In this document: piece by piece, positions 1 through 64,000 of the stretch
How the letters are laid out: the number at the start of each line of letters is the position of its first letter
How positions within the stretch are numbered: the first letter of the stretch is position 1
Assembly (NCBI GenBank): GCA_041657885.1
Contig: JBBABB010000001.1
Location: 198,926-262,925, forward strand
Source: Minisyncoccota bacterium
GTDB taxonomy: Bacteria; Patescibacteriota; Minisyncoccia; Phycocordibacterales; UBA9973
Length of the DNA stretch: 64,000 bases
Direction of reading: 5' to 3'
The notes under the pieces: generated by a model
The model's database searches: none
What the model saw: the letters and a program-made list of their open reading frames with translations, nothing else
Told to the model about the DNA's origin: nothing
Translations under genes and position numbers: made by a program

Positions 1-23
1 CACTGATTTATTATTCCCACTTT

Positions 24-1634
24 GTGGCAATAATTTTATCTCTCATTGTAGGTTTTTTTGTTTTTTTTAGAGATAAAAAATCTCTAATCAATAGAATATT
101 ATTTTTTATAATGATTTCTTTTTCATTATGGGTATTTTTTGACCTTATTCTTTGGGCAAATGAGAAAAATTATTTGATAATGTTTTTCTGGTCAATGATG
201 ATAATTGTGGAACCTCTCATTTATGCCTTATGCGTTTATTTTATAGATGTTTTTATTAACAAAAAAGACATCAGTTTTAGAAAAAAATTAGGCATATTTT
301 CTTTATTATTACCTATAATTATTTTACTACCAACAACGTTAACACTTGTTGGATTTGATTTGACAAATTGTTATAGAGAACCAATTGAAGGTTTTATGGC
401 TACTTACTATGTATATATTATTGAAATTATTTATGCTCTTTGGATTTTAGTGTTCGCGATTAGAAAATACAAACAATCTATTTTGGATAAGAAAAAACAG
501 ATCGTGTTTATTACATTAGGAGTAGTTTTATTCTTATTGAGTTTTGTTTCCGGAAATATTATTGGGAGTTTTACTGAAAACTGGACAATAGCTCAGATTG
601 GTCTTTTTAGCATGCCCATTTTTGTGGGATTTTTAGCTTATGCTGTAGTAAAATTTAAGAGTTTTAATATAAAATTAATGGGAACTCAAGTACTTGTATT
701 TGCTTTAGGTTTCTTAGTTTTAGCTATTTTATTTATTCGTAATATTGAGAATGTTAGAATTGTTGTATCTTTTACCTTATTGTTTGTTATTGTTCTAGGT
801 TATGCTCTTATAAAATCTGTTAAAAAAGAGGTGAAGCAACGCGAAAAATTAGAGGAGCTTAGTACTCAACTTGAAAAATCAAAAATGCGTTTAGAAGAAA
901 CAAATCTAAGTCTTGAGGTGGCTAATGAAAAATTGAAAGGTCTTGATAAATTAAAAACTGAGTTCGTTTCATTAGCGTCTCATCAATTACGTAGTCCCTT
1001 AACTGCCATTAAGGGTTACATTTCAATGATTTTGGATGGTGATTATGGAGAAATCAATCCAAAAGCTAAAGAAAAAATGGAATTAGTGGCGGAATCTAGT
1101 AATAGTTTAACTTTAGTTGTTGATGATTTATTAAATGTTGCAAAGATTGAACAAGGTGGAATGAAGTATGAAATGGCTAAATTTGATTTTGGTGAATTAG
1201 TTCTAAATACTGCTAAAGAGTTATCAATTACCGCAGAGAAAAAGGGCTTAAAATTAATTTGTAGTGTTCCACTTGATCAAAAATATTTTGTTAATGGTGA
1301 TAAAGATAAACTTAGACAAGTTCTGGTCAATTTGATTGATAATTCAATTAAATATACTAAAGAAGGTCAAATAGAAGTCAATATACACCTTGAAAAAGGA
1401 AAAATCATATTATCTGTTAAAGATACTGGAGTTGGAATATCTCCCGGAGCAATAGGAACTTTATTTGAAAAGTTTTCTCGTGGAGATGGAGGTAAATTAA
1501 ATACCGGCGGGTCTGGACTTGGTCTTTATCTAGTTAAAGAAATCGCTAAAGCTCACAATGGGCGTGCTTGGGCCGAATCCGAAGGCGTCGGCAAAGGTTC
1601 AACATTCTCTGTTGAACTTGATGAGGCAAATTAA
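24..1634 (+). CDS. membrane sensor histidine kinase
   Basis: N-terminal multi-TM region, coiled coil, H-box SHQLRSPLTAIKGY, HATPase G-box GSGLGLYLVKEIA; GTG start. Confidence 0.85.
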   Translation: MAIILSLIVGFFVFFRDKKSLINRILFFIMISFSLWVFFDLILWANEKNYLIMFFWSMMIIVEPLIYALCVYFIDVFINKKDISFRKKLGIFSLLLPIIILLPTTLTLVGFDLTNCYREPIEGFMATYYVYIIEIIYALWILVFAIRKYKQSILDKKKQIVFITLGVVLFLLSFVSGNIIGSFTENWTIAQIGLFSMPIFVGFLAYAVVKFKSFNIKLMGTQVLVFALGFLVLAILFIRNIENVRIVVSFTLLFVIVLGYALIKSVKKEVKQREKLEELSTQLEKSKMRLEETNLSLEVANEKLKGLDKLKTEFVSLASHQLRSPLTAIKGYISMILDGDYGEINPKAKEKMELVAESSNSLTLVVDDLLNVAKIEQGGMKYEMAKFDFGELVLNTAKELSITAEKKGLKLICSVPLDQKYFVNGDKDKLRQVLVNLIDNSIKYTKEGQIEVNIHLEKGKIILSVKDTGVGISPGAIGTLFEKFSRGDGGKLNTGGSGLGLYLVKEIAKAHNGRAWAESEGVGKGSTFSVELDEAN

Positions 1635-1663
1635 ATTTTTAGTAGTCGGACTACTAAAAATTT
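1633..1663. repeat. REP-like palindrome TTTTTAGTAGTC-G-GACTACTAAAAA between convergent genes
   Basis: perfect palindrome related to the REPs flanking the RAYT at 19.4-20.1 kb; probably also acts as a bidirectional terminator. Confidence 0.55.
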
Positions 1664-1692
1664 AATTTGTGTTGTAATAATTATTTTACGAA

Positions 1693-3075
1693 TTAAATTT
1701 TAGAAATTTTTGAGCCGGAATCGGTATCTTTTATTTCATAACCCAGTTCTTTTATTTTCTTTCTAAGCTCGTCGCTTTTAGACCAATCTTTTTCTGCACG
1801 AACTTTTTCTCTTTTTTTTGCTAATTCATTTATTTCATCAGGAATAATTTCTTCAGTAATATTTCCTAAATTAAGACCTAAAACCTTATCAAAATCTAAT
1901 ATTGTTGCTAATTTATCTTCGTTTGAAATTCCATATTTGAATATTTCTCCAACAGTAGCAATGGCTTTGGGTATATTTAAATCATCATTAATACTATCTA
2001 AAAATCTCTCTTTAATCTCCATATTCACAGTACCTATTGTTGTTCCAAGAATTTTAATTTTATTTATTAAATTATTATAACCATTTAATGCCGCAGTCTC
2101 TATGTCAGAATTCCACTCCATCTTCTTTCTGTAGTGAACACCAAAAGTTGCAAAGCGATAAACTAGTGGGTTAATATTTTTATCTATAAATTCACTTCTA
2201 AGTGTTAAAAAATTACCTGTACTTTTAGCCATTTTTTCACCATCTTTGAGATTCATAAATTCTCCATGCATCCAATAGTTTACGCATGGTTCTTTACCTG
2301 TGAAGCTTTCTGTTTGGGCTATTTCATTTGTATGGTGAATATTGATATGATCAACACCACCACAATGAAGGTCAAATTGCTCTCCAAGGTATTTAACGCT
2401 CATTGCAGAGCATTCTATATGCCAACCTGGGAATCCTGTACCCCAAGAGCTTTTCCACTCCATTTGGCGCTTTGTGTCCTTAGGGGAGAATTTCCATAGA
2501 GCAAAATCTGTAGCATTTCTTTTCTCTATATTTATTTCTACCCGAGCACCTTCTTTTAAGGCCTCAATTTTTTGATGGGAAAGTTTATTATAATTTTCAA
2601 CTTTTGATGTATCAAAATAAACTCCATCACTTGTTTTATAAGTAAAACCTTTCTTCTCCAAAGTTGCTATCATTTCTATCTGTTCTTTAATATTATCGGT
2701 TGCAATACAAAAAATATCTGGATAAATAATATTTAGATTTTTTAAATCCTCTTTAAATGCTTCCGTGTAAAATTTTGCTATTTCCCATACTGTTTTATTT
2801 TCTCTTTTTGATTCTTTCTCAATTTTGTCTTCACCCATATCACGGTCTCCGGTTAAATGACCAACATCAGTAATATTCATGACATGCTTAACGTTATATC
2901 CATTATAAGAAAATACACGTTTTAATATATCTTCAAACACATAAGTACGCATATTACCCAGATGGGCATAATTATAAACAGTTGGCCCACAAGTATATAG
3001 ACCAACATGACCCTGTTTAATTGGTTCAAAAATTTCTTTTTTTCTTGATAAAGTATTAAATATAACTAAAGACAT
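1693..3075 (-). CDS. cysS: cysteinyl-tRNA synthetase
   Basis: class I HIGH (HLGN) and KMSKS-like (KMAKS) motifs, CysRS-typical N-terminus CGPTVY. Confidence 0.93.
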   Translation of the reverse strand: MSLVIFNTLSRKKEIFEPIKQGHVGLYTCGPTVYNYAHLGNMRTYVFEDILKRVFSYNGYNVKHVMNITDVGHLTGDRDMGEDKIEKESKRENKTVWEIAKFYTEAFKEDLKNLNIIYPDIFCIATDNIKEQIEMIATLEKKGFTYKTSDGVYFDTSKVENYNKLSHQKIEALKEGARVEINIEKRNATDFALWKFSPKDTKRQMEWKSSWGTGFPGWHIECSAMSVKYLGEQFDLHCGGVDHINIHHTNEIAQTESFTGKEPCVNYWMHGEFMNLKDGEKMAKSTGNFLTLRSEFIDKNINPLVYRFATFGVHYRKKMEWNSDIETAALNGYNNLINKIKILGTTIGTVNMEIKERFLDSINDDLNIPKAIATVGEIFKYGISNEDKLATILDFDKVLGLNLGNITEEIIPDEINELAKKREKVRAEKDWSKSDELRKKIKELGYEIKDTDSGSKISKI

Positions 3076-3608
3076 ATAAATATTAAGATTATAGCCACTA
3101 AAAATATAATAGACAATAGGGTTAATGATTTCAATTTTTTATTATTTTTTATAATTTGCTTTTTAAGACCTCTTATTTGAATGTCATTTGCTACTAGTTG
3201 CTCTTGTAAATTTACATATAAGCTTTTTAATAGATAAGCAAATAATAATTTATTATTTTTTATCTCTAATTTTTCTTCTATGGTAGTGTCTATCTCCAAA
3301 TTGTTTAGAAATTCATGTAAGGCCTGTATTGGTCTATCGTGAATTGTTAAAACAAAATTGTCATTAGTAACAAAAACTATTTTATCATTAATAATCTTAT
3401 TTTCTCCATGTAAAATTTGCGGGAAATAAAGAGAAGTGAAGATAAAGTCAGAATATAACTTGGTTTTAGTTTCTTCGGTCTTTGCCCGCATTTCTTCCTC
3501 GATAGATGAGGGAATATAATATTCTTCTACGATATAAACAAGTTCTTCTTCAAGAGGAGATTCTAAATCAATCCAAGTTAGTTCTTTATGACTATATTTT
3601 GATATCAT
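3066..3608 (-). CDS. CorA-like N-terminal domain protein with a single C-terminal TM (atypical or truncated)
   Basis: LTWIDLESPLEEEL...YSDFIFTSL resembles the CorA cytoplasmic domain; only one TM and no GMN motif. Confidence 0.35.
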   Translation of the reverse strand: MISKYSHKELTWIDLESPLEEELVYIVEEYYIPSSIEEEMRAKTEETKTKLYSDFIFTSLYFPQILHGENKIINDKIVFVTNDNFVLTIHDRPIQALHEFLNNLEIDTTIEEKLEIKNNKLLFAYLLKSLYVNLQEQLVANDIQIRGLKKQIIKNNKKLKSLTLLSIIFLVAIILIFICL

Positions 3609-3713
3609 AATGCTTATTATACATTCTGGCTTGCAATTTTGCCAATTTTTGTGTAATATATGTCTTATCTAAAGAATCCCGTCAATTTAATGATTTCTTA
3701 AGATAAAATAAAT

Positions 3714-4094
3714 ATGCCTAAAACCACTACTACAACAAAAAAAATAAAGACGGCTAAATCCAATGCAACTGGATCGAAAGAATTTGCCGTAATTTTCACG
3801 GGCGGTAAACAATACAAAGTCGCTGTTGGTGATGTATTAAAAATTGAAAAAATAGAAGGGGATTTCAAACTCGGAGACAAGGTTATTTTTGATAAAGTTC
3901 TTCTAGTTGATAATGGTACAGATACAACCATCGGCACTCCTTATATCGCAAATGCAACAGTTGAATCGCTATTTCAGAAACTTGGTAAAGGCAAAACAAT
4001 AAGCGTAGTTAAATACAAACAAAAAAGTCGTTACCTAAAGAGAAATGGCCACCGTCAACCATTTGTAGAAGTAAAAATTTCTTCAATAAAATAA
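3714..4094 (+). CDS. rplU: 50S ribosomal protein L21 with Lys/Thr-rich N-terminal extension
   Basis: FAVIFTGGKQYKV...GTPYI...GKGKTISVVKYKQKSRYLKRNGHRQ matches L21. Confidence 0.85.
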   Translation: MPKTTTTTKKIKTAKSNATGSKEFAVIFTGGKQYKVAVGDVLKIEKIEGDFKLGDKVIFDKVLLVDNGTDTTIGTPYIANATVESLFQKLGKGKTISVVKYKQKSRYLKRNGHRQPFVEVKISSIK

Positions 4095-4120
4095 AAAAAT
4101 CCGTTTTGTAACGGATTTTT

Positions 4121-4738
4121 TTATTGTCTATTTAAAAGGGCGTTTTTTATTGTTTCTCCGTCGGAATATTCAAGTTCGGTGCCGGTAGAAAGCCCGCGCC
4201 CAAGGGAAACAACTTTAAATTTATATTTGTCTTGTAGAGGAAACATTTTTTCTCTTAGATACATGTCAGTGTGTTCTCCTTGTGGATTTAAAGATAAAGC
4301 AATAATAATTTCTTTTAGGTCATTATTTTTTGCTTGGTTTTCTATTGTATTCAATAATTCTTTTAGACGAAGGAAACTTGGAGTTTCTTTTGTTACGATA
4401 GAAGCAAGTCCTCCAAGGATAAAATACATCCCGTCATAATTTTTACTCTTTTTAATATTTTCATAATCGGCGTCCTTCTCAATAATCAAAAGGGAAGTTC
4501 TATCAGTTTTTTTATCTTTACATACATCACAAAGTTGGTTACTTTCTCCCTGAAAGAAAAGAAAACATGACGGGCATTGATGAATTAAATCTTTTAGAGA
4601 AAGAATATTATCTCCAAGTTCTTTTGTATAATTTGGGTTTTTATGAAGCAAGAAATAAACAAAACGTTTCGCTTGACGTTCTCCTATACCCGGGAATTCC
4701 TTAAAGTATCTTGCTAATTTTTCTATTGAATCATTCAT
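4121..4738 (-). CDS. recR: recombination protein RecR
   Basis: FPGIGERQAKRFVYFLL HhH motif, C4 zinc finger, Toprim-like C-terminal half. Confidence 0.9.
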   Translation of the reverse strand: MNDSIEKLARYFKEFPGIGERQAKRFVYFLLHKNPNYTKELGDNILSLKDLIHQCPSCFLFFQGESNQLCDVCKDKKTDRTSLLIIEKDADYENIKKSKNYDGMYFILGGLASIVTKETPSFLRLKELLNTIENQAKNNDLKEIIIALSLNPQGEHTDMYLREKMFPLQDKYKFKVVSLGRGLSTGTELEYSDGETIKNALLNRQ

Positions 4739-4774
4739 TTATTTGTTAGTCGTGAGGTCTTGCCTCACGATGTT

Positions 4775-6154
4775 TTAAAATCCTCCTATATCTTCCGATG
4801 GCGCACCAAAACTAGACCCTGATTTATCTATAGACATAAAGGTTGTGGATTTCTCATCAAAGTATAAGCTAATTTTACCGACTGGCCCATTACGATGCTT
4901 TTCTATCAATATTTCTACTATATTTGTCTTTTCACTTTCGTTTTTTCCTCTATCTTCTCTATGAAGGAACATCACAATATCGGCATCTTGTTCAATAGAC
5001 CCAGAATCACGCAAGTCAGAAAGGCGAGGGCGACCACCACGAGATTCAACCGCACGATTAAGTTGTGATAACGCAAGAACTGGAACATCAAATTCTTTGG
5101 CAAGGGCTTTTAATGACCGAGAAATTTCAGTAACTTGGTTGACCATATTGTCATAATTTCGGGATGTAGACATCAATTGTAAATAATCCACAATAATCAG
5201 ACCGAGCCCATGTTCTGCTCTTATACGACGACAAACTGAACGCATCCTTATAATAGAATTTCCAGCCATATCATCAACAAAAATAGGAGCCTTGGATAAA
5301 CGGTCAAGAGAATCACGAATTTTAGAAAATTCACCTTCTGTAGATAAATTACCAGTTCTTAAATTCCAAGCGTTTACTTTAGATTGAGCGGCAAGTAATC
5401 TATCTACCAATTGCTGTGTACTCATTTCAAGAGAAAAGATAACAGTAGGAGTTCCATTATTTAACGCTGCTTGGCGAGCAATATCAAGAGCAAGAGTAGT
5501 TTTTCCCATAGAAGGACGTGCCGCTAAAATAACAAGGTCTGACTTTTGAAGACCAGAAAGATATTGGTCCAAGTCATGAAATCCGGTAGGCACCCCACGT
5601 AGTTCTCCTTTATTTTCATGAAGTCTTTCTAACCTCTCCCACGCCTCAGGTAAACTATCTTTAAGAGGAGTGAACGCATGTCCACCTACATTACTGTTTA
5701 TACCCATCATTCTTTTTTCAGCTTGGTCAAGAATATCAAAAACATCTTCTACTTCTTCGCGAAAACCAAGTTCTGATATGTGGTCTCCGGCTTCTATTAT
5801 TTTTCTTAGAATATATTTTTTGTTTACTACGTCAGAATAATATTTTATATTTGTAGAAGCAGGAACAGAATTTGTTAATTCACTCAAATAGCTACTTCCA
5901 CCTATTTGATCAAGTAATCCTTTTTCTTGTAGTTTATGAGACATAGAAAGTATATCTATCGGCTCACCCTTACTTGAAAGGTCCAACATTATTTTATAAA
6001 TTTGTGAGTGTTTTGTTGCGTAAAATGAATCTGGGGTTATTATGTCATTGATTTCATGAATTGCCCCAGGGCGAAGCATGATAGAGCCCAAAATAGCTTT
6101 TTCAGCGTCAAGGCTTTGTGGAGGGATTCTTAAGTTAGATTTTTTGTCTGTCAT
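4775..6154 (-). CDS. dnaB: replicative DNA helicase DnaB
   Basis: DnaB N-terminal domain, Walker A ARPSMGKTTLAL, RecA-like fold motifs. Confidence 0.93.
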   Translation of the reverse strand: MTDKKSNLRIPPQSLDAEKAILGSIMLRPGAIHEINDIITPDSFYATKHSQIYKIMLDLSSKGEPIDILSMSHKLQEKGLLDQIGGSSYLSELTNSVPASTNIKYYSDVVNKKYILRKIIEAGDHISELGFREEVEDVFDILDQAEKRMMGINSNVGGHAFTPLKDSLPEAWERLERLHENKGELRGVPTGFHDLDQYLSGLQKSDLVILAARPSMGKTTLALDIARQAALNNGTPTVIFSLEMSTQQLVDRLLAAQSKVNAWNLRTGNLSTEGEFSKIRDSLDRLSKAPIFVDDMAGNSIIRMRSVCRRIRAEHGLGLIIVDYLQLMSTSRNYDNMVNQVTEISRSLKALAKEFDVPVLALSQLNRAVESRGGRPRLSDLRDSGSIEQDADIVMFLHREDRGKNESEKTNIVEILIEKHRNGPVGKISLYFDEKSTTFMSIDKSGSSFGAPSEDIGGF

Positions 6155-6398
6155 GAGAGCTATTGTAGCATAATCCTAAAAGTCTCAAAGTCCGTTTTTT
6201 GGATAAACCCCTACACTAATATTTTTCATTATTATGCTTTTTCAATAAAAATCTAATTAAAACTCTAAAATATACTTTAATAATATAGATTTGAATAACT
6301 ACTTTTAAACATAATAAAAAGCAATGAAAATATAAGTGTGGGGGTAAAACTGTGGGTAATATGTGCAAAACTATTTGTTTTTTGGTATTATATAGAAT

Positions 6399-7370
6399 AT
6401 GAAGAAAAAATTACTATCGGGAATACAACCATCTGGAACTATACATATAGGTAATTATTTTGGGGCCATAAAGCAGTTTGTTGACCTCCAGGATAATTAT
6501 GATTCTTTTGTATTTATTGCTGATTTACATGCAATAACAACAATACAAAATAAAGAGGATTTATCTAAAAATATCTTAGATGTGGCTTTGGATTATTTAG
6601 CTTGCGGACTAGACCCTGAAAAAGTTTGTTTATTTAAGCAGTCAGACCTGGCAGAAGTTACAGAACTTGCTTGGTATTTTAATTGTATTACAACAATGCC
6701 ATATTTAGAAAGAGCTACCGCTTATAAAGATGCTCATATGAAAACCAAAGAGGTGAACATTGGTCTTTTTGATTATCCTATTCTTATGGCAGCCGATATT
6801 TTAATACAAGATGCCGACGTAGTGCCAGTGGGAGCAGACCAAAAACAACATGTAGAATATGCACGTGATACAGCCCAAAAATTTAACAAAATATATGGGG
6901 AAACATTCAAATTACCTGAGCCCTTAATTTTGAAAAATGTGGCTATTGTTCCCGGTATAGATGGAAGAAAAATGAGTAAAAGTTACAAAAATACAATTCC
7001 ACTTTTTGGAACTGATGAAGAAATCAAAAAAGCAGTAATGAGAATTGTTACAGATTCTAAGGGTACAGACGAGCCGAAAGATCCAGATACCTGTAATATA
7101 TTTGCACTCCATAAACTTTTCTTAAAAGAAGATGCTTTAAAAATTTTACATGATGAATATACAAAAGGGGGTTTAAGTTATAAAGAATCAAAAGAGATGT
7201 TGCTTCTAGAAATACTTAATCTCATAAAACCAATGAGAGAAAAAAGAGAAATGTATGCCAAGGATTTAGACAAAGTACGCGATATTTTGAAAGAGGGAGC
7301 AAAGAAAGCTAAAACAATAGCTCTCGAGAAAATGAATATTATTCGTGATAAGGTAGGAGTAAAAATATAA
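6399..7370 (+). CDS. trpS: tryptophanyl-tRNA synthetase
   Basis: GIQPSGTIHIGNY and KMSKS motifs. Confidence 0.92.
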   Translation: MKKKLLSGIQPSGTIHIGNYFGAIKQFVDLQDNYDSFVFIADLHAITTIQNKEDLSKNILDVALDYLACGLDPEKVCLFKQSDLAEVTELAWYFNCITTMPYLERATAYKDAHMKTKEVNIGLFDYPILMAADILIQDADVVPVGADQKQHVEYARDTAQKFNKIYGETFKLPEPLILKNVAIVPGIDGRKMSKSYKNTIPLFGTDEEIKKAVMRIVTDSKGTDEPKDPDTCNIFALHKLFLKEDALKILHDEYTKGGLSYKESKEMLLLEILNLIKPMREKREMYAKDLDKVRDILKEGAKKAKTIALEKMNIIRDKVGVKI

Positions 7371-7373
7371 TTT

Positions 7374-7586
7374 ATGAAATATATAATTATTTTGGTTATT
7401 GTTATTTTAAATCTGGTCAATGTTCCACTTAATATGCTTTATATAAGAGTTCAAAAGTGGTATTTACCTATGTGGCATAAAGATAGAGTTCTCTATATTA
7501 CATTTGCTCCTTTTTATTGGATTTTGGTTGGGCTAACATTTTTGTTTGGTTTTCCTGTAGAGCAATTAACAAAATTGGTGCATTAA
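7374..7586 (+). CDS. hypothetical small membrane protein
   Basis: ORF with two predicted TM helices, no recognisable homology. Confidence 0.3.
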   Translation: MKYIIILVIVILNLVNVPLNMLYIRVQKWYLPMWHKDRVLYITFAPFYWILVGLTFLFGFPVEQLTKLVH

Positions 7587-7610
7587 TATTAATTAATAAA
7601 ATATATTTTT

Positions 7611-9029
7611 ATGATAGGGCGTATATATATAAAAGATTTAAATAATTTTATTGGGAAAGAAGTTATAATCGCTGGCTGGGTGGATGTTCGCCGAGACCAA
7701 GGGAAAATGATTTTCTTGGATTTTCGTGATATGACAGGCAAAGTGCAGGGAGTTATTTTACCAAGTTATACAGAAACACTTGAGGTTGGAAAAACACTAC
7801 GCAATGAGTTTGTAGTTAAAGTAAAAGGTAAAATAAACGCGCGCCCAGAGAAAAATAAAAAAACTGGAGTTTTAAATGGCAATATAGAATTAGAGATAGC
7901 CGAAATAGAAATATTAAACCAAGCTATTACACCTGCCTTTGATGTAACAACAGATGGAAAAGAAGTCAGGGAAGAAAGTAGATTAAAATACAGATATCTT
8001 GATTTGCGTAGATCTCGCATGCAAAAAAATATTCGTAATAGACACAATGTTGTTAAATTTATCCGTGACTATTTAGATAAAGAAAATTTTGTAGAAATAG
8101 AGACACCAATACTTTCAAAATCAACTGCCGAAGGAGCTAGAGATTTTATAGTGCCATCTCGATTAGACCAAGGAAAATTTTATGCATTACCACAAGCTCC
8201 TCAACAATATAAACAGCTTTTGATGGCGAGTGGAATAGAGAAATATTTCCAAATGGCAAAATGTATGCGTGATGAAGATTTACGAGGAGACCGCCAACCA
8301 GAATTTACACAACTTGATATGGAAATGAGTTTTGTCAGTCGAGAAGATGTAATGGCAATCAATGAAAATCTTTTAATTGAAATTATTCAAAAATTATATC
8401 CCGAAAAAGAAATACAAAAAATCCCATTTCCAAGAATATCTTATAAAGATGCAATGGAAAAATATGGGAATGATCGTCCAGATATAAGAAAAGATAAAAC
8501 TAACCCAAACTTACTTGCTTTTTGTTGGATTATAGATTTTCCATTTTTTGAAAAGGCCAACGAAGACAATAATCCACAAGCCGAGGGAGAATGGACATTT
8601 ACCCATAATCCATTTTCTGCTGTCCAACCACAATTTCACGATGATTTATTAAATAAAAAAAATATTTCAGGAATTCTTACAAATCAATATGATATTGTAC
8701 TTAATGGTTATGAAATTGGGGGTGGTTCAATCAGAAATCATGAACCAGAAGCACTTCTTGCGGTTTATGATATCATGGGAGTTAAAAAAGAAGAAGTAGA
8801 AAAAAATCTTTTCTATATGCTCGAGGCTTTTCGTTCTGGAACTCCTCCACATGGAGGTATTGCTTGGGGTTTTGATCGGTTGATGATGTTACTTGAAAAT
8901 GAACCAAATATCAGAGAAGTTATGGCTTTCCCTAAAAATGGAGAAGGAAAAGATTTAATGATGGAATCACCATCAGTAGTTTCAGACAAACAATTGAAAG
9001 AACTAGGAATACAAATAACAAAGAAATAA
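7611..9029 (+). CDS. aspS: aspartyl-tRNA synthetase, GAD-less (probably non-discriminating)
   Basis: class II motifs FRDEDLRGDRQPEFTQLD, QAPQQYKQLLM, GGGSIR; 472 aa with no GAD insertion. Confidence 0.88.
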   Translation: MIGRIYIKDLNNFIGKEVIIAGWVDVRRDQGKMIFLDFRDMTGKVQGVILPSYTETLEVGKTLRNEFVVKVKGKINARPEKNKKTGVLNGNIELEIAEIEILNQAITPAFDVTTDGKEVREESRLKYRYLDLRRSRMQKNIRNRHNVVKFIRDYLDKENFVEIETPILSKSTAEGARDFIVPSRLDQGKFYALPQAPQQYKQLLMASGIEKYFQMAKCMRDEDLRGDRQPEFTQLDMEMSFVSREDVMAINENLLIEIIQKLYPEKEIQKIPFPRISYKDAMEKYGNDRPDIRKDKTNPNLLAFCWIIDFPFFEKANEDNNPQAEGEWTFTHNPFSAVQPQFHDDLLNKKNISGILTNQYDIVLNGYEIGGGSIRNHEPEALLAVYDIMGVKKEEVEKNLFYMLEAFRSGTPPHGGIAWGFDRLMMLLENEPNIREVMAFPKNGEGKDLMMESPSVVSDKQLKELGIQITKK

Positions 9030-9051
9030 ATACTTATGGAAGGAAATAATT

Positions 9052-9801
9052 ATGTCAGAAACCGCAACACAGTATCAAATTAAACAGGGAACTTTTGAGG
9101 GGCCACTTGAGCTCCTGCTTTCGCTTATAGAAGAGAAGAAACTTTTTGTGAATGAGATATCGCTCGCCGAAGTCACCAATGATTATATTGCTCATATAAA
9201 ATCTCTCTCTGGTGTCCCATCTGAAAAGCATATCGCCAATGTTTCCTATTTTATTCTTATCGCTGCGACTTTGATTTTGATTAAATCAAAATCACTACTA
9301 CCCAATCTAACTCTAACTGAAGATGAAACAGAAAAAATTACAGACCTTGAAAATCGATTAAAATTATACAAAATTATAAAAAACGCTAGTATTGAAATAA
9401 ATAATAATTTTGGGACAAAAATAATTTTCATGCCCAATGAGCGTATTTGGAGTGAACCACTTTTTTCTCCAGACCCATTGATTACAACGAGTAATATAAT
9501 TCAATCAATAACAGATGTTCTTAATCATATTCCTAAAAAAGTAGAGAGATTGCCAGAGATAGAGGTTAAAAAAATAATAAATTTAGATGAAATTATAAAT
9601 AATTTAACAGATCGAATTCAAGAAGCCATGAATCTATCATTTAAAGAATTCACACAAAGTCATGGAGCGGAGAACCAAGAAGAAGCGAAAATACATGTTA
9701 TCGTTTCCTTCTTGGCTATGCTAGAATTGGTCAGAGAAGGGATAATAAATGTTATACAAAACTCATCTTTTGGAGATATTAGTATTAACAAACAATTATG
9801 A
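9052..9801 (+). CDS. scpA: segregation and condensation protein A
   Basis: FEGPLELLLSLIEEKKL N-terminus typical of ScpA. Confidence 0.85.
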   Translation: MSETATQYQIKQGTFEGPLELLLSLIEEKKLFVNEISLAEVTNDYIAHIKSLSGVPSEKHIANVSYFILIAATLILIKSKSLLPNLTLTEDETEKITDLENRLKLYKIIKNASIEINNNFGTKIIFMPNERIWSEPLFSPDPLITTSNIIQSITDVLNHIPKKVERLPEIEVKKIINLDEIINNLTDRIQEAMNLSFKEFTQSHGAENQEEAKIHVIVSFLAMLELVREGIINVIQNSSFGDISINKQL

Positions 9802-10340
9802 TGGAGTTAGAATCAAAAATTGAAGGATTGCTTTTTTATAAAGGTGAAGATGTCCAAATTAAAAAATTGGCGGAGCTTTTGAATATTTCCATAGAAGAAA
9901 TAGAAGAATCTTTGAAAAAATTGGAACTTTCTCTCGTAAATAGAGGACTTGTTCTTGTCCGTAAGGATGATTCAGTTGTCTTGGGAATTACAAGTGAGTT
10001 AAGCCCTTTGATTGAATCAATTCGTAAAGATGAAATTACCAAAGAACTTACCAAATCTTCTCTTGAAGCATTATCCATCATCTTATATAAAAATGAAGTA
10101 CCCCGTAGTGAAATAGATTATATTCGTGGAGTAAATTCGAGTTTTATCTTACGCAACTTACTTGTCAGAGGTCTTATAGAAAGAATAACTGACCCTAAAG
10201 ATAGTAGACGTCTACTTTATCGTCCAACTTTTGATACATTGTCATTTATGGGTGTTACCTCTATAAATCAATTACCAAACTATGATACCGTAAAAGCACA
10301 ATTAAAAGAAGTTCTTAAACAAGAAGAAAACCATGACTAA
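9798..10340 (+). CDS. scpB: segregation and condensation protein B
   Basis: IEGLLFYKGEDVQIKKLAELL winged-helix repeats; start overlaps scpA stop. Confidence 0.85.
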   Translation: MMELESKIEGLLFYKGEDVQIKKLAELLNISIEEIEESLKKLELSLVNRGLVLVRKDDSVVLGITSELSPLIESIRKDEITKELTKSSLEALSIILYKNEVPRSEIDYIRGVNSSFILRNLLVRGLIERITDPKDSRRLLYRPTFDTLSFMGVTSINQLPNYDTVKAQLKEVLKQEENHD

Positions 10341-11391
10341 CGCTTTAAAAATTTTCTTACCAGCTGTAATAAGTTTTATTATTGGTATACTCCTTACTCC
10401 TCTCGCGACCCATTATTTTTATAAATATAAAATGTGGCGCCGAACTTCTCGAAATAATAATATTTCAATCGAAAAATTAAATGGATTTGCTAAAATTCAT
10501 GACGAAACAGCTGAAATTTCTACCCCACGAACTGGAGGAATGATAATTTGGATTTCCGTGATTCTAACACTAGCTGTTGTCTCTCTAATTGATATTATTT
10601 TCCATAATATTTTAACCGAGAAATTATATTTTATTAGTCGTAACCAAACACTCCTACCTTTTTTCACTTTAATAGTTGCCTCTCTCGTTGGACTCGGAGA
10701 TGATTTCTTGCAAATTTTTGGGAAAGGTAAATGGATAACCGATCCAATAGTTTTACGGTACATAAAAATAGGAATTATTTTATTACTGGGTTTCATTATT
10801 GGTTTATGGTTCTATGTTAAACTTGGAGTTACAGAACTTTATATTCCTTGGTATGGATTTATTAATCTAGGTTATCTCTTTATTCCATTTTTCATTTTTA
10901 TAATGCTTTCACTTTGGTCAACGAGTGTGATTGATGGAGTAGATGGTCTTTCTGGTGGAGTACTTGCCTCAATATTTATGGCTTACACTCTTATCGCATT
11001 CTTTAACAATCAAGCCGACCTTTCCGCTTTCTGTGCTGTTATTACAGGCGGAATCCTCGCTTTTTTGTGGTTCAATATTCCGCCGGCGCGTTTTTTTATG
11101 GGAGAAACTGGGATGATTGGGCTTACTGTCACATTGTCCGTTATAGCATTTATGACTGATACGGTTTTACTCTTGCCGATTATCGCATTTCCACTTTTTA
11201 TAACATCATTATCTGACGTAATTCAAATAGCTTCGCGAAAATTCCGCAATGGTAAAAAGGTTTTTTTATTCGCGCCACTTCATCATCATTTTGAAGCTCT
11301 TGGTTGGCCTAAATACAAAGTTACTATGCGTTACTGGATTGTAGGTATAATAACGTCAGTAATAGGAGTTATCATTTCTCTTATTGATTAG
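10333..11391 (+). CDS. mraY: phospho-N-acetylmuramoyl-pentapeptide transferase
   Basis: GDDFLQ, DGVDGLSGG and HHHFE motifs; multi-TM. Confidence 0.92.
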   Translation: MTNALKIFLPAVISFIIGILLTPLATHYFYKYKMWRRTSRNNNISIEKLNGFAKIHDETAEISTPRTGGMIIWISVILTLAVVSLIDIIFHNILTEKLYFISRNQTLLPFFTLIVASLVGLGDDFLQIFGKGKWITDPIVLRYIKIGIILLLGFIIGLWFYVKLGVTELYIPWYGFINLGYLFIPFFIFIMLSLWSTSVIDGVDGLSGGVLASIFMAYTLIAFFNNQADLSAFCAVITGGILAFLWFNIPPARFFMGETGMIGLTVTLSVIAFMTDTVLLLPIIAFPLFITSLSDVIQIASRKFRNGKKVFLFAPLHHHFEALGWPKYKVTMRYWIVGIITSVIGVIISLID

Positions 11392-11399
11392 AAAATGAG

Positions 11400-12515
11400 A
11401 TGAAAAAAAATAAAATAGATAAAATATTTTTTGGAATAGTTATTGCACTTGTGGTAATAGGATTAATTTTCTTTACCTCTGCTTCTTTGGGTATTTATGC
11501 TAAAAATGAAACTAAATTTTACGGAGTTATATTAAGTCAATTTGTCTTTGGTTTTTTGGGGGGATTAATAGCTTTATTTATTGGATTAAAAATTCCTTAC
11601 AAATCATTTAAAAAACATTCTCTTATTCTTTTCATTATATCTATTATTTTAACGGCACTTGTTTTTGTTCCTGGAATAGGACAATCACATGGTGGGGCCA
11701 GAAGATGGATAGATATTTTGGGGTTTTCTTTTCAACCAGTGGAATTTCTAAAGATTGGATTTATTATCTATTTTGCAGCTTGGTTGTCGTGGATAAAAGG
11801 AAAAGTAAAAGGTCCACTTTTTAGTATTTTGCCATTGCTCGTAATGCTCGGAATAATTGGTGCTGTTTTAATCAAACAACCAGATATAAAAAGTATCATA
11901 CTCATCACCATTACCGCTACAATAATGTTATTTGTATCTGGTGCACCGTTAAAATATATTTTAGGAATTGTGGGTGTGGCAGTTATCGCTCTTGTGATTC
12001 TAGTATCGTTTAAACCATACTTAAAAGAGCGAATTAATACATTTTTTAATCCAAGCGAAAATAGTCGAAGTTCATCATATCAATTACAACAATCTCTCAT
12101 CGCTGTCGGCTCTGGTGGAATTATGGGGAGAGGTCTTGGCCAAAGTATTCAGAAATTTAATTATTTACCTGAACCTCAAGGAGATTCTATCTTTGCTGTG
12201 ATCGGAGAAGAAATGGGATTTGTGGGCTGTGCTATTTTAATCTTTTTATATTTATCTTTTGCACTACGGGGTTATCGTATTGCTCTACGAAATGCGCCAG
12301 ATTCATTTGCAAAATTACTTGTCATTGGCTTCGTCACTATTATTACAGTCCAATCTTTCATGAATATTGCTTCTATTATAGGCGTCTTTCCTCTGACCGG
12401 AGTTCCTCTCGTATTTATTTCTCAAGGAGGAACAGCATTGCTTCTTTCACTTGGTATGGTGGGAATAATTTTAAATATTTCTCGTTTTAAAAGTAAACCA
12501 ATACTGGAAAGATAA
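11400..12515 (+). CDS. ftsW: SEDS-family peptidoglycan polymerase FtsW/RodA
   Basis: multi-TM, NYLPEPQGDSIFAVIGEEMGFVG signature. Confidence 0.88.
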   Translation: MKKNKIDKIFFGIVIALVVIGLIFFTSASLGIYAKNETKFYGVILSQFVFGFLGGLIALFIGLKIPYKSFKKHSLILFIISIILTALVFVPGIGQSHGGARRWIDILGFSFQPVEFLKIGFIIYFAAWLSWIKGKVKGPLFSILPLLVMLGIIGAVLIKQPDIKSIILITITATIMLFVSGAPLKYILGIVGVAVIALVILVSFKPYLKERINTFFNPSENSRSSSYQLQQSLIAVGSGGIMGRGLGQSIQKFNYLPEPQGDSIFAVIGEEMGFVGCAILIFLYLSFALRGYRIALRNAPDSFAKLLVIGFVTIITVQSFMNIASIIGVFPLTGVPLVFISQGGTALLLSLGMVGIILNISRFKSKPILER

Positions 12516-12543
12516 TAAAAAATAAGCTATTATAAGGATATGA

Positions 12544-12662
12544 ATCCCGTACGAAGCGTTTATGGCAAATTTCTGGAAGTTACATATAAGTTTTATTTAT
12601 GTCGAATTTAATTAATTAATATAAGCAACGGAAATGTAATCATTTCCTGCTTCGTACGGGAT
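12544..12662 (+). repeat. 119-nt element bounded by 14-bp terminal inverted repeats, copy 1; its 3' end overlaps the murG ATG
   Basis: ATCCCGTACGAAGC...GGAAATG-taat-CATTTCC...GCTTCGTACGGGAT; the last two bases (AT) belong to the murG start codon; about 78% identical to the copy at 35611-35729. Confidence 0.7.
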
Positions 12663-13794
12663 GAAAATATTACTTACAGGGGGAGGAACAGGGGGGCATT
12701 TTTATCCTCTTATTGCTATAGCTGAGAAGCTTGTTGAAGTTGCAGATAAACAAAAGGTTATTGATCTTAGGCTTTACTATATGTCAGACACTCCGTATGA
12801 CAAACATATGCTTTTTGAAAATAATATAACTTTTATTCAAATACCAGCAGGTAAGATGCGAACTTATTTTTCCATAAGAAACTTTTTTGACATTTTTAAA
12901 ACAGCTACTGGTGTTTTCTTTGGTATTATTAGTATGTTCTTCATTTATCCTGATGTTGTTATCTCAAAAGGTGGTTATGCTTCGTTTCCGGCAGTTCTCG
13001 CAGCTAAATTATTAAAAATTCCTGTTATAGTCCATGAGTCAGATTCATATCCAGGAAGATTAAATGTTTGGACTGCAAAATTTGCTTGGCATGTAGCTAT
13101 CTCTTGGCCTGAAGCAATTGAGTATTTACCAAAAGAAAAAACCATTTTGACAGGTCAACCAATTCGTAAAGAAATTTTACACGGTGACCCAAATGGCGCT
13201 TTAGAATTTTTCAAACTTAGTCCTGACTTACCAATAATTCTTGTATTGGGTGGATCTCAAGGAGCAGAAATTATAAATAATATTATAGTGGATATTCTTC
13301 CTGTATTACTTTCTCAATATCAAATAATTCACCAAACAGGGAAAAATAATATTAGGGATATTTTATCTCGTTCAAAATTACTTATGGAAAATGACCCTAA
13401 TATTGGAAGATATGTGCCAATGCCTTATTTGAACAATTTAGCTACTCGTATGGCAGCAGGTTGTGCAAATCTTGTAATTTCTCGTGCAGGGTCTTATATT
13501 TTTGAAATTGCATCATGGGGAATTCCTTCAATTATTATTCCAATCACAAATTCAAACGGTAACCATCAGAGGAAAAATGCCTTTAATTATGAGAGAGTAG
13601 GGGCATGTGAAGTTATAGAAGAAAATAATTTATCTTCTCATTTACTTGTTGCAGAAATAGATAAATTACTTTCATCACAACAAAAACTTGATAAAATGAA
13701 AGAAGGCGCTTTGGCTTTTGCATCTCCAGATGCAGCAGAAAAAATAGCTCAATCAGCCATAGACATAGCTCTTACTCATGAAAAACAAAACTAG
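12661..13794 (+). CDS. murG: UDP-GlcNAc:lipid I N-acetylglucosaminyltransferase
   Basis: KILLTGGGTGGHFYP N-terminus, GT28 family. Confidence 0.9.
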   Translation: MKILLTGGGTGGHFYPLIAIAEKLVEVADKQKVIDLRLYYMSDTPYDKHMLFENNITFIQIPAGKMRTYFSIRNFFDIFKTATGVFFGIISMFFIYPDVVISKGGYASFPAVLAAKLLKIPVIVHESDSYPGRLNVWTAKFAWHVAISWPEAIEYLPKEKTILTGQPIRKEILHGDPNGALEFFKLSPDLPIILVLGGSQGAEIINNIIVDILPVLLSQYQIIHQTGKNNIRDILSRSKLLMENDPNIGRYVPMPYLNNLATRMAAGCANLVISRAGSYIFEIASWGIPSIIIPITNSNGNHQRKNAFNYERVGACEVIEENNLSSHLLVAEIDKLLSSQQKLDKMKEGALAFASPDAAEKIAQSAIDIALTHEKQN

Positions 13795-15235
13795 CATGAA
13801 GAATTCAAACAAAAAAATTGTTACTCGTTTTGCACCTAGTCCAACTGGATTTTTGCATATTGGTGGAATTCGTACAGCTTTGTACGCTTGGGCTTATGCT
13901 AGAAAAAATAATGGTAAATTTATTCTTCGTATTGAAGATACCGACAAAGCTCGCGAAATTGAGGGTTCTATTGAGCATATTATAGAATCATTAAAATGGA
14001 TTGGGATTGATTGGGATGAAGGTCCAGATATTGGAGGGCCCAATGCTCCATACAAACAATCAGAAAGAATTGATTCATATCTTAAATATGCAAAAATTTT
14101 AGTAGACAAAGGTCTAGCTTATGCTGACCCATATACAGAAGAAGAAGTTGAAGTTTTCCGTAAAAAAGCAGATGAAGAAAAAAAACCATTTTTATATCGC
14201 GACCATAGGCCTGAGAATCCTCCGACTTGGGATGGGTCACAACCTCTTCGTTTCAAAGTTACAGATGTTAAGAGTTATGAGTGGGAAGATTTAGTTCGTG
14301 GACACTTAAAAGCAGGTCCTGAAGCATTAGATGATTTTATTTTAATAAAAAGCGATGGATATCCAACATATAATTTTGCTCACATTATTGACGATTTAGA
14401 AATGGGAATTACTCATGTGATGAGAGCTGATGAATTTATTTCTTCTACCCCAAAATTTCTTTCTCTTTATGATGCTCTTGGTATAGAAAGACCAGAATAT
14501 ATTACATTGCCTCCAATAATGGGGCCAGATGGAAAAAAGAAGTTGGGCAAAAGAGATGGAGCTAAAGATTTCTTAGAATATAGGAAGGAAGGATATTTAC
14601 CAGAAGCCATGATGAACTTTTTAGTATTTATTGGCTGGAACCCAGGGAGTGATAAAGAAATCATAACCCGCGAAGAATTTATAAATCTTTTCAACATAAA
14701 ACAAATTCACATAAGTGGAGGTCAATTCAACGAAGAAAAATTGGATTGGATAAATAAGGAGCATATTAAAAAACTTTCCCAAGAAAAACTTGAGAAATAT
14801 GTTTTTGAATGGCTTCCAAAAGAATTACAGATTAAAAAAATAATTCCAGTTATAGTAGAGCGAATTTCTAAATTTGGAGATATAAAAGAAATGCTAGAAA
14901 AAGGAGAACTGGATTTCTTTGTAAATCAACCTAATTATGAAAAAGAAAAATTAATATATAAAAACGCATTCCCAGAACAAATTTCTGTTAATTTACAAAA
15001 AGCGATAGATGGATTAGGAGAAATAAATGAAAATGATTTTAACCATGAAAACATAAAAGGTGTATTAATGATGTTAGCGTTTAAAATCTTGCCAAGAGGA
15101 GAATTACTTCATCCTGTAAGATTTGCACTTACAGGATTAGATAAATCACCAGACCCATTTATTCTAGCCGAAATCCTTGGAAAACAAGAAACAATTGCTC
15201 GTCTAAATAATGCAATTAAAATATTAAAAATATAG
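13778..15235 (+). CDS. gltX: glutamyl-tRNA synthetase (probably non-discriminating)
   Basis: RFAPSPTGFLHIGG HIGH motif, KKLGKRDG KMSKS region; overlaps murG end. Confidence 0.92.
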   Translation: MKNKTSMKNSNKKIVTRFAPSPTGFLHIGGIRTALYAWAYARKNNGKFILRIEDTDKAREIEGSIEHIIESLKWIGIDWDEGPDIGGPNAPYKQSERIDSYLKYAKILVDKGLAYADPYTEEEVEVFRKKADEEKKPFLYRDHRPENPPTWDGSQPLRFKVTDVKSYEWEDLVRGHLKAGPEALDDFILIKSDGYPTYNFAHIIDDLEMGITHVMRADEFISSTPKFLSLYDALGIERPEYITLPPIMGPDGKKKLGKRDGAKDFLEYRKEGYLPEAMMNFLVFIGWNPGSDKEIITREEFINLFNIKQIHISGGQFNEEKLDWINKEHIKKLSQEKLEKYVFEWLPKELQIKKIIPVIVERISKFGDIKEMLEKGELDFFVNQPNYEKEKLIYKNAFPEQISVNLQKAIDGLGEINENDFNHENIKGVLMMLAFKILPRGELLHPVRFALTGLDKSPDPFILAEILGKQETIARLNNAIKILKI

Positions 15236-15254
15236 TGTATAATATAAGATATTA

Positions 15255-16526
15255 ATGAAAAAATTAGTATTTTATATCATTTTAATATCATTTTTTGTTT
15301 CTATAATACCTGCTCAAGTTACTGCTTTGACGGCAAATGACGTGCGACAGCAAATAGAAGATACAAATAATCAAATAGAAGCTCTGGACAAAGAAATAGC
15401 ACAATATCAAGCTCAAATAGCAGAAACCAGCGCACAATCAAATACACTAGCTAATCTAATTAAAGAATTAACTCTAACCAGAAATAAATTAGTAGCGGAA
15501 AGAACTCAAATCCAGAAAAAAATTACGGCAACCGGTTTGGTCATTGAAACTCTTTCCAACAATATCAGCGACAGAGAGAAATCTATCGCTATATCTAAAA
15601 AATCACTCAGCCAAATGATTAAAGATTTGAATCAAAACGACAATATCCTTGTTATAGAAAGAATCTTATCATTGGGTAATTTTACTGATTTTAGTCGTGA
15701 ATATAATGATATTCTTACTTTAAATGAGAAAATTAGAGAAAATATAATAGATATATCATTAGAAAAAAAAGAACTCCTATCTTCTAAAACACAAAAAGAA
15801 GATGAGCAACAAAACTTAAATACACTCAAAAAAGATCTTACTCAAAAAGAGCAAGTCGTAGTAATAACCAAAAAAGAAAAAGATTCTCTTTTAATTGCCA
15901 CCAAAAACAAAGAAGCCGAATATCAAAAAATACTAGCTGAACAAATAAAAAGAAGAGATTTTTTTGAGAAAGCAATAGCGGATTATGAAGCTCAACTTCA
16001 ATTTATTCTAAACCCAAAATTAATACCTAAAGAAGGTTCAGGAGTTTTATCTTGGCCTCTTAATTCTATTTTAATAACTTCTCCTTATGGTGCAAGGTGG
16101 GGAGCATTTCATTATGGAGTAGATTTTAGAGCATCAATAGGAACCTCTGTGAAAGCCATGGCAGAAGGGGTTGTAGAAGACACAGGAGATACAGATATTG
16201 ATTGCAAAGGTGCATCTTTTGGAAAATGGGTTTTTATTAAATATAATAATGGTTTATCAAGTACCTTTGGACACCTTTCGGTTATATCTGCAAAAAAAGG
16301 GCAAGTTGTAAAGGCAGGAGATGTAGTTGGACTTTCTGGAAATACCGGGTCCTCTACTGCGCCACATTTACATGTTGCAGTGTATGCATCTCTTGGAGTT
16401 AATGTAGAAACGGTCCCTAGTAAAAGTTGTGGCGGTAAAATATTTACACAGCCAATAGCCGCACTAAATGCATATCTTAATCCAATACTTTATTTGCCTA
16501 AAACTACAGCGAGTATGTATAAATAA
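15255..16526 (+). CDS. M23 peptidase with long N-terminal coiled coil (EnvC-like)
   Basis: signal/TM, heptad-rich region, HYGVDF...GNTGSSTAPHLH LytM motifs. Confidence 0.85.
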   Translation: MKKLVFYIILISFFVSIIPAQVTALTANDVRQQIEDTNNQIEALDKEIAQYQAQIAETSAQSNTLANLIKELTLTRNKLVAERTQIQKKITATGLVIETLSNNISDREKSIAISKKSLSQMIKDLNQNDNILVIERILSLGNFTDFSREYNDILTLNEKIRENIIDISLEKKELLSSKTQKEDEQQNLNTLKKDLTQKEQVVVITKKEKDSLLIATKNKEAEYQKILAEQIKRRDFFEKAIADYEAQLQFILNPKLIPKEGSGVLSWPLNSILITSPYGARWGAFHYGVDFRASIGTSVKAMAEGVVEDTGDTDIDCKGASFGKWVFIKYNNGLSSTFGHLSVISAKKGQVVKAGDVVGLSGNTGSSTAPHLHVAVYASLGVNVETVPSKSCGGKIFTQPIAALNAYLNPILYLPKTTASMYK

Positions 16527-16560
16527 TGACAAAATTAATTTTAGATAGTATAATTATGTT

Positions 16561-16878
16561 ATGAATGACAACGAAAAAAAATCAAGGTTACATATACATA
16601 TTGGAGGATTAGTTATTTTAATAATAATTCTTTTGATTTTATTTAAGGTGGATATTATGTCAAAAATACAATCTCCTCAATTTCAGAAAAATATTTCTTA
16701 CGTAGAAGAGCAAGTAAAAACCTTTTGGCAAAAATATGTTTCAATTCCAATAAAATCTAAAACAGGGGATTTGTTTATAAATTTTACAAATAAAGGTCTT
16801 CAACAAATACAAGACAATTTTTCTAAGAATATATTAAAAACACCAAGCACGGAAGATATAGAAAAAGCGTCAAATTAA
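16561..16878 (+). CDS. hypothetical membrane-anchored protein
   Basis: single N-terminal TM, no recognisable homology. Confidence 0.35.
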   Translation: MNDNEKKSRLHIHIGGLVILIIILLILFKVDIMSKIQSPQFQKNISYVEEQVKTFWQKYVSIPIKSKTGDLFINFTNKGLQQIQDNFSKNILKTPSTEDIEKASN

Positions 16879-16984
16879 AACAACTCATAGGCATATTAAA
16901 AGAATTTGTGTTATACTATAGGAGTGTTTAGACACGGGAACAACGTCGAAGTTTCAAGCAAAAAATAATCAAACAAAAAATCGT

Positions 16985-17185
16985 ATGATGACAGGAACAA
17001 TCAAAACTCTTACGGATAAAGGATTTGGATTTATTGCTCGCGAAGGCGAAGTAAAAGATCTTTTCTTTCATTCAAAGGAGCTTGTTGGTGTTACATTTGA
17101 TGAACTCAAAGTAGGCGACGCCGTCTCTTTTGAAGTTACTGAAAGTGAAAAAGGACCAGCCGCTACAAAAGTATCTCTTGCGTAG
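16985..17185 (+). CDS. cold-shock protein (CspA family)
   Basis: GTIKTLTDKGFGFIAREGEVKDLFFH cold-shock domain, RNP motifs. Confidence 0.9.
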   Translation: MMTGTIKTLTDKGFGFIAREGEVKDLFFHSKELVGVTFDELKVGDAVSFEVTESEKGPAATKVSLA

Positions 17186-17196
17186 CTAAAACAAAA

Positions 17197-17236
17197 ACAC
17201 CTCTCACTAATTTAGTGAGAGGTGTTTTTGTTTTTG
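17197..17236 (+). terminator. rho-independent terminator after the csp gene
   Basis: CACCTCTCACT-aattt-AGTGAGAGGTG followed by a T-run. Confidence 0.6.
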
Positions 17237-17309
17237 ACTAAACTTATACTTAGTGATAAAATTTAAGAAAATATAGGAATTTAATAAAATAATAATAAAG
17301 GAGGTAAAA

Positions 17310-17474
17310 ATGCCACAAAAATCAACTAATAAAAAAAGGATAAAATATCCACCGATTGATCTTAATAAATCGACAAAAATTGAAAAGCTTTTTGAGAAAG
17401 CTCAAAAACGGAACGAGCAATCTGAAAGAAACAGAAAAGTTGATCCGAAGTTTCGGTTTGAGGCTGAGGTCTAA
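17310..17474 (+). CDS. small basic hypothetical protein (54 aa), not in the ORF track
   Basis: ATG preceded by AAGGAGGT at -8, an unusually strong SD for this genome; MPQKSTNKKRIKYPPIDL...; followed by a hairpin terminator. Confidence 0.45.
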   Translation: MPQKSTNKKRIKYPPIDLNKSTKIEKLFEKAQKRNEQSERNRKVDPKFRFEAEV

Positions 17475-17490
17475 AACCAATAAAAAATTA

Positions 17491-17526
17491 AAAATCACTA
17501 GTTTCGGTTAGTGATTTTTTATTTTG
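17491..17526 (+). terminator. rho-independent terminator
   Basis: AAAATCACTA-gtttcggt-TAGTGATTTT plus T-run, abutting the 3' end of the convergent tRNA-Leu. Confidence 0.55.
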
Positions 17527-17608
17527 TGCCCGAGGTGGGAATCGAACCCACATCCCTTACGAGACACGATTTTAAGTCGTGCGCGTATACCAGTTCCGCC
17601 ACTCGGGC
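17527..17608 (-). tRNA. tRNA-Leu (anticodon TAA)
   Basis: reverse complement folds as a type II tRNA: acceptor GCCCGAG/CTCGGGC, anticodon loop CTTAAAA, long variable arm, T-loop TTCGATT. Confidence 0.9.
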
Positions 17609-17679
17609 AATGTAAAATATATAACTTCTAAATAATTACATAATTTTCAAAAAATTACAAATTTTGCTATACTCTCTGT

Positions 17680-19131
17680 ATGACAAAAGAGTATTATACA
17701 ACCATAGGTCTAGAGATTCACGCTGAGTTGAACACCAAATCCAAGATGTTTTGTGGGTGTATTAATAACCCCGATGAGAAAACACCCAATGTAAATATTT
17801 GTCCTGTTTGTATGGCTCATCCGGGAACTCTTCCAGTTATCAATAAAAAGGCCGTAGAGAGTGTAATCAAAGTAGGGCTAGCTCTTGGGGCAAATATAGC
17901 CGACTTTACAGAGTTTGACCGTAAGAATTATTTCTATCCAGATATACCGAAAGCTTATCAGATTACTCAATACAAATTCCCAATTGTCTCTGGGGGAGAA
18001 TTAAGAGGTGTTAAAATTACACGAGTCCACCTTGAAGAAGATACTGCAACATCCAAGCATGATAGAGGCAATTATTCACTCGTTGATTTCAATCGTGTCG
18101 GAGTTCCTCTCATGGAGCTTGTTACCGAACCAGTCATCCATTCTGCAAAGCAAGCAGGGGATTTTGGACGTGAGCTACAACTTCTTTTAAAATATCTCGG
18201 GGTCTCTGAAGCCAACATGGAGAAGGGTGAAATGCGAGTAGAACTTAATATTTCAATATCAGAAGATCCAGTTAAACTAGGCACAAAAGTAGAAGTTAAA
18301 AATATTAATTCTTTCCGAGCAATGGAAAAAGCCGCCGAATACGAAATCAAAAGAATGACCGAATTATTAGAAGCTGGCAAGAGAAATGAGATTGTTCAAG
18401 AAACTCGTGGATGGGATGAAAATAAACAGTCCACATTTTCCCAGCGTACAAAAGAAAATGCAAACGATTACAGATATTTCCCAGACCCAGATTTGCCAAA
18501 ACTATTTTTGAGTAAAGTTTTTGATATTAAAAAAATGAGAAGTGAACTTCCAGAACTTCCAGAAGCACGAAGAAATCGATATAGAAATGATTATGGAATT
18601 AAAGATGAAGATATAGAAAGTTATATAACAGACCAAGAATTAGGAAAATATTTTGAAGAAGTAGCCGAATTTTTTCAAGGTATTTCCTCGCGAAGTGAAA
18701 CGGAGAGAGGTGATTCCTTAGAAAAAATTCGCCTTGCTTCAAATTACATAACATCAGATTATTTAGGACTAAAGAAAATACATTTGGAAGTTCAACTTCC
18801 AAATGTTAAAAATTTTGCTGAATTAATACAAATGGTTAGTGATGGAAAAATCTCTTCTCGTGGAGCTAAAGATATCCTTGCTATGATTGTTATAAAAGAT
18901 GAATCACCAATGAAAATTGCCGAAGAAAAAGGTCTAATCCAGAACCACGACGAAGGAGCACTTAAAGAAATAGTTCAAAAAGTCATAGACGCGAATCCTG
19001 CCGTTGTCGCCACTTATAAAGGAGGCAAAGAAAACGCTCTTATGTCTTTAGTTGGACAAGTTATGAAGGAATCTAAAGGCAGTGCTAACCCTGCTCTTGT
19101 TCAGAAATTATTAAAAGAATTATTGACTTAA
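17680..19131 (+). CDS. gatB: Asp-tRNA(Asn)/Glu-tRNA(Gln) amidotransferase subunit B
   Basis: GLEIHAELNTKSKMFCGC...CPVCMAHPGTLPV GatB signature. Confidence 0.93.
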   Translation: MTKEYYTTIGLEIHAELNTKSKMFCGCINNPDEKTPNVNICPVCMAHPGTLPVINKKAVESVIKVGLALGANIADFTEFDRKNYFYPDIPKAYQITQYKFPIVSGGELRGVKITRVHLEEDTATSKHDRGNYSLVDFNRVGVPLMELVTEPVIHSAKQAGDFGRELQLLLKYLGVSEANMEKGEMRVELNISISEDPVKLGTKVEVKNINSFRAMEKAAEYEIKRMTELLEAGKRNEIVQETRGWDENKQSTFSQRTKENANDYRYFPDPDLPKLFLSKVFDIKKMRSELPELPEARRNRYRNDYGIKDEDIESYITDQELGKYFEEVAEFFQGISSRSETERGDSLEKIRLASNYITSDYLGLKKIHLEVQLPNVKNFAELIQMVSDGKISSRGAKDILAMIVIKDESPMKIAEEKGLIQNHDEGALKEIVQKVIDANPAVVATYKGGKENALMSLVGQVMKESKGSANPALVQKLLKELLT

Positions 19132-19132
19132 T

Positions 19133-19354
19133 ATGAAAAAAATTAAACTCGGTAAATATAAACACTATAAAGGGTATATTTGCGAGGTTATTGGAATTGC
19201 CAAAAATAGTGAAGATTATAATGAGGAATTTGTGGTTTACCACCACCCAGATGAAAAAGGCGAGGATCAGCTTTGGATACGACCAATTAAAATATTTAAA
19301 GAAAACGTCGAGACAGAAAATTATAAAGGTCCTAGATTTGAGTATTTAGGTTAG
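19133..19354 (+). CDS. DUF1653-like small protein
   Basis: YKHYKG...VVYHHPDEKGEDQLWIRP pattern. Confidence 0.55.
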   Translation: MKKIKLGKYKHYKGYICEVIGIAKNSEDYNEEFVVYHHPDEKGEDQLWIRPIKIFKENVETENYKGPRFEYLG

Positions 19355-19391
19355 TCTTCACTAATAATTATATTATTACAACACGAAATTA

Positions 19392-19418
19392 AATTTTAGT
19401 AGTTCAACTACTAAAATT
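19392..19418. repeat. REP palindrome overlapping the last three codons of the RAYT gene
   Basis: AATTTTAGTAGTTCAACTACTAAAATT, 13-bp arms. Confidence 0.7.
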
Positions 19419-20058
19419 CTACCTCTTCTTTCCTCTTTAATGTTTCTTTCCATGAAGACTGAGCAAATTCTAGATAATCTTTTTTATTTTTAAAATTAGA
19501 TAAAACTATTTCTTTATTACACAAACCTTTTACTTCGTCTTTTGTGTATTCTTCTAGGCTTGATTTACTAAATTCTGAAATCAAATTTCCATTTTCATTT
19601 CTATTATTAAAATTTACATAGGCACTTAAATTAAGAAGATAATTATTATCTTCTATTATTTTTGACTTGAATCTCCCTTGAAATAAAACACCGGATCTAT
19701 CATACTTTTCATTAAAATATCTAGTATAGCCACCGACACGTTGCATAAATTTTTCAATACCATTATCAACAAGAGGGGAAAGAATGAGATGAAAATGATT
19801 TTTGTTTATACAATAAGCAACAATGGAGACTAGCGGTTTTTTAGTAGTTGAACTACTAAAATTTAACTTTTTCTTTAAATGTTGTTGAAATATACTTTGA
19901 ATCGGATCAATCACATTAAATTCAACAAGACTTTGCATAAATCTTTTAAGGTCTTCGTTGTCTAAAATAATATTTCTTCTATCCGAACCTCTATTATAAA
20001 TATGATAATATTTTCCTACTTCAAAAATATGATCTCTCATAGGATTATTATACCACAT
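19411..20058 (-). CDS. REP-associated tyrosine transposase (RAYT; IS200-like Y1 HUH, COG1943 family)
   Basis: YHIYNRGSDRRNI, HUH motif NHFHLIL, catalytic region YTRYFNEKYDRSGVLFQGRFKS...NYLLNLSAYVNFN. Confidence 0.85.
   Translation of the reverse strand: MWYNNPMRDHIFEVGKYYHIYNRGSDRRNIILDNEDLKRFMQSLVEFNVIDPIQSIFQQHLKKKLNFSSSTTKKPLVSIVAYCINKNHFHLILSPLVDNGIEKFMQRVGGYTRYFNEKYDRSGVLFQGRFKSKIIEDNNYLLNLSAYVNFNNRNENGNLISEFSKSSLEEYTKDEVKGLCNKEIVLSNFKNKKDYLEFAQSSWKETLKRKEEVEF
19839..19861. repeat. REP palindrome inside the RAYT coding sequence (encodes FSSSTTKK)
   Basis: TTTTAGTAGTTGAACTACTAAAA in frame within the CDS. Confidence 0.7.
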
Positions 20059-20063
20059 TTATA

Positions 20064-20090
20064 AATTTTAGTAGTTGAACTACTAAAATT
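20064..20090. repeat. REP palindrome 6 nt upstream of the RAYT start codon
   Basis: AATTTTAGTAGTTGAACTACTAAAATT. Confidence 0.7.
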
Positions 20091-20128
20091 TTGTAATTTA
20101 TGATAATAAAGTGATATAATAGAAATAT

Positions 20129-21181
20129 ATGGAAAATATAAAAAAAATAAGAGTAGCTATTAATGGTTTTGGGAGAATTGGTCGGGCATTTTTGAAAATT
20201 GCTTGGAAGAGAGATGATATTGAAATAGTCGCGGTGAATGACCTCGGCTCAATTGAAAGCTTAGCGTATTTACTCCGACACGACACTGTTTATCGAGATT
20301 GGGAACATCCCGTGCGAATTGAAGATAATTCTAACGGGACAAGTAAGTTTCTTATAATTGATGAAAAGAAAGTTCAGTTCATTTCAGAAAAAGATACAAC
20401 CAAACTTCCTTGGAAAGATTTAGGTATTGACGTTGTGGTTGAGTCAACTGGTCTCTTCACTTCTTATGATAAAGCAAAATTCCACATTGATTGTGGAGCT
20501 AAAAAAGTTGTAATAAGTGCACCATCAAAAGGTGCTGAAAGCACAGTCCACGGCGAAACTATTCTCTTAGGTATTAATGAAGAAAAATTTGGCTCTTGTG
20601 ATATCACTTCAAATGCTTCTTGTACAACTAATGCAGCAAGTCCACTCATCGCGATTCTCCATGAAGCAATTGGAGTAGAGAAGGCAATTTTAAATACAGT
20701 TCATGGATATACTGCAACTCAAGCTCTTGTTGATGGGCCAAGTAAAAAAGACCTTCGCGAAGGTCGTGCAGCCGCTTGCAACATCGTTCCAAGCTCAACT
20801 GGTGCTGCTATTGCAGTAACTGAAGCTTTTCCAGAGCTTACAGGACTATTTGACGGTATATCTATCCGCGTCCCGGTTCCAGCAGGTTCAATTGTGGATA
20901 TTACATTCATTGCAAAAAGAGATACAACAAAAGAAGAAGTAAATAAAATACTAAAAAAAGCATCCAAAGACCCACACTGGGAAAAACTATTTGCAGTTAC
21001 AGAGGATAATCTTGTGTCCTCGGATATATTAGGCGAAAGTCATGCTTGTATCGCAGACCTAGAAATGACTCGCGTTGTCGGAGGTAATCTCGTAAAAGTC
21101 CTCGGCTGGTACGATAACGAAATGGGGTATACATACACGCTTGTTGACCATGTAGTTAAAACAGGATTAACTATTAAATAA
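20129..21181 (+). CDS. gap: glyceraldehyde-3-phosphate dehydrogenase
   Basis: INGFGRIGR NAD-binding motif, SNASCTTN active-site motif. Confidence 0.93.
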   Translation: MENIKKIRVAINGFGRIGRAFLKIAWKRDDIEIVAVNDLGSIESLAYLLRHDTVYRDWEHPVRIEDNSNGTSKFLIIDEKKVQFISEKDTTKLPWKDLGIDVVVESTGLFTSYDKAKFHIDCGAKKVVISAPSKGAESTVHGETILLGINEEKFGSCDITSNASCTTNAASPLIAILHEAIGVEKAILNTVHGYTATQALVDGPSKKDLREGRAAACNIVPSSTGAAIAVTEAFPELTGLFDGISIRVPVPAGSIVDITFIAKRDTTKEEVNKILKKASKDPHWEKLFAVTEDNLVSSDILGESHACIADLEMTRVVGGNLVKVLGWYDNEMGYTYTLVDHVVKTGLTIK

Positions 21182-21995
21182 TTTTTCCTTTAAATACAAA
21201 AGTAGTAGGGCCACGTAATATTATGTGGCCTTGCTCGTTTTGTGATAGATAAAGTTTTCCACCTGGGAATTCTAAAGTTATTTCTCTGTCAATTACATAG
21301 GACGGTCCTATGTAATCTTTTATAAGAATGGCAAAAACTGCACAAGCGCCGGTGCCACAAGCAAGCGTCTCCCCACAGCCACGTTCCCAGACTTTGACTT
21401 TGTAGTAGTCATCTTTTATTTTTTCAACAAATTCCATATTTATTTTATTGGGGAAGTGCGGATCGTTTTCTATTTTAGGCCCAATTGATTTTATATCTAT
21501 TTTATCTAAATTATCAACCATTGTTACTGTATGCGGATTCCCCATAGATATACAATCAAAAGTAAAACCTTCTAGATTGATGGATTCGCTTGGGAAATCA
21601 CAGCTTTCAAAAATTGGTGTTCCCATATTTACGGAGAAGGTGCCATCAGCATTTACTTTGATGTTTTTGATTCCAGCTCGAGTATCTATATTTAATTCTT
21701 TTAAATTAGAATCCTGCTCGCCGGTGAGGAGGGTTGTTTGCTCTAAAAAGAATTTGGCAGTACACCTTGCTCCATTCCCACACATTTCGGCTTCTGTCCC
21801 ATCGGAATTATAATAATTCATAAAACAATCTGCTTTGTTTGATGATTCGAGTAATATTACTCCATCTGCTCCAATACCAAAATGCCTATCACAAATGAAT
21901 TTAATATAATCGGGGGTAAATTTAATTTCACCCTTTAAATTATTTATCATTATAAAGTCATTACCTGCACCGTGATATTTGTGAAATTCAGTCAT
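21174..21995 (-). CDS. dapF: diaminopimelate epimerase
   Basis: GAGNDFI, CGNGARC and ACGTGACA motifs. Confidence 0.9.
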   Translation of the reverse strand: MTEFHKYHGAGNDFIMINNLKGEIKFTPDYIKFICDRHFGIGADGVILLESSNKADCFMNYYNSDGTEAEMCGNGARCTAKFFLEQTTLLTGEQDSNLKELNIDTRAGIKNIKVNADGTFSVNMGTPIFESCDFPSESINLEGFTFDCISMGNPHTVTMVDNLDKIDIKSIGPKIENDPHFPNKINMEFVEKIKDDYYKVKVWERGCGETLACGTGACAVFAILIKDYIGPSYVIDREITLEFPGGKLYLSQNEQGHIILRGPTTFVFKGKII

Positions 21996-22170
21996 GTGTA
22001 TATTATAACTCTTAATGTGTTTTAATAAAAATACAGAATAATAATGTTCTCGAGGGAACCCTTGCGCAGGCCGACTGGGCCGAGCAGAGCAAAATTTCAG
22101 CAGAAATTTATGCGTGGTGAGTCCGAGAATATTATTATGGAGTATTTTTATTATTTGCTATAATATAAAT

Positions 22171-22617
22171 ATGGTAATTTATATTGGCAGTGACCACGCA
22201 GGTTACGAGTTAAAAGAAAAACTTAAAATATTTTTAAAAGAGATAGGTTATGAAGTTATAGATAAAGGTGCTTTTAAATTGGATAATGAGGACGATTATC
22301 CTGATTTTATTGTTCCAGTAGCCGAATCTGTGGCCTCCAATGAAGGAAGTTTTGGAATTATCCTAGGCGGAAGCGGTGAAGGTGAAGCAATGTCTGCCAA
22401 TAAAATAGATGGAGTTAGAGCCACAGAATACTATGGAGGAGACCCGGAAATTATAAAAGTTTCTAGAGAACACAATGATGCCAATATCTTGTCACTCGGT
22501 GCTCGATTTGTGAATGAAGAAGAAGCTCAAGAAGCTGTCAGATTATTTCTTGAAACAAAATTTTCTGGCGATGAACGACACATTAGAAGAATTAATAAAC
22601 TAGAACCTAACAACTAA
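22171..22617 (+). CDS. rpiB: ribose-5-phosphate isomerase B (ORF track starts at 22114; probable real start MVIYIGSDHAG)
   Basis: IGSDHAGYELK...ILGGSGEGEAMSANK RpiB/LacAB family; TATAAT-like -10 just upstream. Confidence 0.88.
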   Translation: MVIYIGSDHAGYELKEKLKIFLKEIGYEVIDKGAFKLDNEDDYPDFIVPVAESVASNEGSFGIILGGSGEGEAMSANKIDGVRATEYYGGDPEIIKVSREHNDANILSLGARFVNEEEAQEAVRLFLETKFSGDERHIRRINKLEPNN

Positions 22618-22637
22618 CTACTAGAACCTAATTATTT

Positions 22638-23324
22638 ATGACAGAAATAACCCCCGCAATACTTGTAAAAGATTTTAATGAACTAAACGAAAAATTGGCT
22701 AAATTTGTCAATATAACAAAAATGGTGCAAATAGATATTTGCGATGGTAAATTTGTGCCGTCCACTTCTTGGCCAATGCATCAAAGCGATAAAGAAAGTG
22801 TAGAGAGAATTTTGGATGAAGAAGAAGGAATGCCTTTTTGGGATAGCTTAGATTTTGAATTTGACCTGATGGTAATGAACGCTCACAAGCGGTTTGATTT
22901 CTTTGCTCGTCTTGGAACCAAAAAAATTATTTTTCATATAGAAGCTGAAGAAGAAAATAGTTTTAAGGAATTTCTAGAATCACTAGACCCATATTTTAAA
23001 GATAATGTTGATATTGGAATTGCTATCAATACGACGACAGATATAGAAAAACTGGAACCATTTATAAATCATGTAGATTTTGTGCAGTGTATGGGAATAG
23101 AGAATGTTGGATTTCAGGGCGAACCATTTGACGAGAGAGTGTTAAAACAAATTAAAGATTTAAGATTAAAGTATCCGGAATTAAAAATAAGTGTAGATGG
23201 AGCTGTAGATGAAAATACCGCACCACTTCTACTTAAAGCCGGTGCAAATAGATTAGTAATGGGTTCAACGTTACTTCAGAGTTATGACATAAGAGAAACA
23301 ATTAAAGAGTTTGAAAGTTTATAA
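22638..23324 (+). CDS. rpe: ribulose-phosphate 3-epimerase-like
   Basis: ITPAILVKDFNEL...QIDICDGKFVP...VDGAVDENT TIM-barrel Rpe pattern. Confidence 0.75.
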   Translation: MTEITPAILVKDFNELNEKLAKFVNITKMVQIDICDGKFVPSTSWPMHQSDKESVERILDEEEGMPFWDSLDFEFDLMVMNAHKRFDFFARLGTKKIIFHIEAEEENSFKEFLESLDPYFKDNVDIGIAINTTTDIEKLEPFINHVDFVQCMGIENVGFQGEPFDERVLKQIKDLRLKYPELKISVDGAVDENTAPLLLKAGANRLVMGSTLLQSYDIRETIKEFESL

Positions 23325-23354
23325 TTATTTATTATTTTGTTACAATAAAAGAAG

Positions 23355-24191
23355 ATGGAAACATTGACTGATGAAAAAATTAAAGAATTAAAATTAACTG
23401 CAAATAACATTCGCAAGAGTATTATAGAGATGCTATATGAAGCAGGAAGTGGTCACACGGGAGGTGCGCTTGGAATGGCAGATATTTTTACATTGCTTTA
23501 TTTTCACACATTAAAACACGACCCAAAGAATCCTCTTTGGGCTAATCGTGATCGGCTCGTCCTTTCAAATGGTCATATTTGTCCCGTGCTGTATGCAACC
23601 ATGGCCGAAGCCGGATACTTTCCTAAAGAAGAACTCAAAACTTTGCGTAAATTTGGCACGCGTTTACAAGGTCATCCACATCGTGAATATATGCCTTGGC
23701 TTGAAACCTCTTCTGGTCCACTAGGTGAAGGTTTTTCACAAGCAGTTGGTATGGCAATCGTTGAAAAAATTTATGGTGAGACAAAAAATATTTATGCAAT
23801 ATTATCTGATGGGGAACACGATGAGGGGAATACATGGGAGGCAATAATGCTCGCTGGTAAAGAAAAACTTTCTAAATTAATAGTTATTGTTGATAGAAAT
23901 CATATTCAAATTAGTGGAAACACTGAACGAGTTATGCCACTTGGTAATTTAAAAGAAAAATATAAAACATTTGGTTGGAATACTTTTGAGGTAAATGGGC
24001 ACGATTTTTGGGAAGTTAACAATGCTATTTATTTAGCTCATAGAAATAAAATCTCTCCTTCAGTAATAATCGCAAATACTATCCCCGGAAAAGGAGTTAA
24101 AGAATGGGAAAATGATTATCATTGGCATGGAAAAGCACCAAATAAAGAAGAAGCCGAAATGGCACTTGGGGAACTAGATGGTAGGTTATAG
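23355..24191 (+). CDS. transketolase, N-terminal subunit (split form)
   Basis: GSGHTGGALGMADIF...GHPH...SSGPLGEGFSQAVGMA TPP-binding motifs. Confidence 0.88.
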   Translation: METLTDEKIKELKLTANNIRKSIIEMLYEAGSGHTGGALGMADIFTLLYFHTLKHDPKNPLWANRDRLVLSNGHICPVLYATMAEAGYFPKEELKTLRKFGTRLQGHPHREYMPWLETSSGPLGEGFSQAVGMAIVEKIYGETKNIYAILSDGEHDEGNTWEAIMLAGKEKLSKLIVIVDRNHIQISGNTERVMPLGNLKEKYKTFGWNTFEVNGHDFWEVNNAIYLAHRNKISPSVIIANTIPGKGVKEWENDYHWHGKAPNKEEAEMALGELDGRL

Positions 24192-24219
24192 GGAATAGAT
24201 TATAGAAATTCAAAATACA

Positions 24220-25218
24220 ATGTTGAATCAAAATTTAAAACTTAATACGAAAATATTTAATGACAGTGTTGAGAAAGTTTCTACTCGTCAAGGATTTGGG
24301 GAAGGGCTATTAAAAGTAGGGGGAGATGATGAAAATATTGTTGCTCTATGTGCCGACCTAACAGAATCCACCAAGACCAATCTTTTTGCGGAAAAATTTC
24401 CCGAGAGATTTATCCAAGTTGGAGTAGCCGAACAAAATTTAGCTAGTACGGCAAGTGGAATGGCCGCTATGGGTAAAATTCCTTTTATTACTTCTTATGG
24501 AATATTTAATCCCGGACGTAATTGGGAACAAATTCGCACAACTATTTGTTACAATAATCAGCCAGTTAAAATTATAGGTTCACATGCTGGACTTTCCGTT
24601 GGTGCGGATGGAGGAAGCCATCAGGCATTAGAAGATATTGCTATCACACGAGTAATTCCCAATATGGTTGTCATTTCGCCCTGTGACGCAATAGAAGCAA
24701 AGAAGGCAACAATTGCCTGTGCTTTCACAAAAGACCCTACATATATACGCTTGGCTAGAAATAATACTCCAATAATCACAACAGAAGATACTCCTTTTGA
24801 AATAGGGAAAGCACAAATAGTTTTTGTTCCAGAAATCGGGTTAGCACATGTTGGAATTATTGCTACAGGTCCAATTTTATACAAAGCAATTATGTCCGCT
24901 CGTGAATTAGAGAAGAAGGGAATTAAAGTAAAAGTTATGAATTTATCTACTGTCAAACCATTAGACGAGAATGCCGTTATAGCGTTAGCGAAAGAAACAA
25001 AAGCAATTGTGACAGTAGAAGACCATCAGATAGCTGGCGGTATGGGTAGTGCCGTTGCGGAATATCTTTCACAAAATTACATAGTTCCGATTGAATTTGT
25101 GGGTGTACATGATAAATTTGGCCAATCAGGGACTCCAGAAGAATTGGAAAAACATTATGGATTAGATATTCCTAATATAATAGAAAAAGTTGAGAAAGTA
25201 ATAAAAAGAAAAGTTTAA
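24220..25218 (+). CDS. transketolase, C-terminal subunit (split form)
   Basis: RQGFGEGLLKVG...pyrimidine-binding and C-terminal domains. Confidence 0.88.
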   Translation: MLNQNLKLNTKIFNDSVEKVSTRQGFGEGLLKVGGDDENIVALCADLTESTKTNLFAEKFPERFIQVGVAEQNLASTASGMAAMGKIPFITSYGIFNPGRNWEQIRTTICYNNQPVKIIGSHAGLSVGADGGSHQALEDIAITRVIPNMVVISPCDAIEAKKATIACAFTKDPTYIRLARNNTPIITTEDTPFEIGKAQIVFVPEIGLAHVGIIATGPILYKAIMSARELEKKGIKVKVMNLSTVKPLDENAVIALAKETKAIVTVEDHQIAGGMGSAVAEYLSQNYIVPIEFVGVHDKFGQSGTPEELEKHYGLDIPNIIEKVEKVIKRKV

Positions 25219-25520
25219 TTATTACTTATTTTTTGATTTAATTTATTTTTCTTATCCTCCAATAATTGTTTTTCTATTGTCAAATCAATTATTTCGCCAT
25301 CTAATTTTTCAATTTTTTCTGTATCAGAATAATTTGCAGTGCCTAAATTTATACTATCCATTTGAATTTTTAAATCACTGATATCCTTTTCTCTTTGTTT
25401 AATTTCCTGATTAATTTTTTTAATTTCCTGATTTAGTTCTTCTACTTGCTTAATTAGACCAATATCAGTACCGGGATATTTTTTTTCTAATTTTTTTGAA
25501 TGTTCAAATAATTCTTCCAT
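25215..25520 (-). CDS. hypothetical coiled-coil protein
   Basis: heptad-rich ORF, no recognisable homology. Confidence 0.35.
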   Translation of the reverse strand: MEELFEHSKKLEKKYPGTDIGLIKQVEELNQEIKKINQEIKQREKDISDLKIQMDSINLGTANYSDTEKIEKLDGEIIDLTIEKQLLEDKKNKLNQKISNN

Positions 25521-25522
25521 AT

Positions 25523-26527
25523 TTAATTTAATTTAACCGGATTACAGTCCACCGGAGCATTTTTAATATATTCTTCTATTTCGTCTCTATTTAGAAGTCC
25601 TTTATGTGGACCAACATACATCATTACTGAAGCGGCATTTGCTGTACCCCATACTAATGCATTCTTTATTTCCTTCCCCAAAGATAAAGCTGTTATAAAA
25701 GCTCCTGAAAAAGCATCTCCAGCCCCTGTGCTTTCAACTGGAGTAATGGGAAAAGATTTCATAAAAAGCACTTCTTTCCCGTCGTATGAATAAGCTCCGT
25801 CTGCATCATCAGTAATCACTACAATTTTAGGGCCAAGGTCATATATCCCGCTCATTAATTTTTGAATGTCTTTTTCTTTAGTTTTCAAAATTCTTTGAGC
25901 TTCATTGTGATTACATAAAAAAACATTTGTCCTTTGATATATATCCTTAAGTGCATCTGCTCCTAGTTTAATTTGAAAAGTTCCAGGCTGAAAAGCTAAT
26001 TTAACTTTTGTATGCCTTTTCAAATAATCCATTATTTCATTATGAAATGGCAATGAATTCTCACCGAGAGAGCTTAAATAAATCCAAGCGGGGGAATGAT
26101 ATTCTTCTGATTCTTTTGTCTTTGTCCACTCGTATTTATATTTTTCATGTTTTGTTAAAATTGTATGCTCTTTTTCATACCAAAGAACGTAATGATAATT
26201 GGTTAATTTTTCTAATTCTTTCTTTATGAAAGTTGTATCAACTTTTTCTTTTTTTAATACATCTAAACAATTAATTCCATTTTGGTCATCACCGATATTT
26301 GCCATCAGAGCGGATTTCAACCCTAGCCGACTTGCGGAAACTGCCACATTGGAACTATTCCCAACAGCGAAGCATTCCTCTGCTGATTCATAAGGAATTT
26401 TACTCCCAAAACTAAGGCACAATTTACAATGTTCTCCTTGTAGGTCACAATTTTCTTCCGCGTCTTTAATTTTAATAAAAACATCAGTTGCTATGTCTCC
26501 AATAGCTAAAATATCTATGTTCTTCAT
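25523..26527 (-). CDS. PfkB-family carbohydrate kinase
   Basis: N-terminal ribokinase-like GD motif and C-terminal GAGDAFSGAF anion-hole motif. Confidence 0.8.
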   Translation of the reverse strand: MKNIDILAIGDIATDVFIKIKDAEENCDLQGEHCKLCLSFGSKIPYESAEECFAVGNSSNVAVSASRLGLKSALMANIGDDQNGINCLDVLKKEKVDTTFIKKELEKLTNYHYVLWYEKEHTILTKHEKYKYEWTKTKESEEYHSPAWIYLSSLGENSLPFHNEIMDYLKRHTKVKLAFQPGTFQIKLGADALKDIYQRTNVFLCNHNEAQRILKTKEKDIQKLMSGIYDLGPKIVVITDDADGAYSYDGKEVLFMKSFPITPVESTGAGDAFSGAFITALSLGKEIKNALVWGTANAASVMMYVGPHKGLLNRDEIEEYIKNAPVDCNPVKLN

Positions 26528-26563
26528 ATTAATATTGTATCATAAATATGGTACAATATTAAC

Positions 26564-27454
26564 ATGATTAAAACTTTACGAGAATATATAAAAGAAGCTG
26601 AAAAAAATAAGACTGCAATTGGGCATTTTAATGTTTCAAATATTGAGGCCTTGCATGGTATTTATAATGTAGCTAAAAATTTATCCACCTCTGGAGGAAC
26701 TAATGTTCCCATTATTATTGGTGTATCAGAAGGTGAAGAAGAATTTATCGGCAGAGATGAAGTCGCCGTATTAGTAAAAATGATTCGCGTAAGAGACGAT
26801 TATCCGATTTTCTTAAACGCTGACCATCATTACACATTTCTATCTGTCAAAAGTGCACTCGATGCGGGATATGATTCTGCAATTATTGATGCAGTTAAAT
26901 TACCCCTAGAAGAGAATATAATTCTCACGAAACAATGTGTTGACTACGCAAAAGAGTTAGAGCAAAAGGAAGGACGCGATATTCTCATAGAAGCAGAGCT
27001 CGGATTCATTGGTCAATCATCAAAATTACTTGACGCTATTCCTGATGGAATATCAGAAGCTACTATGACCAAGCCCGAAGATGCAAAATATTTTGTAGAA
27101 CAAACAGGAATAGATTTACTCGCTCCGTCAGTTGGAAATATTCATGGAATGGTAAACGGTGGTAATCCACGACTAGATATAAAAAGAATAAGAGAAATAA
27201 GAGAAACTTGTGGAGTACCTCTTGTTCTTCATGGAGGTTCAGGAATTGCAGGTGAAGATTTCACAAGTGCTATCAAAGCTGGTATTTCTATCATTCACAT
27301 CAATACTGAAATTCGTGTAGCGTATAAAAACGCCCTAGAAAAATATTTGGAGGAAAACCCAAATGAAATCGCTCCATATAAAATTCTCGCTCCTGCAGTG
27401 GAAGCGATAGAAAAAGTAGTGGCACAAAGATTGAAACTATTTAATGGAATGTAG
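26564..27454 (+). CDS. fba: class II fructose-1,6-bisphosphate aldolase
   Basis: AIGHFNV, LNADHH and VLHGGSG motifs. Confidence 0.88.
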   Translation: MIKTLREYIKEAEKNKTAIGHFNVSNIEALHGIYNVAKNLSTSGGTNVPIIIGVSEGEEEFIGRDEVAVLVKMIRVRDDYPIFLNADHHYTFLSVKSALDAGYDSAIIDAVKLPLEENIILTKQCVDYAKELEQKEGRDILIEAELGFIGQSSKLLDAIPDGISEATMTKPEDAKYFVEQTGIDLLAPSVGNIHGMVNGGNPRLDIKRIREIRETCGVPLVLHGGSGIAGEDFTSAIKAGISIIHINTEIRVAYKNALEKYLEENPNEIAPYKILAPAVEAIEKVVAQRLKLFNGM

Positions 27455-28222
27455 TTGCAAAATAAGGATTTTGATGTTAATATTGCATCCATGAATACAT
27501 TAACCGCAACAAAGCGAAGTAAGACAGATAAGTTAGGATTTATACGAAGTAACGGTATGATTCCGGCTGTTGTCTATGGCGTTCGTGTGGAAAACACTAT
27601 GATTTCCGTTCCGAGCGTTGACTTTGAGAAAATATTAAAAATCGCAGGTGAGTCAAGCACTATCGTTCTTGAAATAAAAAACGAAACGACAACTAAAGAT
27701 GCAACAAAAAAAGACCTGTCTGCCGACAAGGCGGGAACATCTCAAAAAATAGACGTTCTTATTCATGACATACAAGTTGACCCTGTTAAGGGAAATCCTC
27801 GCCACATTGATTTTCTTGCTATTGATATGAATAAAGTAGTTGAAGTAAATATTCCTATTGAATGGATCGGATTAGCTCCTGCCGAAAAAGATAGTTTGGG
27901 TGTTCTAGTAAAAGTTCTACATGAAGTAGAAATTGAAGCTCTTCCAAAAGACCTTCCTCACAATGTCGTTGTAGATGTCTCTGTCCTCCTTGCTCTTGAT
28001 GACCAGATTCACGTAAAAGAAATAATTCTTCCAAAGGGAGTAAAAATAATAACAAATGGAGATGAAGTAATAGCTCTCATCGCTCCTATCAAAGAAGAAG
28101 TCGTAGAAGAAGTACCGGTTGACCTTTCTGCAATAGAAGTTGAGAAGAGGGGTAAGAAAGATGAAGAAGGAGGTGCAGAGGGAGAGGTAGAAGTTGCTGA
28201 AAAGACAGAAAAAGCTAAATAA
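27455..28222 (+). CDS. rplY: 50S ribosomal protein L25/general stress protein Ctc (likely start MNTLTA at 27491)
   Basis: L25 N-domain RSKTDKLGFIRSNGMIPAVVYG plus Ctc-type C-terminal extension. Confidence 0.85.
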   Translation: MQNKDFDVNIASMNTLTATKRSKTDKLGFIRSNGMIPAVVYGVRVENTMISVPSVDFEKILKIAGESSTIVLEIKNETTTKDATKKDLSADKAGTSQKIDVLIHDIQVDPVKGNPRHIDFLAIDMNKVVEVNIPIEWIGLAPAEKDSLGVLVKVLHEVEIEALPKDLPHNVVVDVSVLLALDDQIHVKEIILPKGVKIITNGDEVIALIAPIKEEVVEEVPVDLSAIEVEKRGKKDEEGGAEGEVEVAEKTEKAK

Positions 28223-28272
28223 TATACTTTTTACTGACAAAAGCTCCCTTTTAATTTATAGAAAGGGGGCTT

Positions 28273-38410: not shown

Positions 38411-38936
38411 ATGGCAAGTACCAAAGAAATTAAAAAGAAAAATATCACACTATTTGAAGGAAATAAAGTCCGTCGTGTTTGGCATGAGGACAAGTGGTTT
38501 TTTGTTGTTGAAGATGTAGTTTTTGCCCTTATTGAATCAAAAAATATAAAGGATTATATTAATAAACTTAGACAACGAGATCCGGAATTAAGCAAAGGGT
38601 ATGGACAAATTGTCCATACCCTTGACGTGCAAACAAAAGGTGGTATTCAATCAATGAATTGTGCTGACCTAGAAGGTATTTTCCGTATTATACAATCAAT
38701 TCCATCGCCAAAAGCTGAACCATATGGGAGATATTGAGCTCATACTTACAATGCTTGCCGAAGCAACGACAACTAAACTTTCAGTAGACCGTGATTCAAA
38801 AGGTTTTAATAAATTAAAAAATGATGCAAAAGAAGGAGGGGAAATAGTTGGGGAAACACGCAAAAAGATAGAGAATCGTTCTGGTAAGAAAATTTCAACA
38901 AATAAGAATTTTTTGAATATTAAAAATAAAAAATGA
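38411..38936 (+). pseudogene. Bro-N domain / DinD-like (phage antirepressor-like) gene split by a frameshift (ORFs 38411-38737 and 38724-38936)
   Basis: N-terminal ITLFEGNKVRRVWHEDKWFFVVEDVVFAL is Bro-N-like; homology continues in another frame upstream of the second ORF (..RQKLNHMGDIELILTML..); starts with MASTKEIKK, duplicating the atpG start. Confidence 0.45.
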
Positions 38937-38966
38937 TTAAAATAATAAATATGTTAATATAAATTT

Positions 38967-39881
38967 ATGGCATCAACCAAAGAAATTAAAAGAAGAATAA
39001 AGTCGGTGAAGAGCACAAAGAAAATCACGAAAGCGATGGAGCTTGTTTCTGCGTCAAAAATGAAGCGTGCTATATCTAAAACTTTAGCCTCTCGTCTTTA
39101 TTCATCTTATTCTTGGGAACTTTTGACTTCTATTTCTAGACGATTAGAAGAAACAACAAATAAATTCTTCGTAGAAAATGCTAATAAAGAAAAATCTTTG
39201 ATCGTCCTTATCACTTCCAATCGCGGTCTTTGCGGAGGATACAATTCACAAGTGATAAAGAAAACCATTGCCAAAATAAAGGAAGAAGTTTCCCCTAGGC
39301 AAGGCCTAGGGGAAAAAGTGGATATTGTTACTGTCGGCAAAAAGGGCGACAGCGCAATGCGCAGAACAGGCCAAACAGTTGTCGCAACATTCACAGATAT
39401 GCCCGACAATATAACACTTCGAGATATTATTCCTCTTTCAACTTATCTTACAAATGAGTTTAAAGATGAGAAATATGGAAAAGTTTACATTGCATATACT
39501 GATTTCGTTTCTGCCTTAACCCAAAAGCCAAAAATTAGAAAAATTTTACCAGTATCTAAAGAGGAAGTTAGAGAATCAATAGAAGAATCCGCCTCCGCTC
39601 CAAGCTCCGGCGTGACGAAGGAAATCCCATACTTGTTTGAAGGGGATACAGAACAATTACTCGGAATGCTGGCAGAAAAATTGGTTCGAATGCAAATATA
39701 TCAGATGGTCCTCGAATCAAATGCCTCGGAACAATCTTCCCGTATGGTTGCAATGAAAAATGCGTCGGAAGCCGCCGGAGAAATGATAGATGACCTAACT
39801 CTCGTATTTAACAAAGCTCGCCAAGCAGGAATCACAAGAGAAATATCAGAAATTAGCGCGGGGATGGCAAGTGTGAATTGA
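38967..39881 (+). CDS. atpG: ATP synthase F1 subunit gamma
   Basis: MASTKEIKRRIKSVKSTKKITKAMELVSASKM N-terminus and conserved C-terminal helix. Confidence 0.9.
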   Translation: MASTKEIKRRIKSVKSTKKITKAMELVSASKMKRAISKTLASRLYSSYSWELLTSISRRLEETTNKFFVENANKEKSLIVLITSNRGLCGGYNSQVIKKTIAKIKEEVSPRQGLGEKVDIVTVGKKGDSAMRRTGQTVVATFTDMPDNITLRDIIPLSTYLTNEFKDEKYGKVYIAYTDFVSALTQKPKIRKILPVSKEEVRESIEESASAPSSGVTKEIPYLFEGDTEQLLGMLAEKLVRMQIYQMVLESNASEQSSRMVAMKNASEAAGEMIDDLTLVFNKARQAGITREISEISAGMASVN

Positions 39882-41378
<1,497 letters not shown>

Positions 41379-41383
41379 TTAAT

Positions 41384-41474
41384 TTCTCCCCTCCTTACCA
41401 AGGAGGGGAATGAGGGGAGGTTCTTAATTAATTAGGAACCCCTCCCCAGCCCTCCCCTTGGTAAGGGGAGGGGG
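41384..41474. repeat. G+C-rich triple-hairpin element (copy B) between atpD and atpC
   Basis: differs from copy A at only a few positions. Confidence 0.65.
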
Positions 41475-41487
41475 AAATAAAAAACAT

Positions 41488-41931
41488 ATGTCAAAAAAAT
41501 TACAATTAAAAATAGTCACACCTGAAAAACTAATTCTAGAAGAATTAGTTGATTCAGTTACAATCCCTACTACAGAAGGGGAGATTACAATCTTGCCTGA
41601 CCATATTCCTCTTATCGCATCACTTGCATCTGGAGATATTGTCGCTATTACAGATGGAGAGTATGTGCCTATGGCTGTCGTCGACGGATTTGTGGAAACA
41701 AAAAAAGAAAATGATTTAACTGTCGTGACAATTCTCGCTGATTTTGCTGAACATATTGCACTAATCACCGAAGCTGAAATTGAAAAAGCAAAAGCAAAAG
41801 CTGAAGAACTTAAGAAGAAAGCTGAGAATAATGAAATCGTTGACTTTGAGCACTTTGAATCAGAACTTGAACGTTCATTAACTAGAGTCAAAATAGCGGA
41901 TAAATGGAGAACTAAGAAATACAGAAAATAA
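41488..41931 (+). CDS. atpC: ATP synthase F1 subunit epsilon (ORF track starts at 41458, inside the repeat)
   Basis: MSKKLQLKIVTPEKLI beta-sandwich N-domain plus helical C-terminus; a GGAGGG lies 13 nt upstream. Confidence 0.85.
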   Translation: MSKKLQLKIVTPEKLILEELVDSVTIPTTEGEITILPDHIPLIASLASGDIVAITDGEYVPMAVVDGFVETKKENDLTVVTILADFAEHIALITEAEIEKAKAKAEELKKKAENNEIVDFEHFESELERSLTRVKIADKWRTKKYRK

Positions 41932-42079
41932 CCATCTAGTATACCAAAAGCACTAAAATAGCCCTATAATAAGGGCTATTTTAGTGCTACATCCCCACAC
42001 AAATATTAATATTGGTGTGGGGATTGACAAAATGAGTGTTTATGTGATATAATATAATCAAATCAATAAACAATCAGTC

Positions 42080-42319
42080 ATGAAAAAAATTGAATTCTTT
42101 TTAGACGAGAGAACCGAAACTATGTCACAAAAATTGTTCAAATTATGGAAATATTTGAACATTGCATACATTGCATATTGGTTAATGTTTGTCCTCGGAA
42201 AAGGGGACAAATGGTACGCATTTAATGTGAACCACCCAGTTATATTGGTAATCGGAATTTCGTTCATAGCTACATTTGCAGTAATTGTGATTTGGAGGAA
42301 GAAATTCCAGAAAAAATAG
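42080..42319 (+). CDS. hypothetical membrane protein
   Basis: two TM helices. Confidence 0.35.
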   Translation: MKKIEFFLDERTETMSQKLFKLWKYLNIAYIAYWLMFVLGKGDKWYAFNVNHPVILVIGISFIATFAVIVIWRKKFQKK

Positions 42320-42427
42320 CATTAGCCCCTGTACTTCGTGTACAGGGAGCTCTTTGTTTTTAATCCACGCATCTAACTTCAAATTAATTTTTATGTTATA
42401 CTTTAAGAAATCAAAAATCAGTTCAAA

Positions 42428-42631
42428 ATGAGAAAAATTACATTAATTCTTGTAATCTCTTTTGGTCTCGCCATCGCTGCTTTCACAGATACTATTGAAA
42501 AAGCATTTGACAAGAAATGGGAGTGGGCTATTCTTGCCTTCGTAATACTGGCAATATTCATCCCAATTATTGCTGTATATTTACGGAAACTAAAAAACTG
42601 CGACGAGAAAGACAAAAAGAATAAACATTAA
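42428..42631 (+). CDS. hypothetical membrane protein
   Basis: two TM helices; hairpin terminator follows. Confidence 0.35.
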   Translation: MRKITLILVISFGLAIAAFTDTIEKAFDKKWEWAILAFVILAIFIPIIAVYLRKLKNCDEKDKKNKH

Positions 42632-42707
42632 CCCCCAGAGACTAATCTCGGGGTTTTTTGTTTATAAATTTATAAATTTAAAGGGCAACCGAAGTTGCCC
42701 TGATTTA

Positions 42708-42983
42708 TCACTTTAAAAATTCTTTCGAAAACAACTTAAGCAACTCCTCTCTTGGAGTTGAATCAAGCTCCGCTATTTCTTTTGGATATTCTATACGCTT
42801 GTCATAAAATATGGAAAAATTATTAGCAATCTGGGGATAATTTCCAGAAATAAATTCAAATGTTTTTTCCTTATTTCCAATTGACAAAGTAATTCTTTTC
42901 CCATCGGCCTGGAAAAAATAGACATAAAAAGTAGCAGAACCATCTAGACCTTTGTTGTCTATTATTATCCCTGTCATTTTCAT
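42708..42983 (-). CDS. hypothetical protein
   Basis: ORF followed by hairpin GGGCAAC-cgaa-GTTGCCC. Confidence 0.35.
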   Translation of the reverse strand: MKMTGIIIDNKGLDGSATFYVYFFQADGKRITLSIGNKEKTFEFISGNYPQIANNFSIFYDKRIEYPKEIAELDSTPREELLKLFSKEFLK

Positions 42984-43079
42984 TTTATTAATTTGTTTAT
43001 ACTAGAACTATCTAACTCAAACTTATTATATTCCTTCTGTGTAAAATAACAATGAAGAAATTTTTGATATAATGTAAAA

Positions 43080-43856
43080 GTGAATAAGAACCCTAAGGCA
43101 AAACTAAATGATCTATTAAAAGATTTAAAACAAAAAGAAAACAAAGAGAAAGCGAAAATTTTGGCTGGGTTTTTCAAAACAGGCCCTGGTCAATATGGTG
43201 AAGGGGATTTATTTCTGGGGATAACTGTCCCCGAATCTCGCAAACTCGCTTTGAGGTATTCAGAGCTTCCACTTTCAGATATATCCAAACTTATCAAAAA
43301 CAAATACCACGAAGCCCGACTCGTCGCCCTCCTAATCCTCGTCCATAAATACAAAGTTGCCTCTACTTTGCATAGGTCTGACCTATGCAAAACTATTGCT
43401 GATTTTTATTTGAAACACACTAAATATATTAACAATTGGGATTTAGTAGACCTTTCAGCTCATTATATTGTTGGGGATTATTTATACTCCCACCACCTCG
43501 CCCAACGGGCACTCCTCCTCAGGCAGGAGGAGACTAAATACAGGACGGTCCTATATGGTTTGGCAAAATCGAAGAACCTTTGGGAACGCCGAATCGCTAT
43601 TATTTCTACATTTGCATTTATATACAAAGGGGAACCAGAGTGGACTTTCCACTTAGTCAAAATGCTCTTAAATGACTCACATGACCTTATCCATAAGACC
43701 TGCGGTTGGATGCTTCGCGAAGTAGGGAAACGTGTGTCAGAAAAAGAATTGACAACTTTCCTAGATATCCACAATACTCAAATGCCTCGCACAATGCTCC
43801 GCTATGCTATTGAACGACTCCCCAAAAATAAAAGGTTTTATTATCTAAATAAATAA
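43080..43856 (+). CDS. DNA alkylation repair protein (AlkD-like HEAT-repeat glycosylase family)
   Basis: ...WDLVDLSAHYIVGDY...KTCGWMLREVGKR... matches the DNA_alkylation family pattern. Confidence 0.75.
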   Translation: MNKNPKAKLNDLLKDLKQKENKEKAKILAGFFKTGPGQYGEGDLFLGITVPESRKLALRYSELPLSDISKLIKNKYHEARLVALLILVHKYKVASTLHRSDLCKTIADFYLKHTKYINNWDLVDLSAHYIVGDYLYSHHLAQRALLLRQEETKYRTVLYGLAKSKNLWERRIAIISTFAFIYKGEPEWTFHLVKMLLNDSHDLIHKTCGWMLREVGKRVSEKELTTFLDIHNTQMPRTMLRYAIERLPKNKRFYYLNK

Positions 43857-44172
43857 TACATTATAAAGGACATTACTACATAATAATGTCCTTTATAACT
43901 ATTTGTCCTTTATAAACTCTTATTAACTTCTTACGGGATTGTCCTGTAAAACTTGCTAAAAATAAAAAAATGTTTTCTAGTGTTTTTAATAAAAAGTTCA
44001 CAAATAAAAATCTTTGATACTTGACATAAATCAAATTATAATGCATTTTGGGATAAATCTTGACATAAACTACATTCGGTATAATCTGGGGGTATATGTG
44101 TTCTTGTTTTTAGACTTCCTTTTATTAATAATAAATCCTCCTAAATTCAATTAAGGCGGATAAGTAAAATAT

Positions 44173-45087
44173 ATGATTACCCAAATGAGAACTTTGAATC
44201 TCAAATTTATTGGGACGATATTATTCGTTATAACCTTTCTAATTGGCGGTTTTTTTGTCAAAACTACAAATGCGGAGGTCGTAGATACAGCACGATCTTT
44301 CAATGTTTCTTATTCATTATCCCCAGTAACTAGCTTTCCTAATAACGATGGCGGATTAACTACAACGGTACTTATTGGATGTGTCCCTCAGTCCGGAGAC
44401 ATATATGATATCAATACAGGAAAGCCTTGTGTGTATATTACTAAAACAGTACTTATTGGATGTGCAGTCGGATCTGGAGATTTATACGATATAAACACTG
44501 GAAAACGTTGCACTAATGAAACAATACCTGTACGAATCGCATGCGCAGTTGGGTCTGGAGATTTGTTTGATATAAACACTGGAAAACATTGTATTAACGA
44601 TACTTCCATAGTGATAAATAAAAATATATCAGCCAAAACTGTTGCGAAAACAATACCAAATATAACTACTACCACTAAAACTGTAGTGACAGAAAAAGCT
44701 TCAGAACTAGTTACAATACCAAATGATTTAATAGAAACATTACCTACAGAAGATACTAAAAAGCAACTTTCAGGTAGAAAAATGATTGGAAATAGTTTGG
44801 ATGCAAGTGTAAAAAAAGTCGGCTCTATATTTACTGGCCCTATGTCTATTTGGATAATCTTATTAATTATCTTAATTCTTCTAGGAGGGGGATATGGAAT
44901 TTATAGTTTTACAAAGAAAAATAAAAAAGTAGAAGTAAAAAAGATTATTACAGAGCCGATTATTCAACATAAGCCTATCACACCAGTTACTCCAGCAATT
45001 ACCTCCGAGCCGAAAACTACCAATCCTCAAATACCTCTAAACATCCCCAACAATCCTAATCCACAAGGACCAATTATTACAAAATAA
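44173..45087 (+). CDS. surface protein paralog 1: signal peptide, four Cys-pair repeats, Thr-rich linker, C-terminal TM
   Basis: repeats VLIGCxVGSGDLYDINTGKxC; C-terminal module SIFTGPMSIW-TM-GGGYGIYS-KKNKK. Confidence 0.6.
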   Translation: MITQMRTLNLKFIGTILFVITFLIGGFFVKTTNAEVVDTARSFNVSYSLSPVTSFPNNDGGLTTTVLIGCVPQSGDIYDINTGKPCVYITKTVLIGCAVGSGDLYDINTGKRCTNETIPVRIACAVGSGDLFDINTGKHCINDTSIVINKNISAKTVAKTIPNITTTTKTVVTEKASELVTIPNDLIETLPTEDTKKQLSGRKMIGNSLDASVKKVGSIFTGPMSIWIILLIILILLGGGYGIYSFTKKNKKVEVKKIITEPIIQHKPITPVTPAITSEPKTTNPQIPLNIPNNPNPQGPIITK

Positions 45088-45112
45088 ATAAGTTTTTACT
45101 CTTTGAAATAAA

Positions 45113-45155
45113 AATGATACAAATTCTGCACCTGCAGAATTTGTATCATTTTTAG
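45113..45155 (+). terminator. rho-independent terminator (18-bp perfect stem)
   Basis: AATGATACAAATTCTGCA-cc-TGCAGAATTTGTATCATT followed by TTT. Confidence 0.7.
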
Positions 45156-45322
45156 GTTTAAAATTTTTATCCACATTTTTTGTTGAAATAATATTAATTA
45201 AATGTAATAATAAAAATGTGTAAATTAAATTGTTTTTGTTTTTGGTCATTTTTATTAATTATTAAAAATATAAGCTAGCTAAAACTTGTTACAACAATGT
45301 CTTAACTAGCAAAATTAAATAT

Positions 45323-47737
45323 ATGTTTACTCAAATGAGAAATCTAAATCTCAAGTTTGTTTCTTCGGTCGTATTCGCCATTACTTTTCTAGTCGGCGGA
45401 TTTTTTGTAATCAATAATGCAAAGGCAGCAACTATAACCCTATATCCTAACGGAATTGGTAATTTTGATGATTGGACATTGGGGACATCGTCATCTGTTA
45501 CGAAATTTAACGCTGTTGGAAGTAGTGATACTAATGACAATTCATATATTAAAGAGACTACTGATGATCAAGCTCAAACCTTTATTATACCAGGATCAAG
45601 TTTATCTGTTGGATCGACGATTAATTCAGTAACTCTAAATGTAATTGCTCGTAAATCAGAAGGAATTGCAAATATAAAACTGAGATTAGAAAACGGAAGT
45701 TTAAGCACAAATGATGGACCAACTAATGAACTCATAGATACATATATAACATATAGTCGTATCCTAACAACAAACCCCTTTACTAATCTGGCTTGGACAT
45801 TATCAGAAGTAAATTCTTGGACAACTAATTTTGGTGTTTTATATTCTGATATTGGCACAAATAATGGTGGTAGAGTTACTCAAATTTCAGTTGTTGTTGA
45901 CTACACTAATGAAATAACACTTTCTAGTATCGCAATTACCACTCCAGCCACTAAACTTTCTTACACAGTTGGGGATTCATTAGATATTTCAGGATTAGTG
46001 GTTACTGGAACTTACAGCGATGATTCTACTTCAGTCGTAACACCTGATAGTGTAACTGGCTTTAACAGCTCAGCCCCTGTTACTGATCAGGTTTTGATTG
46101 TTACAGTTAATAATAAGACAATAACTTATACAGTGACTGTAACTTCTGCATCTGATGGAGTAGCAACAGCATTCAATAATATTTCAACAACTCTAACATC
46201 GGCTGGTATTGCAAATAATCTAAATACAGTTACAGGTTCAAATTATACAAATTTCTCGGGTTTGTATTTTGAAAAATCAATTGATGGAGTGAAAATGGGG
46301 AAGATAACATTTACTTCTGCGTTAGATTTATCAAAGGATGCAACAAAAACTTTCTTACAAAACTTGGGCACTAAAATGGATATGGCCCAAGCTGGAATTA
46401 TAGGTCTTGATTTTTCAGATAATACTCCAGATATTTTAACAGATGATCCATCTCTTAAAGGTGTAAGCGCAACAATTGAATTTTACGGGCTTGATAAACT
46501 TGGTTTTGATGCATCTTCTACCTCGGATGAAATCAATGCAAAATTAATTGCTTATGATGATGATGAAAATATATTAAATATGTCAGATCTTGTTGATACC
46601 CCGGGAATATACACTCCTCCCGTTGGTGTTTGCGAAGTTGGCGGAGTATGTTATGTCTTTTCCGTTGATGTTAATCACTTTACTAAATATAAAATTGATA
46701 ATGCTACGGAAACCACTCCCAATATTAATGGTAACGCTAATCTAGGGGGAAACACTACGGGGGTTGTTATTACCAATCCTGATCAAGCGGTTACTGTTAC
46801 CGTTGGAAGTGGCACAACTAATCCAACAATCGATGTTAGTGCATTCATTAGTCTTGTGGAAGGAGAAAAGACGGGAACATTGCCGGAAATTAACATAGCT
46901 TCTGATGTAGCAGATGTTGCTATTCCCGATAATACGATTGTGACCGGTCCGGCTGATTGGAACGGAGTTATTGATGCCCCAACATCAGGCACACCAGCAG
47001 GGGGAAATGCACCAGCTGGATTTAATGTTGGCGATACTGTCATTTCAATTGGTTCTGACAGTGGGACATTAGTCTTTGATAAACCCGTAACAATATTACT
47101 TGCAGGAGTTACAGGCACTGTTGGTTATAGACCAGCTCTATCAAATACTTGGCAAACAATAACTAACGTATGCGGTGGAAGTTATAATACACCCACTGCG
47201 CCAACAGCACCTGGTGAATGTGCTATCAGTAATGGCACTGACACTAAAATTGTTACCTATCACTTCACAAGTTTTGGGGGACTCGATGCCGTTTCTCATT
47301 CCAATAATAATGGTAGCAGACCAGCAACCCTAGCCGTTTCTGCAATTACAACTGTGGGATGCAATCCTAAATCTGGTGATTTATATAATGTAAACACAGG
47401 AGAGCGTTGTGCTAATGATACTTCTTTTATTAATCCTATACCCACCACAAATGTTAATGTAATAAATAAGGTATCAGTCAAAACTACTCCCAAACCCAAA
47501 CCTACACCTAAACCAAAAGAATTAGTGGTAGAGCCAATACAATCAGTAAATGAATTAATAGAGACGTCAGTTGAACAAGAAACTCCTGAAAATAATCTCA
47601 CTGCAAGTGTAGGAAGAGTAAGTTCATTAATAACTGGACCTATTTCTATCTGGACAATCTTATTAATTATTGTAATTCTTTTAAGTGGAGGATATGGAAT
47701 TTATAGTTTAAAGAAAAATAAAAAACAAAAAAAATAA
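45323..47737 (+). CDS. surface protein paralog 2 (804 aa): same N-terminal leader, Ig-like Thr-rich repeats, one Cys repeat, PKPKPTPKPK linker, C-terminal TM
   Basis: MFTQMRNLNLKFV leader compared with MITQMRTLNLKFI; C-terminus SLITGPISIW-TM-SGGYGIYSLKKNKKQKK. Confidence 0.65.
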   Translation: MFTQMRNLNLKFVSSVVFAITFLVGGFFVINNAKAATITLYPNGIGNFDDWTLGTSSSVTKFNAVGSSDTNDNSYIKETTDDQAQTFIIPGSSLSVGSTINSVTLNVIARKSEGIANIKLRLENGSLSTNDGPTNELIDTYITYSRILTTNPFTNLAWTLSEVNSWTTNFGVLYSDIGTNNGGRVTQISVVVDYTNEITLSSIAITTPATKLSYTVGDSLDISGLVVTGTYSDDSTSVVTPDSVTGFNSSAPVTDQVLIVTVNNKTITYTVTVTSASDGVATAFNNISTTLTSAGIANNLNTVTGSNYTNFSGLYFEKSIDGVKMGKITFTSALDLSKDATKTFLQNLGTKMDMAQAGIIGLDFSDNTPDILTDDPSLKGVSATIEFYGLDKLGFDASSTSDEINAKLIAYDDDENILNMSDLVDTPGIYTPPVGVCEVGGVCYVFSVDVNHFTKYKIDNATETTPNINGNANLGGNTTGVVITNPDQAVTVTVGSGTTNPTIDVSAFISLVEGEKTGTLPEINIASDVADVAIPDNTIVTGPADWNGVIDAPTSGTPAGGNAPAGFNVGDTVISIGSDSGTLVFDKPVTILLAGVTGTVGYRPALSNTWQTITNVCGGSYNTPTAPTAPGECAISNGTDTKIVTYHFTSFGGLDAVSHSNNNGSRPATLAVSAITTVGCNPKSGDLYNVNTGERCANDTSFINPIPTTNVNVINKVSVKTTPKPKPTPKPKELVVEPIQSVNELIETSVEQETPENNLTASVGRVSSLITGPISIWTILLIIVILLSGGYGIYSLKKNKKQKK

Positions 47738-47780
47738 AATAATTAAAGATTTTTTGAGATAAAAATGTTAGAATCTTAGA

Positions 47781-49526
47781 ATGACCCAAGAGCAGGCCTT
47801 TTTAATAATGAAAACTGGAGTGAATATTTATCTGACTGGAAGTGCAGGTAGTGGTAAAACATTTCTCTTGAATAAATATATTGTGTATTTGGAAGACCAT
47901 AATATTCCCGTGGCAGTTACTGCTTCAACGGGTATCGCTGCGACTCATATGAACGGCATGACTATCCACTCGTGGTCAGGAATCGGAATAAGAAACTTTC
48001 TGGATGAAAAAGGGTTCCAACAATTGGAAGAAAAGAAATACCTTTGGAAACGTTTTGAAAAAGCGCGCGTTTTAATAATAGATGAGGTTTCAATGCTTCA
48101 TGCTAGTCAGCTGGATATGGTTGAAAAAGTTTGCCGAAGATTCAAAAGAAATGATAAGTCATTCGGAGGATTGCAAGTAATACTTTCTGGCGACTTTTTC
48201 CAATTGCCACCAATAAACAAAGTAGGGAATGAACCCGCCTCCGACGGAAGCTACGGCCCGCTTCGCCAAAGCTCCAGCGAGGCGAGCGAGGCAAAGAATG
48301 AAAATGGTATGGTTTTTAATAGCAAGGCTTGGCAAATATTAAATCCGGCAATTTGTTATATAGAAGAACAGCACCGCCAAAAAGACGACGTTTTGACAGA
48401 AATTTTGAATACAATCCGCACTAATAGTACCGAAGAAAGACACTATGAACTTTTGAGAAGTCGTATTGGGGCTAAATTAAAAAATGAAGTAAAAGCGACT
48501 AAACTATATACTCACAATATCAATGTTGACGATATAAACAACATTGAACTTTCACAAATCAAAAACGAAGAAAAAATTTCCCATATGACTTCATCAGGTC
48601 CTTTACCACTTGTAGAACTACTTAAAAAAAGCTGTCTTGCTCATGAAAAATTGAAATTAAAAGTAGGGGCCGAAATAATGTGCATCAAAAATAATTTTGA
48701 GGAAGGGTACGTGAACGGTTCGCGTGGTAAGGTTATAGGTTTTATAGAAGAAAATGGAAACCCAATTATAGAACTTTATAATGGTAAGAAAATAAGTTTA
48801 AAACCAGAATTGTGGGCAATTGAAGAAGATGGGAAGATTAAGGCTTCAGTGTCTCAGATACCACTTCGTCTTGCTTGGGCTATCACAATACACAAAAGCC
48901 AAGGGATGTCACTTGATAACGCCGAAATAGACCTCTCTAAAACTTTCACTTATGGTATGGGTTATGTTGCGCTTTCAAGAGTACGAACGCTTGAGGGAAT
49001 AAGCCTAGTTGGATTTAATGCCGATGCACTTCAGGTGGACCCGAAAGTTTTGGAACAAGACCTTGATTTGAAAAATCAAAGTTTCCATAATGAACTCTTG
49101 TTTAAGAAATTGAAAAAAGACGAGCAAGAAAAATTGGAAGTTGATTTTATCAATCGTATGGGGGGCAACCTTCACGGAAGTAGTAACAAAATAAAAAGAG
49201 GGAATATTAAAAATACAAAAATTCCAACAATTTTAATTACAAAAGAATTATTGGATAGAGGGATGAATATAAAAGAGATAGCTAAAGAAAGAAATTTAGT
49301 AGAAGGCACAATAATCAGCCACACAGAAGATATTATAAAAAAATATCCTGAAACAATTATTACACATATCAGACCATCACAAAAAAATATAGACCTAGTT
49401 AAAAAAGCCAATAACAAATTAAAAGGGGATGCTAAAGGAAAATTAAGTCCAATCAAAACGATTTTAGAAAGAGAAGGTCATAATATAACATTTGAAGAAA
49501 TACGAATAGCGAGGTTGTTTATTTAA
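47781..49526 (+). CDS. PIF1/RecD-like SF1B DNA helicase with C-terminal HTH domains
   Basis: Walker A GSAGSGKTF, IIDEVSM, ITIHKSQG motifs; G+C-rich in-frame segment at 48231-48293. Confidence 0.85.
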   Translation: MTQEQAFLIMKTGVNIYLTGSAGSGKTFLLNKYIVYLEDHNIPVAVTASTGIAATHMNGMTIHSWSGIGIRNFLDEKGFQQLEEKKYLWKRFEKARVLIIDEVSMLHASQLDMVEKVCRRFKRNDKSFGGLQVILSGDFFQLPPINKVGNEPASDGSYGPLRQSSSEASEAKNENGMVFNSKAWQILNPAICYIEEQHRQKDDVLTEILNTIRTNSTEERHYELLRSRIGAKLKNEVKATKLYTHNINVDDINNIELSQIKNEEKISHMTSSGPLPLVELLKKSCLAHEKLKLKVGAEIMCIKNNFEEGYVNGSRGKVIGFIEENGNPIIELYNGKKISLKPELWAIEEDGKIKASVSQIPLRLAWAITIHKSQGMSLDNAEIDLSKTFTYGMGYVALSRVRTLEGISLVGFNADALQVDPKVLEQDLDLKNQSFHNELLFKKLKKDEQEKLEVDFINRMGGNLHGSSNKIKRGNIKNTKIPTILITKELLDRGMNIKEIAKERNLVEGTIISHTEDIIKKYPETIITHIRPSQKNIDLVKKANNKLKGDAKGKLSPIKTILEREGHNITFEEIRIARLFI

Positions 49527-49552
49527 ATAATAATATAGAATAAATATAATAG

Positions 49553-49697
49553 AAGTGAGTTTAATAAGTAAATGCAAAAACTTGCATTTTGTGTGTTTCC
49601 CCCTAAACTACGCTATAGCGTAGAATGTGGGGAAATGATTTAAGAAGAAAAGATACTATTAGGTGCGTAGTGCTGCGTTTACTTATTGAACTCACTT
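49553..49697. repeat. 145-nt element bounded by a 20-bp inverted repeat, with nested internal hairpins
   Basis: AAGTGAGTTTAATAAGTAAA ... TTTACTTATTGAACTCACTT; inner hairpins AAATGCAA/TTGCATTT and TTTCCCC(CTACGC-tata-GCGTAG)GGGGAAA. Confidence 0.5.
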
Positions 49698-49728
49698 AAA
49701 TTACACTTAAATGGTATAATAAAAGTAT

Positions 49729-50103
49729 GTGAAAAATACATATACTACAATCAGGCAAATTATTATCTTTATCCTTATTATTGTCATTATTGGAGCAATA
49801 GTTTTAAGTGTTAACCCTAAAAAAGAACATGTTATAGTCCCAGAGGATAATACAACTATAAATAACGGAAATGAGAAATTATTTGCTGAAAAATATATCA
49901 CAGATAACATAGGTACTATCGCAACCAATAAACCAGTTCTTGGTGGTTCTTGGTATGTTGTATTTATCATTGTAAACCCTATAACTCACACAGGAGAGGT
50001 CACATACGAAGATGGGCATATTCAAAGTAAGGCAAGCATCACATATTTATATCAAGAAAATCCGCAAAGTATTACAATTACAAAATGGGAGACGAGGGAA
50101 TAA
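49729..50103 (+). CDS. hypothetical secreted/membrane protein (GTG start)
   Basis: N-terminal TM; TGGTATAAT -10-like sequence upstream. Confidence 0.35.
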   Translation: MKNTYTTIRQIIIFILIIVIIGAIVLSVNPKKEHVIVPEDNTTINNGNEKLFAEKYITDNIGTIATNKPVLGGSWYVVFIIVNPITHTGEVTYEDGHIQSKASITYLYQENPQSITITKWETRE

Positions 50104-50158
50104 TATATAGTCGTTTCGCGGGATTATTAAAATTATTCGCGCTTTACCCCATACTTAC

Positions 50159-50200
50159 AGATAGAGCCTTAGACTCTATCTAGAGTCTAAGGCTCTATCT
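50159..50200. terminator. 42-nt perfect palindrome between convergent genes (bidirectional terminator or binding site)
   Basis: AGATAGAGCCTTAGACTCTA-tc-TAGAGTCTAAGGCTCTATCT, 20-bp arms. Confidence 0.6.
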
Positions 50201-50202
50201 CT

Positions 50203-50388
50203 TTATCGGTATTTCTCGCGCCAGTTATAATCTTCTTCTTCGTCGTCTTTCTTATCTACAATAGGAGTGCCACATTTTTGGCAAACCTCATCATAAGAAC
50301 GCAGTCCACAACGAGGACAAACTGGCTCTTTTACTTCAGGTTTTTCTCCATCGGAACCATATTTATTATTTATATCTTCTTCGTCCAT
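50203..50388 (-). CDS. small acidic zinc-ribbon protein (ORF track extends to 50463; likely start MDEEDINN)
   Basis: CPRCG...CQKCG four-Cys ribbon. Confidence 0.5.
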   Translation of the reverse strand: MDEEDINNKYGSDGEKPEVKEPVCPRCGLRSYDEVCQKCGTPIVDKKDDEEEDYNWREKYR

Positions 50389-50451
50389 TTTTATATTATA
50401 ATTGATTTTTAAATTTTTGGAAATAGTATATAATATAAATATTATTAATAA

Positions 50452-50476
50452 AAAGCTACACAAATTATATTCTGAA
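50452..50476 (+). promoter_or_regulatory. conserved 25-nt motif AAAGCTACACAAATTATATTCTGAA (copy B)
   Basis: see copy A at 34196. Confidence 0.4.
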
Positions 50477-50580
50477 AAAATAAAATTTGTTTCGCATTAA
50501 AAACTATATGGCAAAAGGAGATGGGCATAGAAAAGAGGTTAAGAAACCTAAAAAAGTAAAGAAGTAGTTTCTATAAAAAA

Positions 50581-50754
50581 GCTACATTGAAATAGTCTTA
50601 TCAAAGGGGCTTTGGAGTGAGGAAGCGAATACTTGGAGCTTCCGCAAGACCTTTTGAGATATCTTTGTAATCAAAGTATCCAAAAGGTGTACTGTTCCTG
50701 TAAGGAACGACGGTATACCCTTTGAGAAGAGCTATTTCAGTGTAGCTTTTTGCA
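50581..50754 (+). ncRNA. candidate structured RNA of unknown class upstream of eno
   Basis: 16-bp closing helix GCUACAUUGAAAUAGU/GCUAUUUCAGUGUAGC, inner helix CAAAGGG/CCCUUUG, three hairpins (GGAAGC/GCUUCC; CCUUUUG..CAAAAGG; GUUCCU/AGGAAC), then UUUUU. Confidence 0.45.
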
Positions 50755-50807
50755 TAAATTATATATATGTTGGAAAATCATTATTTTTATTATATAATAT
50801 AAGGAGT

Positions 50808-52040
50808 ATGGATAAGGATAAAAAAATCACAAACATAACAGCCGAGCAAATTCTTGATTCACGGGGGAACCCTACACTTAAGGTGTCTGTGTATGTAGGT
50901 GATATAGTCGGAAGTTTTGAAGTTCCATCAGGCGCAAGTACTGGTAAATATGAAGTATGCGAACTACGCGACGGAAAAGATAGTAAAAGTGGAGTTTCAA
51001 ATGCTATAGAAAAAATAGAATCTGTCATAAAAAAAGCGTTAGTAGGTATAGATATAGACCAGCAAAAACAAATAGATGAGATTATGATAAAACTCGATGG
51101 CACACCCCAGAAAACAAATCTTGGAGGTAATAGTATAATAGGAGTAAGTATTGCCGCTGCTAAAACTGCTGCCAAAGTGAGAAATATGGAAGTTTACGAA
51201 TACCTTAAAACTCTAGCTCTCATAACTCCATCTCGTAAAGAACCATTTTTATGTTTTAATCTTATAAACGGAGGCAAACACGCAGCCACAAAATTAGCTT
51301 TTCAAGAATTTCATATTGTTCCACAAGTAGAGACATCAAAAGAAAGTGTAGAAATTAGCCGAAACATCCAAAATAAATTAGACGAAATTCTAGAAAAAGA
51401 GTTTGGAGTAATTACCAAGGGAGATGAAGGTGGAGTAGCACTAGATGTAGAAGATGTATTTACACCACTTACATTAATGAAAAAAGTTGTTCTAAAATTA
51501 GGTTATAGCGACAAAATTAAATTTGCTCTTGATGTCGCTGCCAGTTCTTTTTATGACTATGATAGAGATGTGTATAAATTTATGGACCGAGATTGGACTA
51601 AAGATGAGATGATAAATCTTTATGGAAAAATTTGTGCTGATTTCCCAATGATTTTTATAGAAGATCCATTTAATGAAGAAGATTATGAGGGCTTCGCTAA
51701 ACTTCAACAAAAAATTGGAGATGTGAAATTGATAGGAGACGATCTTACTGTCACCAATAAAGATAAACTAAAAAAAGCTATAGATAAAAAAAGTATAAGG
51801 GGTATTATTATTAAACCAAATCAAATTGGCACACTAAGTGAGACGCTTGATACCATGAAACTTGCTCGTGATAATAATATAGATTGTATTGTGAGTCACA
51901 GAAGCGGGGAAACGATGGATGATTTTATTGGTGACCTAACGTGTGCTTTTGGATGCTTTGGTATTAAAGCAGGTGCACTAGGACCTCGAGAGCGAAATGT
52001 AAAATATGAAAGAATTATTAACATAACAAAGCTACATTAA
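50808..52040 (+). CDS. eno: enolase
   Basis: N-terminal EQILDSRGNPT, C-terminal SHRSGET motif. Confidence 0.88.
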   Translation: MDKDKKITNITAEQILDSRGNPTLKVSVYVGDIVGSFEVPSGASTGKYEVCELRDGKDSKSGVSNAIEKIESVIKKALVGIDIDQQKQIDEIMIKLDGTPQKTNLGGNSIIGVSIAAAKTAAKVRNMEVYEYLKTLALITPSRKEPFLCFNLINGGKHAATKLAFQEFHIVPQVETSKESVEISRNIQNKLDEILEKEFGVITKGDEGGVALDVEDVFTPLTLMKKVVLKLGYSDKIKFALDVAASSFYDYDRDVYKFMDRDWTKDEMINLYGKICADFPMIFIEDPFNEEDYEGFAKLQQKIGDVKLIGDDLTVTNKDKLKKAIDKKSIRGIIIKPNQIGTLSETLDTMKLARDNNIDCIVSHRSGETMDDFIGDLTCAFGCFGIKAGALGPRERNVKYERIINITKLH

Positions 52041-52049
52041 AATAAATAT

Positions 52050-52847
52050 ATGGAATCCATAACAAAAATAATCGCAACCATAGGACCAGTTAGTAATAAT
52101 AGAGAAACTATTACCGAAATGATAAAACATCATATGGATATAGCTCGCTTGAATTTCTCGTGGGGTACTCACCAGTGGCATGGCGATATTATAAAAAATA
52201 TTCGTGAAATTGCTAAAGAGAATAATTTATCTATTCCTATTATTCAAGATTTATCTGGACCAAGAGTTCAAAAGGGTGATGGACATCATTTCGGTGGAGA
52301 GAATGGAGAAGAAATAATTACAGAAAAAGATGTGGATGACTTATCTTTTGGAATAGAACAGGAAGTAGAATATGTGGCCTTGTCTTTTGTCGGCACAGCC
52401 CATGATGTTATTAAATTAAAAGAAATTATAAAAGAAAAAGGAGGTAATCAAAAAGTTATATCCAAAATAGAACGTAAGTTGGCATATGAAAATTTAGATT
52501 CCATTATAAAAGAATCAGATGGCATAATGGTTGCGAGAGGGGACTTAGGTAATGAATTTCCACTTGAAGAAATTCCTTTCATTCAACATCGTATTATACA
52601 AGAATGCAAAAAAGCAGGAAAAATGGTTATTGTTGCCACTCAGATGCTTCTATCTATGGTAGATAGTCCAACTCCAACTCGCGCTGAAGTTTCAGATGTT
52701 GCCTATGCAATACTTGATGGAGCTGATGGCATTATGCTTTCAGAAGAATCAGCAAAAGGGAAATACCCAGTGGAAGCAGTAGCAATGATGGAGAAAATTG
52801 CTTTGGTCGCAGAAAAGCACAAAAATAAAGATATTAGTATTATTTAA
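52050..52847 (+). CDS. pyk: pyruvate kinase, minimal form (A-domain barrel only; lid and C-terminal domains reduced or absent)
   Basis: [14 protein letters not shown] and [12 protein letters not shown] motifs; 265 aa. Confidence 0.75.
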
Positions 52848-52855
52848 TTTAATAA

Positions 52856-52880
52856 AAAGCTTCACAAATTATATTATGAA
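52856..52880 (+). promoter_or_regulatory. conserved 25-nt motif AAAGCTTCACAAATTATATTATGAA (copy C), overlapping the dehydrogenase ATG
   Basis: see copy A at 34196. Confidence 0.4.
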
Positions 52881-53847
52881 TAAACAAATTTATATTACAA
52901 GAAAAATTCCAGAAGCAGGACTTAAGTTGTTAAGAGAAAAAGGAATAACTTTTGATATGGGAATATCAAAAGTTCCTCCGACTAAAAAAGAAATTATAAA
53001 AGCATTGAAGAAAAAACCTTATAACGGTGTTATTTCTTTTTTAACAGACCATATAGACGCGGAAGTTTTCGATGCTTGTTCAACTGCCAAAGTTTTTGCC
53101 AACTTTTCTGTTGGCTTTGATAATTTTGATTTAGATGAAGCTAAAAAAAGAAATATTTGTATATCAAATACTCCAGGAACTTCAGCCACGGCCGTAGCTG
53201 AGCATACAGTGGCTCTTATGCTTGCTCTCACAACTCGTTTGGTAGAAGGCGATAAATTTATGTGTAAAGGTAAATTCAAAGGTTGGGATCCAAATTTATT
53301 TATAGGGACAGACATGAAAGGAAAAACAATTGGACTAATCGGTGCTGGCCAAATAGGAACCGAGGTTGCTAAAATATTACATTATGGTTTCGGTTCAAAA
53401 ATTATATATAGTGACATATCTCCAAACCCAACACTAGAACAAATAATAGGGCCAGCAAGAAAAGAAACTGCCGAGATTCTCCGCGTGGCTGATATTGTAT
53501 CTCTTCATGTTCCATTACTTCCTACAACCCACCATCTCATAAACAAAGAAACACTTGCCACAATGAAAAAAACTGCATTTTTAATTAACACATCAAGGGG
53601 TCCAGTTGTTGATGAAAAAGCATTAGTATATGCACTCGAAAATAATATTATTCGTGGGGCGGCATTAGATGTCTTTGAATTCGAACCCAAATTATCTAAG
53701 GGGCTTATAAAATTACCAGATGTAATTATTACTCCTCATATCGCTTCAGCTCGTCAAACAGCTCGCGATATGATGGCCGAAATTGCCGCGAAAAACATCA
53801 TTTCAGCTCTTGAAACAGGAATAGTTATCAACAGTGTTATAAAATAG
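52876..53847 (+). CDS. D-isomer-specific 2-hydroxyacid dehydrogenase (glycerate/phosphoglycerate dehydrogenase-like)
   Basis: NAD-binding GLIGAGQIG and catalytic His/Glu/Arg region; ORF track starts at 52798. Confidence 0.85.
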   Translation: MNKQIYITRKIPEAGLKLLREKGITFDMGISKVPPTKKEIIKALKKKPYNGVISFLTDHIDAEVFDACSTAKVFANFSVGFDNFDLDEAKKRNICISNTPGTSATAVAEHTVALMLALTTRLVEGDKFMCKGKFKGWDPNLFIGTDMKGKTIGLIGAGQIGTEVAKILHYGFGSKIIYSDISPNPTLEQIIGPARKETAEILRVADIVSLHVPLLPTTHHLINKETLATMKKTAFLINTSRGPVVDEKALVYALENNIIRGAALDVFEFEPKLSKGLIKLPDVIITPHIASARQTARDMMAEIAAKNIISALETGIVINSVIK

Positions 53848-53931
53848 ATAAAACCCTTATTAAATATACTCTTAATAAATAAGGGTTTTTTGTTACTTGT
53901 GTTATGAATAAAAAGGTATAAAATTATCTGT

Positions 53932-54843
53932 ATGAGAAAAAATATAAAATATAGTGTATCGTCAATTATTATAATATTATCATTAATGTTAGGTTATGTA
54001 GTGTACGCAGAAGAAAATGAGGGGGTAAATAATGAAATTAGAAATAAAATAAGGGAAGTAAAAGGCGAATTAAAAACTCCCAAAATAGAGGTTGAGGAAG
54101 AACAAAATGAACTTAAGGACGATGATGAGATTAAGGATGATGAAGAAGAAATAAAAGATGAGTCAGAAAACAAAAGAGAAGAAGTTAAAAATCAAATAGA
54201 AAAAATAAAAACTGAACTAGAGCTAAAAAGAGAAGAATATAAAAATCAAATGGAAGCTGTTCTAGAATCAGTAAAAACAAAAAGAGAGGAATTTAAAAAT
54301 GGAATTGAATTAAATAAAGAAGAAGCTAAAATAAAGATTGAAGCAATGAAAGCGAGTTTCAAAGAAAGTCTTAATAAAATAAAGGATGAAAATAAAAAAA
54401 TATCTGCAGAGAAAATTGTAGAGACAATTCAAGCTTTAAATACAAAATTTACAGATCAATTTTCTAGCAAAATAGATCAAATTGAAAATGTACTTGTAAG
54501 TATAGAATCTCGTATTACTAAAGCAGAAAGCATGGGCTTGGATTTATCAACTGTAAAAACCGAAGTAGAGAAAGCAAAACTTGCTATAACTGACGCGAGA
54601 AGTGCTGTGTCGGCTCAATCAAAAAAAGTTTATAGTGTAAATGTCACAAGTGATTCAGCTCTCAAAGCTGAAATGAAAACTCTTCGTGATACATTTAGTA
54701 AAGATATCAAAGCGTTACGAGAAGTGGTCAAATTAGCTCATATTGCAGTAAAAACTACTGCAACAACACTGGCTCAAATTCCAAGGATAGATGAGAGTGG
54801 TGTAGTTTCTACTAAAGTCGAAGATAATAATACTAATGACTAA
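53932..54843 (+). CDS. hypothetical secreted coiled-coil protein
   Basis: signal/TM plus acidic Lys/Glu-rich heptads. Confidence 0.4.
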   Translation: MRKNIKYSVSSIIIILSLMLGYVVYAEENEGVNNEIRNKIREVKGELKTPKIEVEEEQNELKDDDEIKDDEEEIKDESENKREEVKNQIEKIKTELELKREEYKNQMEAVLESVKTKREEFKNGIELNKEEAKIKIEAMKASFKESLNKIKDENKKISAEKIVETIQALNTKFTDQFSSKIDQIENVLVSIESRITKAESMGLDLSTVKTEVEKAKLAITDARSAVSAQSKKVYSVNVTSDSALKAEMKTLRDTFSKDIKALREVVKLAHIAVKTTATTLAQIPRIDESGVVSTKVEDNNTND

Positions 54844-55102
54844 ATATATTATGAATAAAAAAAATAATTTAACTATTGTAGCAGTCATCGTTATCATTCT
54901 TGCGGTTATAATTATAATCGTTTTGAAAAATGGTAATCAAAAAATAGAACCACAGCCATTAAGTCAATCAGACATTGAGCTTAATCAAGCTGTAAAATCT
55001 GACACTACAAAATCTATAACCGATAACATTAATAGTATTAATGTAGAGGATACAACTAGTGTAGATTTAGTACCTGTGGACCAGGAATTACAGAAACTTT
55101 AA
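54836..55102 (+). CDS. hypothetical membrane-anchored protein
   Basis: single TM. Confidence 0.35.
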   Translation: MTKYIMNKKNNLTIVAVIVIILAVIIIIVLKNGNQKIEPQPLSQSDIELNQAVKSDTTKSITDNINSINVEDTTSVDLVPVDQELQKL

Positions 55103-55147
55103 TTTTTGAATTTATAAAACTCTTTCTTGGTATAGTTTTAGAGTATA

Positions 55148-56314
55148 ATGATATGTATGCCAGAGCCATTAGCATCCAAAATTAGACCACAGAATTTGAC
55201 CGAATTTGTAGGTCAAGAGCATCTTGTGGGTAAAAATAAACCTCTTTCTATTGCTATAGAGCAAGGACATGTGTTTTCATTTATTCTTTGGGGACCACCT
55301 GGAGTTGGTAAAACTACATTGGCCAAGATTTATGCTAAATCACTAAATGCCGACTATCATGAACTTTCGGCTGTTTCTGCGGGTAAAGATGATATTAGGC
55401 AGATTGTAGATTCATCATCTAAAGGGAGCGGAACACTTTTAGGTCCAAAAATTCTTTTTCTTGATGAGATACATCGCTTCAACAAAGCTCAACAAGATTT
55501 TCTATTACCTTATGTTGAGAGTGGACGATTGGTACTCATTGGTGCAACAACAGAGAATCCAAGTTTTGAAGTTATTCCTGCGCTACTATCCCGTTTGCGA
55601 GTTTTTGTTTTGGAAGAACTATCAAGTGATGAGATGAGAAAGATTATTAAATCTACCGGTTTCAAAATTAAAAAAGATGCGATTGATTGGCTTATCTCTA
55701 TGTCAGGCGGAGATGCTCGTCAAGCAATCGCGATGATAGAAAATACTTCTTCACTCTATAAAGAAATAAATATTGAAAATTTTAAAAATACTCTTCAGTC
55801 AAAATTTTTACGTTATGATAAGAGGGGAGACGAGCATTACAATACGATAAGTGCTTTTATAAAAAGTATGCGAGCTAGCCAACCAGACCCCACTTTATAT
55901 TATTTGTCAAGAATGATAGCAGCGGGGGAAGATCCAAAATTTATTGCTAGACGTATGGTAATTTTTGCTAGTGAAGATATTGGATTGGCCCAGCCAACAG
56001 CTTTAGTAGTGGCCAATGAGGTCTTTAAGGCCGTAGAAACAATCGGATATCCAGAATGTGGTATAAACCTTGCCCATGGAGCAGTTTATTTGGCTCAAGC
56101 CAAGAAAGATAGAAGCGCTTATGAGGCCTTTAGAATGGCCCAGGAAGACGTTTTAAGGTATGGGAACCTACCAATACCACTTAATTTAAGAAATGCACCT
56201 ACAAAGCTTATGAAGGAATTGAACTATGGAAAAGGATATGAGAAATATACAGATAAGAGTTTAATGCCTGATAAATTAAAGAATAAAAAGTATCTTAAGA
56301 AAAAGGGGGAATAA
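55148..56314 (+). CDS. rarA: replication-associated recombination protein A (AAA+)
   Basis: Walker [12 protein letters not shown], MgsA-type C-terminal domains. Confidence 0.88.
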
Positions 56315-56378
56315 GTAATTAAAATATATTAATAAATTATTTAAAGATTAAATATAAACGAAGTGAGAGCCATATTTT

Positions 56379-56466
56379 ACGACATAACATGTTGCAAAAT
56401 ATGGCTAATCTTTTACGACATTATAGTTTGTCCCAAACTTAATGTCGTAAAAGATATAATGTGCGA
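56379..56466. repeat. two adjacent hairpins sharing the 11-mer TTTTACGACAT
   Basis: AGCCATATTTT...AAAATATGGCT (11 bp) and ATCTTTTACGACATTA...TAATGTCGTAAAAGAT (16 bp) between convergent genes. Confidence 0.5.
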
Positions 56467-56535
56467 CACTATGCTATATTTTAAATACAGCCATAAATAG
56501 CTCTTGACACTACCCTATTGGTGTATAAAACAAGA

Positions 56536-57435
56536 TTACTGATTATTTGAAATACAAAGATTGAATGCGCGGATTTGATTATTATAATCATTTATTTTTT
56601 GTTTTATATCTTTTATTAAATTATTATAAGTATTTATTAAACTATTATATGTATTAATTTGTTCAGAATAGGTCATCCCCTCGTATAAAACCCTCTTATT
56701 TATCATATCGAGTCGTAAAGTAAGATTTTCTTCCATTTCTTTTATTTTATTTTGGTCAAGGCCAATAACTCCAAAAAGAACTTGGTCGATAATTGGACAG
56801 ATACTTCTTGGTGTACCAAAATGCTGAACTGCCATCCAAATATCTTTACCTTCAAAATTACCCTTGCCCACAGCCACACCAATCTCAGTATAATGTTCGT
56901 TTAGAATATTCGCACGATGACCAACACTTGCCATCCATGCATCAACGAGAGATAAGTCATCTTTAAAGTTTCCTAACGCCAAATTCTCTCCAATTAAGAT
57001 ATATTCATACCCAACTTCTTCCCCTAAATCTCCCACACCTATACCCTTTGGAGATACATGCTCAAAATATTGACTAGTAAACATATCTTGTAATTTTTTC
57101 TCTGCTGATAAATCTAATTTCTGATTCTCTGTTAACAGAGGCAAGTTACCATTTTCATATCTTTCTTTATTAGTTAGTTTGATAACATTATCCTTGGATA
57201 ATATTATATTACTATTTATATTTAGAAAATTATTAACAACTCGAAGAGCTCCGGGTGTATCAACCTTACCTGGTAATTGTACTTCTTTTTTTTCTATTAA
57301 GTTAATTACTAAACTCTGATTATTTTTATTTAAATAAGAATAAACTTTATCTATGGCTGATTTAATATCGTCTTTTATAATAAAAAGAGATAATACTACA
57401 AAAATAATTATAAAAATTTGATAAAATTTTTTCAT
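56536..57435 (-). CDS. CAP/SCP/PR1-domain secreted protein with N-terminal TM
   Basis: GENLALG...WMASVGHRANILNEHYTEIGV CAP motifs. Confidence 0.65.
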   Translation of the reverse strand: MKKFYQIFIIIFVVLSLFIIKDDIKSAIDKVYSYLNKNNQSLVINLIEKKEVQLPGKVDTPGALRVVNNFLNINSNIILSKDNVIKLTNKERYENGNLPLLTENQKLDLSAEKKLQDMFTSQYFEHVSPKGIGVGDLGEEVGYEYILIGENLALGNFKDDLSLVDAWMASVGHRANILNEHYTEIGVAVGKGNFEGKDIWMAVQHFGTPRSICPIIDQVLFGVIGLDQNKIKEMEENLTLRLDMINKRVLYEGMTYSEQINTYNSLINTYNNLIKDIKQKINDYNNQIRAFNLCISNNQ

Positions 57436-57438
57436 ATA

Positions 57439-57846
57439 TTATTTACACGTAGATGACATATTATATCCGGATTTTTCTGCATCCTCTGTCGTACTAAACC
57501 AAACCTCATTTTCTGGTTTAATACGCTTAGCTCCACTGCAACCTAAACTGTAATACATTTTACCATTTTTTGAGGCCACATACCTCTTTTCTGCCAATTG
57601 TGTAGGTTGTGTTGAAGAAATTTTACTATCTTTTGTGTTTTGGTTTTTTAATAAGTTTTCTGTTTCTGTTATAGTTATATTACTATTACTATTTTCATTA
57701 AAACTATTACCTACAGAAAGTCTTCCTAAACCAAAGGAACTAATCCCCACCCCTACTATTATAAATAGAAACAAAATGGTTAATTTGTCAATACCAATTT
57801 TGCTCTTGATTTTATGTATTAAATTAGGTATACTCATACAGTTCAA
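57439..57846 (-). CDS. hypothetical secreted protein with C-terminal Cys-containing motif
   Basis: GKMYYSLGCSGAKRIKPENEVWFSTTEDAEKSGYNMSSTCK. Confidence 0.4.
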   Translation of the reverse strand: MNCMSIPNLIHKIKSKIGIDKLTILFLFIIVGVGISSFGLGRLSVGNSFNENSNSNITITETENLLKNQNTKDSKISSTQPTQLAEKRYVASKNGKMYYSLGCSGAKRIKPENEVWFSTTEDAEKSGYNMSSTCK

Positions 57847-57908
57847 TTATAAATTATTCAAATGTAGTTTGCTAGTACCTAAAAGCTAGAACCTACAACC
57901 TAATTTTT

Positions 57909-58181
57909 ATGGCACATAGAAAAGCTGGGGGTTCGGCCAAAAACTTAACAGATTCAAATCCAAAGTATCTCGGTACGAAGCTTTATACTGGGGAGAAAGC
58001 AAAGGCGGGTTCAATTATCGTTCGTCAACGCGGGACAAAGATTCTTCCTGGAAATAATGTAGGACTTGGAAGAGACCACACACTCTTTTCTCTAAAAGAA
58101 GGAATTGTTAAATATGGAACAAAAAGAAAAATAAATTTTAACAGAACATTTTCAATTAAAAAAATCGTCCACGTTATATAG
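57909..58181 (+). CDS. rpmA: 50S ribosomal protein L27
   Basis: [12 protein letters not shown]...[10 protein letters not shown]. Confidence 0.92.
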
Positions 58182-58614
58182 CTTCTATTATTATTTCACA
58201 CTCCCCTCTTTTATCACCTTTTTTTATGGATACTGTATAAGGACCAAGATTTTTAATATGATCCATGATTAGTGAACTTTCATCAATATTAACTCCAGAA
58301 ATTTCTTTAATAGCTAAAACTACATCTTTGGGTCCAACTGCTTTAAATAAATGACCTTTCTCGTTTGCCTTGGCTTTTATTGTAATAGTCTTACCACCTA
58401 CAGATGCAATTAAATCAAAGAACGATTTCATTTCTTCTTCTTTTTTCTTCTCCGTTTGTCTTTTTCTATCTTCTAACTTAGCAAGTTCTGCCTTGGTCGC
58501 AAGGCAAGCTAAACCCTTAGACAAAAAAACATTCTGAGCGTATCCTTCTTTGAAATCTTTTACATCATATTTATTGCCAATTTTTGGTATATCTGTAAGC
58601 AAAATAATTTTCAT
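58174..58614 (-). CDS. rplI: 50S ribosomal protein L9
   Basis: [31 protein letters not shown]-domain. Confidence 0.85.
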
Positions 58615-58623
58615 GTTCTTTAT

Positions 58624-59859
58624 TTAATTTTTAGCTGATAATATTTCAACCGCTTTATCCATTTGAGGGTCCTTTTTGGCATCATAATCTTTTTGGGTAA
58701 GCGGAATTTCTATATCTGGCTCAAGCCCATCTTTAGATATCGAAACCCCATTGGGTGTATACCAATTTGCGACAGTGACCTTGAGAGACGTATCATCTGT
58801 AATCTTTACAAGTTCTTGAACCGAGCCTTTACCGAAAGTTTTCTCCCCTACTAGAGTTGCAATGCCATGTTCACGAAGTGCACCAGCCAAAATCTCAGAG
58901 GCAGAAGCTGACCCACCATCTACTAGTACCACAAAGGAAAGTTTATCATTAAATAATCTTGGACCGTGACTTCGATAAATTTTTGGGTTACTTCCATCAC
59001 CATTATCTTCACTAAGAATTACTTTTCCCTCATCTATAAACCATGACCCAATATTTACAGCAGAATCTAAATATCCCCCTGGATTACCACGCAAATCAAG
59101 TATCAATTTATTAGATTTAGAATTTATAAATTTAATAAGCGCATCCCTAAACAAACTAGCTGAATTTTCTGAAAAACTATAAAACTTGATAACAAAAATT
59201 CCATCAGAACGCAATTCTGTGTCTATCGTTGGAATTTGTATTTTTTCTCTTGTGATTACAAAATCACGTGTTTTATTTTCACCAAGGCGAAGAATTGAGA
59301 GAGTAACAGTAGTCCCCACAGGACCACGAATCAACTCTATGGCTCCGTCTATCGTCATATCATTAGTATTGACTTGATTAATTTTTATAATTTTATCCCC
59401 TGCCTTTATGCCAGATTTCCAGGCTGGAGTATCTTTCAAAGGAGCAATGACTGTCAGTATTTCATCTTTTACCCCAATTTCTGCGCCTATCCCCGCAAAA
59501 GATCCCAATATTTCTTCATTAAAAGATTTATTCTCTTTGGGTGGGAAAAATACAGTATAAGGGTCTCCAAGGGATGATGCTAAACCTGATATAGCTCCCC
59601 AGACACGATCTTGATCCTCAACTTTCTTGGCATATATAGATTTTTTATTTAGGGTATTCCACACTTTCCAAAAAGTACTAAAATCAGCAGTAGTTTCTAC
59701 TTGTGGATTTTTATTAATTACGGATGTAACTTTTTCTATTTCTGGTCGATGAGAATATCCTATATAAATACCCAATCCCAACACTCCCAAAACAATAACC
59801 AGAGAGACTATTACATATCCTAACCTTTTTAAATTTTTAAAAATTTTAATTTTATTCAT
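58624..59859 (-). CDS. ctpA: carboxyl-terminal processing protease (S41) with PDZ domain
   Basis: N-terminal TM, PDZ, ILDLRGNPGGYLDSAV catalytic region. Confidence 0.88.
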   Translation of the reverse strand: MNKIKIFKNLKRLGYVIVSLVIVLGVLGLGIYIGYSHRPEIEKVTSVINKNPQVETTADFSTFWKVWNTLNKKSIYAKKVEDQDRVWGAISGLASSLGDPYTVFFPPKENKSFNEEILGSFAGIGAEIGVKDEILTVIAPLKDTPAWKSGIKAGDKIIKINQVNTNDMTIDGAIELIRGPVGTTVTLSILRLGENKTRDFVITREKIQIPTIDTELRSDGIFVIKFYSFSENSASLFRDALIKFINSKSNKLILDLRGNPGGYLDSAVNIGSWFIDEGKVILSEDNGDGSNPKIYRSHGPRLFNDKLSFVVLVDGGSASASEILAGALREHGIATLVGEKTFGKGSVQELVKITDDTSLKVTVANWYTPNGVSISKDGLEPDIEIPLTQKDYDAKKDPQMDKAVEILSAKN

Positions 59860-61088
59860 GATTCTTTTTCTAATGCAGACAGCGTATATTTATTGCTTGG
59901 GTCCCATAGCATCCATGAGTTTAAACCATTATCATATACAGCTTTTATTTCGGCTTTAATCATATCTTCAGTATAAGTAGCCCCTAAGTCAAAATCTTGT
60001 AACCACGGACGAATTTTGGCTATATTTTGACCACTACTTTTTGTCTTAGCCACAGCGCTTATAAGAGCTCTATTTATAACTTCATAAGGGTAAAGTGCCG
60101 GATTCTTGTACCCTGCGTGCCCTGGAGGATAATGAGACGGATACACCATAGGACAAAGAAAATCAAAGTATGGTATGGCCTTCTCCCAAACCTGACCTAT
60201 TCCCATGTCATCCCCTGTTTCAGTCGTTAGGCCAAAAAGATCTCCTGATATTGGTATTTTTTCATCTTTTTTAATTTCTTGTGAAAGATATTTAAAAAAC
60301 TCCTCAATATTGTCAGCTCTAGTTTTACCACTAGCTAAATTATAATTGATGTCTTTCATATTTCCATCCGACGGATATCTTATATAATCAAAATTTATTT
60401 CATCAAACCCCTCTTTATAAGAATTTAAGGCAATAGATAAAATATATTGGTAAACATTTTTATTTGTAGGGTCTAGAAACGACAAACCCTTTTTATCTTT
60501 CCATACCTCCCCGTCACTAATTTTTTTTATTGCCCATTCTGGTTTTAATTTTGTTAAATATGGATCTTGAAATACAGATATTCGGCCAATAATATAAATA
60601 TTTTTAGAATGAAGTAATGATGTAAGTGTTTGAATATTTTTTATACGATTTTCAGAACTGCCAATTTTTTGGATTTCAGGATTATCCATATTAAAACTAA
60701 TGCGTCCAGTAGAATCTTTGATGTCTATTACTACAGCGTTGAGTTCTGTATCATCTACTATCTTTACAAGAGAGTTACGAAAATTTTCTGACCCAGCTAC
60801 CCAACCAGACATATAAAGAGCTCGGACATGCTCTGGTGTTTTTATATGAGTTACAGGAATATTAGAAACAGGAATTTCATCTTTTATAAGATTTTCCTCT
60901 CTTGAAACATCAACATCACTTTTTAATACATTTTTATCATTGTTGATATTATTAGATAAATCTTGGCCTTTTTTATATTCTATATTGTTACTAAAAACCT
61001 TTGGTAGGTTATAATAAACAGCTACCCCACATATTACAAATGCAAGGCTGATAAGAATAAATCTTGCTGTATTTTTTTTAAATGACAT
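59856..61088 (-). CDS. putative glycoside-hydrolase-like protein (DUF4015/COG1306-like)
   Basis: N-terminal TM; TIM-barrel-like conserved blocks ALYMSGW, DIKDSTG and DYIRYP. Confidence 0.5.
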   Translation of the reverse strand: MSFKKNTARFILISLAFVICGVAVYYNLPKVFSNNIEYKKGQDLSNNINNDKNVLKSDVDVSREENLIKDEIPVSNIPVTHIKTPEHVRALYMSGWVAGSENFRNSLVKIVDDTELNAVVIDIKDSTGRISFNMDNPEIQKIGSSENRIKNIQTLTSLLHSKNIYIIGRISVFQDPYLTKLKPEWAIKKISDGEVWKDKKGLSFLDPTNKNVYQYILSIALNSYKEGFDEINFDYIRYPSDGNMKDINYNLASGKTRADNIEEFFKYLSQEIKKDEKIPISGDLFGLTTETGDDMGIGQVWEKAIPYFDFLCPMVYPSHYPPGHAGYKNPALYPYEVINRALISAVAKTKSSGQNIAKIRPWLQDFDLGATYTEDMIKAEIKAVYDNGLNSWMLWDPSNKYTLSALEKES

Positions 61089-61090
61089 AT

Positions 61091-61306
61091 TTATTCCCCA
61101 CTTCCAATATTATCTACAAATGTTTTACTGTGATTTATATCTTTAGACAAACGAGCTTTAACTTCTAGGTAAAATAAATAAGCAAGATACATAATAGCCA
61201 ATCCTGTAATCAAAAATAACACTTTGCGCCAATTATTAGGAAAACCTAAGAATGGTAATACCATTACCCATAAACCTATAATAAATAATGTTTTTTCTTT
61301 TCTCAT
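61091..61306 (-). CDS. hypothetical two-TM membrane protein
   Basis: start codon immediately abuts copy 3 of the inverted-repeat element. Confidence 0.4.
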   Translation of the reverse strand: MRKEKTLFIIGLWVMVLPFLGFPNNWRKVLFLITGLAIMYLAYLFYLEVKARLSKDINHSKTFVDNIGSGE

Positions 61307-61428
61307 CCCGTACGAAGTTGTTCTGATTACAGAACCAACATAAATTAACTATTAATATCGAAATATAACTCTATTTTTTCTGAACAAACTTACTCCCCCA
61401 TATTACATATATGACTTCTTACGGGACA
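61305..61428 (-). repeat. inverted-repeat-bounded element, degenerate copy 3 (inverted orientation)
   Basis: ATCCCGTACGAAG ... CTTCTTACGGGAC; inner hairpin GTTCTG-taatca-CAGAAC keeps the TAATCA loop with compensated stem. Confidence 0.55.
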
Positions 61429-61449
61429 GGTACTCCTATTATACAATAG

Positions 61450-62139
61450 TTATTTGGGCGAAACAATCACCACAAACTCCCCTTTTTGTTTGACTTTATT
61501 ATCATTAAAATATTGCAATAATTCACTTGGTGTGCCACTAACAAATTCTTCAAATTGTTTTGTAATCTCGCGAGCTATCATAACCTCGCACTTTGGTGAA
61601 CAAGTATGGAGAGAGGAAAGTGTTTTCAAAATCCTATGAGTGGATTCATAAAAAACTGATATTTTGTCTGACTCAACAATCTCTTTAAATATCTTCGTTC
61701 TTCCCTTTTTGTGTGGCAGAAATCCAAGGAAAACAAATTCAGCCGAAGAAATACCACTAGCTGAAAGCGCAGATATTATAGCGCTTGGACCAGGGATTGG
61801 AGAAACTTTTGCATTACTTCCAAATTCTTTCCTAATATTAGATACCAAAAGAACTCCGGGGTCAGAAATGCAAGGGGTTCCTGCGTCTGATACTAAGGCT
61901 AAATTCTTACCAGCTTTGATCAAATTTATAATTGCAGATTCTTTATCTTGAGAACTATGAGCATGATAACTTATCGTCTTTGTTTTAATATTATATTTAT
62001 TAAGTAAATTTTGTGTCATTCTGGTATCTTCACATAAAATATAATCCACCTCTTTTAGCACACGAATTGCCCGAAGAGTGATATCTTCAAGATTTCCAAT
62101 CGGCGTCGCGACAATATACAAAGTCCCTATGTCATTCAT
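61450..62139 (-). CDS. rsmI: 16S rRNA (cytidine1402-2'-O)-methyltransferase
   Basis: LYIVATPIGNLEDIT...tetrapyrrole-methylase fold motifs. Confidence 0.88.
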   Translation of the reverse strand: MNDIGTLYIVATPIGNLEDITLRAIRVLKEVDYILCEDTRMTQNLLNKYNIKTKTISYHAHSSQDKESAIINLIKAGKNLALVSDAGTPCISDPGVLLVSNIRKEFGSNAKVSPIPGPSAIISALSASGISSAEFVFLGFLPHKKGRTKIFKEIVESDKISVFYESTHRILKTLSSLHTCSPKCEVMIAREITKQFEEFVSGTPSELLQYFNDNKVKQKGEFVVIVSPK

Positions 62140-62186
62140 GATAATAGGATTATAACATAAAAATAATTTGTGATGTATTGCTATTT

Positions 62187-62849
62187 TTAGGTTAGTCGTT
62201 TTAAAATCTCAAGCCCGATTTTTTTAGGATTTATAAGATCCATATGAGAAAATCCTTTTAATTCCACAATCGTTCCCATATGTTCAGATTTTTCAAGAGC
62301 TGAAGGAATTATTTTATCATCCGTTGAATAATAGCCAGTATATTTAATTATTTTAGGGTCTGGTTGAATTATCGGAACCCATTCTCTGTATGCATCAGAA
62401 AATAAACGGAGAAATTGGTTTTCAATCCAAGAAAAATATTTTCGCTTTTCTCCTCCGACAGGACTACCAAGTGTTATAACTTCATAAACAATATTAGGGT
62501 ATAATTTTCTAATTACATCCACCAACATGCATGAGACTTTTCCTCCCATGCTATGTCCCATAAAGATTATCTTTTCTGGTTTACTTTTATCAAACAAATT
62601 TTTCCTAAGATACTCTACCGTTCTTCTAGTAGTTACAGCAAGAGAAGAGCTATTTAAGCCTAAAGGAATTGCAGTAACGTCGTAATTTTTTTGATTTTTA
62701 CGTAAAAATCTAACCAAGGGGAAAAGGTCCCAAACACTTCCACCCAATCCTGGCACAATTAAAATATGCCGTGAATTTTGCAAATTGAATCCACACTCGC
62801 TACGATTTTTAAATAGTAATTTTTCTACTTTATAAATAAGTCTCTTCAT
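62187..62849 (-). CDS. alpha/beta hydrolase (lipase/esterase-like)
   Basis: GHSMGG nucleophile elbow. Confidence 0.6.
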   Translation of the reverse strand: MKRLIYKVEKLLFKNRSECGFNLQNSRHILIVPGLGGSVWDLFPLVRFLRKNQKNYDVTAIPLGLNSSSLAVTTRRTVEYLRKNLFDKSKPEKIIFMGHSMGGKVSCMLVDVIRKLYPNIVYEVITLGSPVGGEKRKYFSWIENQFLRLFSDAYREWVPIIQPDPKIIKYTGYYSTDDKIIPSALEKSEHMGTIVELKGFSHMDLINPKKIGLEILKRLT

Positions 62850-63022
62850 AGAGCAATTATAACATAAAATTATCTTAAGAATATTAAACTATTAACACTT
62901 CTTAAACCCTTGTAAAAAATGAAATATTCTGTTATTTTTAAGTAGTTAATGATTTTGGACTAAAACAATCTTTATTATTAAAAGATTGTTCGCCCGAATA
63001 TTTTGTATTTAAAATGTTTTAG

Positions 63023-63094
63023 GGCCTTATCGTCTAACGGTTAGGACGTATCCTTCTCAAGGATAAAATCAGAGTCCGATTCTCTGTAAGGTCA
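63023..63094 (+). tRNA. tRNA-Glu (anticodon CTC)
   Basis: acceptor GGCCTTA/TAAGGTC, Glu-type D-arm CGTCTAACGGTTAGGACG, anticodon loop TTCTCAA, T-arm CAGAG-TCCGATT-CTCTG. Confidence 0.85.
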
Positions 63095-63104
63095 CAAAGC
63101 GTAA

Positions 63105-63135
63105 AAAATCCCCACTGCTGGGGATTTTTAGCTTT
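63105..63135 (+). terminator. rho-independent terminator after tRNA-Glu
   Basis: AAAATCCCCA-ctgc-TGGGGATTTT followed by T. Confidence 0.6.
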
Positions 63136-63374
63136 GTGAAAGCGCAGTGATATTTTGTGAACACACAAAATTATGAGCTGAGGTCGCGAGTACTTACGTA
63201 AAATTTGAGTTTACAAAAAATTTTACTTAGTAACTCGTGATCACAACTATATATAAATGCGAAGCATACAATTTATAGTTTGTAGATAGGGGCTTAGCCC
63301 CTATCTACAGTCAACTAAACAAAAAGTCTCAACCTTATTGGGCTGAGACTAGTGTTATTTTATCTGACAGAGGA

Positions 63375-63803
63375 TTATTCCCCGTCGTACTCGTTAGTGA
63401 ACCGCCAAAAGAGAAATCTAAATTTTTTTGATGACTCATCCTGTCGCATTACGCAAAGAATTGGAGCATCATCTACAAAATAAACTCTCTCACCTTGACG
63501 TATATCTTTTTCATTACCACTTGTGGTGGTAAGAACAATAAGGGAAATGGAAGAATCGATTTTTCTGATGAAGTCTTCATCAGTAGTATCAATCCCCTGG
63601 ATATCAAGGAGACTTGCAACCCCCTCGATTGGTTTACTCATGCCCTTAATACGAACCAGAGTTTTCAGGGCTCCTCTGGAATCAGAAGTCCCGTAAATTA
63701 CCCTGAAGGCAACACAAATATTACCTTCAGATAATTTTTTTATCTTATCAACAATTGTATCTATCGTCAATGAAGATAACTGAATTGATTCTCTAATTTC
63801 CAT
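63375..63803 (-). CDS. hypothetical protein
   Basis: ORF with two hairpin/T-run terminators downstream (63288-63355, minus sense). Confidence 0.35.
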   Translation of the reverse strand: MEIRESIQLSSLTIDTIVDKIKKLSEGNICVAFRVIYGTSDSRGALKTLVRIKGMSKPIEGVASLLDIQGIDTTDEDFIRKIDSSISLIVLTTTSGNEKDIRQGERVYFVDDAPILCVMRQDESSKKFRFLFWRFTNEYDGE

Positions 63804-64000
63804 AAGATTATGTGTTTAAAAGTTTATTTCATAATAACATACATATATATTAATGTAAATGGCTTTGTTTTTTTAGTTTTTAAAATTTAAAAAAACCCGA
63901 ATGCGCATAAGCAACACCCGGGTTTTAAATTGGAAAACCGTAAACATAGTAAAAAAATGGAACATGTACGACCAAGCGAACGGCCGAGGAGCAAAGAGCA

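Follow-up and report, generated by a model that had tools for sequence, protein, structure and literature searches.

Correia elements (CREE/NEMIS) of Neisseria are MITEs of ~100-150 bp with terminal inverted repeats, a short duplication and a co-transcribed hairpin; RNase III can bind them and either cut or protect them, and the expression of adjacent genes is altered (PMC2649163). The palindromic element described here is like them in size class, terminal repeats, duplication and predicted co-transcribed hairpin; however, CREE have other termini with a 26-bp repeat and a TA duplication, occupy many intergenic positions in a different phylum, are not placed at +2 of an ORF, rebuild no start codon and are not limited to one orientation. 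The termini (TCCCGTACGAAG) and the duplication (TGRA) found here led us to reject an assignment to the Correia class. Rickettsia palindromic elements (RPE) insert in frame inside ORFs (PMC10969869) and share with our element the condition of palindromic MITEs in reduced genomes, harmless by design where an insertion should kill, although RPE are translated within the protein and the main family here, through duplication of the start codon, keeps out of the ORF. A 60-nt relative of the family does lie in frame inside ruvA. REPINs are ~100-nt hairpin-forming, non-autonomous repeats in which pairing is maintained (PMC3116915, PMC3337134); they are extragenic, leave no duplication and are linked to RAYT, in contrast to the duplication and start-codon position seen here, where no RAYT was found around the matched loci. 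Position and duplication speak against membership in the REP/REPIN class.

Other parallels lie in the manner of working. IStrons and mobile introns neutralise their own insertion within a gene, which still works, IStrons carrying a group I ribozyme and splicing. Our element resembles them by working principle and not by membership: it needs no ligation, and a removal at the RNA level is putative; moreover, no match to described Rfam ribozyme or intron families was obtained, and a self-cleaving ribozyme or self-splicing intron of a described family was rejected, an undescribed ribozyme being conceivable. In the lambda N leader, the T7 early mRNAs and the split ribosome-binding site of T4 gene 38 a stable hairpin lies immediately upstream of the start, and cleavage or geometry decides initiation; a comparable ~21-bp helix ending at the AUG is predicted here, along with SD-like motifs near its base in a minority of copies (see below), but the phage leaders are fixed regulatory sites with Shine-Dalgarno sequences, while we are dealing with mobile DNA in SD-poor hosts. 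Ty3, a eukaryotic LTR retroelement, integrates within a few base pairs of transcription starts. The element studied here has an equally fixed position, at +2 to +5 of predicted leaderless starts, with the difference that Ty3 is guided by TFIIIB and the bias toward starts seen here reflects either targeting or the loss of other insertions. In a search of the open-access literature we met no description of this element and none of a prokaryotic MITE associated with start codons or leaderless genes; a review of the prokaryotic MITEs from 2024 is silent on both start codons and Patescibacteria.

Three copies are present in the window, i.e. the whole 64-kb stretch of DNA that was analyzed (Table 1). 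A sequence-only reading of this DNA had described a 119-nt element with perfect 14-bp arms and an inner hairpin, having the A and T of the murG start codon within its arm, and all of these features were seen in copy 1: its 14-nt arms are ATCCCGTACGAAGC / GCTTCGTACGGGAT, and the 3' arm ends with the first two letters, A and T, of the murG start codon (ATG, 12661-12663). The span first given to it, 12544-12662, corresponds to the element plus one extra base per side. A further copy announced before atpF was found with the same layout, ~80% identical to copy 1, and the one announced before a membrane-protein gene is likewise real and ends at an ATG, with the amendment that it lies on the minus strand, where it reads CCCGTAAGAAG...GGTTCTG-TAAT-CAGAACC-AA-CTTCGTACGGG and then ATG. 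The hairpin of this divergent copy 3 is compensated relative to those of copies 1 and 2. Common to the window copies are the arms (AT)CCCGTAcGAAG / CTTCGTACGGG(AT), the 3' arm being continuous with the ATG. An ATG had also been noted on the upstream side of copies 1 and 2, and ATGAAT and ATGGAT are indeed present there; in copy 3 the position of the old ATG is now ACC (ACCTGT, 61431..61426).

Table 1. Positions of the element copies, their target duplications and associated features in the 64-kb window.
Feature	Position	Strand	Remarks
Copy 1, element proper (T-CCCG...CGGG-A)	12545..12661	+	At the murG start; ftsW upstream
Copy 1, hairpin P4 (GGAAATG-TAAT-CATTTCC)	12630-12647	+	7 bp, loop TAAT
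Copy 1, upstream duplicated target TGAA	12541..12544	+	With A12540 makes the old start codon, ATG 12540-12542
Copy 1, downstream duplicated target TGAA	12662..12665	+	A12661 (element), T12662 and G12663 make the working murG ATG
Copy 1, -10 box TATTAT	12528..12533	+	Predicted original leaderless murG promoter; 6 nt 5' of the old ATG
Copy 2	35612..35728	+	At the atpF start; 35611-35729 with flanking arm bases
Copy 2, upstream duplicated target TGGA	35608..35611	+	Old start codon ATG 35607-35609
Copy 2, downstream duplicated target TGGA	35729..35732	+	Working atpF ATG 35728-35730
Copy 2, internal ACGGGA	35638..35643	+	Pairable with the first bases of the element, TCCCGT (alternative 5' hairpin)
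Copy 2, hairpin P4 (GGAAATG-TAAA-CATTTCC)	35697..35714	+	
Copy 3, divergent	61306..61426 (arms 61304-61428)	-	Precedes a 71-aa hydrophobic membrane ORF, 61306..61091
Copy 3, -10 box TATAAT	61438..61443	-	12 nt 5' of the arm
Solo 5' arm ATCCCGTAAGAAGT	43927..43940	-	No partner arm

Searching the window with the 14-mer gave nine matches at ≤3 mismatches against 1.87 ± 1.12 in shuffled sequences, none of 100 shuffles reaching nine; the solo arm listed in Table 1 is probably the remnant of a copy. The predicted RNA folds of copies 1, 2 and 3 have energies of -44, -41 and -37 kcal/mol (z = -6.3, -4.9 and -4.1, respectively), and in copy 1 the P4 hairpin stacks on a 13-bp terminal helix, giving ~22 bp that reach the ATG. 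Pfam identified the flanking genes as FtsW, MurG, the a, c and b subunits of ATP synthase and the remaining atp operon. An integron attC site was rejected, the arms not fitting the RYYYAAC / GTTRRRY cores and the flanks being core genes in conserved order (dcw cluster, atp operon).

Beyond the window, genomes were scanned, one per species, with the pattern CCCGTAMGAAG-N80-110-CTTCKTACGGG, yielding 45 loci (referred to below, with others compared, by L numbers), all but one of them in the ultra-small Patescibacteria (CPR) or unclassified MAGs. The carriers, named as the MAG depositors assigned them, are Saccharibacteria, Paceibacterota, Nomura-, Yanofsky- and Wildermuthbacteria and unclassified CPR MAGs; the single match in Acidobacteria is without every other feature of the family and is probably due to chance. 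At ~39/45 scanned loci the 3' arm stands directly against the ATG of a real ORF, in one orientation; this is the unbiased figure, given that the set of 49 copies used below was chosen for having an ATG and an ORF. Six more copies of the window's subfamily, before other genes, came from metagenomes, and a scan of viral contigs gave no copies.

Family members are 100-120 bp long (~115 bp; 102-120 bp in the copies measured), with shorter relatives of 60-83 bp, and have the termini T-CCCG-nnn-GAAG...CTTC-nnn-CGGG-A within arms of 13-15 bp; T is found at -1 in 49/49 copies and A at -2 in 46/49, neither being part of the search pattern. The upstream reading frames are short and not conserved, the element being non-coding, and the interiors differ among subfamilies, helices and short motifs excepted. 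One copy (L020) carries a tRNA inside the element, L014 is located in a 5' UTR, and L004, a non-start copy, adjoins a large serine recombinase gene. The genes downstream are unrelated to each other and include rpoC, ligA, leuS, a release factor, lepA, ssb, rpsQ, H+-pyrophosphatase, type II/IV secretion E and F proteins, a hibernation factor and yceG, which excludes a regulon or a riboswitch, as had been argued against a metabolite riboswitch for the window copies. A curated cis-regulatory RNA was rejected on the same ground together with the Rfam comparison, in which only tRNAs reached the gathering score and nothing came near any family threshold at E values up to 10.

The window has three copies, and one MAG at least six across its 5 scanned loci. 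L002 and L018, which lie on separate contigs of a single MAG, differ at 1 of 108 nt, and the copies within a genome are more similar to one another than to those at the orthologous gene elsewhere, both pointing to recent mobility; the start of the H+-PPase gene is occupied in three lineages. Neither a transposase or recombinase nor a longer autonomous element having these termini was found in the ~0.5 Mb around matched loci; the ORF beside the L011 cluster is without a Pfam match and without relatives at other loci.

Empty sites at the ftsW-murG and atpE-atpF junctions, where the sequence-only reading had proposed to look for them, were found in close relatives. In those with MurG 92% and 85% identical to that of the window (L046, L047, L048), ftsW is followed by 22-27 nt and murG, without the element, and the layout is a -10 box GTTATAAT, 6-9 nt and then ATGAAR: GTTATAAT-ttaaatc-ATGAAGATATTAC, GTTATAAT-ttaaaatat-ATGAAAATATTAC and GTTATAAT-tgaaat-ATGAAAATTTTAC, the L046 site reading ...TATAAT-ttaaatc-ATGAAG. 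The filled murG site of the window is TATTAT-aaggat-ATGAA-T[CCCG...CGGG]A-TGAAAATATTAC, with the junction in short form ATGAA-T[...]A-TGAAAATA. Similarly, relatives with AtpF 91%, 86% and 85% identical (L058, L056 and L057) have empty sites of the form ...TAATTAT, 6-7 nt and then ATGGATTCA, against ATGGA-T[...]A-TGGATTCA in the window; the orthologous atpF site of L053 is filled.

The general filled layout is ATGRA-T[CCCG...CGGG]A-TGRA. In 35/49 copies the tetramer preceding the terminal T is identical to the one following the terminal A, and in 5 more the two agree at three of four positions; the duplicated tetramer is TGAA in 31 copies and TGGA in 16, and R is the same on both sides in 41 of the 46 copies (of 49 in total) having a purine at both positions. 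Copy 3 has a G immediately 5' of its terminal T, in agreement with the downstream TGAG. A nested case, L011, in which one element lies inside another, is flanked by TGCG/TGCG. Duplications of other lengths occur, of 3 bp in L017, L045 and L022b and of 5 bp in L037b, and R switches between the near-identical copies L003 and L044. These junctions are most economically read as the insertion of T-CCCG...CGGG-A accompanied by a duplication of TGRA, 4 bp in length (3-5 bp). Of the two explanations put forward in the sequence-only reading, that of a MITE-like element at start-codon regions, with the ATGR bracket as target-site duplication, gains support from the empty sites and the 35 perfect duplications, as well as from the nested insertion and from copies that are near-identical although they lie at separate loci of the same genome. 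The element is small, non-coding and multicopy, has terminal inverted repeats and a target duplication, and is polymorphic in presence or absence; judged by these sequence features, it is a non-autonomous, palindromic mobile DNA element of MITE type, spread across Patescibacteria.

Regarding the targets, the distribution of -10-like hexamers (frequently TGnTAnAAT) in the window has its maximum 6-7 nt 5' of start codons (17/59 ORFs against ~3 per other position), and SD-like tetramers show no peak before start codons. Upstream of the elements, the best -10 box mostly ends 12-13 nt before CCCG, which places it 6-7 nt 5' of the old ATG; the promoter found in this way for copy 1 is TGGAAA-17-TATTAT, ending at 12533. 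Transcription starts, which in this work are predictions from -10 boxes, would thus fall on the A of the old ATG, placing the insertion at +2 to +5, and the occupied genes are predicted to be leaderless. The earlier statement that no Shine-Dalgarno sequence is visible needs a small correction in copy 1, where AAGGA (12534-12538) is found directly 5' of the upstream ATG, with the -10 box on one side of it and the predicted start of transcription on the other.

As the first base of the old codon is not duplicated, it is the terminal A of the element that completes the new ATG, a point that the sequence-only reading had missed, together with the leaderless context of the host genes. The working start codon is made up of this A and the duplicated TG, with the old start codon remaining upstream; being rebuilt downstream, it leaves the ORF untouched, and genes starting with GTG or TTG gain an ATG. 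The upstream codon is GTG or TTG in L002, L016, L018b and L043, and the downstream codon is ATG throughout. DTGRA sites in the window number 24 at gene starts, 126 in intergenic DNA and 1069 in coding DNA; ~89% of the copies are at starts versus ~16% expected if coding insertions alone were lost, and RA follows the ATG in 47/49 copies versus roughly 40% of the window's genes. The insertions thus prefer the sequence TGRA, and on top of this starts are either targeted or strongly filtered for.

The interior matches other copies in one gene-relative orientation only in 40/41 cases; the sole reversed copy, L012, precedes murB and has ATA as downstream codon and an intact upstream ATG. A near-fixed orientation is unexpected for a simple transposon with symmetric terminal repeats. 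The nested L011 copy and the 5'-UTR copy L014 keep the same polarity relative to an ATG-like target, so that integration itself is perhaps oriented. Two selective causes were considered and rejected. Accessibility of the AUG at equilibrium does not differ between real inserts and simulated reversed ones (0.29 vs 0.29, with the 3' arm ~95% paired either way), and avoidance of terminators is too weak a cause, terminator-like hairpins being found in 0/49 copies versus 7/49 when reversed. The sense strand folds slightly better than the antisense in 24/41 copies (p = 0.03), and counts of wobble pairs (G-U vs A-C), made to tell an RNA hairpin from a DNA one, did not favour the sense RNA.

Orientation is also the main attraction of a rival view, possible but in our opinion unlikely, in which the element is moved not by a DDE transposase but by site-specific recombination, with a serine or tyrosine recombinase acting in one orientation at TGRA cores. 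The excised form would be a circle with the junction CTTCGTACGGGA-TGRA-TCCCGTACGAAG, inverted arms around a short asymmetric core; an arm-core-arm layout is typical of recombinase sites, and the joined ends of the element would match it. Such a route would explain a near-fixed orientation to an asymmetric target, even for the nested non-gene copy and the 5'-UTR copy, it agrees with the asymmetry of the ends (the internal ACGGGAT is on one side only), and the L004 copy has a recombinase gene as neighbour. However, that neighbour is a single case, a duplication length of 3-5 bp is easier to reconcile with staggered cuts by a transposase than with a crossover core of fixed length, the empty targets are without arm-like sequence for a recombinase to bind, and the switch of R between near-identical copies runs against it as well.

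The fold of the element was analyzed across copies. In the terminal helix, pair 14 alternates between U-A (23 sequences) and C-G (11), the central arm triplets are compensated (TAC/GTA, TTA/TAA, TAA/TTA, AAC/GTT) and GAAG/CTTC also occurs as GAAC/GTTC. Seven arm pairs vary on both sides, with a covariation score of 0.144 compared with 0.061 in shuffles (0/500 reaching it); the structural covariation whose absence would have counted against the earlier reading is present in the arms. Paired cells amount to 92.2% for the structure versus 28-39% in slid controls. Arm positions that vary and yet remain complementary argue for a single-strand hairpin, of RNA or DNA, and not only for two equal protein-binding sites.

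Stacked on the terminal helix is a second one on the 3' side, present either as a local hairpin (GGAAATC/GATTTCC, GGAAATG/CATTTCC, GGTTCTG/CAGAACC, GGTCGTG/CACGACC, CCGAAAT/ATTTCGG, CTGC/GCAG) or as a long-range helix of 7-8 bp after a 4-nt bulge of AUCU, UCCU or UUCU (CGCGATC/GATCGCG, CACGGAC/GTCCGTG, TACGATC/GATCGTA). Terminal helices of 12 bp go with stacked helices of 7-8 bp and those of 15 bp with stacked helices of 3-5 bp, and the sum up to the ATG is 20-22 bp in 39/47 copies. The helix on the 5' side is less regular. There, an internal ACGGGAT-like copy, 8-32 nt after the 5' arm, can pair with the first 5-9 bases of the element; this stem (≥5 bp) is found in 35/49 copies and its mirror feature on the 3' side in 1/49. 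The A and U of the working start codon are paired in the predicted fold, within a 3' arm ~95% paired at equilibrium, and SD-like AGGA/GGAG motifs 6-8 nt before the helix base are present in 8/49 copies.

Such a structure could also be that of a cis-regulatory RNA selected by the host, mobile in appearance only: a stem sequestering the start codon, a thermosensor or a protein-binding leader. The strong fold (z = -4 to -6), the partly paired start codon, the covariation of the arms, the conserved helix length beside the AUG and the SD-like motifs of those 8/49 copies all agree with this view. Nevertheless, presence or absence differs among relatives with MurG 85-92% and AtpF 85-91% identical, duplications flank the element, near-identical copies lie at unrelated genes of the same genome, nested, solo-arm and tRNA-carrying forms exist and no Rfam family matches, so we regard it as improbable. 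The translational-control stem offered as second explanation in the earlier reading is not supported as a conserved host regulator, given its variable presence among relatives, although the A and U of the start codon are paired in the predicted fold.

No better placed is the proposal of a palindrome of REP/REPIN type, or derived from IS200/IS605, moved as single-stranded DNA by an HUH enzyme (RAYT/TnpA). Strand- and orientation-specific insertion is typical of elements moved by HUH enzymes, and the orientation-specific insertion, the long imperfect palindrome of REPIN-like size and the pairing kept at variable arm positions, which argues for a single-strand hairpin, would suit it. The class leaves no target duplication, however, and 35/49 copies here have one; REPs are extragenic and mostly at 3' ends, not at start codons, and among the matched loci (~0.5 Mb around matches, a portion of the genomes) no RAYT/TnpA gene was found. 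We hold this origin to be very unlikely.

The best explanation overall, and one that we consider quite probable, is a MITE-type palindrome inserted at leaderless starts with the ATG rebuilt, for which we infer the following route of expression. The native promoter would still fire at the old start, so that the mRNA would begin, as AUGRAU-CCCG..., with ~120 nt folding as a long hairpin, in which the old 5' end and the working AUG would meet at the base of a ~21-bp helix whose base pairs involve the A and U of that AUG. Endonucleolytic cleavage of this helix with 5' trimming could then leave a leaderless or near-leaderless 5' end. The features found in one orientation, namely the ~21-bp helix ending at the AUG and the decoy copy of the 3' end near the 5' arm, may account for its tolerance in essential genes. 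Such a leader in an SD-poor organism should block leaderless initiation, which favours helix cleavage with 5' trimming, and our best guess is that processing of the terminal helix keeps the genes expressed. Both RNase III and RNase J belong to the few RNases retained by CPR bacteria, being present in at least 90% of their genomes (PMC12641178), and the handling of the MITE hairpins of Correia elements by RNase III in Neisseria is a precedent (PMC2649163).

Several other routes were examined. The old ATG is kept in 33/49 copies, with GTG there in 3 more; it is mutated in copy 3 and in L050/L055 (ATTAAT), deleted in the orthologous atpF copy L053, where 10 nt (AGATCATGGA) are missing within a tract 96% identical, and absent in L001, L021, L027 and L033. 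As the upstream start codon is lost in at least eight intact copies, the old AUG appears to be dispensable. In the filled atpF lineages the ~30 nt that hold the -10 box in empty sites are not present. A conserved upstream ORF or translational coupling was rejected, stops occurring 24-97 nt before the real ATG in varying frames, and the SD-like motifs, at 8/49 copies at most, do not provide a split ribosome-binding site as a general route; in these copies they are situated 3' of the -10 box and 5' of the predicted start of transcription, and are perhaps not even transcribed. A strong outward promoter within the element (TGnTATAAT, ~70 nt 5' of the ATG) is a trait of one subfamily (L009, L021, L022, L026 and L036) and is not general, the sense score exceeding the antisense one in 28/49 copies; a 3'-arm promoter starting transcription at the ATG was rejected, as it has no -10-like hexamer at the right distance, and so was a tRNA-like interior as substrate of RNase P/Z, L020 alone holding a tRNA.

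Alternatives to processing are direct initiation beside the helix, a hairpin-bridged SD in the eight motif-bearing copies, and transfer of the initiating ribosome between the duplicated AUGs. A bypass or shunt, with the ribosome starting at the old 5'-terminal AUG and crossing the hairpin base to an identical one, would find its AUGRA take-off and landing sites brought together by the helix, its old codon retained in the copies counted above and an intact upstream ATG beside the downstream ATA of the reversed L012, but it is scarcely credible: we know of no bypass of such length, the frame between the two ATGs is not conserved, the upstream ORF stops before the real ATG, and under the criterion of a T4 gene 60-type bypass the codons match in most copies and yet the upstream one is lost in functional copies (copy 3, L053, L050/L055, L027, L033, L001 and L021).

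Returning to the processed MITE-type palindrome, a stronger version of it would be a self-erasing transposon, which both aims at the transcription start or first codon, beyond any filtering by selection, and, through a cut at the base of its ~21-bp terminal helix (by RNase III with subsequent trimming by RNase J, or by another activity), regenerates a leaderless mRNA beginning with 5'-AUG. We put this forward as a tentative idea, rather doubtful as it stands. If true, the element would be the RNA-end equivalent of an intron, with the corollary that the host could convert an internal cistron into a leaderless mRNA (compare the promoter loss in the filled atpF lineages).

The family is a new MITE-like one with an unusual target. 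What sets it apart from known MITEs is the position at +2 to +5 of leaderless starts and the ATG rebuilt from its own terminus, along with the single orientation and the conserved helix length beside the AUG. It is a case of very precise target use within an ORF and of a mobile element supplying part of a start codon. In practical terms, it may mislead gene callers on start sites, it marks leaderless promoters, and its presence/absence polymorphism serves as a strain marker in metagenomes.

Much of bacterial diversity belongs to the Patescibacteria, whose rules of gene expression have hardly been worked out. The element offers a natural experiment on these rules, in which dozens of essential genes, in SD-poor genomes of leaderless type, still function with a structured insert of 115 nt between promoter and start; its explanation would reveal an RNA-processing route to leaderless mRNAs, an unrecognised mode of initiation or an unusual tolerance.

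The tract shared with L053, a lineage in which the atpF site is also filled, is far more alike than its surroundings: window 34970-35760 matches it at ~96% identity while the flanks stand at 70-75%, and the tract encompasses the 3'-terminal part of the gene for ATP synthase subunit a (34275-35243), atpE, the element and the first ~40 nt of atpF. The pattern suggests that this stretch, element included, was exchanged recently by recombination. A hairpin lying 3' of atpE, present also in L058, a relative with an empty atpF site, is preserved by compensatory changes (CGATGCTCCG...CGGAACATCG, GGTGCCG...CGGCATC, GATGCTCAG...) and is followed by TTCTGAATATTATTT; together they are probably the atpE terminator.

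Coordinates of element variants, associated genes and transcription signals
Feature	Locus	Position	Strand	Remarks
Hairpin 3' of atpE	window	35555-35590		also in L053 and L058
Solo arm ATCCCGTAAGAAGT	window	43927-43940	minus	no partner arm
TGnTAnAAT / apparently leaderless layout, example sites	window	1693-3075, 15255, 20129, 25523/26564, 30084, 61450, 62187
Large serine recombinase gene	L004	409-2007		Resolvase, Recombinase and Zn-ribbon domains
Element nested within another element	L011	3999-4178		flanks TGCG/TGCG
216-aa ORF adjoining the nested element	L011	4257-4907	minus
60-nt relatives of the element (n=2)	L011	4975-5034 and 7827-7886		same arms, GC-rich centre
Reversed copy	L012	1042-1161		before murB
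Arms around intact tRNA-Ser(CGA)	L020	917-1026
275-bp version	L039	4320-4594		same arms, at start codon
740-nt insert between ftsW and murG	L047	9260-10000		close relative

One of the 60-nt relatives in L011 lies in frame within ruvA, adding ~24 residues, and closely resembles the Rickettsia RPEs. The arms in L020 lengthen the acceptor stem of the enclosed tRNA by 12 bp, and immediately upstream stands a further tRNA-Ser-like sequence, represented by its 5' half; either the tRNA may have been captured as cargo or a tRNA gene may have received the insertion. The flank of the 275-bp version reads ATGAAATGAT...ATGAAATT, which may be a trace left by insertion more than once. The insert between ftsW and murG in L047 carries promoter-like sequence of its own and encodes a 120-aa ORF having no Pfam match.

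The solo arm of the window, located in the spacer past a gene ending at 43856, is probably a decayed member of the subfamily of copy 3, the minus-strand copy. The ORF beside the nested element of L011 matches no Pfam family, and none of the other loci contains a relative of it. The L012 copy is the only one in opposite orientation relative to its gene, murB; ATA occupies the start position of that gene, and ATG is retained in the duplicate upstream. The gene could be a pseudogene, contain a sequencing error or use an unusual start. The recombinase gene of L004 is ~370 nt from an element copy not at a gene start, and tRNA-like sequences occur further along the contig, a layout that suggests an integrative element.

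Just ahead of the arm, three lineages share the identical 12-mer AAGGATATGAAT, each at a different, unrelated gene (window 12534-12545, L015 and L041), and AGGA, GGAG or GAGG is grouped 6-8 nt 5' of the arm in 8 of the 49 oriented copies compared. These motifs could represent a discriminator element, a bridged Shine-Dalgarno sequence or a target preference. Shine-Dalgarno-like motifs are not enriched before the window ORFs, 17 of 59 of which have a TGnTAnAAT box 6-7 nt 5' of the ATG, and the majority of the transcription units in the window look leaderless.

Follow-up and report, generated by a model that had tools for sequence, protein, structure and literature searches.

The locus

A gene for a RAYT-like Y1 HUH nuclease lies between gap and gatB in the 64-kb stretch of DNA analysed here (the window). 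Copies of a palindrome are found on both sides of this gene and again within it. The features of the locus, together with a related palindrome elsewhere in the window, are as follows.

19411..20040, minus strand: RAYT-like Y1 HUH nuclease gene, 209 aa from the likely start M7; the longest open reading frame (ORF) extends to 20058
20047..20055, minus strand: extended -10 box TGgTATAAT, 6 nt before the ATG at 20040
20063..20091, no strand: upstream copy, a perfect 14-1-14 palindrome in the -35/spacer position of the predicted RAYT promoter
19839..19861, no strand: internal copy at site 1, 11-1-11, in frame, encoding N66-F-S-S-S-T-T-K73
19573..19593, minus strand: relic at site 2, N156-GNLIS-E162, decayed, with a 5-bp stem GAAAT-TTG-ATTTC
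19392..19418, no strand: downstream copy, a perfect 13-1-13 palindrome that contains the TAG stop codon (19411-19413)
19366..19391, minus strand: tail TTTAATTTCGTGTTGTAATAAT 3′ of the downstream palindrome, common by alignment to the solo copy at 1627-1692
1627..1692, plus strand: solo related palindrome, 21-1-21, with tail; 2 compensated differences; core TAGTAGTCGGACTACTA

The palindromes that flank the gene read AATTTTAGTAGTT-N-AACTACTAAAATT. An earlier note on this DNA had described them as a bracketing pair. Both copies are present and perfect (19392-19418 and 20063-20091), and the downstream one covers the stop codon as claimed, but a third exact copy at the gene, located at 19839-19861 inside the ORF, had been missed. 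The upstream copy had been placed 6 nt from the ATG. It does lie just upstream, but 5 nt separate it from the ORF's first ATG and 23 nt from the likely start at 20040-20038, with the -10 box in between. A search of the window using the pattern TTTTAGTAGTTNAACTACTAAAA with up to 3 mismatches yielded 4 matches, compared with 0.02 expected from shuffled sequences. Folded as single-stranded DNA, the window copies gave −6.9 to −17.2 kcal/mol (z −3.9 to −10.6), with −17.2 kcal/mol and z −10.6 for the solo copy at 1627-1669.

The predicted nuclease

The ORF at 19411-20058 (minus strand) encodes 215 aa and contains the motifs YHIYNRG, HFHLIL and YTRYFNEKYDRSGVLFQGRFKS (FQGRFKS), all of them RAYT hallmarks that had been ascribed to it before. 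Counted from the first Met of the ORF, the catalytic residues are H88-F-H90, Y147 and N151. In a profile search the protein matched Pfam PF01797 (Y1_Tnp) at 35.8 bits, above the cut-off of 23 (E 1e-8), a check that the earlier note had proposed. With the NCBIfam equivalog REP_Tyr_transpos (NF047646) it scored 21.6 bits, below the cut-off of 80. A homologue search at E up to 0.001 recovered 339 relatives, the best 120 of which share 50-100% identity; several of the homologues bear the name RayT from JGI. An exhaustive search retrieved 14,029 cluster representatives at E up to 0.001, 3,305 at 1e-10 and 119 at 1e-30. Since the homologues begin at the second Met of the ORF (MRxH, 209 aa), the ATG at 20040-20038 is the likely start.

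Across an alignment of 117 homologues, H88, H90, Y147 and N151 never vary, an argument that the nuclease chemistry has been kept. The same alignment served as input for an AlphaFold (AF2) model with a pLDDT of 88.6 and a pTM of 0.84, in which only residues 1-6 and 67-71 are of low confidence. When this model was compared with the PDB using Foldseek, the top match was 4ER8_A, E. coli TnpA_REP bound to a REP hairpin (E 7e-6), followed by the TnpA proteins of IS608 and ISDra2. A profile search of PDB sequences with the nuclease gave zero matches at E up to 1. In an hhalign comparison with E. coli RayT, HFH pairs with HMH, FQGRF with WQPRF, and Y147 with the Tyr of YIYINP, so that the alignment of catalytic Tyr and HUH residues, also suggested as a check, bears out the assignment. 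Motifs and predicted fold support a RAYT-type Y1 HUH enzyme that is intact, with predicted nuclease activity.

A palindrome at four fixed places

In a scan of one genome per species, relatives of the nuclease were found in at least 568 GTDB species genomes, essentially all of them from Patescibacteria, and the view that such a system is unusual in a small AT-rich genome can no longer be held. The layout of the palindromes was counted in the best 80 of these at least 568 loci. Nearly all of the 80 are titled as Patescibacteria lineages, with a few MAGs under other labels, and 75 of them have a cognate palindrome. A de novo scan without any key, covering the gene and 200 nt on either side for perfect palindromes with a stem of at least 8 and a loop of at most 5, found 63 upstream, 44 at site 1 (+130 to +275), 26 at site 2 (+395 to +520) and 61 around the stop codon; only 14 fell elsewhere. 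With 2 mismatches allowed, the cognate palindrome was present upstream in 66/75 loci, at site 1 in 51/75, at site 2 in 28/75 and downstream in 60/75. All four sites are filled in 14/75, and most of the 75 loci have 3-5 cognate copies per gene. In most loci the inner arm of the downstream copy starts within ∼30 nt of the stop codon, which the palindrome often supplies. The presence of the palindrome at fixed places is a family rule and not a peculiarity of the window locus.

The family consensus is AACTTGG-NN-GCT-N-AGC-NN-CCAAGTT; its outer stem is conserved, its inner stem variable. Most of the palindromes are perfect as far as the centre, with the conserved bases (ACTTRG/CYAAGT) lying within the paired arms. 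In 123 of 205 copies, a single central base is all that breaks the dyad symmetry. Literature searches returned no paper linking REPs with Patescibacteria and none on REPs inside RAYT genes; neither the in-frame internal copy nor the four-site layout is described in the literature searched.

In-frame sites inside the coding sequence

The centre of the palindrome falls on codon position 2 in all 28 loci with a copy at site 2 and in 42 of the 51 with a copy at site 1. The in-frame palindromes encode the heptapeptide L-G-x-x-x-[STP]-K, and none of the 117 aligned homologues lacks it at site 1 or site 2, that is, no empty site was seen. The site-2 segment is 11 aa long in 97/117 homologues, palindromic or not; the flanks of site 1 differ in length, from 15 to 27 aa. 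A twin heptapeptide, at least 6/7 identical and ∼90 residues apart, was detected in 40/119 close and 13/139 distant homologues, compared with 0 and 1, respectively, in shuffled controls. The layout is kept down to homologues at 35-45% identity. Because the codon phase is fixed, no site is empty and distant homologues have the twin heptapeptide, the internal sites are, as judged from sequence, ancestral and built in rather than sporadic. The window segment at site 2 has the length and position of the second in-frame palindrome of other lineages, and since this segment keeps its length whether palindromic or not, we read it as a decayed copy. In E. coli K-12, the flanks of rayT contain REPs and the gene itself contains none.

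These data bear on whether the copies are passengers. A cis-acting RAYT might seed REPs nearby, and within the gene only those in frame in two permissive loops would survive, with no role at all and renewed by the same activity (molecular drive). Site 1 does encode a loop that is disordered in the AF2 model (residues 67-71, pLDDT below 50) and has flanks of variable length, in-frame gains in gatB recur at the same two loops, and the window lineage shows no visible harm from the decay of its site 2. However, this reading does not sit well with the lack of any homologue with an empty site 1 or 2, the fixed codon phase, the constant length of site 2 with or without a palindrome, or a layout that holds to homologues at 35-45% identity. 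The promoter and stop-codon positions are also too regular for random seeding. We consider passenger copies quite unlikely.

Palindrome and promoter

The extended -10 box lies only 6 nt before the ATG at 20040, so the RAYT mRNA is probably leaderless. A hexamer that agrees with TATAAT at 5/6 positions or more was found 3-13 nt ahead of the conserved ATG in 43/71 loci, compared with ∼10% at random positions, and a perfect TATAAT in 19/71, compared with 0.8%. The spacing between box and ATG peaks at 6-7 nt, and 19 of the 43 boxes have the TGn extension. These statistics were computed apart from the promoter scanner, which left the RAYT promoter uncalled, as there is no -35 match, and called a divergent gap promoter (TTGTAA-18-TATAAT at 20091-20120) whose -35 abuts the end of the upstream palindrome. 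In most of the 43 loci the inner arm of the palindrome ends 1-17 nt upstream of the -10 box. The upstream copy probably occupies the -35/spacer position, upstream of the -10 box, and is thus likely untranscribed.

The position of this copy speaks against palindromes that would work in the transcript without the protein, whether to terminate it, stabilise it or slow its translation. Such elements would be consistent with the terminator-like position of the downstream copy and with the transcription of sites 1 and 2. However, the upstream copy is probably not transcribed, there is no tolerance of G-U pairs, a terminator scan gave no match, and the palindrome class tracks the RAYT paralogue. A search of Rfam identified no family; its one sub-threshold chance match, to a plant microRNA model, covers a long hairpin inside gatB. 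RNA structure as the main explanation was rejected on the position of the -10 box and the near absence of G-T pairs, and an RNA-level role appears very improbable.

Concerted change of the copies

Copies at one locus are far more alike than copies at different loci: for pairs of different sites within a locus the inner 8-nt arm is the same in 77%, compared with 0.4% between loci. Compensatory changes were found at 11 of 12 stem pairs, with 197 cells compared with 56 in shuffles (56 representative copies); slid controls were 28-51% paired. The inner 8 bp belonged to the search key, so the pairing percentages of the inner stem are true by construction; stem pairs 9-11, outside the key, are still 60-93% paired. 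G-T pairs are almost absent in the stems.

A few loci look like intermediates. Locus L019 has TGGGAGCT in every arm, and L040, at 78% protein identity, has TAGGAGCT in 5/6 arms with the old base in one. In L007, compared with L005 (83% identity), the same uncompensated C-to-T change beside the loop is present in all three copies. Hybrid arms occur in L013, in L023 and in the upstream copy of L028. This suggests that the intermediates are new palindrome variants in mid-spread, arm by arm. The unpaired centres within a locus are the same or the reverse complement of each other and rarely anything else, which suggests that whole units are copied between sites in either orientation. An inverted orientation of the flanking copies had been reported earlier, and at the window locus this is correct (centre C versus G). 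As a rule for the family it was rejected, since the centres of upstream and downstream copies are the same in 29 cases, inverted in 21 and otherwise related in 5. Covariation and centres would also fit selection by a symmetric dimer reading the DNA as a duplex, and selection on four binding sites could give similar covariation.

The latter point leads to a different reading, namely a domesticated DNA-binding regulator. The Y1 protein or some other factor would read the palindromes as double-stranded operators, with no transposition involved. The promoter copy would be the main operator, and the intragenic and stop-codon copies would be auxiliary ones that contribute to repression via looping. 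Auxiliary-operator looping is known from lacO2 and galOI. Several observations would fit: in most loci the palindrome lies right against the -10 box, the dyad is perfect to one central base in the 123 copies mentioned above, centres are equivalent under strand swap, G-T pairs are nearly missing, few copies lie elsewhere, and some solo copies in metagenomes lie just upstream of start codons. However, HUH and Tyr residues that are invariant in 117 homologues argue against a pure operator system, and identity over 21-29 bp at four sites is rare for operators. The uncompensated change in all copies that separates L005 and L007, together with the hybrid arms, resembles copying rather than independent selection, and unrelated ORFs contain roughly half of the dispersed copies in frame, often as doublets. 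We regard the operator reading, including its looping arrangement, as unlikely.

Inheritance and dispersal

The order gap-RAYT-gatB is common to the window and to loci L001, L002, L003, L161 and L162. Identity to relatives is 90/84% for RAYT, 88/82% for gap and 82/81% for gatB. The gap gene adjoins the RAYT gene in the distant loci L021 and L068 as well. No RAYT paralogue was found within the 64-kb window. Several MAGs hold two or three diverged paralogues of the family, and in JAHITU01 the three (L022, L023 and L070) each have a different palindrome. Because the gene is single-copy in the window and syntenic, with a divergence like that of gap and gatB, it behaves, by its sequence and context, as a domesticated, vertically inherited RAYT and not as an insertion sequence.

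An autonomous IS200-like insertion sequence would be a Y1 transposase between left- and right-end hairpins, mobile as a 700-bp unit. The Y1 fold, the hairpins that hug both ends of a unit of ∼700 bp, and the 2-3 family members in some MAGs are what such an element would show. In contrast, the window has one copy, relatives carry the gene in the same gap-gatB slot next to equally diverged housekeeping proteins, and the paralogues within a MAG are diverged and have different palindromes, so they are not recent copies. The protein, at 209 aa, also has extra elements compared with the 125-152 residues of the matched solved IS200-type transposases. Both this reading, to which we give very little credence, and the RNA-level one are disfavoured because they conflict with the synteny and promoter data. 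A TnpB-type insertion sequence had been suspected at 40023-41378 from flanking repeats; this candidate was rejected, as the ORF is that of ATP synthase beta.

Outside the gene, the flanks of relatives contain 42 cognate copies in 0.98 Mb (4.25 per 100 kb), compared with 0.81 per 100 kb for a non-cognate class. The dispersed copies divide about equally between intergenic positions and in-frame positions in long ORFs, often as doublets. In L043, gatB contains three in-frame copies of the palindrome of its own lineage, two of which form a 14-aa insertion. Gains in frame at the same two loops of gatB were repeated, both in distant lineages and between near-identical strains, and in-frame palindromes also occur in a GTPase-like gene. 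A metagenome scan with TTTAGTAGTNNNACTACTAAA gave 86 stretches, from a collection that evidently does not include the source contig, as those stretches lacked the site at 1637, so that densities are rough; on some of the metagenome contigs solo copies lie just upstream of start codons. Mosaic bounds between the window and L161 lie near 17400, 18625 and 20125, with no convincing tie of these recombination breakpoints to the RAYT palindromes.

Outside the RAYT gene, the window itself has one extra, diverged copy in 64 kb. Since this copy number looks low, the REP-spreading role appears weak. The copy is the related distant palindrome that the earlier note had located near 1633-1663; it extends over 1627-1669, between a histidine-kinase gene and cysS, which are convergent, and overlaps the stop codon of the kinase. 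A 25-nt tail is common to this solo copy and the 3′ copy of the RAYT gene, and at metagenome locus L096 the same tail TTTAATTTCGTGTTGTAATAAT also follows a palindrome. In the distant relative L033 a RAYT gene lies at the 3′ end of cysS. In view of this neighbour and of the common tail, the solo copy may be the relic of a lost paralogue rather than a fresh insertion. Active or recent dissemination, which the copy had been taken to indicate, finds thin support in a single diverged copy that is perhaps such a relic.

Comparison with known systems

The closest known system is E. coli TnpA_REP/RayT with its REP-BIME elements (4ER8; Nunvar 2010 PMC2817692; Quentin 2018 PMC6006769), which has the same Y1 HUH fold and is the best structural match. 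Its HUH and Y-x-x-x-N motifs align with those of the window protein, and it too is encoded by a single-copy, vertically inherited chromosomal gene flanked by a cognate palindromic repeat. The window protein is, however, only ∼11-21% identical to E. coli RayT and has an extra helix and loop between alpha1 and the HUH strand as well as a C-terminal extension. A REP forms a short, imperfect hairpin, and a conserved tetranucleotide 5′ of the hairpin foot stays unpaired (PMC6006769), whereas the repeats of the window family are perfect palindromes of low copy number without an unpaired GTAG-type tag. Unlike in E. coli rayT, copies lie inside the ORF and the promoter is fused to the palindrome. The description of the locus as a REP-RAYT unit is therefore right as to a single-copy, syntenic Y1 HUH enzyme with its own palindrome on both sides, but the repeats are not classical REPs.

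RAYTs in general are single-copy and vertically inherited, unlike insertion sequences, and REPIN families occupy extragenic DNA, with tens to hundreds of members per genome (Bertels 2017 PMC5581495). The abundance of 16-mers from RAYT flanks is ∼57 for Group 2 and ∼140 for Group 3, compared with ∼5 for housekeeping genes (PMC5581495). As in the REPIN-RAYT systems of Pseudomonas and enterobacteria (Bertels and Rainey 2011 PMC3116915; PMC5581495), the transposase here is single-copy and vertical and its repeats are lineage-specific; each paralogue has its own repeat class, and doublets occur in L032, L039 and L062. In contrast to REPINs, the copies here amount to ∼4 per 100 kb in the flanks, about half are in frame, and they are densest on the RAYT gene itself. 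With respect to the extragenic location expected of RAYT repeats, one of the three copies at the window gene lies in frame in the ORF. Taken as sequence, the palindrome system appears to work like a REP/RAYT pair that departs from the known ones in repeat form, location and equivalog score.

The TnpA proteins of IS200/IS605 elements (IS608, ISDra2) have the Y1 HUH fold, with hairpins near both gene ends. The window gene differs in being neither multi-copy nor mobile as a unit and in its longer protein. IS200/IS605 elements have distinct subterminal hairpins at the left and right ends, and a guide tetranucleotide determines where they are cleaved; here the same perfect palindrome is found at both ends, and no cleavage motif could be made out.

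Rickettsia palindromic elements lie in frame in protein-coding genes; they are ∼100-150 bp long and have no linked transposase. They are mentioned in PMC1779305. As with those elements, the in-frame palindromes seen here are tolerated in housekeeping genes (gatB, GTPase-like) and add loop residues. In contrast to them, the present copies are 21-29 bp long and are linked to one particular nuclease gene, with which they evolve in concert.

Interpretation

The reading that we prefer, with a probability of about one half, is that of a vertically inherited, single-copy RAYT-type nuclease of a large Patescibacteria-specific subfamily that is wired to its cognate palindrome at four fixed addresses. 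These are over the promoter, at codon block 1 (a surface loop), at codon block 2 (decayed here) and at the stop codon. The enzyme would act as a dimer and recognise the palindrome, most likely as a single-stranded DNA hairpin, in the manner of E. coli TnpA_REP. The shape of the palindromes is at least as well explained if a symmetric dimer reads them as double-stranded sites, because in most of them the symmetry runs up to a single central base, and pairing that close to the centre cannot form in a hairpin. Occupancy of the promoter copy would feed back on transcription. The copies would be kept alike by repeated site-to-site copying of the whole unit, arms and centre, in either orientation. 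This copying could be mediated by the enzyme or proceed by short-patch conversion, with new variants spreading arm by arm, and the enzyme may occasionally seed copies of the palindrome elsewhere.

A more far-reaching proposal, which we put forward as tentative and rather doubtful, is that nuclease and palindrome form a self-homogenising address system. A few fixed genomic positions, namely the promoter of the enzyme, two of its codon blocks, its stop codon and loops in gatB and similar housekeeping genes, would be rewritten again and again to whichever palindrome variant is current, and the copies in the ORF would be protected masters, lost only with the enzyme.

The role of RAYTs for their hosts and the long-term matching between REPs and RAYTs are open questions, and in this family the matching can be read from sequence. 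Two of the four fixed copies are under coding constraint, and intermediates show the spread of variants arm by arm. The fusion of promoter and palindrome offers a directly testable feedback circuit, and the in-frame copies, which can be recoded synonymously, provide a built-in reporter. For the organisms, the finding is that streamlined genomes of the candidate phyla radiation (CPR) tolerate palindromes linked to a nuclease within their essential genes, a point of relevance to annotation, strain-level variation and the evolution of protein loops in CPR organisms.

Palindromes within coding sequences

The gatB gene, which neighbors the RAYT gene (the Y1 HUH nuclease ORF), itself contains palindromic sequence.

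Features of gatB in the window
17680-19131: gatB
18652-18744: hairpin of ~90 nt, just upstream of the in-frame palindrome
18780-18806: in-frame perfect palindrome ACATTTGGAAGTTCAACTTCCAAATGT, encoding IHLEVQLPNV

The in-frame palindrome differs from the RAYT palindrome, the cognate perfect palindrome at the RAYT gene, by two compensated changes per arm. At the same position the gatB genes of L001 and L002, two loci of RAYT relatives, have a sequence of equal length that is not palindromic; both also lack the 12-amino acid insertion (QGISSRSETERG) found within the ~90-nt hairpin of the window. In gatB of a further locus (L043 14470-15912), the RAYT palindrome belonging to that lineage is present three times in frame, and two of these copies constitute a 14-amino acid insertion. 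At the site of this insertion, a 33-nt imperfect-palindrome insertion that is absent from the window occurs in gatB of L161, whose strain is nearly identical to the window organism.

Palindromes of the same class as the window's RAYT palindrome, TTTAGTAGT-NNN-ACTACTAAA, were also found in frame in a GTPase-like gene of metagenome contigs from different samples (L129, L142, L156, L085, L113, L138 and L140), where the copies occupy one orthologous position, IILTKTDVLD-FSSPTTK-KSFEK. In other contigs, orthologous sites just upstream of start codons bear this class (L098/L119/L106 and L109/L110/L127). In the Moranbacteria-type loci L032, L039, L053, L062, L065 and L068, palindrome doublets are present at gene-associated sites. 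Including those at site 1, an in-frame position inside the RAYT ORF, the doublets form REPIN-like super-palindromes of 37-44 nt.

Sequence context of the RAYT gene and of the solo copy

Comparison of window positions 16439-20821 with L161 revealed a mosaic of identity.

Identity of the window to L161
16439-17400: 100%
17400-18625: ~85%
18626-20125: 100%; 3' part of gatB, DUF1653 ORF, RAYT gene and all three palindromes
From 20126 into gap: ~85%

The mosaic resembles tracts of recombination among strains that occur together. The palindrome-containing spacer is common to gap and the divergent RAYT gene, and the gap promoter lies in this region.

20091-20131 region: promoter of gap, TTGTAA-18-TATAAT; a TG precedes its -10 box

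The gap ATG is at 20129, 8 nt past the end of the promoter. Like the RAYT gene, gap looks leaderless.

The solo palindrome and its tail (1627-1692) are located at the 3' end of cysS. Since the RAYT gene of a distant locus, L033 (3662-5826), adjoins the cysS 3' end at the equivalent position, the solo copy may be the mark of a lost RAYT paralogue.

Other palindromes in the window

39887-39972 and 41387-41472: composite palindromic element, GC-rich and ~90 nt long, present twice
17188-17234: perfect palindrome with a 23-bp stem, directly after the cold-shock-protein gene (16985-17185)
21292-21316 and 43367-43391: pair 1, CATAGGAC-G-GTCCTATG in dapF and the similar CATAGGTC-T-GACCTATG in another ORF
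50159-50200 and 63281-63309: pair 2, AGATAGAGCC... and the similar AGATAGGGGC...

The GC-rich copies take up the atpG-atpD and atpD-atpC spacers and have the sequence TCCCCTCCTTACCAAGGAGGGGA ... CCCTCCCCTTrGTAAGGGGAGGG, with a long inverted repeat at the center. The element looks REPIN- or MITE-like and has no sequence relation to the RAYT palindrome. The palindrome at 17188-17234, whose position is terminator-like, is likewise unrelated to it. Pair 2 is similar to the RAYT palindrome of locus L078. Together, the sequences of pairs 1 and 2 suggest further classes of repeat in the genome of the window organism, and perhaps additional RAYT paralogues.

Follow-up and report, generated by a model that had tools for sequence, protein, structure and literature searches.

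An in-frame copy of the gene-flanking palindrome within a RAYT-like transposase gene of a Patescibacteria genome

Why should the gene of a REP-type transposase carry, inside its own reading frame, the very palindrome that flanks it? The question is raised by the 64,000-nucleotide stretch of Minisyncoccota DNA analyzed here (the window), in which the 23-nucleotide sequence TTTTAGTAGTTGAACTACTAAAA lies at positions 19839–19861 of the plus strand. RAYTs flanked by REPs are already known (PMC2817692, PMC5581495), as are in-frame palindromic repeats within genes (PMC3184786); term searches of the main RAYT papers and of the wider literature covered yielded no earlier description of a REP lying within a RAYT gene. 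The preliminary description of the locus regarded the internal sequence as a third copy of the enzyme's own substrate, and proposed that it could serve as a regulatory hairpin or a recombination site, or that it is a past REP insertion tolerated in a linker.

The internal sequence is a perfect palindrome (11+1+11) and, as single-stranded DNA, is predicted to fold with −6.9 kcal/mol (z = −3.3). On the gene strand it reads as the codons TTT AGT AGT TCA ACT ACT AAA, encoding F67-S-S-S-T-T-K73, so that the presence of a REP-like palindrome in frame within a RAYT-type ORF (19411–20058, minus strand) is confirmed. Searching the window with up to three mismatches yields four copies, starting at 1637, 19394, 19839, and 20066, against an expectation of zero from 100 dinucleotide-preserving shuffles. 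The internal copy, designated site S1, is identical on the gene strand to the upstream copy (23/23) and differs from the downstream copy in the central base only (G vs. C). The features of the locus are the following.

19411–20058, minus strand: ORF of the RAYT-like Y1/HUH transposase, 215 aa.
19839–19861, minus strand: internal in-frame copy, site S1 (F67-S-S-S-T-T-K73), centered on codon position 2.
19573–19593, minus strand: second internal slot, S2, probably decayed (N156-G-N-L-I-S-E162).
20063–20091, no strand assigned: upstream copy, a 29-nt palindrome (core 20066–20088) located where the −35 of the predicted RAYT promoter would fall.
20047–20055, minus strand: putative extended −10 box TGGTATAAT, assigned from the sequence and a family-wide pattern.
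19392–19418, no strand assigned: downstream copy, a 27-nt palindrome (core 19394–19416) over the stop codon.
1627–1669, no strand assigned: dispersed copy (core 1637–1659), intergenic between two convergent ORFs.

The downstream copy is read in a different frame from S1 and encodes the last codon, F215, together with the TAG stop (19411–19413). The arms 19391–19418 and 20064–20091 are 28 nt long and 100% complementary. The dispersed copy, a variant with the loop TCGGA, is lengthened to a hairpin of 43 nt (−16.1 kcal/mol). The same arrangement of palindromes is present in independent assemblies (L001–L003 and L156) and is therefore not an assembly artefact. Similarity between S1 and the downstream copy extends past the palindrome (38 nt, 87%), and was set aside as AT-rich, Lys-rich low complexity.

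The enzyme itself is a Y1 transposase, passing the Pfam Y1_Tnp model (PF01797; 35.8 bits, cut-off 23). It does not reach the NCBIfam RAYT equivalog NF047646 (21.6 bits, cut-off 80), and belongs to a divergent subfamily relative to that equivalog. The HUH motif is H88-F-H90, and H88, H90, Y140, and Y147 are invariant in 37 aligned homologous proteins of 52–94% identity; several homologs are named ‘REP element-mobilizing transposase RayT’ by JGI. The AlphaFold model (pLDDT 82.7) finds its closest Foldseek match in 4er8_A, E. coli RayT with a REP hairpin, followed by the IS608 and ISDra2 TnpA proteins. The homologs begin at the equivalent of M7, which makes the ATG at 20040 the probable start, for a protein of 209 aa. 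In the model, S1 is predicted to lie in a disordered loop, between helix 56–65 and the strand preceding the HUH strand, with residues 67–71 at pLDDT < 50. The proposed placement of a flanking-palindrome copy in a linker is thus upheld, both by this loop and by the identical copies at the flanks.

The Y1 gene is single in the window; a second apparent Y1 homolog at 23123–23428 was discarded as spurious, being inside two plus-strand genes (ribulose-phosphate epimerase and transketolase, by ORF translation). About 10 genomes share the order gatB–RAYT–gap, and this synteny still holds at 53% RAYT identity, with the palindrome switching type at every copy. Second copies within one locus are paralogs just 28–39% identical. 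On synteny and identity, the gene is a single-copy, vertically inherited, domesticated transposase, and does not fit an autonomous IS200/IS605 insertion sequence, which would be present as several near-identical copies at non-syntenic sites.

Comparison with 80 Patescibacteria MAG loci (45–90% identity; 81 with the window) shows that S1 is a property of the family. A segment is found at this position in most homologs, and the site is filled in every homolog of 77–100% identity, with no empty allele among these close orthologs. The segment does not stand out as an insertion when compared with homologs, and a recent insertion is rejected, as the site is occupied across the family in the homolog alignment. 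Approximately 90 codons downstream of S1, many homologs carry the same palindrome at S2, and most loci have four sites: upstream, S1, S2, and downstream. Their centers lie at a median of −28 from the ATG (upstream), about +190 (S1), about +457 (S2), and a median of 14 nt past the stop codon (downstream); in the window the upstream center is about 37 nt 5′ of the M7 ATG. Over the 81 loci the sites number 73 upstream, 58 S1, 39 S2, and 63 downstream, with five of the S1 and S2 calls being spurious AT-rich palindromes. About 30% of loci have no S1, about 55% have no S2, and about 10% have neither. No significant sign of selection to keep at least one internal site was found: some 9–12 loci lack both where about 14 are expected under independence, a comparison confounded by phylogeny. 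In the alignment, the S2 slot of the window has the same length, seven codons, as the L-G-x-x-x-x-K palindromes of homologs and retains just a 5-bp remnant (GAAAT/ATTTC), and was probably once a palindrome.

All 92 of 92 internal copies share one reading frame, with the center on codon position 2, a frame in which either orientation of the palindrome reads alike. Relative orientation of the copies is not conserved in the 81 loci. In the window type, S1 has TTCAA where the downstream copy has TTGAA, because a flipped core would place a TGA stop in frame; the same constraint accounts in part for the lack of a conserved orientation. Two distant paralogs (28–34% identity) have their internal copy at a third position, just past the HUH strand, and it matches their own flanks. 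Two regions (L016, 19960–20421; L033, 4662–5261) encode a divergent RAYT subfamily of the GAWVLMPNHFH type, 232–233 aa long, with the palindrome at this third position.

The S1 peptides vary widely among homologs (SSSTT, SSPTT, GSPTT, GTRST, GGPTS, GHPMS, and SAPRA), and the DNA of every variant is a palindrome, of the form CTT GGN NNN (loop) NNN NCC AAG. Each homolog's peptide is its own genome's flanking palindrome in translation; a coincidental match to a peptide conserved in REP-free homologs, which the preliminary description had named as grounds for refutation, is absent. Internal 19-mer cores are identical to their own flank in 66 of 95 cases and within two differences in 83 of 95, while only 6.6% come within two differences of the flanks of other loci. 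Where one gene has both S1 and S2, the two agree exactly in 13 of 25 cases. Across 83 in-frame palindromes, 95.1% of cells are paired, compared with 76.9% on shuffling and 24–49% with the partner slid; the set comprises the best palindrome per region, which inflates the paired fraction and leaves the stem variety unaffected. Nine of 10 stem pairs change on both sides, and compensatory cells number 153 compared with 38 in shuffles, none of 500 shuffles being as high.

The same stem at all copies of a locus, combined with compensatory divergence between genomes, means that the copies evolve in concert and that the constraint is on the nucleic acid, symmetrically between strands, rather than on the peptide. 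The more distant two proteins are, the more distant their palindromes tend to be (rho = 0.42); when palindrome types were clustered by single linkage, most of them chained together. In genomes with two paralogs, each paralog has a separate palindrome. A few loci have an internal palindrome of a type unlike their own flanks (S2 vs. S1 and flanks in L044 and L036; S1 vs. flanks in L075). These mismatched types match another system, suggestive of cross-overwriting between palindrome families.

The upstream copy has a further property, its fusion to a predicted promoter. The last base of TGGTATAAT lies six bases before the A of the M7 ATG. Across the family, a −10-like hexamer separates the upstream palindrome from the ATG in 58 of 73 loci, and a TGn-extended −10 box follows the palindrome in 48 of 73 (control windows, 2 of 78). 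The modal distance from palindrome center to −10 box is 14 nt, such that the last T of the palindrome supplies the T of TGnTATAAT. The box ends 6–7 nt before the ATG in 38 loci, and the survey of promoter regions found no Shine–Dalgarno motif at the RAYT start; together these suggest a leaderless mRNA. The position of the palindrome over the spacer and −35 zone suggests that of an operator. The upstream copy also adjoins the −35 of the divergent gap promoter. This promoter-like site (20091–20120, plus strand; TTGTAA-18-TATAAT with TG) lies upstream of gap (20129–21181) and ends 8 nt before its ATG. Transcripts that begin at the start codon, or very close to it, may therefore be widespread in this genome.

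We tentatively favor the explanation that this single-copy, vertically inherited RAYT-like Y1 transposase has the palindrome as its cognate DNA hairpin, that the copies are held identical through the enzyme or through local gene conversion, and that the hairpin probably acts in autoregulation. The gene would then form a cassette in which one palindrome is repeated up to four times: one copy fused to the extended −10 promoter, one at the stop codon, and one or two translated in predicted disordered loops (S1 and S2), with a third site used in a divergent subfamily. The enzyme would bind, and possibly cut and rejoin, these hairpins on single-stranded DNA, and either its activity or gene conversion between copies about 200 bp apart would maintain their identity. 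The upstream copy, over the spacer and −35 region, would be the operator, and the internal copy would assist it in cis, so that the enzyme limits its own expression by occupying its own gene; the peptide FSSSTTK would be a tolerated by-product. The palindrome is in this sense a putative substrate of the enzyme, and in contrast to the classical high-copy REP, the repeat is low-copy here.

Several observations stand against this explanation. In-frame palindromes also occur in housekeeping genes, so no special function has to be assumed for a palindrome merely because it is translated. The RAYT-type palindrome is found in frame in related genomes in Obg (L139, L109, L083, and L160), IleS (L098, L095, L146, and L009), LigA (L133), TsaD (L113), IscS (L153 and L101), and a HolA-like protein. 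RsmH (L145) and PurH (L082) have in-frame doublets of the palindrome, and MurC (L106 and L107) has the palindrome in another reading frame. At one position in IleS, some genomes have the window-type palindrome and L009 an other-type doublet. On a 361,958-nt contig that also encodes this transposase, Obg contains the exact 23-mer, and close relatives with 79–100% Obg identity have alleles of three kinds: empty at 322 aa, filled at 327 aa, and decayed. Among 150 diverse representatives of Obg, the site is without an insert throughout. Judging by these alleles, the copy in Obg arose as a lineage-specific insertion and is subject to decay, whereas S1 and S2 persist and track the local palindrome type. 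The gatB and dapF genes of the window have in-frame palindromes of other sequences, and the sites concerned differ from one relative to another.

It is almost as likely that the internal copy is a neutral passenger, inserted by a transposase that acts mostly near its own gene and enters permissive loops, with frequent conversion from the flanks alone maintaining identity and no effect on expression. The carriage of in-frame copies by Obg, IleS, LigA, TsaD, IscS, MurC, gatB, and dapF, the three allelic states of Obg in close relatives, the frequent loss of S1 or S2, the unconserved orientation, and the predicted disorder of the loop are all as this explanation would have it. The losses and the orientation weigh against an autoregulatory role, as does the weakness of the AT-rich hairpin of the window (−6.9 kcal/mol), and a cis-preferring transposase with conversion from flanks 200 bp away could, without selection, mimic both the enrichment and the identity. 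Against mere passage, S1 and S2 are still found at 45% protein identity and track the local type, while the Obg insert is absent from the 150 representatives; three different positions are occupied in divergent subfamilies; and the upstream copy is precisely fused to the predicted promoter, which would couple palindrome and expression. Copy density also speaks against it. The palindrome is low-copy at about 0.03 per kb (one dispersed copy in the 64-kb window, 28–32 in about 1 Mb of related loci, many dispersed copies being intragenic), and is approximately 50–90 times denser per kb in the transposase coding sequence than in the surrounding DNA. A metagenome scan for the palindrome gave mostly single matches in other contigs.

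A number of further palindromes were observed alongside these. Those in housekeeping genes are sometimes back-to-back doublets, for example LEVEPPLGGSTSK. A second recurring in-frame insert, DPEGK[SG]TS[NY][GW]A[GS]N, is present in IleS of L098, Obg of L109, and one Obg homolog, and its occurrence in different genes may indicate another mobile in-frame element. In the window, gatB (17680–19131, plus strand) contains the perfect in-frame palindrome ACATTTGGAAGTTCAACTTCCAAATGT at 18780–18806 (peptide H-L-E-V-Q-L-P-N-V), and two compensatory pairs set it apart from the RAYT palindrome. The corresponding slot is of equal length and non-palindromic in the close relatives L001, L002, and L004, and holds partial palindromes of their own type in L030 and L021. 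The in-frame palindrome TACATAGGACCGTCCTATGTA of dapF (21174–21995, minus strand) lies at 21292–21316, encodes Y-I-G-P-S-Y-V with its center on codon position 2, and adds 5 aa relative to L001 and L005; in L003 the slot holds a different palindrome, CCCCAAGCAAGGCTTGGGG, and a core resembling that of dapF recurs in the window at 43367–43391. The GC-rich palindromes TCCCCTCCTTACCAAGGAGGGGA and CCCTCCCCTTAGTAAGGGGAGGG form a pair recurring at 39887–39972 and 41387–41472, exactly 1500 nt apart, each pair directly preceding an ORF start and conspicuous in this AT-rich genome. Long perfect palindromes of other families (50159–50200, 63281–63309, 38595–38623, and 39289–39315) have stems of 11–18 bp, some of them inside ORFs.

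A more elaborate version of the favored explanation, which we consider rather unlikely as it stands, is that the RAYT-like enzyme rewrites hairpins in place between conserved feet, keeping all copies at the current master sequence and using the same sites to sense and limit its own expression. Such rewriting would cover the promoter, coding-sequence, and stop-codon copies and, to a lesser extent, the copies in other genes.

The remaining explanations are less well supported than autoregulation or neutral passage. It is improbable that the palindromes act at the RNA level, independently of the transposase, through ribosome pausing, RNase processing, or stability in a leaderless mRNA, with the downstream copy as a 3′ stabilizer or terminator. 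If transcription begins at the ATG, S1, S2, and the downstream copy would indeed all be transcribed, and a median center 14 nt past the stop codon suits a 3′ element. The internal sites lack an RNA wobble signature, with 11 G:T and 13 A:C mismatches and hence no sense-strand excess of G:U-compatible changes. The scan for intrinsic terminators found no site, the Rfam search matched no family, and an RNA function gives no reason for the internal hairpin to equal the untranscribed promoter copy.

Slightly less probable again is a role in recombination or mobility, in which the internal copies would be extra cleavage and joining sites for excision, inversion, or exchange, as are the ends of IS200/IS605 elements. 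The cassette is IS200-sized with a hairpin at each end, and some internal palindromes are of another system's type (L044 S2 and L075 S1, for instance). The gene is however single-copy and syntenic, none of the 80 loci contains a cassette that has been rearranged or truncated so as to end at either internal site, and excision there would destroy the gene. Finally, selection for an FSSSTTK-like peptide from which the palindrome follows by codon choice, or plain coincidence, is rejected as very improbable: a segment of similar length does occupy this position in most homologs, but the peptides vary freely, always from palindromes with complementary codon pairs that covary and match non-coding flanks, and the chance expectation in the window is zero. 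The choice among the roles first proposed (regulatory site, recombination site, or tolerated passenger) is narrowed by these results.

One of the closest known parallels is E. coli TnpAREP (RayT/YafM) with its REP/BIME elements, also a single-copy Y1/HUH enzyme flanked by cognate palindromes. The REPs of E. coli rayT are high-copy and lie only outside the coding sequence, with no internal REP, whereas here the low-copy palindrome is also in frame inside the gene, fused to the predicted promoter, and placed over the stop codon. As in the Pseudomonas REPIN–RAYT systems (PMC3116915, PMC5581495), inheritance is vertical, each RAYT paralog has a palindrome family to itself, and enzyme and repeat diverge together. 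Bertels and Rainey describe those REPINs as extragenic doublets with tens to hundreds of copies per genome, and term searches of their papers turned up no intragenic copy in the RAYT gene.

The cassette also resembles IS200 (IS200/IS605 family TnpA), a unit of about 700 bp in which terminal hairpins enclose a Y1 transposase. Mobile and multi-copy, IS200 has differing left and right ends, in contrast to the single-copy, syntenic locus described here, which has identical perfect palindromes that also lie in the ORF. In IS200 the left-end hairpins restrain tnpA expression. Rickettsia palindromic elements are likewise palindromic repeats translated within proteins of the host, relatives having either the filled or the empty allele, and Ogata is said to have reported them in 2000 as inserted in frame in genes. 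In-frame read-through of this kind holds for RAYT S1 and S2 and for Obg, IleS, LigA, TsaD, IscS, gatB, and dapF. The Rickettsia elements are about 100–150 bp long; the present ones are hairpins of 21–29 nt, tied to a RAYT-like gene and following the local repeat type. By analogy, the internal copy may be likened to lac O2, the auxiliary operator in lacZ, in that a site near the promoter is repeated a few hundred bp downstream, within coding sequence. LacI binds and loops double-stranded DNA, whereas single-stranded hairpins are the expected target of a Y1 enzyme.

The locus bears on the cellular role of RAYTs, the homogeneity of REP families, and the manner in which the enzyme is restrained. 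Here a cognate hairpin is found in three readable contexts, fused to a putative −10 box, translated within the gene, and over its stop codon, and the joint change of all copies across about 80 genomes makes both autoregulation and hairpin replacement readily testable. Short REP-like hairpins are also being written into the protein loops of housekeeping genes in the streamlined genomes of Patescibacteria. It is tempting to speculate that, if rewriting in place does occur, the enzyme would be part of a feedback loop that targets itself, and repeats would have a new way of evolving in concert, one that also remodels protein loops in the Patescibacteria.

Follow-up and report, generated by a model that had tools for sequence, protein, structure and literature searches.

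The Correia elements (CREE) of Neisseria, the ERIC/IRU elements of enterobacteria and the RUP elements of Streptococcus are intergenic palindromic elements which are transcribed, and REP, ERIC and Correia-type elements, behaving as transcribed intergenic palindromes, act as exonuclease barriers or as processing sites. The 145-base element described here (positions 49553-49697 of the window, by which we mean the whole 64-kb stretch of DNA that was analysed) resembles Correia/CREE, ERIC/IRU and RUP elements in its layout, these being about 100-170 bp long, non-coding, bounded by 20-26-bp terminal inverted repeats, placed between genes near promoters, and forming a long RNA hairpin when transcribed. 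To our knowledge, the non-coding elements of CPR/Patescibacteria genomes are almost undescribed, and searching the literature for either 6S RNA or MITEs in Patescibacteria/CPR brought up no relevant work. As CPR genomes are small and tightly packed, the 185-nt structured spacer that holds the element stands out.

The window comes from an uncultured Paceibacteria/Nomurabacteria (CPR) bacterium and belongs to the 198-kb metagenome contig k141_114272 of ENA ERZ27247322. The element lies between the gene of a PIF1-like helicase and that of a small membrane protein (GTG start at 49729; 124 aa, no Pfam match). Pfam assignments for about 50 proteins depict the window as an ordinary chromosomal region, with genes for aminoacyl-tRNA synthetases, DnaB, cell-wall, glycolysis and pentose-phosphate functions, the ATP synthase operon, enolase, pyruvate kinase and RarA. 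In the window and in 13 of 18 compared relatives, the gene downstream of the helicase is preceded by a TGnTAnAAT motif with the start codon 4-12 nt further on; the small membrane-protein gene has no Shine-Dalgarno sequence, whilst the enolase gene of the same window has a strong AAGGAG. An extended -10 so close to the start, with no Shine-Dalgarno sequence, points to a leaderless mRNA for the small membrane protein. The element had been described as sitting immediately upstream of this -10 box, and the extended -10 indeed starts 14 nt past the 3' arm.

Of the 13 relatives with the box, 10 have 3-40 nt separating the helicase stop codon from the extended -10; the other three, L007, L098 and L094 (related loci are numbered with the prefix L), have 74, 82 and 117 nt, respectively, and the window has 185 nt. 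The right flank of the element, TTAAATTACACTTAAATGGTATAAT, can be aligned with the short spacers of L096, L099 and L093. Set against the 3-40 nt of most relatives, the 185-nt spacer marks the element as a lineage-specific addition. Hairpin gains at the helicase spacer differ by lineage (L007, L094, L098, L096 and L003/L005), and with different extra hairpins in different lineages the spacer is a hot spot for such gains. In L092, a perfect palindrome occurs directly 3' of the helicase gene, equivalent to those at gene ends in the window, which measure 20-23 bp, have loops of 1-2 nt and are probably bidirectional terminators (Table 1).

The repeat architecture given in the original prediction was recovered in each of its parts. 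A 20-nt inverted repeat (AAGTGAGTTTAATAAGTAAA, 49553-49572, and TTTACTTATTGAACTCACTT, 49678-49697) with one mismatch has 105 nt between its arms, the AAATGCAA / TTGCATTT pair is present at 49570-49577 / 49582-49589, and the nested TTTCCCC[CTACGC-TATA-GCGTAG]GGGGAAA structure is present at 49596-49635. The GCGTAG hexamer occurs three times within 63 nt (49618 and 49665 on the + strand, 49608 on the - strand), three of the nine occurrences in the 64-kb window. The full arms are 24 nt long with two T/C differences, each giving a G-U pair in the + strand fold but an A-C mismatch in that of the - strand; by a rough estimate, chance would yield this pattern, G-U on the + strand only, ~6% of the time. 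A weaker extension of the arms reaches 36 nt at 83% complementarity (49541-49576 / 49674-49709). Allowing up to three mismatches, the 20-nt arm matched the two known sites only in the 64-kb window, against 0.04 expected, and the window as a whole contains 7 inverted repeats (arms of at least 20 nt, at most one mismatch, loop of at most 200 nt) compared with 0 in 30 dinucleotide-preserving shuffles. The predicted fold of the element has an energy of -58.9 to -61 kcal/mol (z -8.7 to -8.8) on the + strand and -52.9 kcal/mol (z = -9.6) on the - strand. The inverted repeat and the fold are non-random, beyond what chance produces.

In the predicted structure the closing helix is followed by a second helix of 10 bp, which lengthens the predicted rod to about 34 bp. 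The small local hairpin competes with both the inner end of the closing helix and the second helix, and is unused in the minimum-free-energy and centroid structures. An alternative pairing is possible between the GCGTAG of the second helix and the CTACGC at 49608-49613. Folded alone, the core hairpin reaches -20.3 kcal/mol (z = -4.9), and at its centre is a perfect 16-bp palindrome, CTACGCTATAGCGTAG. The sole internal ORF, 23 codons from 49572, was rejected, as it is without a ribosome-binding site and is not conserved in L094.

Table 1 Coordinates of the element, its flanks and other structured features in the window and in related loci (L).
Feature	Position	Strand	Basis or remark
Promoter-like site, TTTAAA (49522-49527), 17-nt spacer, TATAAT (49545-49550)	49522..49550	+	10/12 consensus
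5' arm of closing helix, AAGTGAGTTTAATAAGTAAATGCA	49553..49576	+	24/24 positions pair with 49674-49697, two as G-U
Small local hairpin, AAATGCAA-aaac-TTGCATTT	49570..49589	+	Repeat search
Second helix, 5' strand, ACTTGCATTT	49580..49589	+	Pairs with 49661-49671 (minimum-free-energy, centroid)
Core nested hairpin, TTTCCCC-CTAAA-CTACGC-TATA-GCGTAG-AATGT-GGGGAAA	49596..49635	+	40 nt
Purine-rich stretch, 25 nt, predicted unpaired, TGATTTAAGAAGAAAAGATACTATT	49636..49660	+	Centroid structures
Second helix, 3' strand, AGGTGCGTAGT	49661..49671	+	Holds third GCGTAG (49665-49670)
3' arm of closing helix, TGCGTTTACTTATTGAACTCACTT	49674..49697	+	Repeat search and folding
Ancestral spacer remnant with extended -10 TGGTATAAT (49712-49720)	49698..49720	+	Alignment, relatives' spacers
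Second repeat-bounded element, ends AAATAGTCTTATCAAAGGGG / CCCTTTGAGAAGAGCTATTT	50590-50737 (outer 50576-50751); L094 3044-3138; L098 1707-1801		148 nt between coordinates in window, 95 nt in L094 and L098
Lysine-rich 19-aa ORF, MAKGDGHRKEVKKPKKVKK	50508-50567	+	Just upstream of second repeat-bounded element
Y1_Tnp (IS200-like) gene	19411-20055	-	Pfam
Palindrome TAGTAGTTGAACTACTA	19397-19413; 19842-19858; 20069-20085; related copy 1640-1656		4 matches vs 0 expected
G+C-rich compound palindromes, ~95-100 nt, e.g. TCCCCTCCTTACCAAGGAGGGGAATGAGGGGAGG...	29966-30058; 39883-39976; 41379-41480		
Perfect gene-end palindromes	17188-17234; 45109-45154; 50159-50200		Probable bidirectional terminators
~116-nt family, ends TCCCGTTAGAGAT / ATCTCTAACGGGA	L096 4731-4910; L015 5795-5910; L005 6852-6970; L055 7293-7408		Single arm at L037 1667
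Tracts dense in substitutions/indels	47684-47957; 50284-50525		Compared with L090, L091

One part of the element is found in another species. L094 (JGI contig Ga0255658_102827), whose helicase shares 81% protein identity with that of the window, carries at the syntenic position the sequence TTTCCCCCTAACTTACGCTATAGCGTAGAATCTGGGGAA, identical to the core hairpin at 36 of 40 positions, whilst the rest of the spacer is unalignable and the 24-nt arms are missing. The core hairpin, the sole part of the element with such a counterpart, is older than the rest. Its four differences in L094 comprise one C-G to U-G change in the inner stem, where pairing is kept on the + strand only, one change in an internal loop and two which break peripheral pairs. 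A covariance model of the core hairpin (R1) scored both copies at 70-73 bits on the + strand vs 33-37 bits on the - strand, and a search with it found nothing beyond the syntenic L094 copy, apart from weak matches to G+C-rich palindromes that are unrelated. Identity of 90% across species in a spacer whose flanks are unalignable argues for constraint, and from this comparison with one informative homologue the core hairpin is probably constrained and probably read on the + strand. After the core hairpin in L094, GGAAGTCCGACTTC and TTTAATTTT form a + strand terminator-like hairpin with a U-tract; L098 has the same terminator without the core hairpin.

Among G+C-rich palindromes, the window itself contains compound forms at three sites. 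Two of them, near-identical to each other, separate atpG from atpD and atpD from atpC, and the third is upstream of the release-factor gene; these are probably the first repeat family meant by the original prediction, which called the present element the second.

Several signals bear on transcription. The promoter-like site stops 2 nt ahead of the 5' arm, with a predicted start at ~49557/49558, within the arm, and its -10 with the bases downstream, TATAATAGAA, is like other promoters of the genome, e.g. that at 20107-20126 upstream of the GAPDH gene. Such a site could drive an independent small RNA gene, one of the two identities first proposed for the element: an RNA of ~138 nt (roughly 49557-49694) with its own promoter and its ends paired in the long closing helix, which would display the conserved hairpin and the 25-nt purine-rich loop in a layout loosely recalling 6S RNA. 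The proposal is compatible with the + strand G-U pairs, the favoured + strand fold, the promoter-like box and the conserved core, which in L094 is preceded by a TAAAAT box (by eye) and then followed by the terminator as a compact sRNA-like unit. It sits poorly with the syntenic site being empty in most relatives, close ones included, as would not be expected of a housekeeping RNA, and with promoter-like hexamers being common in AT-rich DNA (14 observed in this window vs 9 expected from shuffles). The terminator scan called nothing at the element, and the 3' arm has no U-tract after it (the sequence 3' of the arm is AAATTACA and that 3' of the core hairpin TGATTTAAG), on which grounds a canonical intrinsic (Rho-independent) terminator was also rejected.

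The element likewise matched no family of structured RNA. The Rfam check suggested in the original prediction gave, at gathering thresholds, three tRNAs only in the window and nothing at the element; none of the families considered (6S, SRP, Y RNA, riboswitches, ribozymes and others) reached threshold, and a permissive scan of 49400-49850 (E up to 10) yielded chance matches only, with E >2 and outside the element. Neither nhmmer nor a covariance model of the whole element (R2) found a full-length homologue in 567-609 kb of related loci, R2 returning generic long hairpins and the L094 core only. Perfect 24-bp helices are, in addition, atypical of 6S-like RNAs, and no blastn-short match complements the purine-rich loop elsewhere in the window. 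Taken with the evidence in its favour, an independent small RNA gene appears to us unlikely, if a serious candidate. A variant of it, in which a small RNA gene is newly born, the conserved 40-nt hairpin of the helicase 3' UTR having been encased in a young 34-bp helix behind its own promoter to give a stable RNA of ~140 nt which displays that hairpin and the purine-rich loop, seems distinctly unlikely; if true, it would offer a rare snapshot of a stable small RNA arising from a 3' UTR. Retron, bridge RNA, omega RNA and CRISPR-type readings were rejected, as no partner protein gene was found in the window; for retrons, no reverse-transcriptase domain was present in any scanned protein of the window.

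The other identity first proposed was a MITE, that is, a non-autonomous transposable element bounded by terminal inverted repeats of 20-24 bp, with further copies outside the window. The element does have terminal inverted repeats, a length of 145 bp and no coding capacity, it is an insertion relative to most relatives, and related Paceibacteria possess a repeat-bounded family of their own, the TCCCGTTAGAG family (~116 nt; L005, L015, L055 and L096), which is shared by several genomes and is not confined to a single site, so that elements of this kind do exist in the group. Searches for copies did not sustain the proposal. Comparison of the element with the window and with 81-99 loci, among them 80 around the orthologous helicase from GTDB species representatives, gave self matches only (nhmmer and blastn-short), and neither a second arm copy (up to 5 mismatches) nor an interior copy was found in the 64-kb window or 99 loci. 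Viral contigs contained no exact match to the 20-mer AAGTGAGTTYAATAAGTAAA and none to the core-hairpin pattern, and blastn against phages and plasmids gave no match to the element. In JGI metagenome contigs the exact 20-mer had 7 matches, each to a single arm in unrelated sequence and read as chance, in a scan of incomplete coverage, since it missed a JGI contig that carries the element. The element is a real orphan, single-copy in the data examined and matching no known RNA family. The original prediction had staked itself on other copies, conservation or transcription: no other copy was found in these searches, but the core hairpin is conserved.

Nor do the surroundings of the element look like those of a transposed unit. 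No direct repeat abuts both arms and there is no convincing target-site duplication; a flanking 12-nt direct repeat, TATAATAGAAGT / TATAATAAAAGT, considered as a target duplication or a tandem duplication of a promoter, does not adjoin the right arm, and its similarity was equalled in 197 of 2000 shuffles and by unrelated promoters. No DDE transposase or recombinase was detected among about 50 scanned proteins of the window, where the only gene related to mobile DNA is the Y1 (IS200-like) transposase, the hairpins flanking which are unrelated to the element. Finally, the presence of the core without arms in L094 is not what insertion of the element as a unit predicts. We therefore regard a MITE as quite unlikely.

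A third possibility is that the element is a functionless quasi-palindrome, generated by replication template switching or by local inverted duplication around an existing hairpin and tolerated because the promoter downstream of it works without a -35 element. Its near-perfect arms imply a young origin, it is single-copy and missing from most relatives, the spacer is a hot spot of differing hairpin gains, and the promoter that follows has an extended -10. The 90% identity of the core across species is at odds with this for that part of the element, as is the fact that both arm imperfections keep pairing on one strand, and we consider a wholly functionless origin very unlikely. Alternatively, the DNA itself may act, as an operator or cruciform modulating the adjacent promoter or as a segment invertible between the inverted repeats. 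The perfect central palindrome, of which 14 bp are kept in L094, and the position just upstream of a promoter are consistent with the former, and invertible promoters share the geometry of 20-24-bp inverted repeats flanking about 100 bp. Yet the palindrome centre and the -10 box are not equally far apart in the window (~100 nt) and in L094 (~82 nt), no promoter with a score of at least 9/12 inside the repeats points toward the gene, no recombinase was seen among the roughly 50 proteins, and one orientation only occurs in the window and three strain-level assemblies. A role at the DNA level is highly improbable.

We tentatively favour, at somewhat less than an even chance, a palindrome transcribed on the + strand within the helicase 3' region, built around an older hairpin and serving as an RNA barrier or processing site. 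The element would be a single-copy, lineage-specific nested palindrome inserted in a normally very short spacer between the helicase and membrane-protein genes. Its oldest piece would be the 40-nt hairpin, which in L094 occupies the same place just before the helicase terminator, and the 24-bp arms, second helix and purine-rich loop, seen in this species-level lineage only, would be young. Transcription of the + strand may come from helicase read-through, from the promoter-like box before the 5' arm, or from both. The RNA would then fold into a ~34-bp rod with the conserved hairpin as its cap, and the rod may act as a barrier to 3' exonucleases, as a double-strand-specific (RNase III-type) processing site, or as both, so marking the 3' end of the helicase transcript. 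On this reading the element would behave like REP, ERIC and Correia-type palindromes, and would be neither a MITE in active transposition nor one of the known small-RNA families.

We infer transcription, its strand and the barrier or processing role from the sequence features. Action on the + strand is supported by the arm imperfections, which are G-U on that strand, by the lower + strand folding energy, by the core change in L094, which pairs on the + strand only, and by the + strand terminator after the L094 hairpin. As a counterpoint, a palindrome that arose recently at the DNA level would show a perfect 24-bp helix as well, and two G-U pairs are weak evidence of strand. As most relatives are without such an element, any function would be dispensable.

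Three strain-level assemblies carry the element in the same orientation (L089/L090, JGI 3300028032, and L091, ENA ERZ27249422), with a single SNP within it relative to the window (49638 A>G) in the unpaired loop. The strains diverge in patches, and the 2.3-kb tract that includes the element shows no more than 5 differences, a near-identical stretch in which the strain comparison is uninformative on selection. Elsewhere the window has two tracts dense in substitutions and indels relative to the otherwise near-identical L090 and L091, which suggests recombination patches.

About 1 kb downstream is a second repeat-bounded element, shared by the window, L094 and L098. Its 20-nt ends are 100% identical in the three species, whilst its interior is variable, and in L094 and L098 it lies directly 3' of the small membrane-protein ORF; in the window it is upstream of the enolase gene. 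The predicted fold of the window copy has an energy of -79.7 kcal/mol (z = -9.2) and is followed by a U-run, and Rfam gave no match for it. It may be a conserved ncRNA or else a complex terminator. Just upstream of the window copy is the lysine-rich ORF, to which an ORF in L006, MAKGVSHKKEVKKPKKAKK, is similar.

The present value of the 145-base element is modest, as it is single-copy with no known partner. Should it be transcribed, it would provide a handle on mRNA 3'-end formation or on the birth of small RNAs in unculturable organisms; otherwise, it is one more orphan palindrome. What the locus itself shows is a hot spot of hairpin gain in the short spacer that separates a core gene from a conserved leaderless promoter, with one 40-nt hairpin kept across species. 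The most useful by-products of the analysis are this conserved hairpin, the hot spot beside a leaderless promoter and the other repeat-bounded elements.

Compared with known systems, the element recalls 6S RNA in its long closing helix joining the ends, asymmetric single-stranded region, terminal hairpin and similar order of size. It differs in that Rfam 6S models do not match it, its closing helix is perfect where that of 6S is interrupted, the 5' side of its bubble is only about 6 nt, and it is not conserved among close relatives, whose genomes may still encode a 6S RNA at another site. With REP/REPIN-RAYT systems the likeness is twofold: the window encodes a Y1_Tnp flanked by short palindromes, and the threefold GCGTAG of the element recalls the GTAG of REPs. 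With one palindrome copy falling within the called ORF and a related one 18 kb off, the Y1_Tnp gene and its hairpins resemble an arrangement of the RAYT/REP type, here in a CPR genome. However, the hairpins around it share no sequence with the element, whose arms are not themselves palindromic as REPs are and whose copy number is one; membership of this system was rejected, the TAGTAGTNNNACTACTA hairpins at 1640, 19397, 19842 and 20069 being unlike the single-copy element.

Closer to hand, the TCCCGTTAGAG family comes from the same host group, with 13-15-nt inverted ends around about 100 nt, and occupies the same type of site, beside the extended -10 promoter of the gene that follows the helicase. 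This family, with a conserved internal TTAAT..ATAC and no Rfam match, does not occur in the window; its copies in L096 and L015 lie between the extended -10 and the start codon, at a site that is empty in L013. It has no sequence similarity to the element and occurs in multiple genomes and at more than one site, with a nested second copy in L096, and where its members are placed between promoter and start codon, the element is an orphan upstream of the promoter. Correia, ERIC and RUP elements, for their part, number tens to hundreds of copies per genome, against one known copy here, and Correia elements have a TA duplication, none being seen at the element. The element also differs from all three in that its central hairpin stands alone in another species.

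What the first reader, a model, noticed from the sequence alone, without database searches (positions are those of the whole stretch)
50581..50754. Candidate ~170-nt structured RNA upstream of eno
A 16-bp closing helix (GCUACAUUGAAAUAGU paired with GCUAUUUCAGUGUAGC, two G-U pairs) encloses a second helix (CAAAGGG/CCCUUUG) and a three-hairpin core: GGAAGC-N11-GCUUCC; CCUUUUG-AGAUAUCUUUG-uaau-CAAAGUAUC-CAAAAGG; GUUCCU-gua-AGGAAC. It ends in UUUUU. It has no protein-coding potential and fits no RNA class recognised here by eye (not tRNA, SRP RNA, 6S, RNase P, tmRNA or fluoride riboswitch consensus). It lies between a promoter-like conserved motif with a 19-aa Lys-rich mini-ORF (50508-50567) and the enolase gene.
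Basis: seen in the sequence. Interest (0 to 1): 0.65.

Follow-up and report, generated by a model that had tools for sequence, protein, structure and literature searches.

The report
Nested hairpin repeat, not eno leader
The ~175-nt folded element before enolase is real, but it is one copy of a previously undescribed multi-copy hairpin repeat of Parcubacteria (CPR bacteria) sitting in the terminator slot of a tiny upstream gene, with a second small repeat nested in its tip, rather than an enolase-specific regulatory RNA.

Summary
Window 50575-50752 (+) folds as described (-79.7 kcal/mol, z = -10.4) and matches no Rfam 15 family.

The eno-linked interpretation fails. A conserved promoter (TTGGAA-17-TATAAT, 50770-50798) lies between the element and eno. 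At this exact spot eight close relatives carry only a plain A-tract/hairpin/U-tract terminator after a conserved 19-aa mini-ORF.

The arms and junction (UGAAAUAGUCUUAUCAAAGGGGCUUUGGAG ... UACCCUUUGAGAAGAGCUAUUUCA) belong to a ~120-nt dispersed family. A 24-base core pattern hit 62 loci in 41 assemblies, all Patescibacteria/Parcubacteria, with up to 5 loci per assembly. A second copy lies in the window at 22030-22147.

Typical members have a long hairpin tipped by a conserved three-way junction. Covariation is strong (92.7% paired against 64.7% shuffled; 43 of 45 pairs with compensatory changes). Copies occur in both orientations, mostly just after stop codons. Copies 88-97% identical sit in unrelated flanks, and occupancy differs among close relatives.

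These match a second recurrent module (Hb-UGUACUG-Hc), seen beside tRNA genes in three of four other loci.

Most likely it is a nested MITE-like repeat serving as the mini-ORF terminator.

The parts
50575..50580 (+). A6 tract immediately 5' of the closing helix. It can pair with the U5 tract, and read on the other strand it is a U-tract.
   Evidence: The same A-tract precedes the plain terminators of relatives.
50581..50601 (+). 5' arm of the long closing helix (P1): GCUACA, then the family-conserved UUGAAAUAGUCUUAU.
   Evidence: Invariant in window, L001, L002 and L003 from U50587 onward. Matched by CM R1 and R2.
50602..50620 (+). P2 5' strand CAAAGGG plus the conserved junction GCUUUGGAG (the type-A signature GGGGCUUUGGAG).
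50621..50643 (+). Hairpin Ha (GGAAGC-N11-GCUUCC), the first hairpin of the window-specific tip. A similar GAGGAAGYG hairpin occurs in L120.
50650..50687 (+). Hairpin Hb (CCUUUUG...CAAAAGG) of the nested 'D module'.
50688..50708 (+). Conserved linker UGUACU plus hairpin Hc (GUUCCU-GUA-AGGAAC). This is the signature of the D module, shared with L120, L092, L095 and L054.
   Evidence: Hc covaries: 96.7% of cells paired, 4 of 6 pairs with changes on both sides.
50709..50724 (+). GACGGUAUA joiner (CGACGG, starting at C50708, resembles the family's H1 loop) followed by the P2 3' strand CCCUUUG.
50725..50746 (+). 3' arm of P1: AGAAGAGCUAUUUCAG (family-conserved, with bulged G50731), then UGUAGC.
50747..50751 (+). 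U5 tract directly after the closing helix, giving a terminator-like 3' end.
50508..50567 (+). Conserved mini-ORF MAKGDGHRKEVKKPKKVKK. Its stop codon lies 7 nt before the A-tract, so the element occupies its terminator position.
50770..50798 (+). eno promoter-like site TTGGAA-17-TATAAT, conserved in relatives with and without the element. It lies between the element and eno (ATG 50808).
22030..22147 (+). Second copy of the same repeat family in the window (type C; full hairpin 22023-22152), between dapF (-) and rpiB (+).
   Evidence: CM R1 25.5 bits, R2 52.2 bits. Fold -50.2 kcal/mol, z = -7.1. Neighbouring genes.

Best explanation
The element is a composite of two nested, small, non-coding, hairpin-forming repeats of Parcubacteria.

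**Outer layer.** Arms 50587-50601 and 50725-50740, P2, GGGGCUUUGGAG and UACCC form a copy of a ~120-nt dispersed repeat. A normal copy is a 20-30-bp hairpin capped by a conserved three-way junction. That junction carries H1 with a GACG loop flanked by tandem G.A pairs, H2 with an AGC-containing loop, and a GUAC joiner.

**Inner layer.** In the window lineage that tip was replaced by, or invaded by, a second recurrent module (Ha, Hb, UGUACUG, Hc).

**Position.** The whole structure sits 7-13 nt after the stop codon of a conserved 19-aa mini-gene. It lies between an A6 and a U5 tract, exactly where relatives carry an ordinary intrinsic terminator, and upstream of the conserved eno promoter.

**Inferred mechanism.** The family spreads or duplicates like a MITE, ERIC or SPRITE-type repeat. 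It settles preferentially at palindromic sites just after genes (terminator loops, loops of other repeats). Its fold is maintained on one particular strand. At this locus the closing helix plus U-tract serves as the terminator and 3'-end hairpin of the mini-ORF transcript, and possibly as a bidirectional insulator. eno is transcribed from its own promoter with almost no leader.

**Shown versus inferred.** Shown: the structure, family membership, copy number, taxonomic range, covariation, positional replacement of a terminator, the promoter position and the composite nature. Inferred: mobility and its mechanism, termination activity, and any role of the conserved junction.
For: **Structure.** z = -10.4.

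**Family membership and range.**
- A CM built without the window sequence finds the window copy at 74.5 bits, E 1e-15.
- The pattern GGGGNTTTNGAGCNCGACGGNGCGANAAC hits 62 loci in 41 assemblies, all Patescibacteria/Parcubacteria, with up to 5 loci per assembly.
- The CM finds 72 matches in those loci, a few of them reverse-strand re-hits of the same elements, with extra copies within loci.
- There are no matches in viral contigs.

**Covariation.** 92.7% of cells are paired against 64.7% in shuffles. 43 of 45 pairs show changes on both sides. The covariation score is 0.608, against at most 0.118 when partners are slid.

**Window.** It holds exactly two members.

**Mobility-like behaviour.**
- Copies 88-97% identical have unrelated flanks, within one MAG and between MAGs.
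- One subfamily shows whole-length conservation, including an 18-bp terminal inverted repeat, with 4 copies in one MAG.
- Occupancy differs among close relatives, and the element lies in opposite orientations at the same site in L002 and L003.
- Other elements are nested in members' loops or stems.

**Terminator slot.** L002, L003, L004, L007-L010, L148 and L149 have an A-tract/hairpin/U-tract terminator after the mini-ORF, where the window and L001 have the element. A and U tracts on both flanks occur in 17 of 70 copies, against about 3% expected.

**eno promoter.** It is conserved downstream of the element.

**Composite nature.** L001, at the orthologous site, has the canonical tip. The window tip matches L120, L092, L095 and L054, and Hc covaries.
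Against: - No target-site duplication and no mobilising gene were found, so 'mobile' rests on comparative patterns only.
- The family conserves its non-palindromic core more than its arms, the reverse of classical MITEs.
- Orthologous copies downstream of rny keep H1 and the arms through compensatory changes. This suggests a host-level or structural constraint rather than pure junk.
- More than half of the copies lack any U-tract, so termination cannot be the family's general role.
- The strand that folds best is antisense to the abutting gene in 29 of 43 one-sided cases, and lies on the C-rich strand in 37 loci against 16. This is unexplained.
- A 175-nt branched structure is an unusual intrinsic terminator, and its activity is untested.
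- The second window copy (22030-22147) lies between divergent genes, not after a gene end.
Confidence: 0.55

Rival explanations
1. The family is a bona fide functional RNA: a trans-acting sRNA or a cis-acting protein-binding or processing signal. Its conserved three-way junction is the active part. The copies are kept because the host uses them, and the window copy is a diverged or neofunctionalised member.
For: - The core is nearly invariant across several Parcubacteria classes, while stems covary.
- There is a tandem G.A motif and invariant loop nucleotides (GAC, AGC).
- Wobble asymmetry favours one strand: G.U 32 against A.C 6 in the inner helices, and MFE is lower on that strand in 65 of 67 copies.
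- Orthologous copies after rny are retained in several genomes with compensatory changes.
- The family is present in extremely reduced genomes.
Against: - No conserved promoter lies upstream of the copies.
- Many copies sit 4-30 nt from a divergent start codon, or are antisense inside apparent operons.
- Close relatives gain and lose copies at the same site.
- Near-identical copies occur in unrelated flanks.
- The window copy has lost both family hairpins (H1 and H2) yet persists identically in four assemblies.
- Compensatory changes in inverted repeats can also arise through DNA template switching.
Confidence: 0.25
2. It is a cis-regulatory leader or riboswitch controlling eno (and pyk).
For: - It lies upstream of eno on the same strand and is highly structured with a 3' U-tract.
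- The second window copy is upstream of rpiB, another sugar-phosphate enzyme.
- Two D-module copies precede a nucleotidyltransferase-like gene (by its N-terminal sequence; not profile-searched) and a glycosyltransferase-like gene.
Against: - The conserved eno promoter lies downstream of the element, 10 nt before the ATG.
- Eight close relatives with the same eno context lack the element.
- Most family members have a convergent downstream gene (39 of 61).
- Neighbouring genes are unrelated housekeeping genes.
- The closing helix, more than 20 bp long, leaves no obvious alternative pairing.
Confidence: 0.03
3. The conserved junction is a small self-cleaving ribozyme. Like hammerhead or twister, such ribozymes are also multi-copy, dispersed, and have covarying stems.
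For: - The architecture is a three-way junction with tandem G.A beside one hairpin and a GUA triplet before the closing stem, superficially hammerhead-like.
- The distribution is dispersed, multi-copy and in both orientations.
Against: - No hit to any ribozyme model at E<=10.
- The hammerhead core CUGANGA (G5, A6) is absent.
- The positions that would be core nucleotides instead form covarying Watson-Crick pairs: column 39-123 is U-A in 34 copies and C-G in 21.
- The window copy lacks this tip altogether.
Confidence: 0.05
4. It is a chance palindrome or an ordinary long terminator with no family relationship.
For: This genome uses long, perfect A-tract/hairpin/U-tract terminators, for example at 17188-17235 and 45108-45155.
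Against: CM scores of 57-74 bits, with an invariant 30-nt arm-and-junction sequence shared with L001-L003. No shuffle folds as well.
Confidence: 0.01

Closest known systems
ERIC/IRU elements of Enterobacteriaceae (~127-bp imperfect palindromes, classed as MITEs)
   Same: - About 120 nt, non-coding and intergenic.
- Often at 3' ends of genes and co-transcribed.
- Found in either orientation.
- Fold into a long RNA hairpin.
- Presence differs between close relatives.
- Can affect mRNA stability (review PMC3184786, read).
   Different: - ERIC has conserved arms (TIRs) and TA duplications. Here no target-site duplication was found.
- Here the most conserved part is a non-palindromic three-way junction at the tip.
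- The host is CPR bacteria with genomes of about 1 Mb or less (the size is background knowledge; the window's contig is 362 kb).
[quoted passage not shown]
   Same: They are small dispersed repeats whose predicted RNA structure resembles a terminator and that sit after genes (PMC3184786). The window copy occupies a terminator slot and has A and U tracts.
   Different: There is no sequence relationship. Only about one third of the Parcubacteria copies carry a U-tract. Correia and RUP have defined TIRs and cognate transposase families, and none was identified here.
REP/BIME palindromes as insertion targets (IS1397, ISKpn1, IS621 and ISPpu9 insert into REP loops)
   Same: Insertions go into the loop of an existing palindrome, giving nested structures (PMC1525189 and PMC3184786, listed). 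Here the comparable cases are a D module in the tip of the window copy, a 130-nt hairpin element in the H2 loop of L082, and flanks outside the shared unit that are themselves inverted repeats.
   Different: Those inserts are full insertion sequences that encode transposases. Here both host and guest are elements of 100-170 nt with no coding capacity. REPs are 20-40 nt.
Dispersed self-cleaving ribozymes (hammerhead, twister)
   Same: They are multi-copy, small, and have conserved junction nucleotides with freely covarying stems. Tandem G.A pairs sit next to a hairpin.
   Different: The catalytic core consensus is absent and cmscan is negative.
Riboswitch aptamers
   Same: They have a conserved multi-helix junction closed by a P1 helix followed by a U-tract, with several copies per genome.
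   Different: This element is not positioned in 5' UTRs, occurs in both orientations, mostly follows stop codons, and has no gene-family association.

Membership tests
Any Rfam 15 family (tRNA, tmRNA, SRP, 6S, RNase P, riboswitches, ribozymes, leaders) | Covariance-model score at or above the family gathering threshold | tested here: not met
   - Whole window at gathering thresholds: only 3 tRNAs, elsewhere.
- 50380-50820 at E<=10: best hit 23.5 bits against a 72.6-bit threshold.
- Canonical members L002 and L113: only far-below-threshold microRNA-precursor hairpin hits.
- D-module loci L120, L092 and L054: nothing but the adjacent tRNAs.
- ARAGORN finds nothing at the site.
Riboswitch / cis-regulatory leader of eno | Lies within the 5' UTR, between the promoter and the start codon of the regulated gene | tested here: not met
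   The conserved TTGGAA-17-TATAAT at 50770-50798 lies downstream of the element and 10 nt before the ATG. The same promoter is present in relatives that lack the element. This is promoter prediction only; no transcription start data exist.
Riboswitch / cis-regulatory leader of eno | Conserved association with the same gene or pathway across genomes | tested here: not met
   Eight relatives with the same mini-ORF-eno arrangement lack it. Family members flank rny, efp, recA, RNR, rpmE and others. 39 of 61 have a convergent downstream gene.
Small dispersed intergenic repeats (MITE-like: ERIC, Correia, RUP, SPRITE) | Short (about 100-400 bp), non-coding, multi-copy and dispersed in intergenic regions | tested here: met
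   The element is about 120 nt. The pattern hits 62 loci in 41 assemblies, up to 5 loci per assembly, with several copies within single 8-kb loci. The window holds 2 copies in 64 kb. There are 6 copies in 535 kb of unselected eno-flanking DNA.
Small dispersed intergenic repeats (MITE-like) | Terminal inverted repeats | tested here: met
   The whole element is an imperfect palindrome. Subfamily B1 ends in the 18-bp TIR CTTTGAATTACGAAACTC. Type A has arms AAATAGTCTTATCARAGGG / CCCTYTGRGAAGAGCTATTT.
Small dispersed intergenic repeats (MITE-like) | Target-site duplication flanking the element | tested here: inconclusive
   No direct repeat was seen at the ends of 7 aligned B1 copies. Flanks are often inverted repeats instead.
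Small dispersed intergenic repeats (MITE-like) | Insertion polymorphism and near-identical copies at non-homologous sites | tested here: met
   Site A and site B differ in occupancy among L001-L010, L148, L149 and the window. Copies 88-97% identical have flanks at background identity of 0.5-0.65.
Small dispersed intergenic repeats (MITE-like) | A cognate autonomous element or transposase with matching ends | not testable with these tools
   Neighbouring ORFs of 66 copies cluster only into housekeeping families. Whole genomes could not be scanned.
Intrinsic (Rho-independent) terminator | Stable stem directly followed by a U-tract, just downstream of a gene end | tested here: met
   The stem base GUGUAGC is followed by U5 at 50747-50751. 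The element begins 7-13 nt after the mini-ORF stop codon. It replaces the canonical terminator seen in eight relatives. Family-wide, only about one third of copies have a U-tract.
Intrinsic (Rho-independent) terminator | Actual transcript 3' ends at the U-tract | not testable with these tools
   No transcriptome data were available.
Hammerhead ribozyme | Core C3-U4-G5-A6-N7-G8-A9 ... G12-A13-A14 around a three-way junction | tested here: not met
   The family has N-U-U-U-Y-G-A ... G-A-R, so G5 and A6 are absent. Y38-R55 and the adjacent U-A pairs covary as a helix. cmscan is negative.
REP/BIME with RAYT | Palindromes of 20-40 nt, in high copy number, flanking a Y1 (RAYT) transposase gene | tested here: not met
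   The elements are 100-170 nt with a branched tip. No transposase gene is among the neighbours.

The most novel reading that the evidence does not exclude
The conserved three-way junction may be an active nucleic-acid module. It comprises tandem G.A, invariant GAC and AGC loops, and a GUAC joiner, and its fold is maintained on one strand whatever the direction of neighbouring genes. It could be catalytic, or the specific handle of an unknown enzyme, and drive 'loop-homing' of these 100-170-nt elements into hairpin loops (terminators, T-loops of tRNA-gene copies, loops of other repeats). That would be a new class of structure-targeting mobile element, or a new abundant functional RNA, specific to CPR bacteria.
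Probability: 0.13. Interest if true: 0.85.

Novelty: new variant of a known kind. Interest (0 to 1): 0.5.

Why it matters
- **Annotation.** The most eye-catching 'orphan structured RNA' before a central glycolytic gene is not an eno regulator. Similar hairpins in Parcubacteria MAGs should not be called riboswitches or sRNAs on structure alone.
- **Biology.** Parcubacteria have some of the smallest bacterial genomes. Yet they carry roughly one copy per 25-30 kb of a ~120-nt repeat whose non-palindromic three-way junction is almost invariant across several candidate classes and is supported by extensive covariation. Such genomes are expected to purge useless repeats, so either these elements are efficient parasites with an unknown, protein-poor mobility mechanism, or the host uses them.
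- **Possible new principle.** The nesting pattern (repeat within repeat within terminator; modules beside duplicated tRNA 3' ends) hints at insertion guided by hairpin loops. If confirmed, that would be a new targeting principle.
- **Resource.** The family gives a ready-made alignment for a new Rfam-type model.

Tried and rejected
- **Rfam.** I scanned the whole window at gathering thresholds. I also scanned five local regions at permissive E-values: the window element, canonical members L002 and L113, and the D-module loci L120, L092 and L054. Nothing emerged.
- **SRP, 6S, tmRNA, 5S, RNase P.** I compared the consensus by eye. There is a superficial tmRNA 5'-end resemblance (GGGGCU...CGACGG...GCGAAAC). 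I rejected these because the element is multi-copy, has no T-arm, and ARAGORN is negative.
- **Hammerhead-like reading of the junction.** Rejected: G5 and A6 are absent, and the positions covary as a helix.
- **'The arms are just host terminator stems invaded by a conserved core.'** Only partly tenable. Subfamilies conserve the whole hairpin including its outermost arms, although flanks beyond the shared unit are often inverted repeats too.
- **General terminator function for the family.** Rejected: 37 of 70 copies have no A or U tract.
- **Own promoter upstream of copies.** No consistent motif was seen in 80-nt upstream flanks.
- **Phage origin.** No match in viral contigs.
- **Mobilising gene among neighbours.** None found.
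- **Group I intron link.** I checked the paper on Patescibacteria tRNA introns. It is not relevant, because those introns are much larger and sit in anticodon loops.
- **A third covariance model, for the D module.** Abandoned because MAFFT misaligned the Hb 5' strand. A descriptor search was used instead.
- **Literature.** Searches for a described Parcubacteria/Patescibacteria repeat or ncRNA of this kind found nothing.
Full report
**1.
- closing helix 50581-50595 with 50732-50746;
- CAAAGGG (50602-50608) with CCCUUUG (50718-50724);
- hairpins at 50621-50643, 50650-50687 and 50694-50708;
- A6 (50575-50580) before the element and U5 (50747-50751) after it.

RNAfold recovers this architecture at -79.7 kcal/mol, against -39.7 +/- 3.8 for dinucleotide shuffles (z = -10.4, 0 of 200 as good). 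The reverse strand reaches -70.6 kcal/mol. The sequence is identical in three other assemblies that encode the same enolase, so it is not an assembly artefact.

**2. It is no curated RNA.**
cmscan of the whole window at gathering thresholds finds only three tRNAs, elsewhere. A permissive scan of 50380-50820 gives nothing near threshold. ARAGORN finds nothing at the site.

The organism is a Candidatus Paceibacterota (Parcubacteria, CPR) MAG with about 33% GC.

**3. Homologues exist, but not as an eno leader.**
I fetched 80 enolase loci from metagenomes. blastn and nhmmer found the arms of the element in three close relatives:
- L001: the same place, between the mini-ORF and eno.
- L002: beyond the 3' end of the Zn-ribbon gene, antisense to it.
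- L003: that same site in the opposite orientation.

The invariant sequence is UGAAAUAGUCUUAUCAAAGGGGCUUU(G/U)GAG ... GUACCCUUUGAGAAGAG(CUAUUU). The outermost stem covaries.

These relatives carry two hairpins at the tip where the window has three. They are GC(N)C-GACG-G(N)GC and an A/U stem with an AGCA or ACCA loop. The window has about 55 extra nucleotides.

**4. It is a large family.**
A covariance model built from L001, L002 and L003 only (R1) scores the window element at 74.5 bits (E 1e-15). It also finds:
- copies in distant enolase loci (L028 at 68 bits; L022; L010);
- a second copy inside the window at 22030-22147. That copy folds at -50.2 kcal/mol, z = -7.1, and lies between dapF and rpiB.

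An exact scan of 185,579 species-representative genomes with the 24-specified-base core GGGGNTTTNGAGCNCGACGGNGCGANAAC returned 62 loci from 41 assemblies. By my own estimate, fewer than 0.01 chance matches are expected in 596 Gb. All hits are labelled Nomura-, Paceibacterota, Yonath-, Yanofsky-, Adler- or Vogelbacteria, Minisyncoccia, Patescibacteria group, Saccharibacteria, or unnamed 'bacterium'. Up to five loci come from one assembly.

The CM finds 72 matches in those loci, a few of them reverse-strand re-hits of the same elements. Second and third copies occur within single 8-kb loci, sometimes adjacent and inverted. Viral contigs give nothing.

With a broader model (R2) and filters off, the window contains exactly two members. 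All other hits are plain long hairpins. In 535 kb of unselected eno-flanking DNA there are six copies, four of them in the roughly 100 kb from close relatives.

**5. The structure is strongly supported.**
On 67 aligned copies:
- 92.7% of cells pair, against 64.7% after shuffling.
- 43 of 45 pairs show changes on both sides.
- The covariation score is 0.608, against at most 0.118 when partners are slid by 1-3 columns.
- The single variable pair inside H1 takes G-C (43), U-A (13), C-G (6) and A-U (1).
- The pair closing the tandem G.A motif alternates between U-A (34) and C-G (21).

Two caveats apply. The alignment was fitted to the model. And in inverted repeats, DNA-level template switching can also restore complementarity.

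The folding strand can be assigned:
- MFE is lower on the modelled strand in 65 of 67 copies.
- G.U outnumbers A.C 32 to 6 in the inner helices.

Three core subtypes (A, B, C) share the H1 loop GAC, GA after H1, AG before H2, AGC in the H2 loop, and (C)GUR before the closing strand. Canonical members also have no Rfam match.

**6. Context.**
Copies are intergenic and usually begin or end 0-30 nt from a stop codon. Both orientations occur:
- 28 lie between co-directional genes in antisense;
- 15 lie between co-directional genes in sense;
- 11 lie between convergent genes;
- 7 lie between divergent genes.

Neighbours are housekeeping genes (RNase Y, EF-P, RecA, ribonucleotide reductase, L31, enolase) with no transposase, integrase or RT among them.

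A and U tracts flank both sides in 17 of 70 copies (about 3% expected), but 37 of 70 have neither. A U-tract in the sense of the abutting gene occurs in about one third.

One finding is unexplained. The folding strand is antisense to the abutting gene in 29 cases against 14. It lies on the C-rich strand of the surrounding 8 kb in 37 loci against 16 (p = 0.005, though the copies are not all independent).

**7. The element is not eno's leader; it sits in a terminator slot.**
In L002, L003, L004, L007, L008, L009, L010, L148 and L149 the conserved mini-ORF (MAKGDGHRKE.KKPKK...) is followed by a canonical A-tract/GC-hairpin/U-tract terminator. Next comes the conserved promoter TTGGAAAAT-N-TATATAATA, 7-10 nt or more before the eno ATG.

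The window and L001 have the same flanks, but the repeat stands in place of the simple hairpin: aaaaaa-GCUACA[...]UGUAGC-uuuuu. The promoter scan finds TTGGAA-17-TATAAT at 50770-50798. eno is therefore most likely transcribed with almost no leader, from a promoter downstream of the element.

Likewise, the site after the Zn-ribbon gene carries a bidirectional terminator in L004, L006 and L017, and a 20-bp palindrome in the window. In L002 and L003 it carries the repeat, inside a GC stem, in opposite orientations.

**8. Signs of mobility or duplication.**
- Pairs of copies 88-97% identical over about 120 nt have flanks at background identity. This occurs within one MAG (L110 and L099 at 96%; L084 and L089 at 91%) and between MAGs (L138 and L086 at 97%; L114 and L100 at 90%).
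- Subfamily B1 conserves the whole hairpin out to an 18-bp terminal inverted repeat, with four copies in assembly JAGXAA01. No target-site duplication is visible.
- The sequence just outside the shared unit is often itself an inverted repeat (L086 against L138; L093). This fits either insertion into pre-existing palindromes or outward growth of the arms.
- Members host other insertions: a 130-nt different hairpin element in the H2 loop of L082, and a 30-nt insert in L132.
- L148 keeps the window's 3' flank GTAGCTTTTTGCATAAATTATATAT after a plain terminator, without the 5' partner GCTACA.

**9. The window copy is a composite.**
Its arms, P2, GGGGCUUUGGAG and UACCC are type A. H1 and H2 are missing.

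The replacing sequence (50617-50709) has its only significant matches in L120 and L092. A motif and descriptor search finds the same module in five places in 1.03 Mb: the window, L120, L092, L095 and L054. The module is an Hb stem CCUUUUN...NAAAAGG, a linker (U)GUAC(U/A)G, and a 5-6-bp hairpin Hc with loop GUA.

Hc covaries (96.7% paired; 4 of 6 pairs changed on both sides).

In L120, L095 and L092 the module lies directly after tRNA genes. In L120 and L095 it is followed by a direct repeat of that tRNA's 3' end (22 nt and 13 nt), and the repeat forms the module's closing helices. In L054 it is flanked by terminators. It too has no Rfam match.

The join in the window (GGAG | ... | CGACGG-UAUACCC) falls at the position of the H1 loop of the canonical copy in L001.

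**10. Interpretation.**
The best-supported reading (confidence about 0.55) is that the feature is a Russian-doll of small MITE-like hairpin repeats. It occupies the terminator position of the mini-ORF transcription unit. There its closing helix plus U5 (and A6 on the other strand) most plausibly terminates or stabilises that transcript and insulates the eno promoter.

- The family resembles ERIC, SPRITE, RUP and Correia repeats in size, location, orientation freedom and insertion polymorphism (PMC3184786).
- It resembles REP loops as insertion targets (PMC1525189).
- It differs in conserving a non-palindromic three-way junction rather than its termini, in lacking a visible TSD or transposase, and in its host clade.

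The main rival (about 0.25) is that the junction is a host-used RNA module. Support comes from the near-invariant core, the strand-specific wobble pattern, and orthologous copies after rny that are retained with compensatory changes. Against it: there is no promoter, copies turn over, and this window copy has lost the junction altogether.

An eno riboswitch (about 0.03), a ribozyme (about 0.05) and chance (about 0.01) are disfavoured, as set out above.

**11. Novelty.**
Five full-text searches found no description of such an element in Parcubacteria/Patescibacteria, and Rfam 15 has no model for it. I rate it a new variant of a known kind (small dispersed structured repeats).

Interest is moderate (0.5). 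The eno-specific idea fails. But an abundant, covariation-supported three-way-junction repeat in ultra-reduced CPR genomes, with loop-nesting behaviour and an unexplained strand bias, deserves follow-up.

Noticed in passing
window 50508-50567 (also L001:1621-1677, L002:2847-2903, L003:362-418, L004, L007-L010, L148, L149): The 19-aa Lys-rich mini-ORF MAKGDGHRKE(V/A/I)KKPKK... is conserved at the amino-acid level with synonymous nucleotide changes. In relatives it has its own terminator. It is probably a real, unannotated small protein gene.
   Followed up: partly
window 22023-22152 (+): Second copy (type C) of the same repeat family, between dapF (21174-21995, -) and rpiB (ATG 22171, +). It is not next to any gene end, so it is not a terminator there.
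   Followed up: yes
window 50450-50461 vs 50740-50751: AAAAAGCTACAC upstream of the mini-ORF is the exact reverse complement of GTGTAGCTTTTT at the 3' end of the element. The upstream sequence is conserved as AAAAAGCTTCAC in L002 and L149. This allows a long-range helix that would enclose the whole mini-gene. L148 keeps the 3' copy without the element.
   Followed up: partly
window 50157-50203: A 20-bp perfect palindrome (AGATAGAGCCTTAGACTCTA-GA-TAGAGTCTAAGGCTCTATCT) lies right after the Zn-ribbon gene, at the site where L002 and L003 carry the repeat.
   Followed up: partly
window ~50112-50150; L095:~5531-5600; L100:~669-738; L001 site A: Another repeat family (GGATTATTAAAATTATTCGCGCTTTACCC..., a long hairpin in L095 and L100) occurs next to copies of the 3WJ repeat. 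It is present as a partial copy in the window.
   Followed up: no
window 29920-30060: GC-rich (0.55-0.59, in a 33% GC genome) hairpin structures lie directly after rpmE (L31, 29696-29917). They include a ~95-nt long hairpin CCUCCCCUGCUAAGGGGAG...CUCCCCCUUAGCAGGGGGAG. This may be another structured repeat or RNA. Weaker GC-rich CM hits also occur at 39887-39971 and 41373-41488.
   Followed up: no
window 17188-17235, 45108-45155, 1628-1669, 56405-56457: This genome's ordinary terminators are unusually long (about 20 bp), near-perfect hairpins flanked by A- and U-tracts, so they look bidirectional.
   Followed up: no
window 52050-52847 and 52798-53847: Pyruvate kinase downstream of eno appears as two overlapping ORFs in different frames. 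This could be a frameshift, a programmed event, or two genuine genes. The 265-aa product is also called in other assemblies.
   Followed up: no
L003:487-613: A ~125-nt insertion with TIR CCCGTTAGAGAT/ATCTCTAACGGG and a duplicated ATGGA sits exactly at the eno start codon. It is a different MITE-like element with an apparent target-site duplication.
   Followed up: no
L120:6512-6675; L095:763-935; L092:6585-6700(-): The D module lies immediately after tRNA genes (Asp, Ser, Val). In L120 and L095 it is followed by a direct repeat of the tRNA 3' end (22 nt and 13 nt). Together with tRNA-like 5' sequences, that repeat forms acceptor- and T-stem-like closing helices. This may be a tRNA-targeting mini-element or a tRNA-like small RNA.
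   Followed up: partly
window ~56000: Cumulative GC skew peaks at about 56 kb. Gene orientation switches there from mostly + to mostly -, which is consistent with a replication terminus-like switch point.
   Followed up: no
L082:3480-3640(-): A 130-nt long-hairpin element of yet another family (arms CCCTATAGAATA...TATTCCATAGGG) is inserted in the H2 loop of a 3WJ-repeat copy. It is another example of loop nesting.
   Followed up: partly

Follow-up and report, generated by a model that had tools for sequence, protein, structure and literature searches.

The window analysed here is a stretch of 64,000 nucleotides from a Minisyncoccota bacterium. Close to its right-hand end, an ORF on the minus strand (61091-61306) encodes a 71-aa membrane-like protein, and a short palindromic element abuts its start codon. 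This element (copy 3) is one of three copies of the same repeat in the window, the other two preceding murG (copy 1) and atpF (copy 2). The features at the copy 3 locus are:

61306..61426, minus strand: copy 3, 121 nt, TCCCGTAAGAAGT...ACTTCGTACGGGA; the site is empty in relatives L244, L245, L247, L248 and L249
61320..61335, minus strand: inner hairpin of copy 3, GTTCTG-TAAT-CAGAAC, 6 bp
61302..61305, minus strand: right copy of the target duplication, TGAG, which is the native start of the 71-aa gene, ATGAGAAAAG, and is the same in relatives
61427..61430, minus strand: left copy of the target duplication, mutated to CCTG

Direct reading of the sequence confirms the original prediction of a copy in reverse orientation with an intact arm against the ATG of the minus-strand gene. 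The gene-proximal arm, CTTCGTACGGGAT, is an exact match on the minus strand (61305-61317), and its final two bases, with the following G, form the ATG (61306-61304) of the ORF, the last A of the element (61306) thus being the A of the start codon. The hairpin sits 1 nt upstream of this right arm when the arm is counted as 13 nt, or 2 nt under the 14-nt convention. The far arm, at 61415-61427, reads CTTCTTACGGGAC. It had been described as decayed, which holds for one substitution (G to T) but not for the terminal 'C' (G on the element strand), which is flank and lies outside the element because it is the last base of the mutated left duplication copy. Similarly, copies 1 and 3 do share a loop as claimed, but this loop is TAAT and not TAATCA, the 'CA' being paired in the 3' strand of the stem. 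Between the stems of these two copies, the two loop-proximal pairs are the same and the next three are changed on both sides (A-T to C-G, T-A, T-A). Taken with the A that precedes the left duplication copy, the old ATG now reads ACC, and a TATAAT box (61438-61443) lies 6 nt upstream of this A.

The exact 13-mer arm occurs five times in the 64 kb window, and a covariance model of the hairpin and right arm that was built without copy 3 recovers it with E = 0.012 (whole window, both strands), which identifies copy 3, as had been proposed, as a degenerate member of the same repeat. All three window copies fold better than their shuffles, with z-scores of -4.7 to -5.8. By global identity, the 95-nt interior of copy 3 (between the 13-nt arms, hairpin included) has no detectable similarity to copies 1 and 2 (0.61-0.65, versus a shuffle mean of 0.61 and maximum of 0.68), and no second family member with the GTTCTG/CAGAAC stem was recovered among the matches listed. 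The stem may either have been compensated in place or have been inherited from another sub-family. Copy 3 is an old, partly decayed member of the family.

The other two copies lie on the plus strand:

12545..12661, plus strand: copy 1, 117 nt, between ftsW and murG; empty sites in L242 and L243
12630-12647, plus strand: hairpin of copy 1, GGAAATG-TAAT-CATTTCC
12541..12544, plus strand: left copy of the copy 1 duplication, TGAA, with the right copy at 12662-12665
35612..35728, plus strand: copy 2, 117 nt, between atpE and atpF; empty site in L252
35697-35714, plus strand: hairpin of copy 2, GGAAATG-TAAA-CATTTCC
35608-35611 and 35729-35732, plus strand: the copy 2 duplication, TGGA

Here too the last A of the element starts the ATG of the following gene, murG at 12661-12663 and atpF at 35728-35730; the old ATG at copy 1 is found at 12540-12542. 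The murG site, filled in the window (...aaggatATGAA[TCCCGT..ACGGG]ATGAAAATATTACTT), is empty in L242, whose MurG is 92% identical (...taaatcATGAAGATATTACTT), and in L243 (85%; ...tgaaatATGAAAATTTTACTT). At atpF the window reads ...agatcATGGA[...]ATGGATTCACTT, and L252, with an identical AtpE, reads ...cttctcATGGAATCACTA. At the copy 3 site the window has TATAAT-AGGAGT-ACCTG[TCCCGTAAG...ACGGG]ATGAGAAAAG, and five relatives with an RsmI 82-87% identical have the empty arrangement rsmI-TAA-N6-TATAAT-N6-ATG(A/C)GAAAAG, with ATGCGA in L244 and L245 and TATAAT-N6-ATGAGA in the others. All three sites are thus empty in close relatives, and the window copies are therefore insertions. The start of murG, empty in the closest relatives examined (L242 and L243), is also filled in L056 and L158, in both by other sub-types of the family, so that this site has been hit repeatedly.

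Two further traces in the window recall the family:

43927..43955, plus strand: relic consisting of a right-arm-like CTTCTTACGGGA, TTG, and a left-arm-like TCCTGTAAAACT; covariance-model E = 0.08
20306..20340, minus strand: mini-palindrome with family-like arms, ATCCCGTGCGAAT ... ATTCTAACGGGA, inside the gap (GAPDH) gene

From its sequence, the relic looks like the middle of a tandem pair, where the two elements meet, after loss of their bodies; it lies upstream of two strong TTGACA/TATAAT promoters (about 44020-44090). The mini-palindrome matches a loop that is 6 residues longer than in a relative, and looks like an in-frame element remnant in a surface loop, reminiscent of Rickettsia palindromic elements. 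The protein reads EHPVRIEDNSNGTSKF at this place, and its 86%-identical relative GHKVEVVGSD. The window also holds a second, unrelated family of GC-rich intergenic palindromes (29911-30058, 39878-39987 and 41372-41481), which form nearly perfect hairpins of about 100 nt (GGGGAGG...CCTCCCC) and of which two copies flank a gene at about 40000-41375. A 28-nt perfect AT-rich palindrome, AAATTTTAGTAGTTSAACTACTAAAATT, is present in four copies with conserved flanks (1632-1681, 19372-19421, 19839-19880 and 20062-20091); these may be terminator-like hairpins or a third repeat family.

We scanned metagenomes, Hainich aquifer assemblies among them and the other records being mostly JGI metagenome contigs, with a degenerate two-arm pattern that left four positions free in each arm, and obtained at least 120 loci. 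The pattern demanded both arms intact and 76-106 nt apart, and decayed or differently sized members are therefore under-sampled. At least 118 distinct elements of 105-127 nt were retained after orientation. The element is also present in two GTDB genomes, in one of which it forms a tandem pair; a scan of genome contigs with the 14-mer GCTTCGTACGGGAT gave nearly all chance matches, the relevant ones being L041 and L056 only. The RsmI protein encoded in the window bears the NCBI label Candidatus Paceibacterota. The elements end in TCCCGT...ACGGGA, with terminal inverted repeats of the form TCCCGT(T/A)(A/C)GA.. / ..TC(T/G)(A/T)ACGGGA. Eleven arm variants occur, and the free arm positions are complementary in about 110 of 118 elements among the matches listed.

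An exact 4-bp duplication, TGNA, flanks 92 of the 118 elements among the matches listed (TGAA in 65, TGGA in 21 and TGTA in 6). In the same matches, the base before the left copy is A in 89 cases and G in 3, the right side still being ATG in the latter. The variable base of the duplication is the same on both sides (left -1 = right +2) in 89 of 93 elements among the matches listed (permutation p < 1e-4); with shuffled partners a duplication match is expected in 48 of 118 of these matches, because the TGNA motif is shared. The left flank reads ATG[A/G/T] in 100 of 118 and the right-flank position +3 is A in 112 of 118, again among the matches listed. Other duplication lengths are rare in this set (3 bp in 2, 5 bp in 4 and 7 bp in 1), and 19 of the listed elements have no exact duplication, seven of them being off by one base and about nine having a TAA that abuts the element. 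In 109 of 121 among the matches listed, the arm end and the following G form an ATG that opens a long ORF, counted as long when it reaches 60 aa, or when it stays open for 30 codons or more up to the end of the contig. The terminal A of the element and the TG of the right flank thus rebuild the start codon, and the downstream ORF is left intact.

The elements fall into sub-types that differ beneath the outer stem. In sub-type A this stem is followed by a 3' bulge, (A/C)CT, and then by a long-range stem (CGCGRTC/GAYCGCG); in sub-type B, to which the window copies belong, the right arm is immediately preceded by a local hairpin, (U)UACGG-stem-loop-stem-CC-U. The asymmetric side, bulge or hairpin, points toward the gene: the internal marker has the same orientation in 87 elements and the opposite one in a single element, among the 88 decidable ones of the matches listed. 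No transposase ORF is present in the elements, their only ORFs being peptides of 7-43 codons with variable interiors, of which only the arm-encoded ends recur (MNPVR...; ...CF/CL or ...LTG).

Tandem arrays also occur, in which neighbours share one copy of the duplication (L056 3561-3802, L156 2609-2834, L167 4817-5023 and L225 1226-1484); the second element of the L167 array is reversed, a rare exception. Short variants of 50-83 nt with a compensated terminal pair, CCCCGT...ACGGGG, were seen in L223 (8011-8060), L166 (404-468) and L157 (597-679). They are flanked by 4-bp duplications TTCA, TTTA and TGAA, and the L157 insertion turns the start of the downstream ORF into GTG, so that insertion is not strictly confined to ATG sites. 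At one locus found in two samples (L177 3037 and L182 289), the sole difference is the old start codon, ACG versus ATG, which hints that this decoy ATG may be in the course of being lost, as at copy 3.

The original prediction had argued from the compensated stem of copy 3 that the hairpin is under selection for structure rather than for sequence, and the family agrees with this. A local hairpin ends 0-3 nt before the right arm in 53 of 119 arm-selected elements among the matches listed, compared with a mean of 19 and a maximum of 33 in shuffles. As the hairpins are of unequal length, a covariance model was built from twelve of the same geometry, a set hand-picked for having the hairpin, in which 100% of positions are paired and 6 of 7 pairs compensated. 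It finds at least 72 instances in 100 sources. In the structure-aware alignment of these 72 matches, which is itself fitted to the model, 96.6% of cells are paired versus 69.9% after shuffling, and double changes affect 86 versus 24 cells. The further copies do not show random, uncompensated stem changes: at least 15 different stem sequences occur, and all are paired. The compensated inner hairpin is thus a conserved feature of one sub-type of the family, and that of copy 3 fits the family-wide rule.

The accompanying suggestion that this is an RNA or protein-binding hairpin is not supported. Across 117 elements among the matches listed, mean folding energies are -40.9 kcal/mol for the sense and -40.7 kcal/mol for the antisense strand, with 336 and 331 G-U pairs, respectively, so that neither folding energy nor G-U pairs carry a strand-specific (RNA) signature. 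Both strands fold equally well, so that no result speaks for RNA in particular; the constraint is strand-symmetric, as expected for a DNA palindrome or for a fully Watson-Crick RNA stem. No family of Rfam 15 matched the elements, with only tRNAs reaching the gathering score and a best E-value of 1.2 on copy 1. Strand symmetry, the lack of an Rfam match, the unrelated downstream genes and the empty sites together assign the structure to a mobile DNA palindrome. Small ribozymes (hammerhead or other), introns and ribosome hopping were considered and rejected, given the lack of core motifs and of an Rfam match and because the duplication and the empty sites show a DNA insertion. An integron attC site, suggested by GTTAGA / TCTAAC, was likewise discarded, the order of core and inverse core being opposite to that in attC.

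The elements are found mostly between co-oriented genes. Among the matches listed, a same-strand upstream ORF ends within 60 nt of the element, or overlaps it, in 84 of 118 cases. Relative to the old ATG of these matches, the upstream stop forms an ATGA overlap in 13 and TAATG in 6, and a junction with a 9-nt gap (5 nt from stop to old ATG) was seen in 9; it falls within the arm, as the TAG of CCCGTTAG, in 10, and as a TAA overlapping the first arm base in 8. By Pfam, the downstream genes encode YceG, MacB/FtsX, a polysaccharide deacetylase, an aminotransferase, two families of glycosyltransferases (one of them MurG-type) and SSB; FtsH, ValRS and ribosomal protein L22 were further recognised by eye. 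These are unrelated housekeeping genes, and the element is tied to no single gene family or pathway; genes with no relation to one another follow arms and sub-terminal stems of similar type (CGCGATCGC / GATCGCGATCT), which speaks for mobility. Promoter scans revealed nothing inside the copies directed at the gene, and an internal outward promoter was rejected; the interior is AT-rich, and its -10-like hexamers are equally frequent on both strands and have no fixed position.

The target motif itself contributes to the position at start codons. The window has 404 ATG[AG]A motifs inside genes, 29 at gene starts and 19 in intergenic stretches. From motif availability at tolerated sites, about 60% of ATGRA insertions would be expected at gene starts (29 vs 19), and 90% are observed there; a target motif, together with the removal of insertions that fall inside genes, therefore accounts for a good part of the start-codon bias, but not for the whole. 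If the enzyme needs T..A alone, the start-codon excess would be much larger.

We also looked at how translation could pass the element. The frame of the old ATG is free of stops through the interior in 35 of 93 elements among the matches listed, compared with 10-22 in the other five frames and with a mean of 10.7 and a maximum of 21 in shuffles. Among the matches listed, 24 of these relay ORFs stop at the TAA in the right arm, 4 nt short of the new ATG, and 11 stop at the TGA of ATGA. Where the frame would fuse to the gene, none of the 18 listed elements has it open. The element length classes hold 56, 36 and 26 of the matches listed, the phase that reaches the TAA being favoured. The window copies have no run-through ORF: two of them have uORFs of 23 and 9 codons, and copy 3 has no uORF. 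We also considered a conserved leader peptide (MNPVRS...) and rejected it, the interiors of the peptides being unrelated and their frame varying with duplication length.

A -10-like hexamer lies exactly 6 nt before the start in 11 of 62 window genes and at 7-9 nt in 11 more, over a background of about 1 per position; the boxes often read TGnTAnAAT (for example at 26539, 26563, 30083 and 62888). SD-like tetramers show no peak before the same 62 gene starts. This suggests leaderless transcription for about a third of the window genes. At the empty sites of copies 1 and 3, TATAAT lies 6-7 nt ahead of the ATG, which suggests that transcripts at these loci, too, are leaderless and, after insertion, would begin at the old ATG.

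Taken together, we regard as the best explanation, at a probability of roughly 70%, a MITE-like, non-autonomous family of mobile DNA palindromes, widespread in Paceibacterota/CPR-type metagenomes and with a new target habit, that of the start codon, of which copy 3 is a partly decayed member. A mobilising enzyme would recognise the outer stem together with the asymmetric inner hairpin, which would on this account be kept; it would read a hairpin or inverted-repeat DNA substrate in which bulge or hairpin marks one end, and the stems are probably required for mobilisation. The association with start codons could arise from purifying selection against in-gene insertions and from an (A/G)TGRA target preference. 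The host would tolerate such insertions through translation that starts without a Shine-Dalgarno sequence, on leaderless mRNAs and in coupled genes: ribosomes would bind at the old ATG and read on into the palindrome, opening its stem, and in about 38% of copies among the matches listed they could stop 4 nt short of the new ATG, or in overlap with it, and re-initiate there. It is thus probable that a genome without SD signals tolerates the element by relay or coupled translation. At copy 3, the old ATG would have been mutated away and the far arm would be starting to decay. In the 0.94 Mb of DNA fetched, we found neither a transposase nor a longer autonomous element with the family termini; apparent long arm pairs were combinations of separate small elements.

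The 87:1 orientation, unusual for cut-and-paste elements that make duplications, could reflect host-level selection on RNA. We also entertain, tentatively and as something rather less probable than not, that these are selfish elements specialised for the start codons of SD-less leaderless genomes, which would target (A/G)TGNA, contribute the A of the rebuilt ATG and keep the gene translated by juxtaposing old and new start at the foot of the stem, often with a relay ORF; some of them might have been co-opted as translational control modules in which the asymmetric hairpin is functional.

Among alternatives to the mobile MITE-like palindrome, an ssDNA element of REPIN or IS200/IS605 type fares best, though we consider it unlikely. 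It would be moved as ssDNA by a HUH (Y1, RAYT-type) enzyme that is itself single-copy and reads the shape of the hairpin along with a short stretch of flanking sequence, and the 'duplication' would be the cleavage or target sequence of this enzyme. Several features would suit such an element: a pair of conserved inverted arms, each about 20 nt long, that enclose a variable spacer, stems that have changed in a compensatory way, strand-symmetric pairing, a strict orientation relative to an asymmetric target and the failure to find a long autonomous form in 0.94 Mb. Yet in each copy the flanking repeat matches the native gene sequence at that site (TGAA, TGGA, TGTA, TGAG, TGCGA and others), as expected of a staggered-cut duplication and not of a cleavage site borne by the element. 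REP and IS200/IS605 elements are not known to leave a duplication, and no Y1 gene (PF01797) was present among the Pfam-annotated genes of L241-L253.

The elements are not gene-specific RNA regulators, and a host cis-acting RNA, in which a stem closing at the AUG and a hairpin that binds a protein or senses temperature or translation are kept for regulation, appears improbable to us. It would account for the constant position against the start codon, the near-uniform orientation relative to the gene among the matches listed, an ORF through the element that is open more often than by chance and avoids the frame of the gene, the covarying hairpin, the strongly negative folding z-scores and the state of copy 3, in which the gene-proximal arm and hairpin are intact and the far side is decaying. 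Against it stand folding energies and G-U pairs without strand asymmetry, the lack of an Rfam match and the unrelated housekeeping genes downstream, as well as the marks of mobility: a flanking target duplication, the existence of tandem copies and the absence of the element from the same sites in relatives with close orthologues (MurG 85-92%, RsmI 82-87%, AtpE identical). An invertible promoter, flipped by a recombinase between inverted repeats so as to switch the downstream gene, is hardly credible: perfect inverted repeats of 13-14 bp, about 91-93 nt apart, do lie directly upstream of genes and enclose an AT-rich interior with many TATAAT-like hexamers, but the internal asymmetry has the same orientation in 87 of 88 among the matches listed, the hexamers are equal on both strands and unpositioned, the promoter scan found no gene-directed promoter inside the copies, and the targets are essential operon genes.

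The genomes of CPR/Patescibacteria are very small and dense, and both their mobile DNA and their way of starting translation are poorly known. The mobile palindrome family would show how a transposable element can colonise a packed genome by landing on start codons and rebuilding them, and that insertion sites are re-used across lineages, as exemplified by murG. Because an SD signal is missing and -10-like boxes lie 6-9 nt upstream of about a third of the 62 genes, tolerance through relay translation is directly testable. For annotation, too, the element is relevant, as spurious small ORFs arise from it and the old ATG could be called as the gene start in place of the new one. Our search of the literature on the sequence, on MITEs in CPR and on leaderless Patescibacteria found no description of the element.

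The known systems most similar in build are the bacterial MITEs, such as Correia/NEMIS of Neisseria and ERIC/IRU of enterobacteria, which are about 100-160 bp long, encode no transposase, have terminal inverted repeats in a long stem-loop and a short direct duplication, differ between relatives in which sites are filled or empty, and are frequently co-transcribed with neighbouring genes (Delihas, 2011, PMC3184786). The present element shares with them its short length, terminal inverted repeats, target duplication and filled and empty sites. It differs from Correia and ERIC in its duplication, which is TGNA taken from the start codon where theirs is TA, and from MITEs in general in that its last base is the A of the gene's ATG, in its near-exclusive orientation and in its CPR host (Paceibacterota). 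MIRUs of Mycobacterium are reportedly oriented with transcription. They are intercistronic in operons, carry ORFs, have ends that overlap the adjacent genes (Supply et al., 1997, as reviewed in PMC3184786) and show tetranucleotide direct repeats at filled sites (PMC3184786). Our elements similarly lie between co-oriented genes, along the direction of transcription; a run-through ORF is present in 35 of 93 among the matches listed, though in none of the window copies. MIRUs, however, are units of 40-100 bp, often in variable tandem numbers, with imperfect inverted repeats and sequences unrelated to the present element, which has a perfect outer stem of 13-20 bp and a run-through ORF in only that fraction of the matches listed. 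REP2 of Neisseria lies immediately upstream of ORFs and supplies the ATG, and carries a promoter and a ribosome-binding site (PMC3184786); the present element gives the A of the ATG only, with no positioned promoter found, and REP2 lacks terminal inverted repeats.

REPINs, which RAYT transposases mobilise, resemble the present elements in being hairpin-forming inverted doublets with conserved arms, a variable spacer and compensatory stems, and are not known to have long autonomous copies; REPs are typically extragenic with a conserved 5' tetranucleotide of GTAG type. REP elements and RAYT transposases are a subject of Nunvar et al. (2010, PMC2817692). The present element is distinguished from REPs and REPINs by its 4-bp duplication and its position at start codons. 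PATE, derived from IS200/IS605, has sub-terminal hairpins at both ends, without terminal inverted repeats or duplication; the present element has perfect terminal inverted repeats and a duplication. Rickettsia palindromic elements are palindromic repeats of about 100-150 bp that are tolerated in genes or at their edge in a reduced genome, and are mostly translated in frame. Their fusion into protein-coding sequences is documented (Table 1 of PMC3184786, citing Ogata et al., 2000). The mini-palindrome in gap recalls them, whereas the elements of the present family lie just outside the ORF and rebuild its start codon.
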